A DNA stretch of 64,000 bases from Picochlorum sp. SENEW3 (taxonomy: Eukaryota). The position numbers were made by a program, and so were the translations under genes. The notes below the pieces were generated by a model. It saw nothing but the letters and a program-made list of their open reading frames with translations. It ran no database searches and was not told the DNA's origin. Of this stretch, positions 1 through 64,000 are shown one piece after another. The DNA lies in the NCBI GenBank assembly GCA_034226945.1, contig CP120453.1, positions 1,178,001 to 1,242,000 on the forward strand. Reading direction: 5' to 3'. Within the stretch, counting starts at the first letter, position 1. Each line of letters begins with the position of its first letter.

Positions 1-862
1 AGCTTGCTGCCTTTTGATCATTAATGAAGTGTTTGGTCAATCTGAGGCATCATCCATGGCACTAAAAATCCTCAAAAGTGCCCTTTCTGTATCACAGTAT
101 ACATTGTCTGCTGATTTATTGCGATTCTTGGCTCCCGATCAAGACATTGAAGCGCATCAGGAAACAACTAGGAAAAGCAATGTTCAAGCCAACTCTGATA
201 AAGGCCCAGGCTATCTTGGATGGCTGTGGCAATTGGTCGCCCCCACCGAGGCTCCTACTGGAAATAAAATGCCCATTGAAAATTCGACGGGCATCGATGA
301 CACAACTGAAGATATTGGGATGGAGAGGACATTGCACGAATCTTGGAAAATTTCCACAGATGATCCAAAATATCTCGATCCCCCTATAGATGCATGGAGG
401 ACTTTGGCAAGGCAGGCATGGAGACTCCTTGACTCTGGAAATATCAAAGAACTGGCTGTATTTGACAAGGCAATGAAGGGCTTATTTGGTGGACTGAGTG
501 CGCTCTTTAAGACGACAAAGTCCCTACACCCGACCTCTCTTGGTCACACAACTCCCTCATCATCCATGATTGCCTCGGCTCTTTTTGTTGTTAGCAACGA
601 GCTCGCCTCGGCACAGAACGAGCTAGAGCTCATTCCAGATTTACTGCAGTCACTTTTAGATTCAGGGAACATCAATTACGCAATTGCGCTGGCTATAGTT
701 GCGAATGAACATGCCGTGACCACCAAATTCTGTGCAGAGAACAAAAAGGTGTGGGAATCTCTTGCCACACTCATTGCCAATGATGTCCATCTTTGCGCAT
801 TCACAAGTGTTCTCCAATCAGCAGCTCTGCCTCATTCCCTTGCAAGGACATTCACAATCTAA
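1..862 (+). CDS. RIC1: RIC1-like (RAB6A-GEF complex partner), 3' part; 5' end outside window
   Basis: Frame open from the window edge. ACCLLIINEVFGQSEASSMALKILKSALSVSQYTLSADLLRFL resembles the end of the RIC1 domain (AACYILVI...ALRLLQATL...YELAGELVRFL). TGTAA at ~907. Confidence 0.65.
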   Translation, partial: ACCLLIINEVFGQSEASSMALKILKSALSVSQYTLSADLLRFLAPDQDIEAHQETTRKSNVQANSDKGPGYLGWLWQLVAPTEAPTGNKMPIENSTGIDDTTEDIGMERTLHESWKISTDDPKYLDPPIDAWRTLARQAWRLLDSGNIKELAVFDKAMKGLFGGLSALFKTTKSLHPTSLGHTTPSSSMIASALFVVSNELASAQNELELIPDLLQSLLDSGNINYAIALAIVANEHAVTTKFCAENKKVWESLATLIANDVHLCAFTSVLQSAALPHSLARTFTI

Positions 863-1218
863 AAGCAATACTTCAAATGTAGATAGATAGAGTGTCTTAC
901 ACAAAATGTAAAAATTGAGCGTTTTCTGAATAGCATGAAAATGTTTCAGCTCTTTCTCAGGGACAACAGATTATGCCAGGATGCTGACAACAATCCTGCA
1001 GATGTGAAAATTCCCTCGTTCCAGTTTTCTGATTTCTCCTTGCATCCATTTTGCTTTAACAAGTCCCCGATATCAAACATGGATCATTTCTTTCCTTCTT
1101 CAAAAATTTAAAACCATCTTGAAAATGTATGGCTTGACCAAGCATGTCCTCTGCTTGGTGCACAGATTGCATGCGTTTCTGTAAAGTAAAGCGTTGACAA
1201 ACAGATGCATTCGTAATT

Positions 1219-2856
1219 TTATACACGCGTTCCATCTGGTATTACTGCATGCTTCAATATGACCACGATTCCATCCTGTATCATGTATCCCTTCTCTGAG
1301 CAGTCAGCCTCTTGAACACCTCTCTCGTTGGTAATAACACTGTTATCACCAATATAGGCATTTTCGTCCACAATACATCCTTTGAGTGTAACGTTCTGGC
1401 CGACACCGAATATTGGCTCTCCATCCTTTTTGGCTTGTTGTCTCAAATCTTCATTCATCCACATCGGACTCCCCAGCACAAGCGTGTCTTCAACAACAGA
1501 ACCCTCGCCAATCAGGACACGTTCACCAATAATACTATTCCTCACATAGCAGTCAACCAGGACGCATCCGTCCCCAAGGATTGACTCATCAACGTGGACA
1601 GTTCCCTGGAGTCTGGCAGGAGGCAGCATCTTTCCTCTTGTAGAAACAGACCCATCAACCTCGAAAAACTTTATTGGCGCATCTTGTGATGTCAGAGCCA
1701 AATTTGCATCATAATAGTCTTTCAATGTCGAGACGTCCTGCCAGTAACCTTGGTGTTCATACGTGTAAACTCTCTGATTTTTTGCCAGTGCTGTAGGTAT
1801 GACATGGTGACCAACATGCGTCATATGCTCAGCTTTTGCAGGATCCAATAAATTGAACAACGCTTCTCTCTTGAACACATACACACCCATATTCACCAAA
1901 ATCTCACCATCTTTTTGCTCGTGAGCAGCCGATGCAAGTGACGCATCATCAGGCTTCTCATGGAACCCAGTGACACGCCCAAACTGATCTGCAGACAGCA
2001 CACCCTTTGAGCGTGCTTTATCTCCTCTCACATAATGACTGCAAATAGTGATATCAGCATTCTTCATACGATGAAATCCCACCACTTTCGACACATCCAT
2101 GTTGTACATTGCTGATCCCGACAAAATCACATAGTCACTTGCAGGAGCAACCCCTCTATTCTCATCTTCCAGAGAATCGAGGTTTCTCCTGATAGCATCA
2201 GCACTTCCTTTATACCATTCGCTTCCACCAATAGTTTGCTGGGCAGTCAACACGTCCACCCATCCACTGTTCCTACCACCAAGACCCATTGGAGGATATG
2301 AGGCAGCAATATGCGAATGCAACCCATGCGACTGAAACTGAGTCAGAATATACACCTTATTAATCCCTGACTTTAAGCAGTTATTGATGGGAACATCAAT
2401 CAACGACATGCAGGACCCAATGGGCACTGCAGGCATGGCCCTGTTCTTTGTCAAGGGGTTGTTGGTCTCACCCCCAGCCAGAACAACTGCACGCGTCGAT
2501 CTCGCCATATCCCCATGCTCAACCCCATACAAATATGCATCCTGTTTGTTCTCACGCTCGAGCATATCAGCGAGGAGCTCCTCCTGCTCACTCAACAGTC
2601 CCACAGCATCTTCCCGAACAACATCATCAGTAATCACTGCATGTCCATTCAAATTGCTCGTCGTACTCTTGTGCGAATACGACCTTTTAGAACCCTTCTT
2701 GCTCGTTATTCTTAGGGCACTCTTAGCGGTGCCATCATCTGAAAAAGGTTGACCACCAACATGACACACAGTTGTTGTCCTCCTCTTGCCTACTTGTACG
2801 GACCAAGGGATGCTCCCCTGCCCGTGCGATACCCCTTTTGTTGCCAAACCAAGCAT
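1219..2856 (-). CDS. ADP-glucose pyrophosphorylase subunit-like protein, plastid-targeted, divergent and probably non-catalytic
   Basis: VVLAGG..PLTKNRAMPAVPIG, LIDVPINNC, WYKGSADAIR, FHEKP, MGVYVF, YWQDV, C-terminal beta-helix and GIVVILKHAVIPDG. First ATG at 2856, followed by a transit-peptide-like N-terminus. Confidence 0.9.
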   Translation of the reverse strand: MLGLATKGVSHGQGSIPWSVQVGKRRTTTVCHVGGQPFSDDGTAKSALRITSKKGSKRSYSHKSTTSNLNGHAVITDDVVREDAVGLLSEQEELLADMLERENKQDAYLYGVEHGDMARSTRAVVLAGGETNNPLTKNRAMPAVPIGSCMSLIDVPINNCLKSGINKVYILTQFQSHGLHSHIAASYPPMGLGGRNSGWVDVLTAQQTIGGSEWYKGSADAIRRNLDSLEDENRGVAPASDYVILSGSAMYNMDVSKVVGFHRMKNADITICSHYVRGDKARSKGVLSADQFGRVTGFHEKPDDASLASAAHEQKDGEILVNMGVYVFKREALFNLLDPAKAEHMTHVGHHVIPTALAKNQRVYTYEHQGYWQDVSTLKDYYDANLALTSQDAPIKFFEVDGSVSTRGKMLPPARLQGTVHVDESILGDGCVLVDCYVRNSIIGERVLIGEGSVVEDTLVLGSPMWMNEDLRQQAKKDGEPIFGVGQNVTLKGCIVDENAYIGDNSVITNERGVQEADCSEKGYMIQDGIVVILKHAVIPDGTRV

Positions 2857-3366
2857 TGTACTCTTACTGTGTATGAGAAATCGCAATCCAACGACACCGA
2901 AAATGAAAAATTGTGCTGTGAGTCGTGTCGTCAAAATGAAAACGCTGATGTGAAAATTGCGCTAAATCCTATATTCTCCACCTCGTTGTGAAATGAAAGT
3001 TTCTGAAAATACTCTTGGGGACAGAGTTTTCCCCAGGAACGATGAAAAATGGTGTCCAGACCGAGACAGTCACAGGCGATCAACCAATGACTCGAAAACT
3101 CTCGTGACTGCACGATAGTCCCAACAGGCTCAAATATCACCGCAGTATTACAATAATGAAATGATACAAACCCCAACGATGCAGGCCAAGGGGCTACTAA
3201 CGCAAACGCGATGCCGAATGCAGATGATGCAGTAGATACGAATTGGATCGTATCTAATCACATGGACAGTAGCGTCCCATCAAGCAACGCAGTGGATGGT
3301 GTACAAGAAGGATAGAAGCGTGCGATTTTTAATTTTTAAATATCTAAACTTTAGACCATGAATACT

Positions 3367-3867
3367 CTACTCATCAGCAATGACAATGTCACCGGAATCA
3401 ATCTGCTCCTGAATCTCTCTAGGGTCTTGGTTCTCAACGGTGCAGCCTACAGAGACGCACGTGCCTAAGATTTCCTTGCAGGTTCCAGAGAAGGTGGCCG
3501 CGCATGATCTGTCTCTCATGATGCGGGCAATTTCCTTCACATCTTCGAGAGAAATATTACCATCGTGAGGAACGTTAGGATTCTTTTTTCTGTCTCTTGG
3601 TGGCTCCTTGAGGGCACGGATAACCAAAGATCCTGCTGATGGGACAACAGACACCTTGGCCTGTCTGTTCTGCACAGTCAATTTGACTGTGACACGGAGA
3701 CCCTTCCACTCCTTGGCAGTCTGCTTGGCAATGTCTTCTCCAATCTTCTTTGGAGAGAGACCCAATGGACCAATCTTTGGAGCTAAAGAGGATGCGGCAC
3801 CGACCTCTCCTCCGGTGGCACGCACAAATACCTCGAGAACCTCGTTTGGGTCAAACTTTGGAGGCAT
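3367..3867 (-). CDS. RPL12: 60S ribosomal protein L12 (uL11)
   Basis: [10 protein letters not shown]...[30 protein letters not shown]...[14 protein letters not shown]; 166 aa. Confidence 0.98.
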
Positions 3868-3890
3868 CTTTCAGCTGAATTTATAAATAC

Positions 3891-4674
3891 CTGAAGATAA
3901 AAAAACTAACAGAGTCAGCATTATCGATGTATAATCACTCTGTGTCAATGTGTTGAAAAGTTGGCGACGCCATGGCACGCTGGTCTCGTGTTCTGGCTTT
4001 GTATGGGCCACGATCCTTCTCATCTTTCTCATATCTATTTTCAATGCAATTTTTCATGCCATGCATTCAGCATCGGTATAAAAATCACGAGTCTGCGTCG
4101 GCTGGTTCATGGCCTGCCGCCAACAGGGCTCCTCATTCTTCTTCGACACGTATGGCATCGCCAAGAGACGAGGATGCTTATGATACAATGCGTTTTCACC
4201 TGTTAAACAGTACCCATTCAGCGTATATGCCTCCCTGTGGATGCTCAGGAGGTACGCGAAAGACAAGAACGCCGCCCGAGAGTGAAGCCGTCTGAACACA
4301 ATCCTGCTGCCACGAGTGTGCCATTAGTATGCAGATTCGACGTACCTTTACTATGTAGTAATTGAAATACAATTCACTGATTGGCAGTAGGGCTACAGAG
4401 GCTTCATATAGTGTAGAATCCGTCGAAGGAATGTGTCTCATGCTGGTCCTATCAGAAGACGAGTTTGATGGGGGAGAGATGTCGTTCCCATCTTGAAGAG
4501 GTTAGCCCATCAACCAGTTGTCTGGACGGGTGATTCAAAGTATTGCCCGTGAAAGACCATAACAACACTGTGTCACAGCGCTGTTCTCTGTGTTATTTGC
4601 TTTTCACGTTTGTTATTGTGTCAATATCGTCTTTTATGTCTGTTGATGTGCGCGTGAGGCGTATTTGGTCATAC
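3891..4674 (-). other. Probable long 5'-UTR intron(s) of RPL12 containing structured RNA
   Basis: Minus-strand acceptor GCTGAC..TTTTTTTATCTTCAG| at 3891, 23 nt before the ATG. Best donors are AAG|GTACGT (4345) and AAG|GTATGA (4674). Several hairpins lie inside. Confidence 0.55.
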
Positions 4675-4812
4675 CTTTTTGTTTTGAAAGGCTCTTGAGT
4701 GAAAAAACGGCAGGGTATTTTCCGTCCTTTTCGTCGGTTCAGACTGTTTTTGGTGACACGAGGTGCCATTTTAATTTTTTTTGAAAGAATAGACACGTGC
4801 CTGTGAGCCAAT

Positions 4813-5523
4813 ATGAGCCCAGGCCCGAGCCAGAGTTCTGGCAAAGGGGCAGAGAATGTCTCCAAAGGGGCTTTGACGAGCAATGAAGTCAACTTTTTAG
4901 TATACAGATACTTGCTGGAGTCGGGATTTGGTCATGCAGCATTTGTGTTTGGATGTGAGAGTGATGTGGATAGAATCGATATAGATGGCAAGGATGTGCC
5001 AGTGGGGGCTTTGGTGAGTTTTGTGCAAAAGGGATTTCAGATGATGGAGTTGGAGGCGAATTTGAATGCTAGCGGGAATGATGTGTACGGTAAATATGTA
5101 CAGTTTACTGCGGATGATATACTGACGAAAGACTTGTCTGAACTGAGGGAAATTGCAAAAGAGATTCAGGATGAGGAGGAAGAATGCGAAGATGAGGAAG
5201 AGGACACCAAAGGTGTCGCGTCGCGAGCTGTGCTGCCTCGGTTGGATGTCGATGAAGCAGATGCAAACAAATCCAAGGTAGAGGAAGCTCCAGTTGTGAA
5301 GGAGGAAGAACCTGGCAGGCCAGCATCCTTGCATCATGATGCCATGGATGTTGATCAATCGCCAGAAAAGAATGAAGAACAAGGCGATGGCATCAACCCA
5401 GTAGATTCTGAGAAAAGTAAAGTAGTCGAGGTAGATCATGGGGCAGAAATGGCAGCTCCTGACGCGGATGGTTTGCAACCTGATGCAGGAGGGGTTCAGA
5501 GCACTGGTTCATTACAGCAATAG
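4813..5523 (+). CDS. LisH-domain protein, TBL1/HOS15/SIF2 N-terminal type, with acidic tail and no WD40
   Basis: LTSNEVNFLVYRYLLESGFGHAAFVFGCES...VPVGALVSFVQKGFQMMELEANL matches the TBL1-family LisH/oligomerisation region. Confidence 0.85.
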   Translation: MSPGPSQSSGKGAENVSKGALTSNEVNFLVYRYLLESGFGHAAFVFGCESDVDRIDIDGKDVPVGALVSFVQKGFQMMELEANLNASGNDVYGKYVQFTADDILTKDLSELREIAKEIQDEEEECEDEEEDTKGVASRAVLPRLDVDEADANKSKVEEAPVVKEEEPGRPASLHHDAMDVDQSPEKNEEQGDGINPVDSEKSKVVEVDHGAEMAAPDADGLQPDAGGVQSTGSLQQ

Positions 5524-5610
5524 AAAATAATTCATTGACTTGCGTGTGAAAATTTGACTTGACGTATATAATGTAAGAATTGTCTTTTTTTAATCTATAC
5601 ATTCATGGTT

Positions 5611-7065
5611 TTAAACAGTACTAAAGAGTGCATTCGTGAAGGTTTCTGTATCAATAAAGTGGTCCATCACCATGCTGCTTGATAACCTGGTATTGCGTAA
5701 TATTGGGCTGGTGCCATCAATTACGAGGGGGGTCCCGCCGGGGGAGAGGTACACAACGCGTCCAGGAACGACAGGGTCGTAGTCACCGACATTTTGTTGC
5801 TTTTGGACTGGCTTTTGCACGTCTTCTGATGCAGTGTGGTCATCAGGTGCCTGCACCAAGCTTGTGAACATTCTAAGCAGCACAGGCATGTTTTCGTCCT
5901 CCTTCGTTTCTAATCTCCAGTCGAAGTCGGATAAATCCTTCAAAAGATTCAAAAATGGCGTCACAGCGAGCCTAGGGACGATGTCATCGTTGTGGACCAG
6001 AGACAGAGTTACTGAGCTAAGTTTCTTTGCAAGATTCTCTGCCATACAGGCAGGAGGCTCGTATGCGTAGCATCGCAATCTTGACGAGTCAATACCTTCA
6101 TCCATAAGCTTTAAACAAAGCAGGGCTGCCACACCTGCGCCGAGACTATGCCCGAGTAAAACTATAGAGTTGTGTGCCGAGTCTGACACAAAATTCTGGA
6201 AAAGGGTACTGAACCGTTTGGCACAGTATTCTGAAGCTCGAAGCATCCCCGTATGAGCAGTACCTTCCTCTCCAAAAGATGCTCCATTCGCAAAAAGATC
6301 AGTAAATACATCCTCGGCTGAGAACGTACCACGAATGCATAGCATGAGTTCCCTGTCAGCGTTATTTGCTGCCAGAAAGAAGGCAGGCGAGCCGCTTGGC
6401 ATCAGCTCGGGCTTGTACTTTGCCCCGATCAAGGAATATCCTTTATCTTCAAGAGCTTTCGAAAGAGCATCATCATTCGTATAATCATATGCAAAACATG
6501 CAAAATCCCTATATTGCTGCAATGCTGCTACATCCTCCTTGCTTGCTTCTTGCATTTCCTTGGCTGCCAGAGGAGCACGGTTCAACTTTTCTTCCTTTTT
6601 GTAATAATAATACAATCTGGGAGCCATTTCCATCGCAGCAAATTCTGGCCGCGAGAGATACTCCTCCACCTCTGGATATGCAGCTCTCAAACTCCTCATA
6701 GTCAGCACCAATTCTTTTAAAATTGTCCAGGTATTTGATGACAGGGCATCATCTCCTGGAGGATTCCAGTCCCAAATAGACTCGAGCACATCATTGTCTA
6801 CACTTGGTTGCTTTTTACTGCAGCGAATCGATAGATACGCGACGTGCAATGCCCTGGCAGCTATCACAAGAAGAGTACTGCTTACAGCAACGTTCCTTGC
6901 TCTTGCCGGACTCTGGATCGAAAAGGCAATGATCTCGGATCCTATGACAGTTGAAAGGCCATACGGAGATAGTAAGAACGCAAACCCTTCGATTCCAGCA
7001 TAGACGACTCCAGCGATAAGGTGGGTTGCCTTGCGAGTCAAAGACCGAACGAAGGAACCCAGCAT
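5611..7065 (-). CDS. Class 3 lipase (diacylglycerol lipase-like alpha/beta hydrolase)
   Basis: IRGTFSAEDVFTD, AHTGM, LGHSLGAG nucleophile elbow, VHNDDIVPR, MVMDH; hydrophobic N-terminal segments. Confidence 0.9.
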   Translation of the reverse strand: MLGSFVRSLTRKATHLIAGVVYAGIEGFAFLLSPYGLSTVIGSEIIAFSIQSPARARNVAVSSTLLVIAARALHVAYLSIRCSKKQPSVDNDVLESIWDWNPPGDDALSSNTWTILKELVLTMRSLRAAYPEVEEYLSRPEFAAMEMAPRLYYYYKKEEKLNRAPLAAKEMQEASKEDVAALQQYRDFACFAYDYTNDDALSKALEDKGYSLIGAKYKPELMPSGSPAFFLAANNADRELMLCIRGTFSAEDVFTDLFANGASFGEEGTAHTGMLRASEYCAKRFSTLFQNFVSDSAHNSIVLLGHSLGAGVAALLCLKLMDEGIDSSRLRCYAYEPPACMAENLAKKLSSVTLSLVHNDDIVPRLAVTPFLNLLKDLSDFDWRLETKEDENMPVLLRMFTSLVQAPDDHTASEDVQKPVQKQQNVGDYDPVVPGRVVYLSPGGTPLVIDGTSPILRNTRLSSSMVMDHFIDTETFTNALFSTV

Positions 7066-7270
7066 AGCTTGGGCGTATTTCCTTCTTTTATAGGTCTATA
7101 TCTCTCATATATCAGATATAATTAAATGCAATGCTTACATCAAACGGGATGTGCACAATATCATAGGTTTTGGATGCTGCTGACTGGGAAATGCCATGTT
7201 GTTCTTGTGCTTCTTGGGAGTCTTACCAGTAGTATTCACTCATGAGAGATAGATGTGCGCCACGCTCCAT

Positions 7271-8982
7271 CTAAGTCATTTCAATAAGAGCAGCAAGTGC
7301 CCCAGTGAATGCTGCGTTATAGTCGACAGCAACCTCGTTTGTGATGTAGTCATCTCTCTCATCATTGTATGTGTCATCACCTGGTCCTGAAGGCCCCCCC
7401 ACGAGTGCTCCATAAAGAATTTGGGGGTTGGGTTTCTTCGATTGAAAATCTGACCAGTTGCAGGTGGCCGGCTCATCAGGACATGAGGCTCCTGCATGGT
7501 GGGGATACTTTGGATAGTTCTTTCCAAAGCCGACAACAAAACTTCTGCCAGAACTACCCATGGCATAATCCACTTGCGATCGAGACCATCTAATTGCTTT
7601 TCGTGCTAGAGAATTTGATGATGAATGTTTAACGTATGAAAGTGCGAGGAATGCGGATGCTGTCGACAATTGAAGGTTGCCCCAGGAAGACCATGATGGG
7701 TGAGAGAGCCCCTTGGGGGTTTCTATAATTTCACCCTTGCCTGCATGCCCAAAGCGAATGATAATTTCATAAACTATGTGCGTCGTCGATATATTATATC
7801 GTGATTGATGCATACATCAAAATAGCATACCTTTGATCCAAGAATCGAGAAATTTATTCTCCACGAAATTCTCAATTCTTTTGAAACTCTTCACTGGAGC
7901 TCCTTGCTGATGCAATTGGTACAATAAGACTGCAGTCATGGCCCCACTGCTATCCCAACTCGCCGACAGTCCCCAGTACTTTTTCTTCCAGTACTTGACA
8001 GAATCCTTCAAGTACGATTTCCGGTTTGTTACTTTATAGAGCCATGCTGCTGCCCAAGCCATGTCGTCCTCCCATCCACTGCTGGAGTAGATTTTGGTAG
8101 CAGATTTATAGTGAGAGCTGTATTTGCCTGGGCTTGTCTCCGCCAAGTCATACAGATCCTTGGCGTGCTGAACAAGGGATTTTGAAAAGGATTTATCGTC
8201 TTCGAACACCTCGGATGCGGCGGACAATGCAGCAGAAACCTTGGCGAAGAGGTCTGCAGCCTTCATCCCCTTCTTCCAGACAAACTTTGGTCGAGAAGTC
8301 TTTTGCTCGTGTGCTCTTCCCCAATAGGAATGATCAATTCCTACATCATAACAGACGTTCGTATGTGAGTGGAAATATTTCAATATACGTGTTAACGACA
8401 AGACCAAAAAAACCGACCTGGATGACCAATTTGACCAATGTACTCATTGGTCGACACGTGGCAATCCATCAAGTACGTCACTGCGTGTCGTAGCGCTTCT
8501 TTTGATGAACAGTACACTCCACTATCGACATATCCTTTTTTAAATTCAGTCATTCCCCAGGAAATCATTGCCACTGAGTAAGCAAGGGGAAAGTTGAGTT
8601 TTAGGTAATCACCAGCATCATACCATCCTCCTGGAACAGGATCATCTTCGTGGGAACTTTTCCTCCACGAAACCGAGTAGTCCTCGGGTATCTTTCCACT
8701 TCTTTGAGCTTTTAAAAACTCCCAAGAGAGTTTGAGGACCTTTTTGTAGTCTTTTCGCCGAAAGCCGCTCGAGTATACACTGACGTTTTGCTGCCCACAT
8801 AGTGGGCCTTCTCCATCACCCTGTATCTCCGTTGAGAAATAATCCTCAGCATCAACCGGTGCTACGGATTGATCAATCACACTAGTTTCAGGCTGAGAAG
8901 TGACCAGGCCAACCCAGAAAAAAATGACGAGAATCAAACTCAACATCGACCTCATTGTAGAATGGCTTGCTGGTTGATACAT
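7271..8982 (-). CDS. Glycoside hydrolase family 9 endo-1,4-beta-glucanase, secreted; exons ~8982-8418, 8340-7831, 7740-7271
   Basis: Signal peptide (MRSMLSLILVIFFWVGLVTS); GGWYDAGD, DHSYWGR, EDDMAWAAAWLY, PHHAGAS, GALVGGP, YNDERDDYITNEVAVDYNA. GT-AG introns 8417-8341 and 7830-7741 restore frame. Start could be 8955. Confidence 0.93.
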
Positions 8983-9506
8983 CACTCCCAAACGTCTTTA
9001 TATGCGTCGTCCAACTCAAAAACAACCTGCGAACATCATATATAGATGGGAATCAATATCATCTCCAAAAGGCATTGTGTCATATTTGGTCTTCTGATGC
9101 TGAGAAACCTCAGACCATGAGATGAGACAGGACATGCCCTGACAACAAGCTGGAAACGTACTGCTCCACATACATTCAAATTGAGACTCATTCACCGGTA
9201 TGAAAGCAAACACATGTGTATTAAAAACAATCAGATGAAGCGGCACTGGCCAGTATGATCCCTATGGCATCGTCAAACCCACTTTTGACCATTTGTTCAT
9301 GACCTCTCAGCCAGCTGTCAGCATCCAGTCTTGACTGCATGAGATGCTGACGCGCTTCATTCATTCCAGATACCCTTGCATGGATGTAAAACCAGATATC
9401 TATGCTATATATGCAAAGAAAAAAATTCATTTTTAATTTCAAGACGATTCTGAGAGAGCTTAGCAACTTTTGGTGTTGTAGAGTTTAGTCCATTTCCTGT
9501 TGCACG

Positions 9507-10256
9507 ATGTTTTTGAGTCAGTTGTCCCGCAGAGTTGTCGGGTTGCGTAAACCGTTAGCCAATGGAGATTATATACATAGAAGGTGCTTTTCAAGTCTTG
9601 TTCCAATGGTGATCGAGTCTACATCGCGAGGAGAGAGAGGCATGGACATTTACTCTCGGCTTTTGAGAGAGCGTATTGTTTGCGTGAATGGGCCTATTGA
9701 TGACCATATGAGTAATCTAATTGTTGCTCAGTTGCTTTTTTTGGAGTCTGAGAATCCAGAAAAGCCGGTTCGTCGCTTGTATGTGTGGTTCTGTGTGCCT
9801 GGACAGACTGTGTAACCGTGGGAGTGTTTCATTCTGCAGATTAGCATGTATATCAACAGTCCCGGGGGTGTGGTGACTGCAGGTCTGGCAATATATGACA
9901 CGATGCAGTATATCAAATGCCCTGTATCGACGCTGGCTGTGGGGCAGGCTGCCTCAATGGCATCGTTACTGTTGGCATCTGGGGAGGAAGGTCATAGGAG
10001 GTCGCTACCAAACAGCCGCATCATGCTTCATCAGCCCTCAGGAGGTGCTTCTGGGCAGGCTTCAGATATTGAGATCCATGCGAAGGAGATTTTAAAGATG
10101 CGTGATCGCTTGAACCACCTGTACTATGAGCATACAAAGCAACCAATAGAAAAGATTTCCATGGCATTGGAAAGAGATTATTTCATGGATGCTGGGGAAG
10201 CCAAAGATTTTGGGTTGATTGACCAGGTGATCACAGACCGTAAGAAACATAAATAA
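9507..10256 (+). CDS. CLPP: ATP-dependent Clp protease proteolytic subunit, mitochondrial type; intron 9768-9839
   Basis: [40 protein letters not shown]; presequence-like N-terminus. Confidence 0.95.
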
Positions 10257-10258
10257 AT

Positions 10259-11839
10259 TCAATACTCGTAATCTGATGCTTTGGGGCGCCTTGGACCCTT
10301 TCCCCTTTTGTTGCCAAATCGGGAAGGGTATTTCTTCTGTCCATTGCTCTGGCTGAAATTGGATGATGGTATTGCCTGTGGATAGTCCTGCCCAATCTGC
10401 ACCTCAAATACATCCTGATCTTTCCTGCTCATGTTTGAGGGCTCGTGAATTTTGGTGGATGGAACATTTTTCAATTCTGGACACCAAAGCCTGATGTACT
10501 CACCATCTGGATCATAGTCCTTGCTTTGCTTTGTTATATTGAATTTATTGATTCTTCCTCCTGTCAAACCAGCAGCTGCAACCCAATTCCCCCAGTTCGA
10601 TGCAGGGTCGTAGTCAAGCAGCATTGACTCGAACCAATCAGCTCCCAAGCGCCAATCCAGGCCCAAGTCTAGACAGAGAAAGCTTGCCACATTTTGTCTC
10701 CCTCTGTTTGACATGAACCCTGTCTGCTTTAGCTCCCTCATGTTGGCATCAACCAGCGGCCATCCTGTCTGTCCGTCCCTCCACCGTTCAAACATGGCTT
10801 GGTCAACCTTCCACGGCCTAGATTTCCCAATAGGGCCATGTAATTTGAAGATGGCGTCTCCCTGAGCCAAGGCATAATACTTGAAATAATCTCTCCAAAT
10901 AAGTTCAAAAACAACCCAATATGTTGATTTATTCGCAACACGCTCCTTTTCATACTCTTGGATCTGCCAGTAGATGTATCTGGGTGAAATACATCCATGT
11001 GCCAGAGCAGGAGCTAATTTTGTGCTATAATCTCCACCAACCATTCCATTTCTAATATCAAAGTACTTTTCAATCAACTTTGACTCCCATAGATAATACT
11101 GCAGCCTTTGGAGAGCAACATCTTCTCCACCCTTCATGTCAAACGCTGCCCTGTCATCCTTTGTCGGTGTCTGTAACAATGGATGGCCATCTGGAACAAT
11201 ACTATTCAAGTCTTCAACAGATTTGGGAATACTATCAATATCTACAACATCTTGTGGTATTGGAAGCTGGCCCTTTTTGGGACTTGGAAAGCATTTCCTT
11301 ACATCAGCACAATTCTCCACCTTGTTCCTAAATGGAGTAAACACCGTAGGCATCTTGTGCAAATCGAAAGGAAGATCATCCACATGATACAGCGTTGATC
11401 CCCAGAACAACTCCATCCTCGATCCACACCTCTTCAATGCTCGCGTGACCGCAACCTCTGCCCGAGTTTCCTCACTCGTCACTTCCCTCTGTGCATACAC
11501 CGTCATTGTCCCATGAGGTGGGCAGAGTTTCGGCAACTCCACCTCGGGCGCTCCCATACGAACAACAAGATCAGACCCAATCAATCTGAGATTCTGCTTT
11601 ACATTCTCAACCGATTCCAATAGGTACTGTGCGCGGTATGCCCCAGTCTTGAGCTGTCCATTTGAAAAGCAAGTCTCATGAAACCACCGTGGATCAAAAC
11701 AAAACACTGGCAACACATCATCGGCCATGCCCCTACCCACTGCCTCGACAGCTTCATGTACTATTACATTGTCATGCAGACGCAAATCATTTCGAAACCA
11801 CAGCACCACTCGTCTCTGTGTTCCCTTTGAACCAGTCAT
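10259..11839 (-). CDS. CRYD: Cryptochrome DASH
   Basis: WFRNDLRLHDN, RNGMVGGDYSTKLAP, STYWVVFELIWRDYF, GFMSNRGRQNVASFL, DWRLGADWFESMLLDYDPASNWGNW. True start may be further upstream. Confidence 0.95.
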   Translation of the reverse strand: MTGSKGTQRRVVLWFRNDLRLHDNVIVHEAVEAVGRGMADDVLPVFCFDPRWFHETCFSNGQLKTGAYRAQYLLESVENVKQNLRLIGSDLVVRMGAPEVELPKLCPPHGTMTVYAQREVTSEETRAEVAVTRALKRCGSRMELFWGSTLYHVDDLPFDLHKMPTVFTPFRNKVENCADVRKCFPSPKKGQLPIPQDVVDIDSIPKSVEDLNSIVPDGHPLLQTPTKDDRAAFDMKGGEDVALQRLQYYLWESKLIEKYFDIRNGMVGGDYSTKLAPALAHGCISPRYIYWQIQEYEKERVANKSTYWVVFELIWRDYFKYYALAQGDAIFKLHGPIGKSRPWKVDQAMFERWRDGQTGWPLVDANMRELKQTGFMSNRGRQNVASFLCLDLGLDWRLGADWFESMLLDYDPASNWGNWVAAAGLTGGRINKFNITKQSKDYDPDGEYIRLWCPELKNVPSTKIHEPSNMSRKDQDVFEVQIGQDYPQAIPSSNFSQSNGQKKYPSRFGNKRGKGPRRPKASDYEY

Positions 11840-12589
11840 TTTTGCAGAGCAATACACTCGGCGATTCCTCTCCCGTCGAAGCGATACTGCAATCCTTGTA
11901 CCCTATAATACAATTATAAATCACAATGACAGTCCATCGCACGCACATTGTCGCTGTGTTTGCGTACCGCCTGTTGTAGCACAGTTCTGCTTAAATGCAT
12001 CAATGACCCGTGTTTATCTTTCTATTGCAGACGTTTCTACCCCTTGTACTGCCTCTACAAATCCATATGTAGTATTAGTTCCGTCATAAAGACGCGCATT
12101 GTCATTCAAGGCCTGTCAATCAAGCAATCAGTATGTGGCTCTCCTTGCTGATTGGCTCTTGCATCATTATTGCAAAGGCAGTCAAATCAACACTAGTAGT
12201 TTCTGATTTCATAATCCGATCTGATTTTTTGAGAACGTCCGATTCTTTGTCAATCGATTCGATGGTGTCATACAATGAATGACCCATATCGTAGGTACAG
12301 ACCCTAGTAGTAGAAGCAGCAGTAATACTGCAGAATAGCTCACTGCCATCAAGCACACTGATGAGATGAAGGACGAATCTTCTCCATTCCATAGGAAGCA
12401 AACAGATGTCCCAGTGCTAGATTTTAAAGCATATTGAATAAAAACTGTTTTGAGGAATACGAGAGGCATTAAAGGGAGAAGATTCGTCGCTATTCTTCAA
12501 AGGGAAAATGCAAAGTTGACTATACATGAGCAAAGACAGTCGTGTTTTGCTCTTTTTTCGAATCGTGATGCCCTTATCTGATTATTAAA

Positions 12590-14159
12590 ATGATAGTTTT
12601 TGATCTCATCGTTCTAGCAACGTCATTCGTGGCGTTGCTGATGGCAGGGTGGTTGTTTGTTACCAAGTCGCTCTATTCACCGAATGAGCGTCGAAGTATC
12701 GTTGCGACAGCCATGTTTGCCCTCATTTTTGCCTTCTCAGCAATGATTCTGGAGCTAATTGTGTGTGAGGTCACTGATAGCCTGGATATAAGGTATGTTT
12801 CACCATGGTTGTGAGGGAGGTCCAGACAAAGTCCTCCCAGTGTACGTGTAGTTACACATGGGTTGCATTGCATACAATATGCCTAATTTAAGAAATTGCT
12901 AAACGTACTACGTTATGGTATATAGGACGAGGAAATTGGGTTGGAAGGTGGATATGGTAATGCTGCTGGGTCTATTACTGGTGGTGCTTCCCTTTTCACA
13001 TATTTTGATGCTTGTTCAGCGGAAACTGAGTGGGTTCAAAGCTGTGCTGATATCTGGAGTGATATTGAGTGGACTGAGTTTTTTGTTTTGGAACTCAACG
13101 TGGCTAGCACCTGCTCTTCCGGCTGGTGCCAAAGATCTCTCAAAGTATAGCATGTTGGAGGCAGTTGGACGAGTGGGAGCGCTGGGGCTTGTTCTCGTGT
13201 CTGTGTTGTCTGGCTATGGTACAGTCAGCGTCCCTTTCTCATATATTAGCCTTTTCATCCGACCTGTTGAGGCGGGGGAGATATCTGCCATGGAGTCGCA
13301 GCTGCAACAGGCAACAGTGTCAAAGAAGCAAAAGATTTCAAAAGTGGAAGAGCTGCAAGAGGAGTTGAGGATAAAAAGAGCCAACGATGATGTGAAGGCT
13401 AATTTTTTTAGCAAGTTCGTGACTGCTATTAGTTCTGTCGGTGTGAGAAGAATTTTACAGGATATAACGAATTTAGAGGTCGAAATCTCGTCCTTGTCAT
13501 CGCTCGAGTCTGCATTGCAGGCTGACATTGTTGATCTTAGGAAGCAAAGGTACAAGGCACAGATTTCTAGGACAATGCGTGGTCACGTTCAGAATTTATT
13601 AGGATACATACTGTCTATATATTGTATATATCGGATGTTTGCCAGCTCGAAAGCCCTTGTCGTTGGAGAGGATACAAGTTCTGACCCTGTGAGTAAGACG
13701 CTTGCATTCATTCTTCGATTCTTCTCTGGTGGCAGTCTTCGACTCGATGTTCAGGCCTTTTCACAGTATCTAACGCTTGCATTCGTTGGATTTATATCAA
13801 TAACATCTTTGAGAGGCTTTATTATGCATATGCAAAGTTTCTTCTCCTTCTTCCGTGGTGCCAGAACATCATCTGTTGGATTTGTTTTGTTCTTGACAGA
13901 GCTTTTGGGATTTTACACAATATCCACCTTGCTGTTGCTCCGTCGACAGCTTCCTGAGCAATACAGAGCAACTGTGACGGATGCTATTGGAGGAGATTTA
14001 GAATTCGATTCGTATCATCGTGGCTTTCATGCTATTTTCCTCTTGACTGCCATTGTCTCTCTTGGCATGTTTTGGCAACAGATATCTCGCCGTAAAGCAG
14101 AGGCTATGGATAGGCTTCCGTCATATATCATTCCTTCGGATACAAAGATGAAACTGTGA
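12590..14159 (+). CDS. GTG1: GPR89/GTG (GPCR-type G protein, Golgi pH regulator); intron 12793-12925
   Basis: Multi-TM protein; RVGALGLVLVSVLSGYGTV, RGHVQNLLGYILSIYCIYRM, DPVSKTL, LPEQYRATVTDAIGGDLEFDSYH. Confidence 0.9.
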
Positions 14160-14163
14160 TTAT

Positions 14164-15102
14164 TTATTTATACGCTGCTACTTGAACTTGTACATATTCC
14201 TTGATAAGTACATCCCGAAACCACTCCAATAAAATGTGCATATGCTTGCCCTCTACAAATCCAAGCTCGAGCCGGCCGTCCTGCTGCAGCTGATCAAGCC
14301 CAAGATTCCTATATAGCGCTTGCTCCTCCATTGTCTGGATCGACGTCCCATTAAAGAATCCAAAATGACTCGTTTCTTTGGGCTCCAGCATGGTGTCATT
14401 GGTAAACTGGAATAGAACCATTTTCTCAAGACTTTGAATGGCATCTCTGTATCGAGCACAAGGATCTAATCGATACATCTTCTTCTGAGTACCAAACTCG
14501 CAGTTGATATCCGCCAAAAACTTGGCATGCTCTCTATATTCTGGCAATCGATCTGGCAATTTCAAATACTGTGCTTGAACAAACATTCTCTGCACAAACC
14601 CCTGATACGCCACACTCTCAATCGATCGATCCAAAATCCAACATAATGTGCTGGAGATGGGCACAGGGCATGATGGAATACTCACCACTCCATTCTGTGG
14701 ACCACCAATTGAAATCAGCCGTTCCATACGGGGCCCAACTGCATGGCATCTCTGCAACAAACCCCTCATAAACAGTCCTCCCTGACTAAAACCAATACCT
14801 ATGTATCCATCCTTCAATTCAGGAGTCATGGCAAGGTCTCGACACGCAGAATCAATCTGCTGATTCAAATCTCCAAAGAAGGAAGACGCCGTATCAGTCA
14901 GAAAACCCGTCTCAGCCGAGATACAGTGAACATATACACCTGGAATCTCCTCTTGGATCACATCTATAACATTTGCCATGGATCCATCGCATGAATCCCC
15001 CATTCCATGCCAAATAACCACAGGAGTAGGGTTGAGAGACCCCATGGCCATGTCCCACAACCCTAGGCTTATCAAGACTCTTGCGATTCTAGACACCCAC
15101 AT
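14164..15102 (-). CDS. PPT1: Palmitoyl-protein thioesterase 1
   Basis: Signal peptide; PVVIWHGMGDSC, IGFSQGGLFMR, LISIGGPQNGV, FLADIN, PKETSHFGF, GKHM. Confidence 0.93.
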   Translation of the reverse strand: MWVSRIARVLISLGLWDMAMGSLNPTPVVIWHGMGDSCDGSMANVIDVIQEEIPGVYVHCISAETGFLTDTASSFFGDLNQQIDSACRDLAMTPELKDGYIGIGFSQGGLFMRGLLQRCHAVGPRMERLISIGGPQNGVVSIPSCPVPISSTLCWILDRSIESVAYQGFVQRMFVQAQYLKLPDRLPEYREHAKFLADINCEFGTQKKMYRLDPCARYRDAIQSLEKMVLFQFTNDTMLEPKETSHFGFFNGTSIQTMEEQALYRNLGLDQLQQDGRLELGFVEGKHMHILLEWFRDVLIKEYVQVQVAAYK

Positions 15103-15247
15103 TGTCTAAAATAATGACAAAGATAATCAAAAGGCGTGGTTTGAGTGACAATGAATGGTCATTTCATGGTGTGAACACATGACGTCGGATGATTTTGACA
15201 CAAATAGCGCTACAATAACAACAACAACGATAATAATGAACATAAAT

Positions 15248-16881
15248 TTAGACTAAAAATTGGTTTGTATCGACAGCATCGTGTTCAGTGGTAAGTTGTA
15301 TGCCTCCAGCAGCTGATGGAGCATCCCAAGCACCCTGTGGGATGGCTGCATTCAGCTGTCTATAGTACGGCTCCTTGAGATCGAATTGGCCCACTGAAAA
15401 TTGCATCTTTTGATCTGGGTCATGTGGGTTTGGTGGACCTGATAACTCTAGAGAAAGATCATAGCTCTGCCGTTCGTGTGCTTTCAGCTTGAATACACCC
15501 TTGATGGTCTCCCCTGGAGAATAAATCATGATTGGTTGTCGCAGGACACAGCGGAGCTGGAACCAATGCGTGATTGGCATGCCAGGTGCTGTAGATAAGA
15601 TGCGCTGGCATGTCGTCCCATCAAAAGATACATCAAACCAGGCAGCAATCCCATGGACAGTGCATGCCCTGCCTACTTGCAGAGAGAGTGGAATCTCAAA
15701 CTTGTACAGATCTTCTTCTCTGCACGACGTAAAGTCAATTTTATGCATGGCGTAGTTTGATACCAGAACATTTGGTGGGATTTGATCGACAACGACCTGC
15801 GAAAAGTAGGATGAATACGCAGAGTTGTGCAAGCATGTCAAATCCACACCATAAAAGTTCTCCTGCTGCCAAAAGGCTGCCTTGTTGGCAACCTCCATGT
15901 ATAAATATTCGTCAGAAAAAGCAGAGATGTAAATTGTGCCTGTTCCTGGGAACATTTTCCCTCCCTCAATGAGATGCGTATCTCGTGCATAGAAGTAACT
16001 TTCTAGCATTCGTTCATTCACCAAGAGCGTTCCCATTGGCTCGGACACAAGCACATCGACCTTCTCGGGTAGCTCAATCTCTTCAACTTTACCCCGAATC
16101 ACCTTTATCTTAGATCCATGCATTGGATTGGCTTTAAATAACTGCTCAGCAAACGTGGCAATGTTTGATGCCTCCACTGCATAGACAACCCGAGCTCCTG
16201 CCTGTGCAGCAAAGAGACTCAGAATACCACTCCCACAGCCCACATCCATGACTGCTTTCCCTTCAAAATCTGATTTATTTTCTGTTATCGCGGCATAGTA
16301 TGTCCCGGTTCGAATGTAATCCTGCAGCATGTTTTGTTGATGCTGTAGCATGCCATAATAATGAAAGTACAATGCAGACGATGTCTTATCAGTCTTTCGA
16401 TCAAAATGATCCAATTTGTTTTCATAACCATCATTCAATCTATTCATCATCTTTTCCAGCCCATCAGCTGCCTCTGGAGACAAGGGTTTTAATATCAGGG
16501 TGGCCTCTTTTTTCCTCTTGGTCCCTCGTCGACCACCATGGAGACACGTATTCATCAGATAGGGCCCATGTGAGGTCTTCCAAACCTATACATTGGTATT
16601 TAGATTAGCATAAGAACATTCTGGATCATCATTGACGCAGTATCGCGTACCTTGGTGTGGTCAATGTCGTTGCATGCAACCTCTTTTCCTTCAGAATCGC
16701 GAATAACGACTGTGCTTCCTTTATGACCTTTTCCATCCTCCACTATATATATCTTTGATTTTTTGAGAATTTCAGAGCATTCATAGTGCGTCGAATGCTG
16801 AGCGACTCTGTCGTCAAACAATCCAACCTCGACTTGGTCTATTTCAAAGCTCTCGGGCACTTCCCGACAGATTTCATTCAT
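15248..16881 (-). CDS. PRMT4: Protein arginine methyltransferase 4 (CARM1); intron 16650-16586
   Basis: YFHYYGMLQHQQNMLQDYIRT, VMDVGCGSGIL, SEPMGTLLVNERMLESY, THW loop, DLKEPYYR. Confidence 0.95.
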
Positions 16882-17050
16882 TGTAGCATAATAAAAGATG
16901 AAACTAAATATAATTCATTGTTTGATAATGCATGCCGAGTCATTTTTGGGTATTCTTGGGTTCCGAGATGGGGTCTTCAATGATGGCTGAAACCATTCAC
17001 CAAGATTCAAATGAGGCTTGAAAAGCCTACTACTACTCAAGGAAGAGTCT

Positions 17051-18766
17051 TCATGAGAAGAACGGGATTTTGCGGAAAAGCTTGACAACCTCGTCATGTC
17101 CAGACCGAATCGCATAAGTCTTTGCGTTCCATCCACGGTCATCTTCAATATACAAATCTGCTTTAGCTTTCCATATCAAGTACTCGACGACATAGTCATG
17201 GCCTTCCCAGCACGCATGCATCAGTGCAGTTAGCTCGTCAGAATCGCTGGCATCCACATCCAGATTGCCAATTCTCTTATGCAAGTACTTGATAATGTCC
17301 ATGTTGCCACATATGGAAGCCAGTATAAGGGCTGTTGATCCATTTTTATCCGTGTCATTCACGTCCAGAATGCCTAGTTTTTTATGGAAATACCTCAGTA
17401 TGTATTCCTGACCATTTTCGCAAACAATCAAGAATGCCGTTCGCCCCCATTTATCCCTGATGCTGAGATCAACATTGCCTATCGTTTCATACAGGTACTT
17501 GACAGTGTGCATGGCGCTAGATGAAAGGCTTGTGCATCCACATGCAATCATAAATGGTGTGTGGCCTACATCATCCGTGTCATTCATATCCACATTGCCT
17601 ATGGTCGTATGAAAATATTTAACAACGTCTTGCCTTGTTTCTTTGCAAGCAATCATAAATGGTGTCTGGCCTGCATCATCCCTGGCATCCACATCCACAT
17701 TGTCAACGGTCTCACACAAATATTTGACCGTGTCTAGATGGCCGCTTGCACAAGCAAGCATGAGCGGTGTCCTGCCCTTTTGGTCCCTCTTCTCTATACC
17801 AATATTGCTGATGTTCTCATACAAATACTTGACAACATCAGTACGACCATTTTCACAAGCAATCATGAATGCTGTCTGTTGGCAACAATCCCTGTCATTC
17901 AAATCTACATTGCCTACTGTTTCGTACAAATATTTGACAACATCTATACGTCCATTTCTACAAGCAACCATGAATGCTTTCTGATGTGTACTGTTGCTCT
18001 CATTCATATCCATATTGCCTATTGTTTCGTAGAAGAACCTGAGAATGCCTATATGCCCATGGGTACATGCAACCACGAGTGCGGTCTCTTTGATATCAAA
18101 GTCCTTGTCAGTCAGATCTTCATTGCTCAGTGTCTCCCAGAAATATCTGACAAGGTGCACATGCCCATATTTTGATGCGCTGCGGAGCGCTTTATCAGCC
18201 CATGAAACGGTGGATATCTTACCCAAAAGATCAACAATCCTCTGGATATCCTCTACATCAAAACCTGCCTTGCATGCTCCCTCGAGAAGATTGACCCGAT
18301 GCCTCAATATCGTCTCAGAGAGCGTTTTCATGTGCCTTTCAACACACAAACCAGATCGAACCACTCGATATACTTCCAAAGGAACGTATTCCATGTACTT
18401 GTGTGCATGCCTGAATTGCTCAAATTCAGTCTCGAAATCCATCTGTGATACATCCATATCCGCTTCTCTGGCCGCTATTTCCATCGAGTATTTAATCGTA
18501 AATTGCATCTGGTTAGAGAGGCCATTTTCCGAAGGAGGAGGCAACAAGGGAGGCTGCTTTGAATGTTTTGTCAAGTGTTCCTTCAGGCCCTCCTGTTTCA
18601 AAAACCCAAGCGCATACAGACTCACGCACGCTTGGACCTCTTTCAAGCAGAACACATTAGTCAAATTCTTTAAAATATGAGGCTGAATGGGACCAGGGCC
18701 AAAGATGCGATCGACGGCAGAATGGCCAAGTTTCCTCTTCTTGTTGTTGACGTTTGCAGAAGCCAT
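17051..18766 (-). CDS. Ankyrin-repeat protein with uncharacterised N-terminal region
   Basis: About 10 tandem ~35-aa repeats (TAFMIACENGRTDVVKYLYETIGNVD pattern); intronless 571-aa ORF. Confidence 0.9.
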   Translation of the reverse strand: MASANVNNKKRKLGHSAVDRIFGPGPIQPHILKNLTNVFCLKEVQACVSLYALGFLKQEGLKEHLTKHSKQPPLLPPPSENGLSNQMQFTIKYSMEIAAREADMDVSQMDFETEFEQFRHAHKYMEYVPLEVYRVVRSGLCVERHMKTLSETILRHRVNLLEGACKAGFDVEDIQRIVDLLGKISTVSWADKALRSASKYGHVHLVRYFWETLSNEDLTDKDFDIKETALVVACTHGHIGILRFFYETIGNMDMNESNSTHQKAFMVACRNGRIDVVKYLYETVGNVDLNDRDCCQQTAFMIACENGRTDVVKYLYENISNIGIEKRDQKGRTPLMLACASGHLDTVKYLCETVDNVDVDARDDAGQTPFMIACKETRQDVVKYFHTTIGNVDMNDTDDVGHTPFMIACGCTSLSSSAMHTVKYLYETIGNVDLSIRDKWGRTAFLIVCENGQEYILRYFHKKLGILDVNDTDKNGSTALILASICGNMDIIKYLHKRIGNLDVDASDSDELTALMHACWEGHDYVVEYLIWKAKADLYIEDDRGWNAKTYAIRSGHDEVVKLFRKIPFFS

Positions 18767-19025
18767 TGTTAGTTGTCTTTTCTCTCCATGGTTTTTAAAT
18801 GCATAATAGTATTATGTATGTGATGGCATCGTTGTGCATGGTACCACGTAGATCTAGATCCATAACCATAGTGCCTGTTTGGGCAAATTATTTTGATTTC
18901 GAAATTCGAATTTGGCCCTCCGAGTGGCTGAAACCATTTTGGTGAACATGCATGGTTTTGTTCATTACCGGTAGTGTGTTTTTTAGAGCATCCATTTGAT
19001 ATTGGGCTTTTTAATTTTCATCATT

Positions 19026-20057
19026 ATGTATGGTTTGAAGGCGTGTAGATCTGGTACAAGAATCCAATATGGTGGGTGTTGGGTTTCTTCCCGAGGGACG
19101 TTTTTTAAACAGCGTTCGCGTGAAATCTCTCGATCGACTCATTTATCCTCTCGATTGCATGCACACATGCCTGATGATGTTTTTGTTATAGATTTCGATG
19201 GAGTTTTGGCGGATACACAGATGGAGGTGATGAGCGCGGGTTTGAACTGTGCTATGGAGGTTTGGCCTGATGCTTTTCGGGACATCTCGACTGACGAGGT
19301 GATGAAAGGGCTCATACGGGTCAGGCCAAGGTTGGTGAAGGGGTATGAGAGTATGGTGATGGCACGCATGCTCGCAGAGGATTTGGGCAATGTGAATGTC
19401 ATTCTGGAATGTGAGAATTGGGCAGATTCTCAGTCAGGGGTTGTGAGCCATGTACTAGACACGTATGGGAATGATGTGGACGAGTTGGAAGCTGTGTTTG
19501 AAGCTTGGCGAAGGAATAGGATTGAGAATAATTTTGAGGATTGGATAATGCTGAATCCGTTGTATGATGGGATTCAGAGTGCAGTGTCTGATTGTCAAGC
19601 CCCATTTTACATTGCTTCGAGCAAAGCAGGCAACAGGTTGATTCCTCTTTTGAATACCTTGTTGAGTATGGAGGTTGATGAGGATAGCCCAAGAGTGTTT
19701 TCTGGTCTGATTCCTCCGAATGAACTGAAATTGGAGGTGCTGGAGACTGTTTTGCAGAGGCCTATTGCACAGGGAGAACGCACTGTGCTTCATTTTATTG
19801 ATGATAGGTTTGAGACGATCGAGTATATCGCTCAGCACGGGAGCGCAGAGTTGCTGAAAAAGTTTGTGTTGTACTTGGCTGGATGGGGGTATTGCACAGA
19901 AGATGAGCGGCAGAAGGCCAGGGAGTTGGGCATTCGAGTTTTAGATTTGGATGAATTCTGTGAGTTGTTGCGATTTCAAATCATCATGAAAGTGAATGAC
20001 GGGTGTCAAGAAACTGAGGAAGAAACGCTCGCTCGTGTGTACAAAAAGAGCGAATAA
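19026..20057 (+). CDS. HAD-superfamily hydrolase-like protein, plastid-targeted
   Basis: FVIDFDGVLADT (motif I), HFIDDRFET, LAGWGY; R/S-rich transit peptide. Confidence 0.8.
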   Translation: MYGLKACRSGTRIQYGGCWVSSRGTFFKQRSREISRSTHLSSRLHAHMPDDVFVIDFDGVLADTQMEVMSAGLNCAMEVWPDAFRDISTDEVMKGLIRVRPRLVKGYESMVMARMLAEDLGNVNVILECENWADSQSGVVSHVLDTYGNDVDELEAVFEAWRRNRIENNFEDWIMLNPLYDGIQSAVSDCQAPFYIASSKAGNRLIPLLNTLLSMEVDEDSPRVFSGLIPPNELKLEVLETVLQRPIAQGERTVLHFIDDRFETIEYIAQHGSAELLKKFVLYLAGWGYCTEDERQKARELGIRVLDLDEFCELLRFQIIMKVNDGCQETEEETLARVYKKSE

Positions 20058-20084
20058 GTATTACTGAATGCATGAATGCTGTGA

Positions 20085-23000
20085 TTAATACCATGCTTGC
20101 CACCAAATGTACATTCTTGATAGATTCTCCATGGATGTTGCCTCTTGGATGAGCCTTTGCGTTTGTCCCTGTATTGACAGAGGCATGCATGGTTCAGATG
20201 TGACACCCAAGAGGGTACCTTGGAGTCTACCGCTAATTGTATCCAGCCAGTCCCGAGCCTGTGGGTTGTCTGCCTCTTTGTCACCACTGGATGTGCTGCG
20301 CCGTTCCTCTGATTTCGCCCAATCAACAAGAGGATCATGTACAAATGTGTCCATGATTGATAGAATATTTCCTCGGTGTTTTCGAAGGATTGCCAATGTG
20401 TTTTCAAATGAATTTCTGTAAACTCCCTCAACTCCAGAGACACCAAAAGCATCAATAATATTCTGAGTTAGGCGGAATGGAACAACTTCTGGTTGTGGTA
20501 GCGTCAAACCTTTGTCAAAGAGGCACCCGAAATCGATCTGAATAGCATCTCCATTCGACATGTCTAGAAGAACATTCTCCAAATGCCTATCCCCTAGCCC
20601 TACCACATGTCCAACAACACACCATACACTATATGTCCGTGTGAATGCGAGACGTGCATTCAGCCATGAAGCAGGCTCTGGATAATGCTTCAAAAACCAG
20701 CGATGGAAACATGGTGGGTATGTTCTAAGTACAGCATCAAGCCATGACATGAGGCCACTAGATTTACTTCGTGCATCCTTGCCAGAAGAAGCAGTAGCAT
20801 TGTTGTAAAGGTTCTTGATCTCATGATTTATCCGCTTTATGTGGCTAGGAGAATCAGAGAACACTTCTGAAATACAAGAACGAACTGGTTTCGTGCTGCA
20901 TACCCATTCAACAAGCCCGCAGTCTTCAGTAATTGGAATGACTGCAAACCTTCTCAAGTATAAATCCTTTCGCCGGGCATCTGGGTCATCCTTGAATAGC
21001 CTATTAATTATTCCAGCAGCTTCCATCATCCGATTATCTTTGCGCAAGTCATCTTTAGGTTTTGCTAAGAATGGATACTCTTTTCCATCGCTTCCAATAA
21101 AAATGACGCGCTTTGGCTTCATGAGAGACATCATGACGTCAATAGAATCCTTCATGCCTGCAATTGTAACTACCAAGGACTCGTCATAGGTACCTTGTTT
21201 TTCTCTGTGGCCGTCAAGTGTTTGGAACATGTTTAAGGATTCCATTGTTGGCATCATTACTCCGAGTGGCATCACTCTTGTGAGGTGAGAGAATGATTTC
21301 TTGGCTGAGATCACTCTGGCATTTGCTGCAGGAGTGTAGTGGCAAAGCTTGTAGAGCTGCTCACAAATCAGATTATTTTCAGCAAATAGACGCCTTTGTT
21401 GCTCACTAGAGCGTCTCTTTGCACTGTTAATAATCATCATTGCCGCGTTGCGCCGATTCGACCTCCCAGATTTTGACACTCCAGCCAATGCCCAAAGAAC
21501 TTGCTGGGGATATGCAGTTGCAGCATCAGTAATTAGTGATCTTGTCACGGCAGCAACGTCCGGATTATTGTGGCAAATTCTTGAGATCAATTGTGGAAGA
21601 GACGTCATCCAGCAATGTATTGGTATTCTTTTGGAAAGATCATGCAGAATAGACATCACTTGGGCTTGTGCCCTGTCAATAGCAGAGTCAGATTTGCACT
21701 TCAATGCATCAGATCCAATCTCGAACCATAGGGTCAACAGACGAGGTAAACTTTGGTAAATATACTCTGTACCAGCCATGGCGCATTTTCCATATGCTTC
21801 GATAACTTCTGGGTAATAAGTATGGTAGGGCCTGTCCTGGCTCAGTTTTACCCTTGATTTCCCACCAAGTCGATCTGACACCACTCGTCCACGATTCTCC
21901 AAGCTGGTTTGTCTTTCTTTTGCGTCGCTCATATACTCATCAAGGTATAGAGCAAACCTAAAGAATCCAGTTTCCCATCTATCTGGATCGTTATGCATGG
22001 AAAGAGCCCGTTCAAACATATGGACAACTTCTTCCCGGGTTCCTTGGCCCAGCTCTGCAGTCCACTGAGCCTCCTTTAATAGTACTTGGCATAAATAGTC
22101 AGACTTTTCCTTCTTCGAATCAAAATTTTCAATTTCATTCTCATTTGACTGAAGGATCGGCACAATGCCTTGAAGCTCTTGCAATGCCTGATAGGTGTTG
22201 CCTTTTGCATGCAACAGTTCCAAATGCTCTAGGCTTGAACCTGGAACCTTGAGATTTCGTGATTCCAAGACAGAGGGAACAGCTGCATCTAAATTCCCTG
22301 TTTCTCTGCAAAGTGAGGCGTGTGTCATCCAGCAAAAACCGACTTCATCCCTTGCATCCATGAGGTGTGCGAGTTGCCTCCGGATGTCAAGGATTGGGCC
22401 TCTTGTTCCTACAGTTGGCTGGGTGATAGACAGCCTATCCCTCCACCTAAGATTACGTTGCCGCTCTTTTGGACCAATGGTGCTGTTTATAATTCCTACA
22501 AGGAAAGATTTTTATCAAGAGGGAGTGGTTAAACAACAACAACAATCAAAGAAGCGCACCTGCTGCATCTGAGATTTCCTGGATCATGTGCAGTTTCACA
22601 AGATATGGATAGGCACGTGCGTACGATTCTTTAGCAGCGGCAGAAAATTGTGACATAACCTCAAAACGCACTTTTGAGAGATCTTCACGCAATCTGTGGT
22701 GGCCTGCGTCTTCTGACAAATGGCAGAGCAGTTGGCCAAGGCTTAACTCCCACTTCTCATCTAAAGTCAACCTTTGGAAAGCTTCCTGCGAGATCCCAAT
22801 GTATTTTTGAATTTCACCGCGGTACTTGCCAAGTCTCCATAGGGAAGCCACGCCTTTTGTTGCTATTCTTGCGTTTTCCAGGTTTGAGAGAGTGTTGTCA
22901 CGAGACAGAAGGCCTCTAACCTGATTGACCAAGCCTTCAAAGTGACCCAATTGCAGCAAGCAATTCAGGCGTCCTTCCAACAGATTCGAATCTGATCCGA

Positions 23001-26000
23001 TGCTATCGTTAGATTTGGAAATATCGAGTTCGTATAAAGATGACGCCTCTGCCCAGGATCCATTTTTCTCCGCTGCAAGCCTTTGATCTTCCAATTTGCT
23101 AGGGCCTTGTCTCAGTTTCATGATACCATCTAATCCATCGGGCTCCTCTAGCTCTCCATATATTTCTAATAAGAGTCCCACATATTCGTCTGAGAATTTG
23201 GCTGAAGATGCCGCAGCAATGTTTGCACCGCCTCCTGATATCAGCCGAAGATGTGTCTCAAAATATAGCAGGGCTCTGGCATGTGCTCCACATTTTGAGG
23301 CAGCATGTGCCAATTGAACCCGCGGTATACTTTCAATCAATTCATAAAGAATTTTCCAATCAAAAGATCCTAGGAAATCATCTTTACTTACTTCCTTGTC
23401 GGTGGCACCAGCTTTGCTTTCTTCTAACCAGAGATGAAGAGTATCAAGCATTGAAAAGATAGCCTGCATACAGAGGACACCATCCCTCGATGGCCTCTCG
23501 TTCTCCTTAAATACTCGAAGAAACTCTTCTACAATAGATGACTTTGCCTGTTTCCCTTTATGGTCCAAGTACGAGAGAATGATGTATGGAGCAAGCATCA
23601 TTCCTGTAGATGCATCAAAGCGAATCACGGGGCTCACTGCTTTGAAAAAGGAAACAGTTGATCCGGGGCCACAGTCATCCACTAACTTAATCAACCATCT
23701 TCCGAACCAAACAATGAATTGCATGTTGGGCTGATAGATAATGCTTTGTGGCTTTTTTGTTGCTGATGTCACAGAGTACCTGGAATCCAAGTAGGGCCTC
23801 ACAATTGCTTGTGTCTCCTCTGGGAGTGAGTCAAAAAACAATGTGCTTCTTTTGCTTCTAGAAGCTCTCTTTCTGTCAACATTCAACGCATCACATCTCA
23901 ACACATCTTGAATTGCCAATGTTGTGAAGTCAAGCCTCTGCATATTTGGTGCTGTCTTCAACAGTTTTGCAAGGTAGTTCACCATTGTATGCTTTGCCAA
24001 CTCAGTAATTGTTCTATGCCTGGTCGATTCGAATGAAAAATTTATTTTTATCCGCGATGGATCTATAGCACCGATCATACCAAGACATTCAGCGCAAAGG
24101 TTCCGAGCAGTAAGGCTCACTTTCGAACTTGCCTCAGGCTCAGAACTCATTATCAGGGCAGATATCAAATCCCTCAGCAGACTAGCGTCCTCGACCTTTG
24201 CAGTGGAGGAACTAATAGAGATCAGCCATTGGCGTTGGGATAAGAATAGACTTCTCAGCTCGCGCAACGTGACAACTCGTACATCCAGGGATTCATCCTT
24301 CAGTCCCTCTAAGAGAGATCTCACTTTCTCATCCACAGTGGCAACCCTGCTTTGCTCCTGAAGGCTTTCACTCATTTTCTTCAACTCAGGAGACGATTGA
24401 GGAATCGGGGGCAAAGAATGCAGCTTTTCAGGAAACAATTTCCTGCAAGCCTCAATAAGGACTTCAAGTGCTGCAAATGCTGCAGTACCTACAGGCCCTT
24501 CCTCCTGCAAACAATCAAGAAGGGCCACAACTATCTGATTTGCCACACTTCCAAGTTGTAAAGGAGCATCTGATGTAAGAGATCGGACTAGATAGGTCCA
24601 TCCAATGAGTCCTTGAACTCTTACATCCGCAGGATTTGCTGGACGAATGGAGGCTGATAACAGGACTAGAAACTGAGGGAGAAAGCGACCGACAAACCTC
24701 CCTGTCAGTCGAATGAGAAAGATGACACCCCTGACAACTTTCAGGGGTCCTCGTGAGCGATGAAAATCTGAAGCGCTTCCTTCTTTCGCCAGATATACCT
24801 CCAGCATATCCCCAAGCTGTTTCAGCATCCGTGTTGTATGATCCCCTTCAGCCAAAAGGGCAGACACGTCCATGTTTGTATCCGAGCTCTTCTCCCCTGA
24901 TTTCGAGATAATAAGGGCAATATGTTGAGAAATATGCTCAACAAGGCTATCCGGTAGGATCCCTTGGCAAGAATTCCAGGCATTGCTGGAGCCTGTTTGC
25001 AAAATCAGTTCTGACAAGGTTCTTGGGGTGATTGAGGAGGCCATGTGCATAAAGTCATCCCCAGTGATTTCTTCGACAATCTCCACGAATGTGTTTATTG
25101 TTGGGATCCCATTCATTAGTGCGGATGTGAGAGGATAATGTCCATATTGAAGAAGGAGTTGCTTTGGTGAAATGCCCAGTTGTTTTGATAACGTGCTGAT
25201 CTCTGCAGCACCACCCTTCTCGCAAATTGCTGGGAAAATAGTTGACATACATGCAGCCAAAAGATCTTTTGTAGACATATCGAGTAAATCTGCAAGCTCA
25301 TCGAGAAGATCTACTTTCCTTGGAAGACATGGGCCAAGAATTTCAAGCAATGGTTGATTTTGCAACAAAATATCTTTCAATGGTCTACCCTGAGCTTTAG
25401 CAATACCTACAAATATGCAAAGAAAATATTTTCATCCATCGCATATGATCTGCAAATATATCAGACTTCAAAAACACTCACCAAAGAGGCAATGGGCTGC
25501 AAGTGAACTGATCACAGGATCCTTTGATTCCAGGTGGAATATCAGTATGGTTTGGCACAAATTGACTGCATTGACATTCCTCATAGCGATTGTGCAATAC
25601 AATAAAGAGGATAGGACATTTTCAAATATGTATACCTTCTCAATAGAGTTTGGCAAGGCCGATTTGATCAATTTCACAACTTCATTCTCTCCATGATGTG
25701 TTGCAGAGCTCCTATCCTTCGAATTTATAGGATGTTCTTTTGGTAGGGTCACTGCCAAAATGAAATTCTCTCTCGTAATCACTGGTATACATGAGAAAAA
25801 AGCCCTTGAGATAATTCCTCTGCCCTGAAGGGCAGTCAGAATGTAGCGAGCAAGTCCCCTCCATTCATCTGAATCCGTTGCGGAAGCCCTCTCCATCCCT
25901 AGCATGCTGGTGCATATCAGCAATGCGGCTAATTCGTCTGATTTATTTTCTTTCTGAGCTATACTATACAAAATTTGAGATATTGCCCGAGATATTTTTG

Positions 26001-28170
26001 GCTGCAACTTGCTATAGTCCCCTGAGAGTGCCTTGCCCAAGCCACCAGGGTTGTCAAGAACAATTGCCTGTCGTGCTAAATCAAACACAGCATGCATGTC
26101 TGGCCACTTTCGAAGATATAGCAGCAGCCCCAAGACAACCTTATAACACATATCATCAGATACATCACTCACAGCCACGATAAAACGAGCGGCATCCATT
26201 GCAATATCAGACTTTTTCTTTGCTCTCCTATCAGGCTTGCTTCCTTGTTCACAGAGCATGAGAGCAATCACAGGAATGAAGTGAATCATCTCGCCATGCA
26301 TACCATCCTTTTTTATTTGTACATTTTCTACTGACGTAGCAAAATTACCTCGAAGCGTATCGTTGAAAAGCGCCAACATACCCACATCTTTTGAAGGACA
26401 GTACTTCATGCAAGCACTGCACTTTGCCAGGCAATTTCCAAGCGACGCACTCCACATATTCTTGATATATAGGTCCGAGATAACCCCTATCAGTAAAATG
26501 ATATAGTGGGAGTAACTCTTCGCAAGATCGTCGAGAATCTGTCTGGACTGGAAATCGTCAATGATTGCTGCAGCACATTCAGCAGCAGAATCTCTGTTCA
26601 AGCATGCTACAAATGAGACTGAGAGTGCAATCTTCTGCAACGACTCCCCAACATCTTTCTTCGAAGAGGACGCAAAACAGTCGATAACACCATCACTCTC
26701 CAAGTACAATGAATCCAATATCCCCCTAAAAACTTTTCTAAGAGATGGCCAAGACACTTGACTACTAGGGCTCTGAGAGCTTCCAAGGGATCCATCATCA
26801 ACTTTCCGAATCGGACTACTTAACCCTCCATCCGAAGTTCTCTGCTTCTTCTTCTTATGCGAAGACGACACGACTCCATCGCGGGCTTGCAGTCGCCTAT
26901 TCCTACAACTCTCTAAACAAGCAGAATGCAGAACTCCTATGAGCAAACTCACATCTTCCTTCGGATACACTGATAAAATCACAAAAGCACTCTGCAACAA
27001 AGATTTATACGACTCTAGATCGAACTTCGACATGATCCGGAACACAGACGAACGCTGCACCCCCAGCTCTGGTGCATCTGCCACACACTCTGCAAAAGTC
27101 TGCACCCATGCACGCATACTAGACACTGCATTACTTGTCGATGACAGGCGCATAATACAACTCTCAAGCGTCTCAAGCACTTGAACCCTTGTAATAGACC
27201 CGGTATTCTCCTCCAAGGATTCCCCTAATCGGCTCCAAATAACCCATACTATTGCTGCTAGACGTGTATGAAGATCCACCAGAGACCCTTCACTGTGAAT
27301 CACTGACATCTTCTGCGCCACCAAACAGTCACATTGTCGAAGCACCATGCGACATTGTTCCTCTAACACGACAGAGGATCTTAAATACAGTTCCAAATAT
27401 TCCAGACATACAGACTGGACAAGCTGGCTTGCTGAGAGCATGAGGTGCAGAGTCTTTGCAAACACAATTCCACCACACATCTGCAGCGATGTCGATATTC
27501 TCCTCCCAAGCTGAGTACACGTACTAATAACACCAGATATAATCCTTTCACATCCTTTGCCGTCCACTGAAATGCTTTGAGGCGGCTTTTTACCACTAGG
27601 ACTAGCAACAGATGAAGACACAAAGCACTTGGACAAATCCAACCTGCTGCTACCAGGCCGCCCAGTTTCATACAAGACCACAGCCACCTGACAAACCTCA
27701 TCCATCAACGTACTGCACAGCATCATGACGCATCTCTCATAACTCCACACATCAACCTGATGCATCTTCTTCAAGACTTTTGCCATACACACAGCACTCT
27801 TCTCCACCATTGTCTTGTTCGAACATCGCATCAGTATCATGACAAACCGATCCACGATATGTAACAATACAGCCGACGAGTCCCCCGCCAGCCAATTCGG
27901 AACTTTATCCAATGTCAACTCGAGCAACTCGAGCACAGCCAACAACTCCCTCGACCCAGCGGACGAGTTCGACACGGCCACATCAATCAACTGCAGCAAA
28001 ATCCCACGAAGTCTATTCCTAGCATCCTGCTGTTGATTTTGAGTCCCAATGCCACCGTCGTTGTCGTCTTCTGCTGCACCGAGAGCGATGATTTCGCCGA
28101 TTTGCTGAACCAACTGGGCCAGTGGAACGCGACTGAGATTCGATGCGGGACTATCTGACGCCAACATCAT
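20085..28170 (-). CDS. ATR: Serine/threonine kinase ATR (PIKK); exons 28170-25482, 25406-22560, 22495-20085
   Basis: HEAT region, CAECLGMIGAIDP, FAT (CGAHARALLYFE, ESYARAYPYLVKLH, WRDRL), kinase (KPKDDLRKDNRMME, GLGDRHLEN, IDFGCLF, PEVVPFRLT) and FATC (ENLSRMYIWWQAWY). Introns 25481-25407 and 22559-22496 join the three ORFs in frame. Confidence 0.96.
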
Positions 28171-28586
28171 CCTTAGGAAATCATGGTTTTGTACCCCTAG
28201 AGAGAGCTGTACTACTACGCAAATAAAAGATCAGGTTCGTTTGTCCGTTCTAAAGTCAACTGCAAGTACAACTGAACTCTGTATTTTTTTCAACCACACC
28301 CACTCTTCATCGTACGCAGTCGTATCAATAAATAAAACATTTTTATATTCATAATAAGATGGAAGAATGTCTTGGTAGCAATAGCAAAAAGTCTGATGAA
28401 TTTCAATCCCAATATTGGGCCCATGCGCATGGCATGCCATGAATCCATTCGAATGGCCAGTTGGATACTGTGGGGTAACCATGGATGCGCATCTTACTAC
28501 TGGGAACAATGGCATCGCTCCATGAACTACATAGTAGTAGATCCTGAGTCATAAGAATAACACATTGTGATAGGTTTGGAGTTAGC

Positions 28587-30057
28587 ATGGCGAGTGAGCA
28601 AAGGGAAGAGCCTCTTCAGGGCCAAACAGAGGCTGGCGTGGAGGAAATTACTGCTTCTGTCAAGGAGATCATGTTGAAAAATGACGATGAGTACGTTGGA
28701 ATACTTGATGATATGAGCGCCGCATGCGGCTGAGACGTGCCTAGTTAGGGGAGCTGTTTGAGTCGTTTTGTCAATGCAATTCCAAAACTTGGTGGTGGCG
28801 GTTTGTCCGTATTTTTCTGATTGGCACGTTTGAATATGCGTTCAGGCTCACATCGGATGAGAAATACGTGTTATGTCGGAGCATTGGAGAGGAATGTCTT
28901 ATGGAGGCGGAACTGAAAAACTTGCTGGAGAAGAAGCCCAACCCAGTGGCGTATGATGGATTTGAACCATCGGGGAGGATGCATATTGCCCAGGGTGTGA
29001 TGAAGGCTCTTAATGTGAACAAGTTGACGAAGAGTGGGGTGACGTTCCGTTTCTGGTGCGTCTGATTGACCTACGTATACAAAAGATGCCTGGTTTGTTT
29101 GAACTGACGATTGTTTTGTCTGCTGCGTAGGGTGGCTGATTGGTTTGCTCAGATGAACAATAAGATGGGAGGTGATCTGAAAAAGATTCAAAACGTTGGC
29201 AAATATCTGATTGAGATTTGGAAAGCGCTCGGGATGGATATGGACAAGGTGGAATTCCTTTCTGCATCAGAGGAGATTAATAAAAGGCCTGATGAGTATT
29301 GGACACTGGTTATGGATGTTGCTCGCAAGAATAACTTGAAACGAATTATTCGATGCTCTCAGATTATGGGTAGAAACGAGACGGATGAGCTTTCAGCTGC
29401 CCAGATATTCTACCCATGTATGCAGTGTGCAGATATTTTCTTCTTGAAGGCTGATATTTGTCAACTGGGCATGGATCAAAGGAAAGTGAATGTGTTGGCG
29501 AGAGAATATGCTGATGACTGTCGACCAAAGCGTAGAAAGCCAATCATTTTATCCCATCCAATGCTTCCTGGTTTATTGCAAGGACAGGAGAAGATGAGCA
29601 AGAGTGATCCAAATTCTGCAATCTTCATGGAGGACTCGGAGTTGGAAGTTAGAACAAAGATTAAAAAGGCGTACTGCCCTCCTGGTGAGATTGAAGGCAA
29701 TCCATGTATTGCATATGTGAAGCATATTGTGTTGCCATGGAATACAGAGTTTGAGATTGAGCGCTCCGATGATAATGGTGGGAACAAGTGCGTGCAGGCT
29801 CTTGTTGCTGCGTTTCTAGTAGTTATGTGCATGATATATATTGATATATGTTTTTTGGTCATGAGTGCAGGGTGTACACTGACTATGATGAATTGGTCAA
29901 GGATTATACAAGTGGTGCATTGCATCCTGGTGATTTGAAGCCTGCGTTGGCCAAGGCCCTCAACAGAATTCTTCAACCTGTTCGTGATCATTTCGAGAAT
30001 GATCCGCAAGCCAAAGCGCTATTAAAACAGGTAAAATCGTACAAAGTTACCAAATAG
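28587..30057 (+). CDS. Cytosolic tyrosyl-tRNA synthetase; exons 28587-28690, 28846-29055, 29131-29787, 29871-30057
   Basis: YDGFEPSGRMHIAQG, YPCMQCADIF, CQLGMDQRKVN, KMSKS, LHPGDLKP; three GT-AG introns keep frame. Confidence 0.95.
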
Positions 30058-30070
30058 ATTCATGACTGTG

Positions 30071-30113
30071 TGTAAATAGATAAATAAATAAATACATACA
30101 TAAATAAATACAC
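30071..30113 (+). repeat. (TAAA/TACA)n microsatellite starting with a TGTAA poly(A) signal, between convergent genes
   Basis: tgtaaatagataaataaataaatacatacataaataaatacac. Confidence 0.6.
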
Positions 30114-30114
30114 A

Positions 30115-31255
30115 TCAATGGCATTCAGCCCTCAGCTTTTTGAATGCCTCAAGTGTCGCGTAAGGTTGCCCCGTGACTGGATCTCTATACTTGGCAGGTA
30201 ATTTTGTTATCGGGCATATTGGCTTTTCTGGCGGTGGGGGCGCCACCTGCTGTTCTAAATACTCTGGCGTCTTCATATTCCTCACCTCGATACTGCTCTG
30301 CTCATACCCCTCACCGTTTTTGATTGATTTGAAACTAATCATAGGACCAATATATTTCGACTTTGTCGCATTTGCTCTCTTTTTATTTTCCTCCTCCACT
30401 GCCTCTAAATACTGCAGGGAGCGGATATTCTCAATTTCTGTTCGCGCAGCCTCAGCCAACAACTCAGCCTGCGTCAGCTGCTTGTGAACGACAGGCTTGA
30501 ATGATTTCTTACTCTTCAATCCTTCCTGAATCTTTCTCATTTCCTTGGCATCTTCTACTTTTCTACGTGTCGAATTCCTGACACTCATGGTACGTTCAGG
30601 TGGAATAACAACACCCTTGTCTACAATGTGCACCTTCTTGGTCGGCTGAGATCCCGGAGGTTTCTTCCGCACTTGTTTCTTATATCCAGGGGGCTTCAAA
30701 ATCTTCTTTTTAGGCTCCATTGCCTGCGCCTGTGCTTCATTATCCTCTCCATCCTCCTCATCCTCATCTTCAGAATCCAAAAAGTCCTGGTCAAACTTGT
30801 CCTCCGGCTCCGATTCCGTTTCATACGCCTCATCCTGCTCTTCATCCGCGAAGAACTCCTGATTCCAAAAGTCTTCGTCTGCATCATCATCTTCTGGTAT
30901 CGCAAGTGCCCCTACCTTCTTTCCTCGTGTCGTCCGTTGAGGGAGCTCCCTGGGCGGAGGCATGACAAACTTCTTCTTCCCTCTCCTTTTTCGACGGCCA
31001 CTGTTTTCCTCACTATCACTTTCTTCTTCCTCAGAAGAAGAAGAGCTAGAGCTTTCCTCGTTGGAATCGATATCTGAATCCTCGGCGTCCATGTCTTCCT
31101 CTTCTTCCATAGCATCGTCTTTCTCGTCCAGTTCAGCCAATTCTGCTGAATTAGTTTTCATCTGCGAAAGTATATGTGATGAATTAATGGCTGATACACT
31201 GATACAGTGGGCCATCGCGAGTCTCTCAACGTACCTGTCGTCTGCTTCTAGTCAT
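30115..31255 (-). CDS. SWC2: SWR1 complex subunit YL1/Vps72/SWC2; probable intron 31234-31162
   Basis: RTTRGKK, FWNQEFFADEEQDEAYETE, LTQAELLAEAARTEIENIRSL, YL1_C CPITKLPAKYRDPVTGQPYATLEAFKKLR. Confidence 0.92.
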
Positions 31256-31792
31256 GGTGATACAAACAGCAGCTCAGACGATCCTCAACTCCAGTATTTT
31301 TCTTTTTAATTTTTAGTGTGTTGACAGTCACTCCAAGTGGAATGGATAGATGGAGATTGGTAGGAAATCGGATGGACCCCTCTTACCTTGACGCACACAT
31401 CTGGAGCTTGTGCTTTCATGTGCCAACAACAGACCCATAGAAATCACGTTTCGTCTGCCTTACAGCTCCTCCGTTTTGATACAGTGACGACAATATTGTA
31501 TTAGAGCAACTACAGAACGGGGGATGGAGCGAACCCTTTCTGGAACCCTGTGGATGTTTCTAGACTCCAGACCCATCTCTCTGCACTCCAACAGGGCGCC
31601 TCGAGGCCGGGTTGGTTCGATACCTGTGTTGTACAACTCTAGGCATAGATGTGTTTCCCTGAGTGGATTACATATAATCTATATAGACTCGAAAATACTT
31701 TGACGGTAGTCCGAGGACAATTGTATTTGAATTGGGTGCAGAAGTTGCGCACCCGTACACGAGTGCCGTGCTGACGTGGCAACTTTCCTGAT

Positions 31793-31850
31793 GATCTGGA
31801 AGCATCTGGAACCTTCGAGATGCAATGCTGACTCAGAAAAGATATAAATA
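31793..31850 (+). promoter_or_regulatory. Heat-shock element array plus TATA box upstream of the small HSP gene
   Basis: Alternating pentamers gATCt gGAAg cATCt gGAAc cTTCg aGATg (31793-31822) and TATAAA at 31844. A further TTCtgGAA lies at 31538. Confidence 0.75.
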
Positions 31851-31961
31851 CGACACGACCTCGGATCACTTGGCAGACAAATATATAATTGAATCATATT
31901 GGAACTACGTACTGTGTTCAAGTGAAACCCTATTAAAAAAGAACAGCAAAGCAATAATACA

Positions 31962-32408
31962 ATGTCGCTTATGCCATTCAATTTCACGAAAGATGCCTTT
32001 TCTCCTTCCGAGGACTTTGGCTTTCCTCTTGGATTCCCATTGACAGGAACAGCCAAGCTCGAAGATATTAGACCAATGCCGCTGGATGTTGTAGAGAAGA
32101 AGGAGCACTACGATATCAAGGCGGACATTCCTGGTGTGAAGAAGGATGACATTCACATCATGGTGGACAAGGGCAACATTTTGAGGCTCAAGGTGGAGAC
32201 AGAATCTAAGAAAGAAGAGAAAAAGGACGAAGATGATGAGAAGTGGCACAGATATGAGCGTTCGTATAGTTTTGCACAGAGATCGCTCAGGATGCCTGAA
32301 GAGGCTGACCTTCAGCACATCAAGGCAAAGTACGAGGATGGAGTGCTCAAGCTGGTTGTGCCCAAGACCAAGGAAAGAGCCGTCCAAAATAGAGTCATGA
32401 TTGAGTGA
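31962..32408 (+). CDS. Small heat-shock protein (Hsp20/alpha-crystallin), cytosolic
   Basis: DVVEKKEHYDIKADIPGVKKDDI, WHRYERSYSFAQRSLRMPE, IKAKYEDGVLKLVVPK, terminal VxI motif. Confidence 0.96.
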   Translation: MSLMPFNFTKDAFSPSEDFGFPLGFPLTGTAKLEDIRPMPLDVVEKKEHYDIKADIPGVKKDDIHIMVDKGNILRLKVETESKKEEKKDEDDEKWHRYERSYSFAQRSLRMPEEADLQHIKAKYEDGVLKLVVPKTKERAVQNRVMIE

Positions 32409-32577
32409 TGATTTTCTCTTGTAGCATCGTCTACTAATTGTGTATGGTTTCCATTATTGAGTTTTTGTTAACAATTTTCATGTAAGCATCTTGTCATTGC
32501 AATTGTTGCATACCAGAGAACATGCTCTTGTATGTACAAGGTGGCCACTTGCCTTTCGTGACCAATCTGGGATACCA

Positions 32578-34449
32578 TCAACCTTTGAAAAAGTTGCTTG
32601 TACTGATGTACCCCATGGATTTGAATTTTTTCTTCACGCATCGAACTGTACTGATGATGTCCATGGTATCCAAGGGTATCACTGTCTTTGGAACACTGGA
32701 TTCCAGAAAGCTTTCAGGGCCCATTCCTTGACCAAGCAATGTGTTTTTGGTCGATTCAGGGCAGTGCACTGCCCTGTATTGAAATATTTCTCTCTTTTCC
32801 TCTGTACTTTCATCATAGTCATTGGCGATTCTACGAGCCGAGGAGCTCAAAGGCTGTGATAAACGCAGGAACACATCTGGGCATTGTGAAGAGCGCTTCT
32901 CATGAGAGATCTGTTTTCTTTGCTCTGTTTTTCTTAGTAGTCGACGATCTCTTGACCATGGAAATTGATTTAGAATCTTTTTCAGAGTCTCTTTCTCCTC
33001 TCGAAGGACATTGGTAGCAGATTGAATGAGTTCTATTTGGTGATCACCCCATGCTCCTCCGTCAACAATTTTTGCCAGTCTGACATTGTCCGAATAGAGC
33101 TGCTCAATGGCGTGTATTGCAAAGACATTTTGCTCTAGCAGAGTCATGAAATTACTCCCATCCACTAGACCACACCAACCATAAAAGGCTTTTGCCAGTA
33201 CACGATCGGAGTACGTTTCGGAGGCTTCCTTGTCCAACCTAGCCCAGTGCACAGAATCCTGCGTCACATTCCGCCACACGCTGAACGCACTCTGCCTCCT
33301 ATTATGATCTTTTTTACATTTTATATGCCTCTCTGATCGGCTTAATGTGCTGCTGTAGATCAATGCACAGAATGAAAGATATGCAAGACGATGTCTCCTC
33401 ATGCACGCTGACATCTCATATTGGTATGTTGCAATCTGTGGCCTCTGCAACGACTGTCTAAACGCCCTCAAACTCTTCGAAAGTGTTACAGATTTCCATT
33501 TATTCGATGAACGCCTTTCTTGAGTCACCTCAAGGATACTTTCAGCGGCGACATGTCTCCAGATCGGGAATAGTCTGGCCAAGCTCTTTCTTGAATGGAA
33601 GGCTTCTGCTTTAATACCTTGCTGCCTGCTACATCTCTTTGTATCACAATACACAATCCAATGATGTAAAATCCTGCGAAGTCTTTGACGCTTACAGTAT
33701 ACTATTGGTCTCGAGGCTGCCCCATCCAACTTGTGCATGAGGAAGCAGATCTGGTCATCTTTCAACTGCACCACCTTTTTCCAGCGCCGTCTCGTACTAT
33801 ATATTCTCCAGAACTGAAATGCAATTCTTTTCAATCTAGTTTCGATAATGGCACGTTTCTGCAATATGAACAGCACAATGTCTTAGATTTCTGCTTCGAT
33901 GGACACCCACTGTGAGGAAACACCCACCTGCTCTGCTTCAAAGTCACTCACACAGGACACGCCCTTGGACACACGCGTGACGGAACTATCTTCCATCACC
34001 TCCTTCTCATGTTGAGATTTTACTTGCCGTTTTTGAGGCTCCTGACTACGGCTATTCACTGAGATGGATACTGAGTTGGCCAAGAATCTAAACGGCTGCC
34101 TTCCAGACTCAGTCTGTGAATGAGGATCCTCATCATTCTTTTCATCCCATGAAGGAGTCCCTGTGACCCTAGTTTTCTCATCTGATACTATAGTTTTAGC
34201 AGACAAGGATGTCAGCGGAAGACTGAGCGATTTCCCTGAGATGGCAGGGCATACCACCAAAGAGGACTCTCTTGAACTGGCAGCCTCCTCAATCTCAGAC
34301 CAACTTTCGCCCTTTGCCTGACTATAGCACGTCTGATCACCCTCGTGACACCTCAAAGTCGGAGACTGATGTGTTACAGGCTCTACAAACCTTACTCTCT
34401 TCGTTTCCATGACAACGTTCTTGTCAACAGGAGGTGGAAATGATCCCAT
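32578..34449 (-). CDS. Protein with Sfi1-like (centrin-binding) Trp repeats and a coiled coil; intron 33927-33859
   Basis: Recurring L..(F/L)..W units: IAFQFWR, LRRILHHWI, LARLFPIWR, RQSAFSVWR, LAKAFYGWC. A phase-0 intron joins the two ORFs. Confidence 0.55.
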
Positions 34450-34730
34450 GAAAATTCACGAAATGGCATAGCAATACCCGCATACATACCGCATGCTCTC
34501 ATCTTTCATAAGTTACAAAATGAAACGATAGTTTTTGATTCAAGACTTTGGGATTGTCGGTCAAAATACGGTATTGTTGAACAAACAAACAAGCAAACAG
34601 CCTTTGAGTACAAGTCAATATCCTTTTACCAGAACAAGGCTGTATTCCAACTGAACTCATAGTTGGATAAAATATTAATTTCAGATCTCTTGGAGTATTT
34701 TGAATCATTTAGGCCAAAAATTCGCCCCAC

Positions 34731-35516
34731 ATGGATTTTGACCCATTGACTGCAGACTATCCGTCTCGTAATATTACTCTAGAGGACGATGAGGCTGCTT
34801 ATAATTTAAATATGAAGGAAATATATGTCCAAGAGCCCACGATTGCGATGGGAGACGGATCCCAAGGTGACTGTAACCGCCTTGTGGTGCTCTGTGGAAC
34901 CTCTGCAAGTTGCTTGGAGGAGACTGTTGTGGACGGGGAGGCCATTGGTACTATTACCATGCCGGTGCTATCATATGGATCTATTCGATCTGATACTGTG
35001 CCTAGTAGTAGAAAAGGGGTGTCCAAAGTATACCGGGGGATGTATAGTGATATTGTGATCTGTATGGAAACATGTCCTTCACAGGAGCAGGCAGTGGCAT
35101 GGACAGAGTGCGTCATGGGGGTTTTTAAACCATCATCTGTGGTCGTTGTTGGGTCAACACCTGGGTATCAATTCAAAGGAGAAATTGACGGGTCGAATGG
35201 CGAGCTACTATGCAGCGTGCGTAGCAGTGCTTGTGTGAATAGTGCAGATGCACCTGAACTTCCATTAGGAAATGTATTGGGAGGAATAGAAGCGGCCTTG
35301 ATGCTTCATTGCGAGCTACAGAATATTCCAGCGCAAGGTATTATTGTCATAGAAATAGCACAGTGCCCAAAGTATGACTTATTGTGCGAACTAGGAGGTG
35401 CATTGATGTCTGTGCTTGGACAAAAGAGCACACTTGGGCGTGAGGCAAAGGCAGTCATCAAGAAGAGTGCTGCGAGGAAATACGCGTCTTCTGCTGATTT
35501 ATCAGTGTATACATGA
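34731..35516 (+). CDS. PSMG1: Proteasome assembly chaperone 1 (PAC1/PSMG1-like)
   Basis: N-terminal PSR motif, LPLGNVLGGIEAALMLHCELQNIPA, C-terminal HbYX tail (VYT). Confidence 0.7.
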   Translation: MDFDPLTADYPSRNITLEDDEAAYNLNMKEIYVQEPTIAMGDGSQGDCNRLVVLCGTSASCLEETVVDGEAIGTITMPVLSYGSIRSDTVPSSRKGVSKVYRGMYSDIVICMETCPSQEQAVAWTECVMGVFKPSSVVVVGSTPGYQFKGEIDGSNGELLCSVRSSACVNSADAPELPLGNVLGGIEAALMLHCELQNIPAQGIIVIEIAQCPKYDLLCELGGALMSVLGQKSTLGREAKAVIKKSAARKYASSADLSVYT

Positions 35517-35548
35517 TCAATATATATAGCATCATGGTAAAGAAAGCG

Positions 35549-37102
35549 TCACACAAATGCCTTTATAAAGTCTGGGGCTGCATTGTCTATATTCCCAAAC
35601 GATGGGAGGTAATTCAAGTCAATAATGACTGCTTCGCCTGCCTCATAATCAAATACGACATCAAATCCAAACACAGAAAGCTTTACATGCGACCTCACAA
35701 TGTTCCCTAATCGCTTGAAGAAACTTTCCGTGAGAATGCTACTAACACTTTTCCCTGGGGTGTCCTGGGTGCCTTCAAGCCATGGCAGTCTTGTTGGCAA
35801 GCTCTTCAAACTATCAAATTCTATGCATGATGGTACGCTGCTGTCCGATTCAGTGGTAACAATATTTGGCAGTGAATTTCGTTGCTCAAACATGACACTA
35901 TCATGCGCCACGTATACTTTCCAGAGCATTCCACGGTGGTTGATGTATTCTTGCAGGACCCATGGCATAGGCACATCACATTCCTGTAACCCATCACCTT
36001 TTAAGATGAGTCCCATATGATGAGACTCGGATACACCGCATGCGATACGGGTTTTGACTATGCAGGGAATCAGTCTTTTTCCTGAATGCGTACCAGTGCT
36101 CTCTATCAAATCCCAGCCAGCTGCTCTGACAGGCAATGCAGACTTGTTCCTGGCATCCTTTGATATTGTGTCCAGTAGTTGATACATTGCTTTCCTATCG
36201 AGTACTGGATGTATAGTAGGTAACCCATCAATATATGGAACGTGGCTGTTTTGCTCATTATACTCCAAGATTTTCTGCAGTTGGTCTGAAAATTGCAGAG
36301 ATGCTGTCCAGTCAACTGAGCCAACAAGAAAATCACTGTATTTAATCAGCAATGCATCCAGATTTTTCAACGCAGATTTCGGCTCAGCGTCAACACGTAT
36401 AGGTATGAAGATGACATGCAACTCTGGAACGACAGGTACGAGAGGAAGAAATTCTTTGGCACTCAATTTTCGAATCCTCTTGATTGACATGATCACACCC
36501 ACAGCCTTGATCAAAGGATCATGCTTTTTCACTAGAAGACCAATCCAACCAACGATATCCACCATACATTCACCATGTGATTTCTCAACCTCATACTCTA
36601 TATAACTACAATCCCAAGAGTCGACGGCCCGGCAATCAACTCGCTCTCTCCCAACGATATTGATGACTGCTGCCAAGTTGCCCTCTGGGTGATCTTGGCT
36701 TGGTGTCCTGATATTTGAACATCGTGCACTGCAAATGACACATTGAGTACTCATATCATGTACTACAAGTAGTTGAACACAGTTTACATGAGCATGCATA
36801 TGCGCACCGTAAGACCCCCAAAAGCGTCACAGGCGTGGCAAGATTCAAACTGCATACTTTTGAGATGCTAGACAGAGCCTTTAAAATGTCTCGCGATTTC
36901 TCCAGAGACTCCGTCTGACACACCAAATGGCATTTAATACTACTATTATAACAATAAATTGATACTAGCTTTGCGACATCGAAAGAGCCTGCGATGGAAA
37001 GACAAAAGTACTTGAAGTGCTCCAAGGTACCTCACGCGGCGCCCATATATCCGAATTCGTACCTGCTGATGAAGAATCTACAATCAGAATCACTTCTATC
37101 AT
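35549..37102 (-). CDS. ITPK4: Inositol-tetrakisphosphate 1-kinase, ITPK4-like; predicted exons 37102-37063, 36988-36808, 36728-35549
   Basis: ATP-grasp motifs KTRIACGVSESHHM, LQEYINH, KVYV, FDSLKSLP, FGFDVV, IDLNYLPSF. The upstream exons join in frame via GT-AG introns but are less certain. Confidence 0.85.
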
Positions 37103-37337
37103 GACATTATGGCTTCGATGAACGTGGATTTTTCGTGTATTGGACAATGCGTCCCTTGTGGGTACCCTGCATCTTTTGAAAGAACGGAAATGTTCAAATT
37201 TGCAATTCAAGAAAACCCGACATGGGTTGAACCCGATCTAGCGTTTGGACCATTAAGAATCACCGATGAATCTTTACTTGAAAAGTTGCGTATTCAGTAG
37301 GGGTACAGGGTATCACAAGAAGCGATATTGTGCCACG

Positions 37338-38549
37338 ATGGGTGCTATGGCCAATGCCAACTCAAACACAATTTATCTCGACTACAACGCAACTACGCCA
37401 GTTCGGCAGGAAGCGATCGATAAAATGAGTCCATTTTTGTATCATTATGGAAATCCAAGTTCCAGTCATGTCCTGGGGGATTTGCCAAAGCAAGCGCTGC
37501 AAGAAGCCCGACACGAGGTTGCTCAGGCTGTTGGAGTTTCGGCAGATGAAAACTCGATTTACTTCTGCTCGTGTGGAACAGAGGCTGATAACTGGGCAAT
37601 CTGGTCGGCAATAAGTAGATATAGGAGGCGACATCCTGATCGGATGCCCCATGTTGTGTCCTCTGTGATTGAGCATCCAGCTGTCTTGATATTTTTAGAG
37701 CAGTTGCATGGCCTCAAATTACTAGAGTATGACCTTGTGCCTGTGGATTCCGAAGGGTTTTTGGATTTGAGTGAGCTAGAATCTTCTATACGGGAAGAAA
37801 CATGCCTTGTGACTGTTATGCATAGTAATAATGAGATAGGCACGATCCAAAGGTTTTCAGACATTTGCAGGATTGTGGGAAATTTCGATAACGTTCTGCT
37901 GCATTCGGATATGGCTCAGTCAATTGGCAGGGCACCGATCAATCTATCTGATATGCGTATTGACATGTGTACAATAGTTGCACATAAATTTGGTGGTCCG
38001 AAAGGGGTTGCTGCATTGTATTGTCGTCCTGGCACAGAGCTCCATCCTTTTCTTGGAGGGGGTGGCCAAGAACAGGGGATGCGATCAGGGACAGAGAATG
38101 TCTTGCTTGCTGTGGGCATGGGTGAAGCCATCCGATGCGCTTGCAAAGATGTTGAAAACAGTATACAGGATATGAGAGGCAAGAGAGATTTATTGTTTGA
38201 GTTGCTGAATGAAAAGCTTTTGGACAGATTGAACAGGCAAGGTTTGTTACAGGTACATGGGCCCAAAGATGACGAGTATCGATTGCCAAACACGTTAAGT
38301 TTCGGCATCAAAGGTATTGATTCCCGCATAGTAATTCAATCGTTGCGAGAAAAGGTGGCGATGTCGTCAGGATCTGCGTGTCATAGCGGCTCTGCATCTG
38401 GTGGTGGTGTCTTGAATGCAGTTGGCTGCCCCATTGAGTATCAGATGGGGACATTCAGGCTTAGCGTTGGGCATTATTCCACACATAAGGAAATAGAAAC
38501 AGCTGCTGAGCTGATTGTGGATGCTATTGAAGCTGAATTAAATAAGTAA
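37338..38549 (+). CDS. NifS-type cysteine desulfurase / selenocysteine-lyase-like class V PLP enzyme
   Basis: IYLDYNATTP, GNPSS, EHPAV, MHSNNEIG, HKFGGPKG (PLP Lys), RSGTEN, SSGSACHSG (persulfide Cys). Confidence 0.92.
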   Translation: MGAMANANSNTIYLDYNATTPVRQEAIDKMSPFLYHYGNPSSSHVLGDLPKQALQEARHEVAQAVGVSADENSIYFCSCGTEADNWAIWSAISRYRRRHPDRMPHVVSSVIEHPAVLIFLEQLHGLKLLEYDLVPVDSEGFLDLSELESSIREETCLVTVMHSNNEIGTIQRFSDICRIVGNFDNVLLHSDMAQSIGRAPINLSDMRIDMCTIVAHKFGGPKGVAALYCRPGTELHPFLGGGGQEQGMRSGTENVLLAVGMGEAIRCACKDVENSIQDMRGKRDLLFELLNEKLLDRLNRQGLLQVHGPKDDEYRLPNTLSFGIKGIDSRIVIQSLREKVAMSSGSACHSGSASGGGVLNAVGCPIEYQMGTFRLSVGHYSTHKEIETAAELIVDAIEAELNK

Positions 38550-38575
38550 CAAAAACTAGTCATGTAAATAGTAGG

Positions 38576-40759
38576 TCATGTCTTCTGTTTCATGGGGTTC
38601 AAACCAGCATCCTTCTTGTGGATGGTTTCCAGCTTTGGTGACACTGATGCAATACCTGAAGATAGGTCGAATTCATGTAGCATGTTTAGCATGTAATCTT
38701 CCGCCTTTTTCTCGTGCGGCTTGCTAGAGGCTGGCTTCAGAATGGGACTGATGGATGAAGCCTTTTTTGCAGCACTATGCTGGTCTTTTGGCCCAATGCC
38801 AAGATACGCAAGGGTGTCAGCAACATCATTTGTGTCAGTAACATTGGACGCCGTGGTGAATTGAGCTGGAATATTATTGAAGCCCTTTTCAAAATCAGCA
38901 CCAGGCCCTTGAGATAACAACGGAACAGATGTAGCAGAGCTGCTTCCATCATCAAGCGATGGAGCCCAGAATGGTTTGTACGCATTCTTTTTGGATGAAG
39001 GAGACGTGATGTTATTATGATCATCATCGACTTTTTCTTGCTCTTTTGATTGTTCCTCAGCTTCCTCGGCATCTTTGAACGCCGCTGCCATGTCCCATTG
39101 AGGTGGGTTGACATCCTCAGCAGGGTCTTTGAATAATTCTTCTAGAGGATCAAGTACAACTTGTTTCGTATTCTCTGCGACTGAACATGGCATTGTAGCA
39201 TCATCATCCATCAGACTGATCAGATTTGCCTCCTCGGGCTCATCTGCTTGCTCCTGTGTCTCCATCATAGCGACTTCCCTCTCTCTCGCCGCCAATGCCT
39301 CAGCAGCCGCTGCCAACTGTTGCTCACTCATCGCTTGCTCCAATATACCAATCATCTCTGGAGACATCAGCCCTTGGTCTTCTGGTGGCCATTCTATATC
39401 ATTGCAGATGTACTTCTTCTCCACGTACTTGTCCTTTATAAAATGATCCAATTCTCCAACGGTGTTGAACATGGGCTTTGATTCCAATGAATATTCCCAG
39501 TACTTGTTCGCTTGGACATTACCTCCACAGCGAGCCATCAGCTCTAATTGATTATAATGCCATGAATCAAGGGAGCATGATCGCACTTGGCTCACATGGA
39601 CACCTAAACTCCTGTGCAGTCCAGCACAGCGCAAACACAAAAACACACCCAGGTTTATAGATGCCCAGGTTGGTCGAGCACCAGGGCCAGATAATCCACA
39701 ATCAGCACACACAGCATTCTCCTCTCTCTGCAAAAGCAACTTCAATGCCTTTATATGTCTGGCATTATCTTCTGCACAGACACCTTTTGTCTCTCCAGCA
39801 GCTGCAGGCTGCAGAGCGGGATCATCCGCATCATCCTTTGCCTCTTCCTCTTTTGCGTCTTCATCACCAGTTACTGATGTATCACAAGACACAGTATCAT
39901 CTGTATTCGGAACCACCTTTCCAGCCATACGCAGTGACTGAAGTTCACCATTCTTCCTCAACGCAGCCACACGGTCTGGCTCAGATACAAGCAGGCGTAT
40001 TGCCCTTGCTCTATGCCTCACATTCGCCCCTACATCTCTATGCTGCGCATCCGGAGTCACATACGTAAAGCTCTCCAACTGCTCCAACATCATCTTCATA
40101 CTTTCCGAGGAAACCCGCTGAACAGCCTCATCACTTCCTCGGTGCACAAGGAATTCAAGCACAGACAAGGCTTTGTACACGTTTCTCCACTTCTCTGGTG
40201 GGCACCGTAGTCTCTCTTCCAACACAGAGAAAATGACGTGACAGTCACTTGGACGAAACGATAATTGAGCTAATTCCACCAGCTCACCACCATGCGGACC
40301 CCTGCACGCAACATCACCATATCATATTTGTAAACTTGTAAATCCTAAAAAACGCGTGCATACTACGTACCATGGCTTATTCCTTGTGGCCGCTCTCACT
40401 TTCCGTTCCGTCTTCGAGTACGGTTTAAACGCCCTACATACAGTATTGCCATGAAAACTGAATCCCAGCAAGACGAGACCTACGCCCACGTACCTTCCAT
40501 GCTTGACAGCAGTTTTGTAGTCCCTCACAGCATGCATGGTCCTCGTCATAATACTCTCATTCGCCTTGTGGGTCAAAGGCACCTGGCAGATACCATTACT
40601 TGAATGTGCAACAGAACTGGTCGTGACACCCGCATGGGAAGAAGAGTAAAATGTCGGATTCTGCTGCAAGGATGAGGATCCACCACCACCACCCTGTTGA
40701 CTACCTTCCCCACCACCTTGTGTCGCCGTGTGCGTATGCGACACAATATGACCATCCAT
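38576..40759 (-). CDS. ENTH-domain + ArfGAP-domain protein; introns 40493-40434 and 40370-40302
   Basis: Spliced YSKTERKVRAATRNKPWGP...WRNVYKALSVLEFL...DVGANVR (ENTH); CADC-x-WASINLGVFLCLRCAGLHRSLGVHVSQVRS (ArfGAP). Confidence 0.88.
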
Positions 40760-41178
40760 ATCTGTGCTGAAAATCTATTTCAGAATCTATTTGAGTCGTC
40801 AAATACAAAAGAGCTATGAGAAAAGAAGCCAAGAATACCAGAAGAATGATCCCAAACACGTTTTCAGTGCCTTCCAGACAAACACCACCCAAAGTAGTGT
40901 CGTTGCCTTGCCCTAGAGATAGATTCACGAGTTATTATGAAATAATTAGTACGAAGACAATTCCTTTCCGAGTGTATCACTCGTATCTGTCATTTCAAAT
41001 GCATGACGGAACATTTTAAATTCCCAAGGTCGGAATTAAATATACTTCATCGGGAAACAACGACACATTGGGTGATTGTTCACCAAACGTTGCAGAATTT
41101 TTTTAAATGCCATATCCATGTCCTGGATAATCCGATCCTGGATCATGTGATGGTGTGCCAGCAGACAATATAGCGACG

Positions 41179-41877
41179 ATGGACAAGGGCTGGGATAGTA
41201 GCAAGGGCCAATTTAAACGATCGAAATCATCCCATGAATATGTAGAAGAAGAGTTTCGTAGATTAGCAAGAAAAGGACGGAACCATTTGGTCCTGCAGGA
41301 GGTGCTGAGTTTTCGAACGACTGGTTTGACCCTGCCAGTGGACGTTTGGCACCTTGGTGTGCTGTGGGTGCTGGATAAAAACCACGATGGTAAGATTACG
41401 CTGGAGGAACTGTACGATTTGGAAGACTTTTGTAGGGAAAAGGGGTCAAAGTATCCATCATATGAGCAGGAAGCTAATGTGAAGGCACTGTGTACAATAC
41501 GGCTGTGGAAGGATGTGGGGATGACGCCTGATGGCAAGGACATGTTTACGAATTGGATTGCAACTTTACTGATAGAGAATAGTTCGGAGCGACGGCGGTT
41601 TTGGAGATATGGAGCGCATCAATATATTCATGTGTATACAATAGAGACACTGCATCAATTTCTTCGAATACAGGAGGTGCTTGGTATAGGGTTTCAGTCG
41701 TTTGTGGATGTATTGCAGCGTGTGGCAGAGGAACAAAAATTGATGGATTTGAACGATGAAGAGCAGGATGACTGGGTGCCATTGAGTGTGGTGAAGGAGT
41801 TTATTGGGAGTACCTATTTTGGAGCAGCAAAGCTCATGTCTGATATATTTCCAGAAATCCATGACGTTTCAATTTAA
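41179..41877 (+). CDS. EF-hand-containing protein of unknown function
   Basis: Canonical EF loop DKNHDGKITLEE; first in-frame ATG at 41179. Confidence 0.7.
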   Translation: MDKGWDSSKGQFKRSKSSHEYVEEEFRRLARKGRNHLVLQEVLSFRTTGLTLPVDVWHLGVLWVLDKNHDGKITLEELYDLEDFCREKGSKYPSYEQEANVKALCTIRLWKDVGMTPDGKDMFTNWIATLLIENSSERRRFWRYGAHQYIHVYTIETLHQFLRIQEVLGIGFQSFVDVLQRVAEEQKLMDLNDEEQDDWVPLSVVKEFIGSTYFGAAKLMSDIFPEIHDVSI

Positions 41878-41919
41878 CCTAATACTCTATTTGTCATATT
41901 GAATCGACAATTATGAAAT

Positions 41920-42618
41920 TTAAATCATTGGAAAACCTTCTGCTTCCCAAGCTTTTACACCACCCTCCAAGTGCATCACTCTGTCAGCAGACATGGCATC
42001 ATTGTACAAAAGTCTCCAGCACGCCTTTAATGAACGAGAAACTTTTCCAGCTGGGAATGTGGTTGTTGGGGTGAGGGTGCCGCCCTGAGTGCATGCAAGA
42101 ATAACCTTTTGGTCACCTGCAATTTCCTGAATGAGATCAGGGAACTCTGGATTGGCCTCTGTAGGTGTCACACCGTTGAATTTCATCACAGCAAACTTGA
42201 GCATACTTGTAACACCGCCGCCCTGCTGATCCATGTTGATGATTCTAAAGGCAGGTGCGTTGACTGCAGGCTCTGGTCTGGATTCCTCATGAGTCTCCTT
42301 TGGTCTGACATCAACGAGCAATGCTTCTCCGGATTCGATCATTTCCATGACTTGACGAGGTGAAATAGATTTGATGTTGTATTTCTGGGTCAGTTCGTAT
42401 TGGATTCCTTCCCAAGCTGGGTATTTCACAAGGTACTCTGAGGATTCCTGTGTCACCTGTTTACCCGGGCTGCTTTTCATCGCTACAGGCGACAGCACCG
42501 CTGTTCCCCTCCTAGATTGATACAAATTCATGTTACTACCAGTGGAATGGAAAGGCGTGGCGCTCCTCTGGCTCACTGCGCCAGAGTTTCTGTTGCTAGT
42601 GCATCTGAGAGACTGCAT
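41920..42618 (-). CDS. Rhodanese-like domain protein, plastid-targeted
   Basis: LLVDVRP, FNGVTPTEANPEF, VILACTQGGTL, SRSLKAC, HLEGGVKAW. Confidence 0.88.
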   Translation of the reverse strand: MQSLRCTSNRNSGAVSQRSATPFHSTGSNMNLYQSRRGTAVLSPVAMKSSPGKQVTQESSEYLVKYPAWEGIQYELTQKYNIKSISPRQVMEMIESGEALLVDVRPKETHEESRPEPAVNAPAFRIINMDQQGGGVTSMLKFAVMKFNGVTPTEANPEFPDLIQEIAGDQKVILACTQGGTLTPTTTFPAGKVSRSLKACWRLLYNDAMSADRVMHLEGGVKAWEAEGFPMI

Positions 42619-42822
42619 CGTCACTGTTGGCAATAGCGGCACTGAATGCAATAAAAATTTTGACAAAATTCCCAATTTAATATTGGGTTGGTTGGACCCC
42701 CTTTCAGACTTGACTCGACCAAAGGCTCGCAAGAAGAACATCACAATCTCATCTGGATCAGATTTTTTCTAATCCGATCTCGACGGAATAAAATATACCC
42801 ATCAATCTGCAGAATATTCCTC

Positions 42823-45174
42823 TCACAAGACGTGCTTCTTGTACTCACCAAGCGCCCATATGGGAAAGATGTTTCTATAATTTGCATATGTGATGGAGCA
42901 GTTTCTGTTGAACACACCACTGACGTGTTGTTGAGGCCAGTCACCATTCTTCTGTTGCATCTGTATCAAAAATGCAGCTGCCCTGTCCAAGGGTTTCCTG
43001 TCAATCTCGTGATATTTCGCAGCAATCAGACCTAGTAAAGCCCATCCGGTGTTGACGACGTGTGACTCTCCGTTGGGAAGAGGCGAGTAGACCTTGTCCT
43101 GGCAGGATAGATAACTTTCACCCCATCCTCCGTTTGCCTCTTGCTTGGAGATGAGGAAATCGCATGCCCTCCGAGCAGCGCTGCCTTTCTGATGCGCTGT
43201 TTCTCCCACCGCAGCCAAAGCCTCTAGGCCAAACCATGTTCCGTATGTGAAGCATACACCCCATGAGCCATACCAGGATCCATCTGGCTTTTGAATGCTT
43301 TTGATGAATGAGATGCCTCGGTCTATGGCATTTTGAATTTCTATTGATCGATGTCCCGAATAATTTTTAGCAAAAGCAGTCATTGCAGTAATGCAGGCTG
43401 ATGTGCATTCCACATAGCAGTAATCAATCACAATATCTCCAAATGTTTCTGATGGGTTGATAAGCTCCAGTACTGCGAACGACCTCGTATTTTCGTACGT
43501 TGCCCATCCACCATCACTGTTTTGATATGATAATATCACGTCGAGACAATCGTTGAGTCTGTGCAGAGGAAGTGGATCCCAATTCACGACATGCTCAAGT
43601 TCTTTCAATGCCATGGCTGCCTTGAGACCTTCCGATGTGCAATCAGAAATGGGCCATCCGTGATCTCGTGTACTGAAAGGCCATGCACCCTTACTAATAT
43701 GGCGATAGTATTTCGATAGAGGTGGCTGAGCTTCCTCAATCACCTGAGTAGATTCAATATAGTTGCCAGCCTTTTTCAAACAATCCTTAAACTCAGCACT
43801 CAACCCAGTGGATGCAATTGCCTGGACTGCGAACGATGTATCCCATAACTGTGATCCATTATATCCTTGCATTTTCATACCATCTTCGGCTACCCAAAGA
43901 TAATCCTGAAGCCTTGGAATATGCCTCCGGAACTCTTCAGAAGAAGGATCCTCAAACCAGCAACACAGCATATTGAGTACCTTGTTGACGGGGCCAATGT
44001 CAACGTATCTCGTATTTTCATCCTCATAGTGGATATGAACCATTGTTTCTTTCAATGCCTTTTTACGCAGCCACGAGCCCAGGAGAAGCGGCTCAGCTTT
44101 TGACAGTGTCCACCAGAGTACATCTTGAATCCACGGATGGGGATAGTACAAATCTTCCTTGGCGACGAGATTTCTCGCAGCATCCCAGTCAATAGAATCA
44201 TATGGACATGGATACAGTTCCTCTTTCAAGCTTTTTGTCAACTCTGTTGGCTTGCATGTTCCACGAATACCATAAATGTAACTCATTGGAAGATACACCA
44301 TTCTGCAGTGACACCAAAACCTTCCTGGATGCAGCCATCCAATCCCCGTCCAGCTACTGTAGGGCAGCAACCACATCTCAGGAGGCATTGGATTCAATCC
44401 TTCCCATTCATAGACACCCAGCACGGCCAACCAAAACTTGCCCCAGCTCGTAATGGAATGTGCACCACCCCGTGCATGCATCCAAGCTCGAGCTGCGACA
44501 CACACGTCATCATCCATGGGTACCCCCAATATACGAAGCGCAACATATGATAAAACGGTACCAAACATTGTCGAGTTTCCTTCAATATGTAAACCATATC
44601 CCCCATCCTGATTCTGATGATTGAACAAATACCTCCTCATCTCTGCCTGATGCTCCTTGCTCAAGGCAGTTGACATTGTCCCAGTCACATAACACGTGAT
44701 AATCAGCCCAGGCATGAGAAACATGGGCCCTCCATAGTCCCCTGGCCAGTGCCCATCATCATCTTGCAATGTCTCATAGAATGAAATCGCATTCCTCAGG
44801 GAATCTGCCACCACTGAAGTGTCAGGCACGTGTCCACTATCTTGCAACCCACTGGTGTCAACATCAAACGGCCCTACCCTCCTTTTATCTTTATTCTGAT
44901 ACCTACAGTATATCAAAAGTAGGGAGAATCAGGTGATTCCAGGCAACAAGACCAACTCAAGAAATGTCGCCGCGTACCTCAGTAATTCGTCGCTGCTGTG
45001 CTTTTGAACATGCCGATTCTTTGTAAAAGCCTCTCGTAGTGCTTCAATACGTTCACGATCTTCTTTAGAACCGGAATCTGGCTCATATACCCACGTCTGT
45101 CGACCAATATTCCCGTTCAAACTGTGCAACAGTGGGTGACCGTCAGAGTCCCAAGCAGACTTGAACTTCCACAT
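42823..45174 (-). CDS. CAS1: Cycloartenol synthase (2,3-oxidosqualene cyclase); intron 44977-44903
   Basis: [42 protein letters not shown] (keeps the Y/H/I cycloartenol determinants), QW repeats. Confidence 0.96.
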
Positions 45175-45226
45175 ATCTCTCTTTATGTATTACGTATCGA
45201 TGATAATAAAATATTCATGAAAATTC

Positions 45227-46426
45227 TTAAACATTAGGTGGTCGTCGATCCAATAAGAGCCACAATCCACTGCAATCATCTGCTTCTTCATTGGTCATGA
45301 CTGCCAAGAAGTGCAAACCTTGGACATCCTGCTTCACCTGTTCCCATGCACGTGCTTCTTCTGTGGCCTCCTGCGTTCTATTATACGCACCATACTTCCA
45401 TCTCTCATTGACGCCAGTCTCCAAAACCAAAAACGCTCTCTCCGTGTCAGCGACCACAGCAGCCAATTCCAACCCATTGGTCCATGCTGCCAAGGGATTG
45501 GCTCTGCGACTGTACACAGCGACTCCAGGGATGAGCGTGTCATCATCAACATCGAGGCCCAGGGATGCGATATCTAGTGTACTCCCAAATGCATTTCCTT
45601 CAAGGACTTCGTTGAATTCTCCTTTAAGCGCTCCGAGCGGGAGCTGTACAAATGACCACGATTCTCCACGAAGAGCATCAGGGAGCTCCTCAGGAGCTCC
45701 CATGTTCAACGTGAACAATGTAGACGCCTTTTCTGAATAATTTGGATGCTTGGAATATACATTCTCAAGACGATCTTCCAGCGTGGCAATCAATGCGAAG
45801 CATCTTCTACTCGGCACTGGCTGGATACCAGCATCCGTCAGTGCTCTGGAAATGATTGTCTGCATCTGAGACCGAAAGAAGAGAGCCTTCTCTGGACGCA
45901 CAGCTCCTTCTTGGGCTAGAACACTCTCCACAGCTTTCTTCAACTGCACATCGCATATGAATGATTGATATTATGTATGTGGAATGTATATATTCCAGTC
46001 AATGAAGAAGAGAAGAAGAAAAGCACACACCTCTGTGCTGTTGATTTTGTTGTTGGGAAAGAACTGAGAATACTCGAACGATCGATCAGGATCGCAGATC
46101 AGCAACTCCCATACTTTTTTACCTCGTTCATCAACAATTGGTCTAGAGCAAAAATCCAGCTCCCAGACGGAGCTCGTGGGCACTCCCTTTTGTGTGGCTT
46201 CTTGGCTAACAACATCATCGTTTTTTGCACTCTGTGCCATAATACAGCGCGTATTCCTTTGCACAGTGGTATGAGAGATTATATTGCTTCTATAAATACC
46301 CTGATCGGTCACAATGTCCCTCTGGATACAAGGACGTGGAAAGATATGTTGGACATGTCCAACCACGCTTCTTCTTCCACATGTGGCGACTGGAGCACTC
46401 AATGCGGCCCTGCAATGCTTTACCAT
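45227..46426 (-). CDS. TAB2: Tab2/Atab2 chloroplast RNA-binding protein; intron 46030-45944
   Basis: [52 protein letters not shown]. Confidence 0.93.
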
Positions 46427-47239
46427 TTTGAAAATTAATATATTGTTTCACAAATTTTAAATAAATGTAAGCAGTGCTTGGCAGATGGTGCACCAAAATC
46501 AGAGGGCTGCTATCTTGCACCACACATCTCAGATGTGTGCAGCCTGCACATCTACTGATGCCGGGAGATTCCCGCAGGCAGTAGTTGTATACGAACTGAT
46601 TTGATCACCAATCGCTTTGCTTATTCAAAGCACATGAATGTAACTGTCGGTCCAGCGTATCATTGGGAATGGCTGATGTAATTCAACACTGATCATGATG
46701 TGATCCAAGGTGCACCTTGGCCAAGGTGGGCAATCTCACGCAGCAAAGTGTCATCAAAGGCAGACTTGGGGATGACACAGGCATCATAGTATCAATGGAA
46801 CATTGGTTGATGGGATGGAAACACGTAATGAAAGAATACCTACATACATCCACGGCGTAGGGGTCAACAAAGGATGCATCATGTCCTTTTTTCTTTTCTA
46901 TTCTGTGCATCAGCCAACAGAAAGACTAGACTCCCACATTTCCAGGTCTGTCTGAATAGAGCTAGCATTTGAATCTCATTAGAGGAGAAGAAGCTGTTTC
47001 AGGTGTATGCATTTCTCTCCTAGTCGGGCAGCTTTGAATGTCAAAGAAAACAACAGCTAGCTGCCTGCATTGGAAGTGGCGCCTTCCCAGGAAAGGTCGG
47101 AGATCCCTCGTGTGTTGAACCCAAGCGTACTACTATTCCATCATTGATGAATTTTGAATCAATCAAGACTTTCAGAAACTGTAAAAACGTATTTCGGAAT
47201 CAGAAAATACAGCCAGCAAGTTGCTGAACGAGTATAGAT

Positions 47240-48583
47240 TTGCTGAATCTCGACTTGGGTCGTCGTGGGTACCCCGTCCAGAACGTGCAGGGTTTGCCAT
47301 TCGATGTTTCAATGGATGCATCTATAAATACATATTTGGTATGGGATTTGCTTTGCTCGAATCATGCATTCAAACTTGAATCAGATGCCGAGTTGAGTGG
47401 AGTGTTGTCCTTGGTAGAGTGTGGAGCTATCAGCAGGGCTGCTCTCAAACGCCTGTTTCTCCACCATAAACGGACAATGCCATATACGTTTTTGGAAGAT
47501 GGGGAGATGTTGGAGAATAAAACAGTCAAGGGTTTGAAGGCGATGGCAAAAGGTATTCGAATTTCTGGGTACTCGACAATGAGCAAGAATGTACTTATTC
47601 TTTCCCTCAAACCATTCGAAAAGACACTCACGTATATGCCTGCTGAGGCAATTGGACAAGTGAGGAGATATCGGAAGCATTTGAAAAGCGTGAAGCGGTT
47701 GGAGGATCTTGTGGGTAAAAAAACTGTAGCATCATTGACTTGGCTGCAAGACTCGGAGACTCCATATTACATGATGCTTCGCAGAGATCAGATCTCGCCG
47801 GACGACACATTTGAGGATAGATTGTTGAAGGATATTTATGATGATAAAAATGAGCATAGGATGCCAAAGACGCACTGTATGAATGCGTTTTGTCTGTCTG
47901 GTCCTGAGATGGATGGGCTGCCAGTGAGGACCTACAAGACAGCACCCAACCCTCATTCGGCGATGTATCCTATGAAATTATACCTCTTAGAGCCTGTTTT
48001 AAAGCTTGCTATTAAAAAGTTTGGGAGTTGGGAAAAGTTTTTGGATGCGAGGGTCAAGAAAAGTGATAGGAGGGAACAGAGGCGTTTAGAGTTGCAGGAT
48101 AGAATTGCCAAGCGTACGAAAGATCTCGCCGACGCATGTGCAGCAAGAGGATTATCGATGCATGAATATATGTGTAGACGTGATGTTCATGGGTTTTTGA
48201 ATGCTAAAAGAGGATTTGAGACACTGAATGCCCATGGGATTGCTGATGCAATTGTGAAACAAAATGCAGAGAAGGAGGCAAGGGCTCGGCGAGTCCTATC
48301 CCTCCGACGAGTGATTCTACCTCCACGTAGTATGGCAGGATACCCATCTGTAGGTACAATGTTGGGAAAGAGATCTCGGAGCCCTACCGAAGCCACACCA
48401 AGCAGGGGTATTTTGACCAATCAGAAACAAGGACCAACGTCTCTAGAGCACCTGGCCAAAGAGCTCAATCCTGACGGCGTGTTGATTTATACGTGTGAAT
48501 GTGGATATTCGTCTGGACTGAAAAAGATGCTTGCGCATCGAAGTGGAGCTCATAGAACGGCAAACATAAGATCAGGCTTGTAA
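47240..48583 (+). CDS. Hypothetical nucleic-acid-binding protein: HEH/Rho-N-like motif + XPA C-terminal-like domain + C2H2-like finger
   Basis: 447-codon ORF, first ATG ~47312. KTVKGLKAMAKGIRISGYSTMSKNVLI; PKTHCMNAFCL...NPH...PMKLYLLEPVLKLAIKKFGSWE; YTCECG-x-H-x-H. Confidence 0.7.
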   Translation: MLNLDLGRRGYPVQNVQGLPFDVSMDASINTYLVWDLLCSNHAFKLESDAELSGVLSLVECGAISRAALKRLFLHHKRTMPYTFLEDGEMLENKTVKGLKAMAKGIRISGYSTMSKNVLILSLKPFEKTLTYMPAEAIGQVRRYRKHLKSVKRLEDLVGKKTVASLTWLQDSETPYYMMLRRDQISPDDTFEDRLLKDIYDDKNEHRMPKTHCMNAFCLSGPEMDGLPVRTYKTAPNPHSAMYPMKLYLLEPVLKLAIKKFGSWEKFLDARVKKSDRREQRRLELQDRIAKRTKDLADACAARGLSMHEYMCRRDVHGFLNAKRGFETLNAHGIADAIVKQNAEKEARARRVLSLRRVILPPRSMAGYPSVGTMLGKRSRSPTEATPSRGILTNQKQGPTSLEHLAKELNPDGVLIYTCECGYSSGLKKMLAHRSGAHRTANIRSGL

Positions 48584-48732
48584 GTATGACCTCTTGTACA
48601 CATCTGAAGAAACATTTCAAGCATGTATACACACAGTTGCCTTTATTTTTTACGCATGATGTAATACTATGTTACGATTCGTTTGATACGAAGGCTGCGA
48701 TTCGATACTGGCATTCGTTCATCAGGTATTGA

Positions 48733-49380
48733 TCAGCGCTCTTTCTCCATACCATGATGAGCTGGAATGAGCCATTCCGTGTCGTCATTCAAATCTATAC
48801 CACTGATATCTGCTCCACTGTCGATCAATACTTTGACATGCTCATGACTCCTTCGAACAGCAGCGAACGATAAAGATGTTGCTCCATTGGCTAATTTGGC
48901 ATGAACATCTGCACCAGCATCTATCAGAGTTTGCATACTCTCTATACTCCCATGCCAAGCAACACCCATCAAAGCGGTCCACCCATCTTTATTTCTTACA
49001 TCTACATCTGCTCCGGAATCGATCAGCAGAGGAATGAATTTCTCATCCCCATACAATGCTGCAAGCATCAATGCTGTCTGACCATCATCATCTTTTGCAT
49101 TCACATCTGCTCCACGACTAATCAATACACGGACACACTGCATATGCCTATGAACCACTGACAGTATCAACGCTGTCTCTCCATCGGAATTCCTACCGTT
49201 GATATCCGCACCGCAATCAATCAATGTCTGCAGCTGTTCTACAGTGCCATGTGTGGCAGCATACATCAGCAATGTCATCCCACCCTCATCAGCGCCATGA
49301 ACATCTCCATTAGGATTGACTGATGGTCTATCAGAATTTGCCATGTCCAGAGAATCATCAGCCCATACGAGGCCTCCCAT
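48733..49380 (-). CDS. Small ankyrin-repeat protein
   Basis: Five canonical repeats (G.TAL..A...G....LID.GADVN). Start chosen at MGGLVW; the ORF's upstream extension looks non-coding. Confidence 0.85.
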   Translation of the reverse strand: MGGLVWADDSLDMANSDRPSVNPNGDVHGADEGGMTLLMYAATHGTVEQLQTLIDCGADINGRNSDGETALILSVVHRHMQCVRVLISRGADVNAKDDDGQTALMLAALYGDEKFIPLLIDSGADVDVRNKDGWTALMGVAWHGSIESMQTLIDAGADVHAKLANGATSLSFAAVRRSHEHVKVLIDSGADISGIDLNDDTEWLIPAHHGMEKER

Positions 49381-49999
49381 GATTGTGTTATTTCGAAAAG
49401 AACACACTGCACACATGGAGTTTTGCTTATTATCAAACAGCAGTGTAATCATGGCATCAAAATAATACAGTACTACTATGCAGATATAAATAATGACGAA
49501 AATATCAATCAAAAACCAGGAAATCCTACCAAATCGCACCCAACGTGAAAGAAACGAGATGCATCTGTTTAAAGTTTGTCGTTTCAAAACCGCAACAAAT
49601 AAAACGCACCGTTTTCGATTCAGCGACACTATCCCCACTAGTATCGAATACCTATAGCGTTATAATTTAGTAAAATAAGATGATAAAATTCCACCATCGA
49701 GACAGCAACTAAACTCGATTGCGGAAATCTGGTCAACGAGATTGGGGCGCCCATGCAATTGAATTCAATCTTCGAAGATCTCTAACGTTAGAGATCTCTA
49801 AAGGCAGTTGAAAAGCCGCGACCAACAACACCGATCCATCACACTATACTCTGCCCTGGAAAATATATCTAGGTACCACAGAATTCATAGCCTTGACAGT
49901 CGAAGCAAAGAATCGCTGGAGAAACCCTCCAACTTTCAGAAGAGTTTCTCGAGTTACGCAAATTTCATAATGCCTGCATTCTTATCGTAAAGAGCGAGG

Positions 50000-51296
50000 A
50001 TGGTGCCTTTTAAGGAATGGATATATACTGTAATTCATCTGTCAGTATGGGCAGAGGTTGGTGTTATCACCAGAGCGTATTTGCAAAAGTTTTTTGTGTT
50101 GGGTTGTGGAGGAACCAGCTGGGGGCCTTGCCTGGCAGGTATGCTTCACGATATATAGCATTGTTTGTGGTCTGTATTGTTACACAATATACGTATACGC
50201 ATATGCAGGGGGTGTGTATTTTGAGGTGCTGCCACCGAATATTCTAGGCAGTTTCATTATTGGGATGGTGGCCACATCCAGCATGGTTGGGTTGGATGAG
50301 GACAAGTCGATTGTTTTTCTGGGGCGAAATCATCCGTGGCAATCAAATATACCTTTACAGACTGGTATTCGAACAGGATTATGCGGTAGTATTACGACGT
50401 TTAGTTCTTGGATGCTTGAAGTGATGACGACGTGTTTGGATGGCAATCAATGGTTGACTGGGATTGGACAGATGATTGTGGGATTTTCCTGTGCTGTGGT
50501 TGCATTTGCTCTAGGGACTCAAGTTGCTGTGCTTTTGCATCATCATTTCAGCGCATCTCCTATTGAAGATGATAAAATTGCGTATATGGAGAAGGAAGCC
50601 GATTATATGTTTGGATTATCGTCACGGGAAAGTGTGGGTGTGTCTAGAGAATTGGAAGAGGTGGAGCCGGATGTACCAGAGACTGGGAGATTGAGTCAGT
50701 CTGAGAGGAGGCAGTCTGACTACCAGCGTTATCGTAGCCAGGAATATGCACACAATGATGAAGAAGATGAAAAGAACGAAACCGTAACAGAGAAGAAGAA
50801 AACTGTATGGAATGCGCATGTGATTGATCACTGTGCATCTGTGCTCCTGGTTGCATTGACACTTGGCTCGTGTTTTGGAGTGGCCTATGAGACCAGGCAT
50901 ACATGGATACGGACAATCTGGTTGTCAATTATATTTGCTCCGTTTGGATGCATCTTGAGATGGTTGTTGTCAAAGTTGAACTACAAGCTTGCGAATGATT
51001 GGGAATGGCTTCCCATTGGTACCCTGGCAGCAAACTGGACAGGGGCTGTATTGGATTTCGTGCTTCAGTCGGTGCTTATTCGTGTTGCACCTGGATATTG
51101 GGGAAGTCTTATAATTAATGCAATAGAAACTGGTTTCTGTGGATGTTTGACGACGGTGTCTACCCTGGTAGCTGAAATTATGAAGCAGGCAGAGCAGTTG
51201 CCATTTTCGATGCGGGTCTATCGGTATACTCTTGCAACATTTGTGGGAGCGTTCATTTTTGGTCTATGCTTTCTCGGTTGGGCATATTGGACTTGA
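50000..51296 (+). CDS. FEX1: Fluoride export protein (FEX, tandem CrcB/Fluc domains); exons 50000-50138, 50209-51296
   Basis: Exon 1 (different frame from the ORF track) gives HLSVWAEVGVITRAYLQKFF. GLCGSITTFSS, APFGCILRW, GTLAAN, GFCGCLTTVST. Confidence 0.93.
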
Positions 51297-51302
51297 TTCT
51301 AT

Positions 51303-53394
51303 TCATTTTATTAATTTCTCAAGTAACGTCGAACCATTCAAAATGCTTGTCGTGGCAATCATAATGTTGCAGTGTACTTTGCCCTTGGTGGACAGGAATC
51401 TGAGTGTAGAGATTTCTGCCTGTGTCACACCTCCAACAAACACCAACAATACATTCCTCTTCTTACTGGTCTGCTTGGAATCAGAGCCTTGCGTGCTAGT
51501 AGTCGATGCTTCGATATCGTCTGGAAAGCCATAATCATTGACACGCTGCTGGACTATCATGGTAGCATGTCCTGCATCATCTCGAGTACTCCACCCCTCT
51601 GTACTGCAAGCTTTTTGCATCATCCTGGAACTCATAGGAGCATACCCAGCATATGCATAATGCACGTCTTCTGGATTCTCACAATCAGCGGGATTCCCAT
51701 CCGCAACAAGCAGCCCCATGCTGCTCTTTGCTTTGGAAAAGAAGCTTCTCTTCCTCTCCTCCTTCTTATACAACAGTCGAGCCATTTGAAGAGCATGAAT
51801 CGATGCCACATGCTCAAATCCATAGGTATTGATTAAATCCTTCCTCAATATATCATACTCTTTCTTCGGAATGCCTTCATTCACAGCACAGTACAGACAC
51901 ATGAGTCTCAGAACAGAAAACACATCATCACCCTTGTACATTCTATCATACACCAAGTTCATATCCACGTCATCATCTAAAATATCTGCTTCTATCTTTT
52001 GTCGAGCAGTAAACCCAGACGACTGCATGATACCACCAAGTTTCTCCAGCAATGATGTATGAAGAGGCATGCGCGAAAACTTTTCCCGCAAATCAGACAC
52101 AAAACCCTTCAACGCAGCAACATCTGCCCCTGCCATCTCGCTATCTCGAAATTTTTGAATCTCTTTCAAGGTCGAATTTACCCACACACGTGCTCCACTG
52201 TAAAACATATCACCAATCTCTCGAAATATTGGATCCGTCTCAGTCAAACCAGAAACCTTGCGAGAGTCCCCCTTGCCCCGAATTTGACCATACTCGAGCC
52301 CCAACAGCTCATCCAACAACCCAGCGTATGTCAACTGTGTACACATGGGGGTCACCATATCCACCGTCCTATCCATGAGGATAATATCGTCCAACCCATC
52401 CGCAGCAGATGCTGGTACATTCTTCCCAGCTTCCCGCCGCATCCGACCCAACATTGTTGCAATCCTACAACTCCACTCTCCTTTTGCTTGAACACGACTC
52501 GTACTCCCAAACATTTCTTGCAACTGATATAGAGCATGCGCTATCCCGTACAAACACCCTGGATTCGACTCCACCATCAACTCTTTCAACACATCATGCA
52601 TTTCGAGCGACACCACATCCCGTGAAAGAGGCACCCAAGAATACGGAATATGAAGAAACCTTGTATCACCTTTCAAACCTTCCTCCTCAAACATAATCTC
52701 CGCCATCTATTATTATCATATTATGAATATGCGAGGCAAACAAAAATTATATGAATGAAAGTTCAACAACAAGAGATGAAGAGATGCATATATATGCCAT
52801 CACAAAAAAAAACACACCTGCATATGCCGTGGCATCAACACAACATACAACTCCACATTCTGATTCGCCTTGAAAGACATGGACGCATGCTTGCATGCCC
52901 GATGAATAGACCCAATCTCAGCATGCGTCAAATACACAACCCTCCCAATCCCCTTTTCTCCATACAATGCTGTGATGCCCTCATCCAACTCTGTTGTACA
53001 AAACCTGTACACACACATCATGTTGTTATTATTACACTATGAAGGATACATATACCCACCACCAACATCATCATTATCATGATGACATGATCAATATCAG
53101 AAAACCACGCACATGTCCACCCCATGCTCCTTCAACACAGTCGCCTCAGCAACAAGCCCCAAAGGCTGAATAAAATATGGCTCCAACACAAGAGCCTTTG
53201 ACCCACGAATCTACACCATGCATACCAATTATCAAATAGAGATATGAAACCATCCATGGATATAGAAATAAACAACCCACCGAGTCAAGGGTTCCGAGAA
53301 TGGCCTTTCGAAATTCAGCCCTGCACATGTCAAATCCAAACACCGCAGCGTCATCCTCTGCCTTCCAACCCATCCTATACTCAAGAGTACTCAT
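51303..53394 (-). CDS. VPS33: Vacuolar protein sorting 33 (Sec1/Munc18 family); exons 53394-53281, 53210-53113, 53004-52818, 52706-51303
   Basis: Spliced LDS-IRGSKALVLE...LKEHGVD; DVVSLE, MDRTVDMVTPMCTQLTYAGLLDE, YAYAGYAPMS, VFVGGVTQAEI. Confidence 0.92.
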
Positions 53395-53596
53395 ACCGTA
53401 ATCTTTTCGTTGTAAACTCAGTCGCATCCATTATGCTGGGTCAGCAAAAAAGATATCGCTGTTGTTGTTCAAGTACAACAAGACTTTCGTCTTGTCCTCA
53501 CTCGAAGTATTCGTTCGTTCGTTCGTCTTTATCGATTCGTAAATCCGATATACCCTAAATCTGCTAATAATTTATATATATTTACTAACAATAATA

Positions 53597-54286
53597 TCAC
53601 TTTTTTTGCAGCAGCAATAACGAATCCACAAAGTTTTGAACAATCTTCTTCCCATCCTGGGTAATAATACTCTCTGGATGAAACTGCACCCCCTGGATAT
53701 TTGGATACTCTCTATGCCGAACTGCCATGATTGTCCCATCATCACACCACGCCGTAATCTCCAATTCATCTGGACACGTCTCTCTATCAATCACCAGACT
53801 ATGATACCTGGCAGCTTGGAACGGATTGGGCAGACCCTCCAGCACCCCTGTATTTGTGTGATGTACTAGAGACATTTTCCCATGAACCACCCCCGCTGGA
53901 GCTCGAATAACACGCCCACCAAACGCCTGACCAATACATTGATGCCCCATGCATACCCCAAACACTGGCACACGCTCCCGCCCCATGGCCTCGACAATCT
54001 CCAAGGATATCCCAGACTCTTCAGGGCACCCAGGGCCAGGAGACACCAGCACTCCGCAGGGCTTCATAGCCCTGATTTCTTCAACTGTCTTTGCATCATT
54101 CGGGAATACGACGTATTCACCTCCACAATCGCTAATGTATTGGCATAAATTGTAGGTAAAACTGTCATAATTGTCGACGACGACGATTGGATTCTGAATT
54201 TTTCCAGTCTGGTTGGTTGCCGACCTGCAGATGACATGCCTGTTTGTCCGTGTTTTTGGAGAACTATATACTGCAACATTTGTCAT
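53597..54286 (-). CDS. ASB1: Anthranilate synthase beta subunit (glutamine amidotransferase), plastid
   Basis: VDNYDSFTYNL, SPGPG, GVCMGHQ, RYHSL, GVQFHPES. Confidence 0.95.
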   Translation of the reverse strand: MTNVAVYSSPKTRTNRHVICRSATNQTGKIQNPIVVVDNYDSFTYNLCQYISDCGGEYVVFPNDAKTVEEIRAMKPCGVLVSPGPGCPEESGISLEIVEAMGRERVPVFGVCMGHQCIGQAFGGRVIRAPAGVVHGKMSLVHHTNTGVLEGLPNPFQAARYHSLVIDRETCPDELEITAWCDDGTIMAVRHREYPNIQGVQFHPESIITQDGKKIVQNFVDSLLLLQKK

Positions 54287-54746
54287 AATAATACCAGTGA
54301 GATGGGTTGCTGTGCAATGTGTCTTCGTGCCAATTATTATTCGTTCAACGTACTCGACTGTGGTGTCAATGTGTATCGGCGTGGCGCATGGAGAGTCGCC
54401 ATGATGATTCCTGCTAACTAGGTAATGAAATGGATTTTAATGTGAAATGGAGGGAGTGCATGGGCTGTGTTGTTCATGCATCCTGAGCCGCTCTCTCTTT
54501 TTTATATACGAACAATGGGGTGTGGCTGCTGCATGGGGGGAGGTTTCAAGGTGTTGTGATTTTCGTATGGCTCATACCATGTCTTTGTTGTGATTGATTC
54601 AATCATCTATACCTGTATATGTATAGTGATTGTCAGAAATACGGAATACTACTAGTAGAGTCTTTCTCCTGAAAGGAAAAAAGAAAAAAAGCAAACCTGG
54701 TCCTTCCTCTTACAGCGTGTGTGCTCTCATTCATGTCCGCATCATC

Positions 54747-56349
54747 ATGGAGCATGCCATTGCGGAACAAGTCGTTTCAGAGGCTCTTGAGTATACAATG
54801 CGCTGTATTAAACAGACGGTAGACCAATGCCCGCAGTTTACTGATGTGAAGCATGTGCAGCAGCAAGAGATCAAGGTGTGCTTGTGTCTGTGATACGCAT
54901 TGATGTATTTCTTTCATAATGTCATGAATATATTGGCGTAGGGTATATTGGAGGAATGTGTTCGATTGGATATGATGGTACAAAGAGATGAGCAGTATGC
55001 TCGGAGGATGGAGACAACCATGCATGGATTGTTGGTCAAGGTGGGGGAGGTTGTGGCTAATGTGAATTCTTCCAGCCTCTTGTATACTGCCATTCAGGGA
55101 ATGCACCAAGATGCAACGATACAGCTAGAGAAATCTACAAAGATGAAAAATTCTCTGGGGAAGAGTAATGCAAAGGTTGAGCGGGATATTGATGTGGTAG
55201 AGTCTCATGTGTCTGTACTAGAGGACAGGATACAGAGTGCCATGCGTCAACATCGATGGCAGCAAGGGCAGATACGGCACGTTGAGGAGCAATTGAATAG
55301 TAGAATTTCACGTATACCTCGATTGATGGATAGCATCCGAGAGATTGATGAGGCCATCCATGTAGAAGAGGATCGAATACAGGATTGCTCTCAGTCGTTG
55401 CTCCCTCTTGCACACAGCATGATTGTGCATGCGCAACAGGAAGAGGGCGTGTGGGATGCAAAGAATAGAAAGTACGCTGCGCAGATTGACAGGACCATGA
55501 GGGAATTGAATGAGATGCGATTGTATATTCATCAGATACGAAGAGGTTTGGAGGAGCAAATCATCCATAGACAAGACATGAAGAGTACAGAACCTTCTTC
55601 TTCGATTGAAAATCAGCAACAGTGTGAATATGCAATCGATCGATTATATGAGATGTTGAAGGAAAAAACAGAGAAGATACAGTCTCGAACAGAGGACATG
55701 GCGTATAGTCGGATGGTTGTCTCTCATGGCATTCAGCAGTTGGATCAAGCTATAGCCGAGGTTGAGCGCAAGTACGTGTGTCCATCTCTCCATTTCGCGT
55801 TTTTCTTCTCATTTTTACCAGTCACAAGCACACACACGCACCTATAGATTTATACATGAATCATCACAACTACCGTCTTGTTGAATTCTGTTCAGGATGA
55901 ATGCTGGGAAGGGTGTATTATTGCAGCTGGAGCGGGAATATGAATGCATCTGCAGAGACAACAACATCATGCATGCCTTTTGTATGTCCCTCTCTGCCAC
56001 CCAGTCAGATACGAGAGATGAAGACAGCATGCAAGAGCGAAAAAATATCTTACAAGACAATATTCGTCATCTAAAAGAGGATATCGTTCGGATAGAGAAC
56101 ACCATGTACGATAGACTGCTCCAGTATCAATCACTTCAGGATGCTGCACAGGATGCATCAAACACCACAGGCACACAGGTGAAAGAAGAGAATGTTCCCA
56201 AAACAAAAACTTCAGTCAATCGAATGACAAAGAAGATTCAGTACATTGCTCGAATAGATGCCAAGGAAGCACGTGCAGTACAGCGACGACTGCCACGCCT
56301 GGTATCATCAATGGTCTCTCGGATTGGCAGCAACGCTACCCAGTTGTAA
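54747..56349 (+). CDS. Coiled-coil protein of unknown function; exons 54747-54875, 54942-55771, 55896-56349
   Basis: Three ORFs joined in frame by GT-AG introns; E/Q/R-rich heptad character; TGTAA overlaps the stop. Confidence 0.6.
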
Positions 56350-56360
56350 TACGTTTATTA

Positions 56361-56845
56361 TCAATCCTTTGCTTCATTTTCGCAAGCATCAATCCACTCA
56401 CTGCAGATTCACATGGAGAGTAAGAGGAAGAAAGATCATCATAATGACGCTGTTGCAAACTCACCTGTACACATCTATTGGCTCTGACAGAGCATGAATC
56501 TCACAGGCCCTACACACATCACATGACATATTATGAGTCATCTTCTATTATCAAACCCCTCACACAAACATACTGATGCCCACGCACCATTCTTCTCCAC
56601 ACACAGCACACACAACTTTCCCAACCTTGACCTTTTTGTCCAAGTCGCAGTGAACACTCTTCTCTGCACAGCATGGACCATTACGTATACAAAAAAATGT
56701 AAGAAAAATCATTCTATGAATGAATAAGCGCATCAGAATCGATATGCAACGTACCAGCGTTGCAAAAGGGACACGTGAATGCCGTGTCTAGCTTTGGCCT
56801 AACCTTTTTTGCAGGCGACTTGGTCTTGGCTTTCCGCTTCGCCAT
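56361..56845 (-). CDS. ELF1: Transcription elongation factor 1 (ELF1/ELOF1); exons 56845-56755, 56663-56588, 56509-56465, 56400-56361
   Basis: Manual splice gives [83 protein letters not shown]. Not in the ORF track. Confidence 0.95.
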
Positions 56846-57201
56846 ACTCTATGGATTTTCAATTGACTATCAAGTACTATTGCAGAGGATGGCGGTAGTT
56901 TTTTTGAAGCATCAGGGAGGTCTACCGAATTTCAAGCATCCCTGACAGATCTCTATTCTAAGAGATCTTTGATAATTTGTTTGGGATTTGTTTGGATTGA
57001 GGCAGTACTGAATTGCGACGATGGCAGTATTTTTGTATTATTTTTTCCACAATGAGACTGGCGTGATCCGAATCCTTGATCGGTCAAGGGCAACCAGGTT
57101 GTATCAAATTATCCACAAAGTAATTCTTCTTGATAGGTTGACTCTTGAACCAATTTTCAACAAACATTGCTCTGTGGGATAGCATTCAAAATTTTAAACC
57201 G

Positions 57202-58731
57202 ATGATGATTGGCTGCATAGTTCGTCGGCGACCAACAGGCCAGGGTTTTCTTCTCCGTCAGGAGAGGTATTGGGCAAGTCAAGGGGCATCGTCTGCGACG
57301 GAATTGGCGGGTCTAGCCGTACATATATATGCAGAAGAGGAGAAGAGGAGCGAAAGAGGTCCTATGGCAGCGTATGAGGAGCTTATAACCACTGGGCAAC
57401 TTCGCCAGGATGCCCGACAACAAGCAACTGTTGCTGCCCTGCAGAGAGTGTACACTGATTTGGTGTCTCAGCGGGCTGCAGGGAAGAGTGGTAGGACGAC
57501 GTCCTCAGGCTTGACGTTAGTGGAAGCTCGACGAGGAGAAAATAAAGCGGAGATGGGTTGGTGGAAGAGCATATTCTCGTCCAATGATAGTGCAGCACAG
57601 AAGCGGCAGCAGGAGGCTGTCAAGGGCTTGTACATGTATGGAGGAGTTGGGTGTGGCAAAACGATGCTGATGGATATGTTTGCAACATCTGTTCCCCGTG
57701 ATATGAATGTACGCTGTTATCAGTAAATCTAATGCTGATGTTGAATGAGCTGACGTGAACATTGTCTTCTGCAGATGGAAAGGATTCACTTTCATGATTT
57801 CATGCTGGAAGTGCATGAACTGTTGCAAGAGCATCGGGAGACGGCCGATCCGCTTTCCCTTGTCGCCAAAGATATCGCATCGAAATCAAAACTGCTATGT
57901 TTAGATGAACTTTTCGTCAATGATATTGCGGATGCAACAATATTGCATAGATTATTTGATCAGCTGTGGTCCAAGAATGTCACCCTTGTTGCAACATCAA
58001 ACAGGCACCCAGATGCTCTGTATGAAGGTGGATTGCAGCGACAGCTTTTCCTACCTTTTATCGATACATTGAAGAAAGAATGTGTGATTCATGATATGGA
58101 TTCTGAACGGGACTACAGAAAACTTGCCCATCATGCTTCTGGACTTTATTTCATATCAGATCAGAGAGAGTCTGAATTAGAGAGTCGTTTTATCGAACTC
58201 GCAAACAAAAATCCTATAGAACCAATGGTTATAGAAGTAGAAATGGGAAGGCGTTTAAACATAGGTCGAGTAGGAGGCTGCATTGCGTACGCCACGTTTG
58301 CTGAGCTCTGTGATCAACCTCTCGGGGCTGCAGATTACATGGCACTCAGCCATGCCAAGCACACTCTGGCTCTCTCTGGGGTACCAATATTTGATGCCAA
58401 GTCGAAAACATCAGCATATCGATTCGTTACCTTGATTGATATCTTGTACGAAAATAAAGTTCGACTCTTGTGTTCCGCAGAGGGAAGCCCAGAAGAAATA
58501 TTTGCTCATGTGCAGACATACTCTGAGAGTAAGTCTGGAACAGCAGACGACGAGGATTCGGTCGTGGATGATAACTTGGGATTTGTCAAAGATAGGACAA
58601 TAAGTAGATTGATTGAAATGCAGAGTAATGAGTATCTCGTGGCTCATGCCTCTCGCCATGCTCCTGAACTGATCCTTGCTCTCAAGGAAGAAAAAGAAGC
58701 ACGATCTAGAGCACGGTACGCGAAGCGATAA
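57202..58731 (+). CDS. AFG1: AFG1/ZapE-family ATPase (LACE1), mitochondrial; intron 57709-57774
   Basis: GLYMYGGVGCGKTMLMD, RIHFHDFM, LCLDE, ATSNRHPDALYEGGLQR, RFVTLIDILYE, RTISRLIEMQS. Confidence 0.94.
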
Positions 58732-58815
58732 TCACATTCCTCTGTATCGCATATCCATGTATACATTGAAATTAAATAATAATTTTATCTTTATCAAATG
58801 ATATACTACTATTCG

Positions 58816-59705
58816 TCATACGAGCCCGTCATCTTCCAGCACATCAGCTTCATATGGGACATCAGTATCATCATGATACAATGATGAGCCATACCGACTA
58901 TCATCATCTTCATACTGATCACGATGGCGATACTTTCTCGAGCCTACAGTCCTTTTCTTCACCACTGGCACATGATTCGTTCCAGGAATGTGATGCGTAT
59001 ACATGGCTGCGTACAACAAGGGATCATCTCCTGCCGCACCTCCTCCTGCGGATGATTTCTTTTTGGGGGCATGTACCCGTGGGGGCGACACGGGTTTGGA
59101 AGGCTTCTTTGCTGCTACGGATATTTGCTTATGTAGTTTCTTGTATTTCCCCATCCATATTTTCAACTCCTTTGCCAATGCCTGATTATTCTTTGCCTTC
59201 TCCTTCACATCTGCCAGACATGTTTGCTCTCGCTCCCTAGCATCCGATACATCCGTGTTGAGCATCACAACTTGGTTCTTCACCTGTGCTAATTCATCTT
59301 TTGTCGTTTCTAGAATAGAGTTACAAAACCGCTGCTCACGAGATGCCGTATTGGCCTTCTCCTCCTGCTCCACCAGGACAACCTTGTTTGACGCCATCTC
59401 TTGATACACATCCGACGTCTTCTTTTCTACGAAATCATAAGATATATTTTTATATGAGTATTCAATCAGTGTTGAAGATGGGCCGATCGATCCAGCAGAT
59501 ACTTGACAAAAAGAGAAAACAAACCTTGGGCATTCAGCTGCTCCCATAATTCATGATGCGCATGCTTTGCGCCTCTAAGAAGGATCGATAGCGTTATACA
59601 TGAAACAATCAGTCCAAAAATGATGCCACATACTAGCAAGTAGCACACATATCGCAGCAAACCACCCGAATTTTTGCCAGATTTCTTCTTCGGAGGGGCT
59701 CCCAT
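58816..59705 (-). CDS. Type II membrane coiled-coil protein of unknown function; intron 59524-59427
   Basis: Basic N-terminus, one TM segment (YVCYLLVCGIIFGLIVSCITLSILL), then coiled coil; in-frame splice. Confidence 0.6.
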
Positions 59706-60006
59706 CTTCAACGCATCCAGCTGCGAGTCCTTCAGAACAATAATAACTTTTAGTGTGTTTTGAAGTGAGCGGGGCATTATAAAGATGCCCGAGCCTCGAT
59801 CAAAAGTGGCCTGATGAACTCATTCTTTTGATAGGCAAATAGTTCCGGTCGAATGAGTACGTTAGTAGGAGATGGATATCGATGGATGTAGGTGACGCTT
59901 CCATCCTTAGATGTCCTCGTTGGATACAAATCTGTACATAACCAATTGCTCTTCATGCCTATTGCCATGGTATAGACTGCATACAGTGTAGAAAACAGAC
60001 GTAGCT

Positions 60007-60763
60007 ATGGAGGAGGATGGAGGAGGATTTATAACCGAAGAATTAGAACGGGTAATTCAAAAACAGCAGTCACAGTCTCAAGGAGGGGTCGAGCCACCTC
60101 ATAATCCGACATATACTTCAACCAAATACTCGTCATACCACCACGTGGATGAACTGAGACGGCCGGAGCACTCGTCTGGGTGTCGTGGGTGCTCGTCCTT
60201 GTCCTATTCTCAGGATTTATTCGCTGCTTTCGGCGTGCACTTGTGTAGAGAGTGTCGAAAGAGTGAAAAATTGGTGTCAAAGGTATGGTATGGATGAGGC
60301 GTGTGGGCCTTTTTGGTGTACAATGAAGGAGTGTGTGTGTGTTGCAGTCGACGGCCAAGCAGCAGTATCTTCTTACTGATGGCGATCTGAAGGATTTGGG
60401 GTATATAGAGAGGAAAAATCCGAGGAAAAATGACTGGCATCCTATGCGTTTGTATATGGAGAGTCAGGTGCGGGATGTCGCGTATACCAAGTATGGAGGT
60501 CAGGCTGGATTGGAGCAGGAAGCAAGGGAGAAAGTGAGTAAGAAATTAGAGATGAGGCTCAAGGTTGGTGTTGCTTGGTGTGTTGTTCCTGTTGTATAGA
60601 CTTTGTACAAGTATGTAAAGGTTTGGATGTGTAGGAGAAGGAGAGGAAAACGTATGAGGAGGCAAGGAGAAGCAAGAGGATTAAGGAAATTAGGGATGCC
60701 TTGTCGAATGAGGCAGAGGCGTGTGTGGATCGGTTGGTGGACGCGGATGCTGAGGAGATTTGA
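60007..60763 (+). CDS. XPA: DNA repair protein XPA/Rad14; exons 60007-60282, 60348-60563, 60635-60763
   Basis: DGGGFI (ERCC1-binding-like), C4 zinc finger CRGC...CREC, SKSTAKQQYLLTDGDL, RKNPR..WHPMRLY, KYGG. Confidence 0.92.
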
Positions 60764-60839
60764 GTTTTATTTACACTGTTTATGTTGATGCTATATATGC
60801 TGTTAATTTGTAAGAATTGAATCACGTGCTTTTGCAGTA

Positions 60840-63072
60840 TTAGAAGAGTCTGTGGATTGATAGTATGAATGCAGCAAGGAAAAGATGCATGCTTTTTGTT
60901 ATGGACCCAGTAGCACTAGATGCTATTGGTGCCTGAGGATTTGAATCGGATGGAGGATTTGGTGGGAGCAGAGGCCTCGAAGGAGATGGACTCGAAGGAG
61001 ATGGACTTGGTGATGGACTCGAAGGAGATGGACTTGGTGATGGACTAGGTGATGGACTTGGAGATGGACTTGGAGATGGACTTGGTGATGGGCTTGGTGA
61101 TGGACTTGGTGATGGGCTGGGTGATGGACTGGGAGATGGACTTGGTGATGGGCTGGGAGATGGACTCGAAGGAGATGGACTTGGTGATGGACTGGGAGAT
61201 GGACTAGGTGATGGGCTGGGAGATGGGCTGGGAGATGGACTGGGAGATGGGCTGGGAGATGGGCTGGGAGATGGACTGGGTGATGGACTTGGCGGAGGAG
61301 GAGGACTTGGTGGCGGAGGAGGGCTTGGCGGAGGAGGAGGGCTTGGTGGAGGAGGAGGGCTTGGCGGAGGAGGAGGGCTTGGCGGAGGAGGAGGACTTGG
61401 TGGAGGAGGAGGACTTGGTGGAGGAGGAGGGCTTGGCGGAGGAGGAGGACTTGGCGGAGGAGGAGGACTTGGCGGTGGAGGAGGGCTTGGCGGTGGTGGA
61501 TTGGGAGGACTTGGTGGAGGAGGCTGCGGTGGTGATGGTGGAATCACAATGGTGGGATCGGTGTTTCCAGAGTATACATTGATATCTGACCAATGTGCTG
61601 ATGTGAGCTCTGACAGGCTTTCTGAAACTGTATGAGGTGCATTATATGTATTGATAATCACGTCTCGCACTGTGTCAAATGTAGAGGCAACGGTTGAGTT
61701 ATCTCTGTCTCTAGTGCATGGCATTGTCACTGGGCTCACAGGATTGTTTGGGAAATAGTCCCACCGATGACCATTAAGCCACCTGGACAGAGTAGATACA
61801 TTTCATGTCAGATAGATTAACTATTGGAGATCAAGAATAAGAGAATGGATCAGAAGTGCAGCCGTACCACTCAATTCGCACAGTTTCTGCGCAGTTTCTG
61901 CGCACCCCATTATACAGGCCTGTGTCGCCTGAAATTCTCCTGAGGACAAAAGTGAAATCATTCCAACTATTCAGGCGTACTTTATCACTCCATGAAGGGA
62001 TCTGTTTTGGTTCTGGGCCGGGAAAACCGAAGGCTAGATATGATCCAAGGGGAGAGAAGGGCCAGACATTCGGTGTAGGGTTGAGCTCTGTGACTGGACC
62101 ATCTGCATACAGGTAAACATATGGACCATATTGCCTGAACTCCTCATCGCGATTATCAAATCCCGCGTGTAACCTGAAAGATGATTCTCCAGATCCAGTA
62201 GGTCCGTAGCCAATCTCCACGGCCACCTCAGTGGCTCGAGTACAGAAACTCGTGTCAGTAGAACAGTTTGAGTTTGGCGTCTGTAGGACCCATTCTTCAG
62301 GGATGTACAAGCTTGCTGTGACGACCACTCCATTACCGACTGGTATGTGCTCATTATATGTGTATTTCATACCCTGCCAATTATATTTTGGCGCTGCAAG
62401 GCTTTCATCGCCGAAGGACTCGACCCTTGAATTTGGTTGACCATTTGGCCCAGTGGTGGCTCTCAGTGTGGCAGACCTCGTAAAAAATGACGAAAGATAT
62501 TCAAACTTGTCAGGAGGATACAAGTCGGTGTACCAGATATTCTCTTTGAAACTCCTTTGAGTAACTAATGGCATGGCTGTGTTGACAGAGGGATACCTGT
62601 ATGTAATCAGTGGTGGTGGGACAAATCCTGTCATTCCAATGCTCGCCTCTCCGTCTGATTTTCTGGCTATGATCCGCGCATTTAGGCGTATTTGGCTCGA
62701 TGATGTAGGTATATACTTCTTCATCAGTCGCAAATATCTCCCACTGGAAATTGAGACGAGTTCATACCGGTACCAAGTTGTCTCTGGAGGGTCGACTGCA
62801 AGACAGATAATAATTCTTAGTCAACAGGCACCTTGACAGAAATTCTTCACAGGCGCATATGCCCCCGCACCTGTTACATTTGCTCCCCCCACGTTTTGAA
62901 ATAACTCCCCCAGCTTTAGGCCCCTTGGCATTCGGAACAGCGCTTCTTTTCCCAGGTTCCACAGCAGGTCGTTGTACAACGCCACAGGGGGCGCTGACTG
63001 GACAGCATGTGGCCATTGAACGAGGCAAACGAGCAACAACTTTGCTGTCGCAATCGCTCTAACATAACCCAT
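60840..63072 (-). CDS. Chimeric hydroxyproline-rich cell-surface glycoprotein; exons 63072-62871, 62795-61868, 61782-60840
   Basis: Signal peptide, ~380-aa globular region, (SPPPPP)n then (SP)n stalk, and a small-residue stretch plus hydrophobic C-terminus resembling a GPI signal. Confidence 0.8.
60975..61545 (-). repeat. Coding tandem repeats: ~18-bp units (SPPPPP) and 6/12-bp units (SP)
   Basis: Plus strand ggaggaggacttggcgga repeats and gatggacttggt / gatgggctggga repeats. Confidence 0.95.
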
Positions 63073-63289
63073 TATCAGATCATTAACTTACATATTTTGT
63101 AATGTGCGCCGTGGTATTACTGCGCAGATTGTAGCCGATGAAGACAGACGGTCACAATCACAGGGTGACTTTTGACCAGTCATAGATTGCACAGCTATCT
63201 GGGTCTGACTATGCAACATGTACATGTATTACATGCCAAAGATTAAATAAAATATAAAAAGACGTACACATGCTTCTCTGACTAAATAT

Positions 63290-64000
63290 TTATTCATCGT
63301 AGTCTTCCTCTGTGGCCTCATCAATTTCTTCGAGATCCACATCATCAGTGTAATCGTCGACGTCCGTGGAAGATGTTTTCATCTCCGGATCATCAATATC
63401 CAGGACATCACCCTCGTATCCAAAATATCTGACAATTTCACTAGCACTCTTGTAAGCCCGATCCTGCCAACCCTCGAGTGATCTGGCAGCAATGTTGATG
63501 CATTTAATGAAAAGCCTTGTTGCGGAATTATCACATCCAGGGGGCGGTCTTTTCGTTCGATTCAACGGGTAATGGTCCTACACAATATGTATGTCAAGTC
63601 AAAAGTCATGACGTGTGCCTGACAGCCTGAAACATAGAAGTAATCAACCGTACAATGTAATCCCTCTTATCAAAGTGCCATTTCCCTATGACTGCAGGGG
63701 TAAATGTACCCTCAGGATCAAAGTCATTGGAGTAGGTATAGTGAATCAGAGCCGCCCTTCTTCCATTTTTCCCATTCAACTCTTTATCCCACGGGGGCTG
63801 GGCCATGAATTCAGGGCGTAAATTGAATGCCTTGGGGCCTTCAGGAGTGACTGCAGCAGCAATGCTAAATGCATACCTGCACAACCCAAGCATATTAGTT
63901 CTACGTTCAAATACTGTTGTTAGAAAACAAAACCTACATTTCAGATGTCCATCCCCAGAGTTCAAATGCCTCTTTATCCTGCTTGAGGGCAAACGAAATG
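63290..64000 (-). CDS. HPAT: Hydroxyproline O-arabinosyltransferase (HPAT/RDN, GT95), 3' part; last exons 63876-63654, 63577-63290
   Basis: Spliced WGWTSEM-YAFSIAAA, FMAQPPWD, LIHYTYSNDF, IGKWHFDKRDY, RPPPGC; matches HPAT motifs (GWVLEMYAY, FMLQPPWD, IHYTYGCD, WRFDKR). Confidence 0.88.

What the first reader, a model, noticed from the sequence alone, without database searches (positions are those of the whole stretch)
3891..4674. Oversized, highly structured 5'-UTR intron in RPL12: candidate intronic ncRNA or autoregulatory splicing element
Seen: a strong acceptor 23 nt before the ATG, but the best donors are 455 nt (4345) and 784 nt (4674) away, whereas other introns here are ~60-155 nt. The interval has no convincing CDS. 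It has a 13-bp long-range stem (3961-3973 with 4152-4164, G-U only on the RPL12 strand) and hairpins at 4093-4126, 4221-4257, 4465-4513 and 4526-4550. Two hairpins abut the same heptamer GAAAGAC (4258, 4551). An ATGAGGA...CTGA C/D-like pair lies at ~4136-4067 (minus), and ACA triplets follow the terminal stem. The 4526-4550 hairpin pairs better on the plus strand, so the strand evidence is mixed. Known: Chlamydomonas snoRNAs cluster in introns, vertebrate RPL12 hosts an H/ACA snoRNA, and C. elegans rpl-12 autoregulates by unproductive splicing. Inference: a retained functional RNA that I cannot assign to a known family.
Basis: partly seen in the sequence, partly recalled or inferred. Interest (0 to 1): 0.7.

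Follow-up and report, generated by a model that had tools for sequence, protein, structure and literature searches.

The report
Long ribosomal-protein intron with zipper stem
This is a normal long first intron of a ribosomal-protein gene in a tiny green alga, not a hidden small RNA; it probably folds back on itself to bring its two ends together, and it shares a short sequence tag with the introns of other ribosomal-protein genes.

Summary
The RPL12 5'-UTR intron is real but 455 nt long (4345-3891), not 784. An RNA-like run has a contig joining 4346 to 3890 that runs unspliced across 4674. The length is ordinary for ribosomal-protein (RP) genes here: RPS9 447, RPL40 440, RPL26 439, RPS26 432 nt. 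No snoRNA support: no Rfam hit, a C/D guide at chance level, no H/ACA pocket, no similarity to orthologous introns. The ensemble instead predicts a long interrupted helix, 4323-4258 with 3962-4028, placed like a yeast zipper stem; 3 of 430 shuffles match it. It is absent from three orthologous introns and shows no compensatory change. The new observation: RP introns of this genome share an orientation-free GC word, GCCG[ACT]C (22 vs 3.4 expected; held-out 7 vs 1.5; RPL12 4 vs 0.5), and a palindrome G[GC]CG[AT]CG[GC]C in 8 of 25 RP introns. Best reading: an RP-type long first intron with a splice-site-bridging fold and a probable RP-regulon element. Function is inferred, not shown.

The parts
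3367..3867 (-). RPL12 (uL11) coding sequence, 166 aa, no intron inside
   Evidence: PF00298, PF03946
3868..3890 (-). 23-nt leader part of exon 2
3891..4345 (-). 455-nt GT-AG 5'-UTR intron
   Evidence: joint skipping 455 nt with CT..AC ends in run X3, none in DNA-like run X1
3914..3918 (-). branch-point-like CTGAC, followed by a T tract and the acceptor
   Evidence: sequence; use as branch point inferred
4258..4323 (-). 5' arm of the predicted zipper helix, starting 22 nt after the donor
   Evidence: prediction only
3962..4028 (-). 3' arm of the predicted zipper helix, ending 47 nt before the branch A; 50 pairs in all, 31 in the outer continuous part (4323-4285 with 3962-3999)
   Evidence: prediction only
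4152..4164 (.). second, one-mismatch copy of the palindrome; other arm of the 13-bp stem, predicted to pair locally instead
4271..4292 (.). two GCCG[ACT]C words (4287-4292, 4271-4276)
4097..4121 (.). two GCCG[ACT]C words (4116-4121, 4097-4102), which are also predicted to pair with each other in the 4093-4126 hairpin
4067..4136 (-). C/D-box-like word pair; no convincing guide, judged chance
4346..4380 (-). probable short AT-rich exon 1; its start is inferred, not mapped
   Evidence: exonic side of the joint; AT 0.70; same layout as RPS12, RPL40; no ATG in 4346-4400
4381..4812 (.). region shared with the divergent gene (promoter and leader, inferred); holds the 4465-4513 and 4526-4550 hairpins and the donor-like word at 4674, for which no joint was listed
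4813..5523 (+). divergent LisH-domain gene; same head-to-head layout in L002-L006
   Evidence: PF08513

Best explanation
It is the long first intron typical of ribosomal-protein genes in this compact algal genome, 455 nt, with two working layers. (1) RNA: after transcription, 4323-4258 pairs with 3962-4028, loops out the middle and leaves about 69 nt between donor, stem and branch point, so a spliceosome used to ~60-190-nt introns sees a short one (zipper stem). (2) Sequence tag: the intron carries several GCCG[ACT]C words and a G[GC]CG[AT]CG[GC]C palindrome shared with other RP introns; they occur in both orientations, so they are most likely DNA sites just downstream of the start site for a factor that co-regulates RP genes, an AP2-domain protein being one candidate. 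Shown: the splice joint, the length class, the motif enrichment. Predicted: the helix. Inferred: the start site, the effect on splicing, the DNA level of the motif, and the factor.
For: Joint 3890/4346. Four other RP first introns of 432-447 nt among 25 RP introns; 7 non-RP introns 61-193 nt. A 5'-UTR intron at the same place in L002 (294 nt) and L003-L006 (415-423 nt), ends read from splice words. Zipper pairs mostly at p 0.8-1.0; meets the 42-85-nt linker rule of PMC12350175; 3 of 430 shuffles give 31 bp or more; arm duplex -65.6 vs -43.3 kcal/mol, 0 of 150 shuffles, stronger sense than antisense (arms chosen after seeing the fold). 0 of 21 listed strain substitutions fall in the 77 nt of the outer arms (p 0.015, post hoc) and none in the six motif sites. 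Motif: 22 vs 3.4 in 11 other RP introns, in 10 of 11; RPL12 4 vs 0.5 (0 of 500); 0 in non-RP introns; held-out RP introns 7 vs 1.46 (2 of 1000); not enriched in 85 kb of general non-coding-like DNA; 16 sense vs 23 antisense; only 9 of 37 sites pair with another site. Nine AP2-domain matches over cut-off in G000.
Against: No zipper by the same rule in L002, L003, L006, and in only 2 of the 11 other RP introns of 250 nt or more (RPL26, RPS26). Two strain changes break pairs of the inner helix (4017, 4025) and none is compensatory. Whole-intron z is only about -2. One joint, one contig, one run guessed to be RNA; runs X4 and X9 do not reach the junction. The motif is not RP-exclusive: of 16 other motif clusters in 864 kb, 3 are at RP genes, 1 at an RRM gene, 7 in a gene-poor stretch; of 23 inspected loci of the genome's 53 GGCG[AT]CGCC sites only RPS10 was an RP gene and 21 sites lay in long open frames. 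L002's intron has one strict word (96 of 500 shuffles) and neither ortholog has the palindrome. In Chlamydomonas no distinct motif or classical enhancer was found in enhancing introns (PMC7419008). I had seen GGCGGC in RPL12 before fixing the motif, so RPL12 is not a blind test.
Confidence: 0.62

Rival explanations
1. The intron is an autoregulatory switch: free uL11 binds the folded intron and blocks splicing, and the retained intron, with its many upstream ATGs, makes the message unproductive.
For: Structured RP introns serve feedback in yeast (PMC12350175, passage); rpl-12 feedback in C. elegans is recalled. The intron holds 13 ATGs, so retention would be unproductive. An unspliced contig over 3863-4323 exists in X3. 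The intron position is kept in relatives.
Against: No alternative strong donor inside the intron, no second joint, no conserved element in orthologous introns (83, 274 and 285 of 300 shuffles score as well). The proposed cassette 4392-4346 has no ATG, so it would not change decay.
Confidence: 0.16
2. The intron hosts a divergent or orphan snoRNA (C/D at 4136-4067, or H/ACA ending near 3950) released after splicing.
For: C- and D-like words 70 nt apart. Intronic and orphan snoRNAs are described in Ostreococcus (PMC7671301, abstract and passages). Only 3 listed changes in 4056-4166 across runs. Rfam covers algal snoRNAs poorly (own knowledge) and my scans had no positive control.
Against: No Rfam match. 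Best guide 9 nt before a non-canonical D', reached by 13 of 60 shuffles; no C/D pair in L002, L003, L006. No 12-nt perfect rRNA complement next to a D box. H/ACA: three weak two-hairpin shapes with at most a 7-nt pocket, none in L002/L003; zero guide-pocket candidates, against 10 of 100 shuffles.
Confidence: 0.1
3. Only the presence and length of a first intron matter (general intron-mediated enhancement); the helix and the GC words are by-products of CpG-rich, unconstrained DNA near a strong promoter.
For: No sequence conservation between species; 3891-4199 is more variable between strains than the upstream region (21 substitutions in 309 nt vs 11 in 658 nt); L003 vs L006 intron differs at 15 of 414 sites, like four-fold sites (4 of 90); CpG o/e 0.93-1.01 in RP introns vs 0.65 genome sample; dispersed, motif-free enhancement in Chlamydomonas.
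Against: The motif exceeds shuffles that keep CpG content, also in held-out introns; the palindrome is in 8 of 25 RP introns vs 11 per Mb; the helix exceeds shuffles.
Confidence: 0.12

Closest known systems
Long RP-gene introns with zipper stems in Saccharomyces (RPS17B, RPL7A, RPS11A; PMC12350175, passages read)
   Same: 400-500-nt intron in a genome of short introns; a stem linking donor and branch point within a 42-85-nt linker; poor sequence conservation between species
   Different: Here the helix is only predicted, longer (31-50 pairs), in a 5'-UTR intron of a green alga; no probing or mutation data
Intron-mediated enhancement by first introns of highly expressed Chlamydomonas genes, RP genes included (PMC7419008, passages read)
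   Same: Promoter-proximal intron of a highly expressed algal gene
   Different: That study found no shared motif; here RP introns share one
GCC box and DRE/CRT sites of plant AP2/ERF factors (motif names recalled)
   Same: GCCG[ACT]C covers both core words; AP2-domain genes are present
   Different: Sits inside RP first introns and often as a palindrome with a one-base spacer; no binding shown
Intronic snoRNAs of Ostreococcus and Chlamydomonas; vertebrate RPL12-hosted H/ACA RNA (the last recalled)
   Same: Long intron in a housekeeping gene; box-like words
   Different: No guide, no family match, no conservation
C. elegans rpl-12 unproductive splicing feedback (recalled)
   Same: Same gene, long intron
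   Different: No alternative splice site or conserved element found

Membership tests
spliceosomal GT-AG intron, 455 nt | a spliced join with GT..AG ends in RNA, absent from DNA | tested here: met
   one contig of X3; none in X1
spliceosomal intron, 784 nt or cassette exon | a join from 4674 or into 4392 | tested here: inconclusive
   none listed in 4 runs and one contig crosses both unspliced; contigs can drop short or rare forms
zipper stem (PMC12350175 definition) | 6 bp or more, 10 nt or more from the donor, 20 nt or more from the branch point, linker 42-85 nt | tested here: met
   31 bp, linker 69, mean pair probability 0.97; branch point inferred
zipper stem (PMC12350175 definition) | support from in vivo probing | not testable with these tools
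   needs DMS data
zipper stem (PMC12350175 definition) | compensatory changes or presence in orthologs | tested here: not met
   not required by the definition, and yeast zippers are also poorly conserved
box C/D snoRNA | C and D boxes 50-200 nt apart | tested here: met
   4136 and 4070
box C/D snoRNA | 10-21-nt guide to rRNA next to D or D' | tested here: not met
   9 nt, 13 of 60 shuffles as good; snRNA targets not tested
box H/ACA snoRNA | two hairpins, H box, ACA, and a bipartite guide pocket 14-16 nt from a box | tested here: not met
   own scans without a positive control
any Rfam family | score at the gathering threshold | tested here: not met
snoRNA (either class) | a stable processed small RNA | not testable with these tools
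   only contigs were available
RP autoregulatory intron | an unproductive isoform that responds to the protein's level | not testable with these tools
   no alternative joint seen; no perturbation data
AP2/ERF GCC or DRE element | core word enriched beyond base content; AP2 proteins present | tested here: met
AP2/ERF GCC or DRE element | binding by an AP2 protein and effect on transcription | not testable with these tools
   needs binding and reporter assays

The most novel reading that the evidence does not exclude
This alga has moved the control sites of its ribosomal-protein regulon into long first introns: a palindromic G[GC]CG[AT]CG[GC]C / GCCG[ACT]C element read by a dimeric, perhaps AP2-type, factor, with zipper folds added so that the enlarged introns still splice well. 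RPL12 would be the clearest case, tying for the densest non-coding cluster in 864 kb.
Probability: 0.35. Interest if true: 0.55.

Novelty: new member of a known kind. Interest (0 to 1): 0.3.

Why it matters
As flagged (a hidden ncRNA) it matters little: the evidence does not support that. What remains is a yeast-like split of intron lengths in a green alga, with RP genes keeping long first introns, a predicted zipper fold, and a shared intronic motif that my paper searches did not find described. If the motif is a real RP-regulon site it names a testable handle on ribosome-gene control in a compact alga and a candidate part for raising transgene expression.

Tried and rejected
Rfam on the window, the region and 13 related loci: nothing above chance. 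No run on record as RNA was listed; kinds are guesses. Parts without cover in X4 and X9 were not used as evidence. Local alignment of the intron with L002, L003, L006: not above shuffles. YY1-like reading of the ATGGC/GCCAT words: dropped, since ATGGC is not clearly enriched in RP introns (15 vs 9.8, 31 of 500), these words are common in non-coding DNA generally, and G000 showed only three weak single C2H2 matches. Mimicry of the uL11 site in rRNA by the 4093-4126 hairpin: a likeness by eye to a recalled structure, not tested further; the ensemble pairs that hairpin in another register. GAAAGAC pair: one copy is part of the zipper's inner helix, the other lies outside the intron; 11 copies in the window. 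The 4465-4513 hairpin is built of GATGG/CCATC words, which are about 1.8-fold enriched in non-coding DNA generally. Covariation: L003-L006 are 98% alike by column, too close to test; no relatives at middle distance were obtained (one metagenome scan). Land-plant and other distant RPL12 loci show no such intron by eye. Earlier findings: none returned. The Ostreococcus supplement holds no 'RPL12' or 'L12' string, but genes there go by locus ids, so this does not exclude RPL12 as a host.

Full report
Setting. The window lies on contig C1 of a 13.85-Mb, 14-contig genome. RPL12 runs on the minus strand from 3867 to 3367 without a coding intron, head to head with a LisH-domain gene starting at 4813. 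That the organism is a Picochlorum-like green alga is my inference from genome size and gene style; no call names it. Published Picochlorum genomes have mean introns of 88 and 101 nt (PMC6141220, passages).

Which intron. Two strong donor-like words exist, at 4345 and 4674. Four runs were laid on 3200-5000 (4 of 19 listed; all contigs, RNA status guessed). One joint is listed: in X3 a contig joins 3890 to 4346, skipping 455 nt with GT-AG ends. The same contig continues without gaps past 4392, 4674 and 5000. The DNA-like run X1 shows no joint; X4 and X9 do not reach the junction. So 4345 is a used donor. A rare or short form from 4674 cannot be excluded from contigs. The 40 nt before 4345 are 70% AT, as before the first donors of RPS12, RPL40, RPL7A and RPL27, and 4346-4400 has no ATG while 4346-4675 has six. 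I infer a short exon 1 and read 4381-4812 as the region shared with the divergent gene. Syntenic relatives have an intron at the same place: L002 294 nt, L003-L005 415 nt, L006 423 nt (ends read from splice words, no RNA).

Is it oversized? I delimited by hand 25 introns of RP genes found by family searches and by codon usage plus Pfam. They run from 97 to 455 nt; RPS26 432, RPL26 439, RPL40 440 and RPS9 447 match RPL12. Three 5'-UTR donors (P2, RPL30, RPL31) are uncertain. Seven non-RP introns met on the way are 61-193 nt. RPL21 and RPS10 were left out of the counts because I could not fix their intron ends. The length is thus a trait of RP genes here, as in budding yeast, where long introns are mostly 400-500 nt (PMC12350175, passages).

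Is it a small RNA? Rfam gives 0 matches at gathering score in the window and two chance-level matches in the region. Against the genome's own rRNA, the longest minus-strand complement is 12 nt with a G-U and lies in the T tract. The C/D pair exists, but its best guide is 9 nt before a non-canonical D'; 13 of 60 shuffles do as well, and L002, L003, L006 have no pair. A shape scan found three weak H/ACA-like folds with at most a 7-nt pocket, and a guide-pocket scan found none on either strand, against 10 of 100 shuffles. These scans are my own and had no positive control. Orthologous introns do not align above chance. Ostreococcus does have intronic and orphan snoRNAs (PMC7671301: abstract, passages, one supplement search), so an orphan is not excluded.

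Structure. The 784-nt span is not more stable than shuffles. The 455-nt intron is, modestly and on the sense strand: z -1.7 to -2.6 in four runs, like RPL26 (-2.6) and RPL40 (-2.2). The 13-bp stem is rare by chance (43 of 3739) yet has pair probability 0.0. Its 3' arm is taken by a longer helix, 4323-4258 with 3962-4028: 50 pairs, 5 of them G-U, mostly at p 0.8-1.0. The outer 31 pairs start 22 nt after the donor and end 47 nt before the branch-like A, linker 69 nt, which fits the published zipper rule. With splice ends held, 63 of 430 shuffles form some zipper, 16 reach 16 bp and 3 reach 31 bp (the span condition was mine). Strain differences in X3 avoid the outer arms (0 of 21 listed substitutions in 77 of 433 nt; one further difference was not shown), while the flanks are highly variable. 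Against this: two changes break inner pairs, none compensates, and the rule finds no zipper in L002, L003, L006 or in 9 of 11 other long RP introns.

A shared motif. In the 11 other RP introns of 200 nt or more, the top 6-mers against dinucleotide shuffles are CCGCCG, GCCGCC and GACGGC (z 8.4, 7.7, 6.6; null maximum 6.3). GCCG[ACT]C on either strand occurs 22 times against 3.4, in 10 of 11 introns; 4 times in RPL12 against 0.5; 6 times in five short RP introns against 0.9; never in seven non-RP introns; 0.61 per kb in a 200-kb genome sample against 6.6 per kb. Eight introns of six RP genes collected later give 7 against 1.46 (2 of 1000); three of those genes had first come up as motif clusters, so the test is only partly blind. 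GCCGCC and GCCGAC are below expectation in 85 kb of general non-coding-like DNA (the gene-poor C6 stretch left out). The palindrome G[GC]CG[AT]CG[GC]C is in 8 of 25 RP introns against 11 per Mb. Orientation is balanced (16 vs 23) and only 9 of 37 sites pair with another site, which favours a DNA site. Limits: in 864 kb, 17 non-coding clusters were found; RPL12 ties for the top, 3 others are at RPL13A, RPS7 and RPL22, and 13 are not at RP genes. Of 53 GGCG[AT]CGCC sites genome-wide I inspected 23 new loci; 21 sites lay in long open frames and one locus, RPS10, was an RP gene with two sites. The genome has nine AP2-domain matches over cut-off; that such proteins bind GCC and DRE words is recalled, and no binding is shown.

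How it most likely works. Transcription starts just above 4346; a factor bound to the intronic GC sites helps drive RP-level expression (inferred); the nascent intron zips its ends together so that donor and branch point are close (predicted); splicing at 4345/3891 yields a leader without upstream ATG (joint shown). Odds: this reading 0.62, autoregulation 0.16, neutral long intron 0.12, orphan snoRNA 0.10.

Literature. Ten searches. None of the listings for searches showed a paper on an intronic RP motif in this lineage; I saw titles and abstract starts only, and the library lacks most subscription papers. Passages were read in PMC8226300, PMC8047918 and PMC7419008, the last reporting no shared motif in enhancing Chlamydomonas introns. 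The C. elegans rpl-12 feedback and the vertebrate RPL12 snoRNA are recalled.

Verdict. Observation partly confirmed; ncRNA reading not supported; a new member of a known kind, with one lead worth a follow-up, the RP-intron motif. Interest 0.3.

Noticed in passing
L095, L097 and window 3905-3911: The 5' regions of P1, P2 and RPL12, all stalk-protein genes, share CTGTTAG shortly before an acceptor-like site, and P1 and P2 share a further near-identical 20-nt stretch across it.
   Followed up: no
L119 (RPS9 first intron): A perfect 14-bp inverted repeat spans about 300 nt of the 447-nt intron.
   Followed up: partly
L088-L119, L141, L200, window: RP intron lengths seem to cluster at 257-279 nt (5 introns) and 432-455 nt (5 introns), about 180 nt apart, near a nucleosome repeat; small sample, may be chance.
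   Followed up: no
L089, L101, L114, L163, L225: Translation and ribosome genes are often neighbours: RPS25/RPL30, RPS19/eIF5A and RPS10/Brix head to head, RPL27/RPL31 tail to tail, RPL40 beside a NOP58-like gene (some names read by eye).
   Followed up: no
L096 (RPLP0 first intron): A perfect C-box word with CTGA words downstream, but no good rRNA guide (8 nt).
   Followed up: partly
L190-L199 (G000:C6:700001-800000): A gene-poor stretch with repeated sequence holds 7 of 17 motif clusters.
   Followed up: no
L006 vs L003, between the LisH gene and RPL12: A segment of the intergenic region is inverted between these close relatives while the intron stays 96% identical.
   Followed up: partly
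window 3970-4490: Run X1 holds both alleles at many places, so a mixed or heterozygous sample; the 3' half of the intron is several times more variable than the coding sequence.
   Followed up: partly
window 60937-61632: An open frame made of a long Gly-Asp-Gly-Leu repeat.
   Followed up: no
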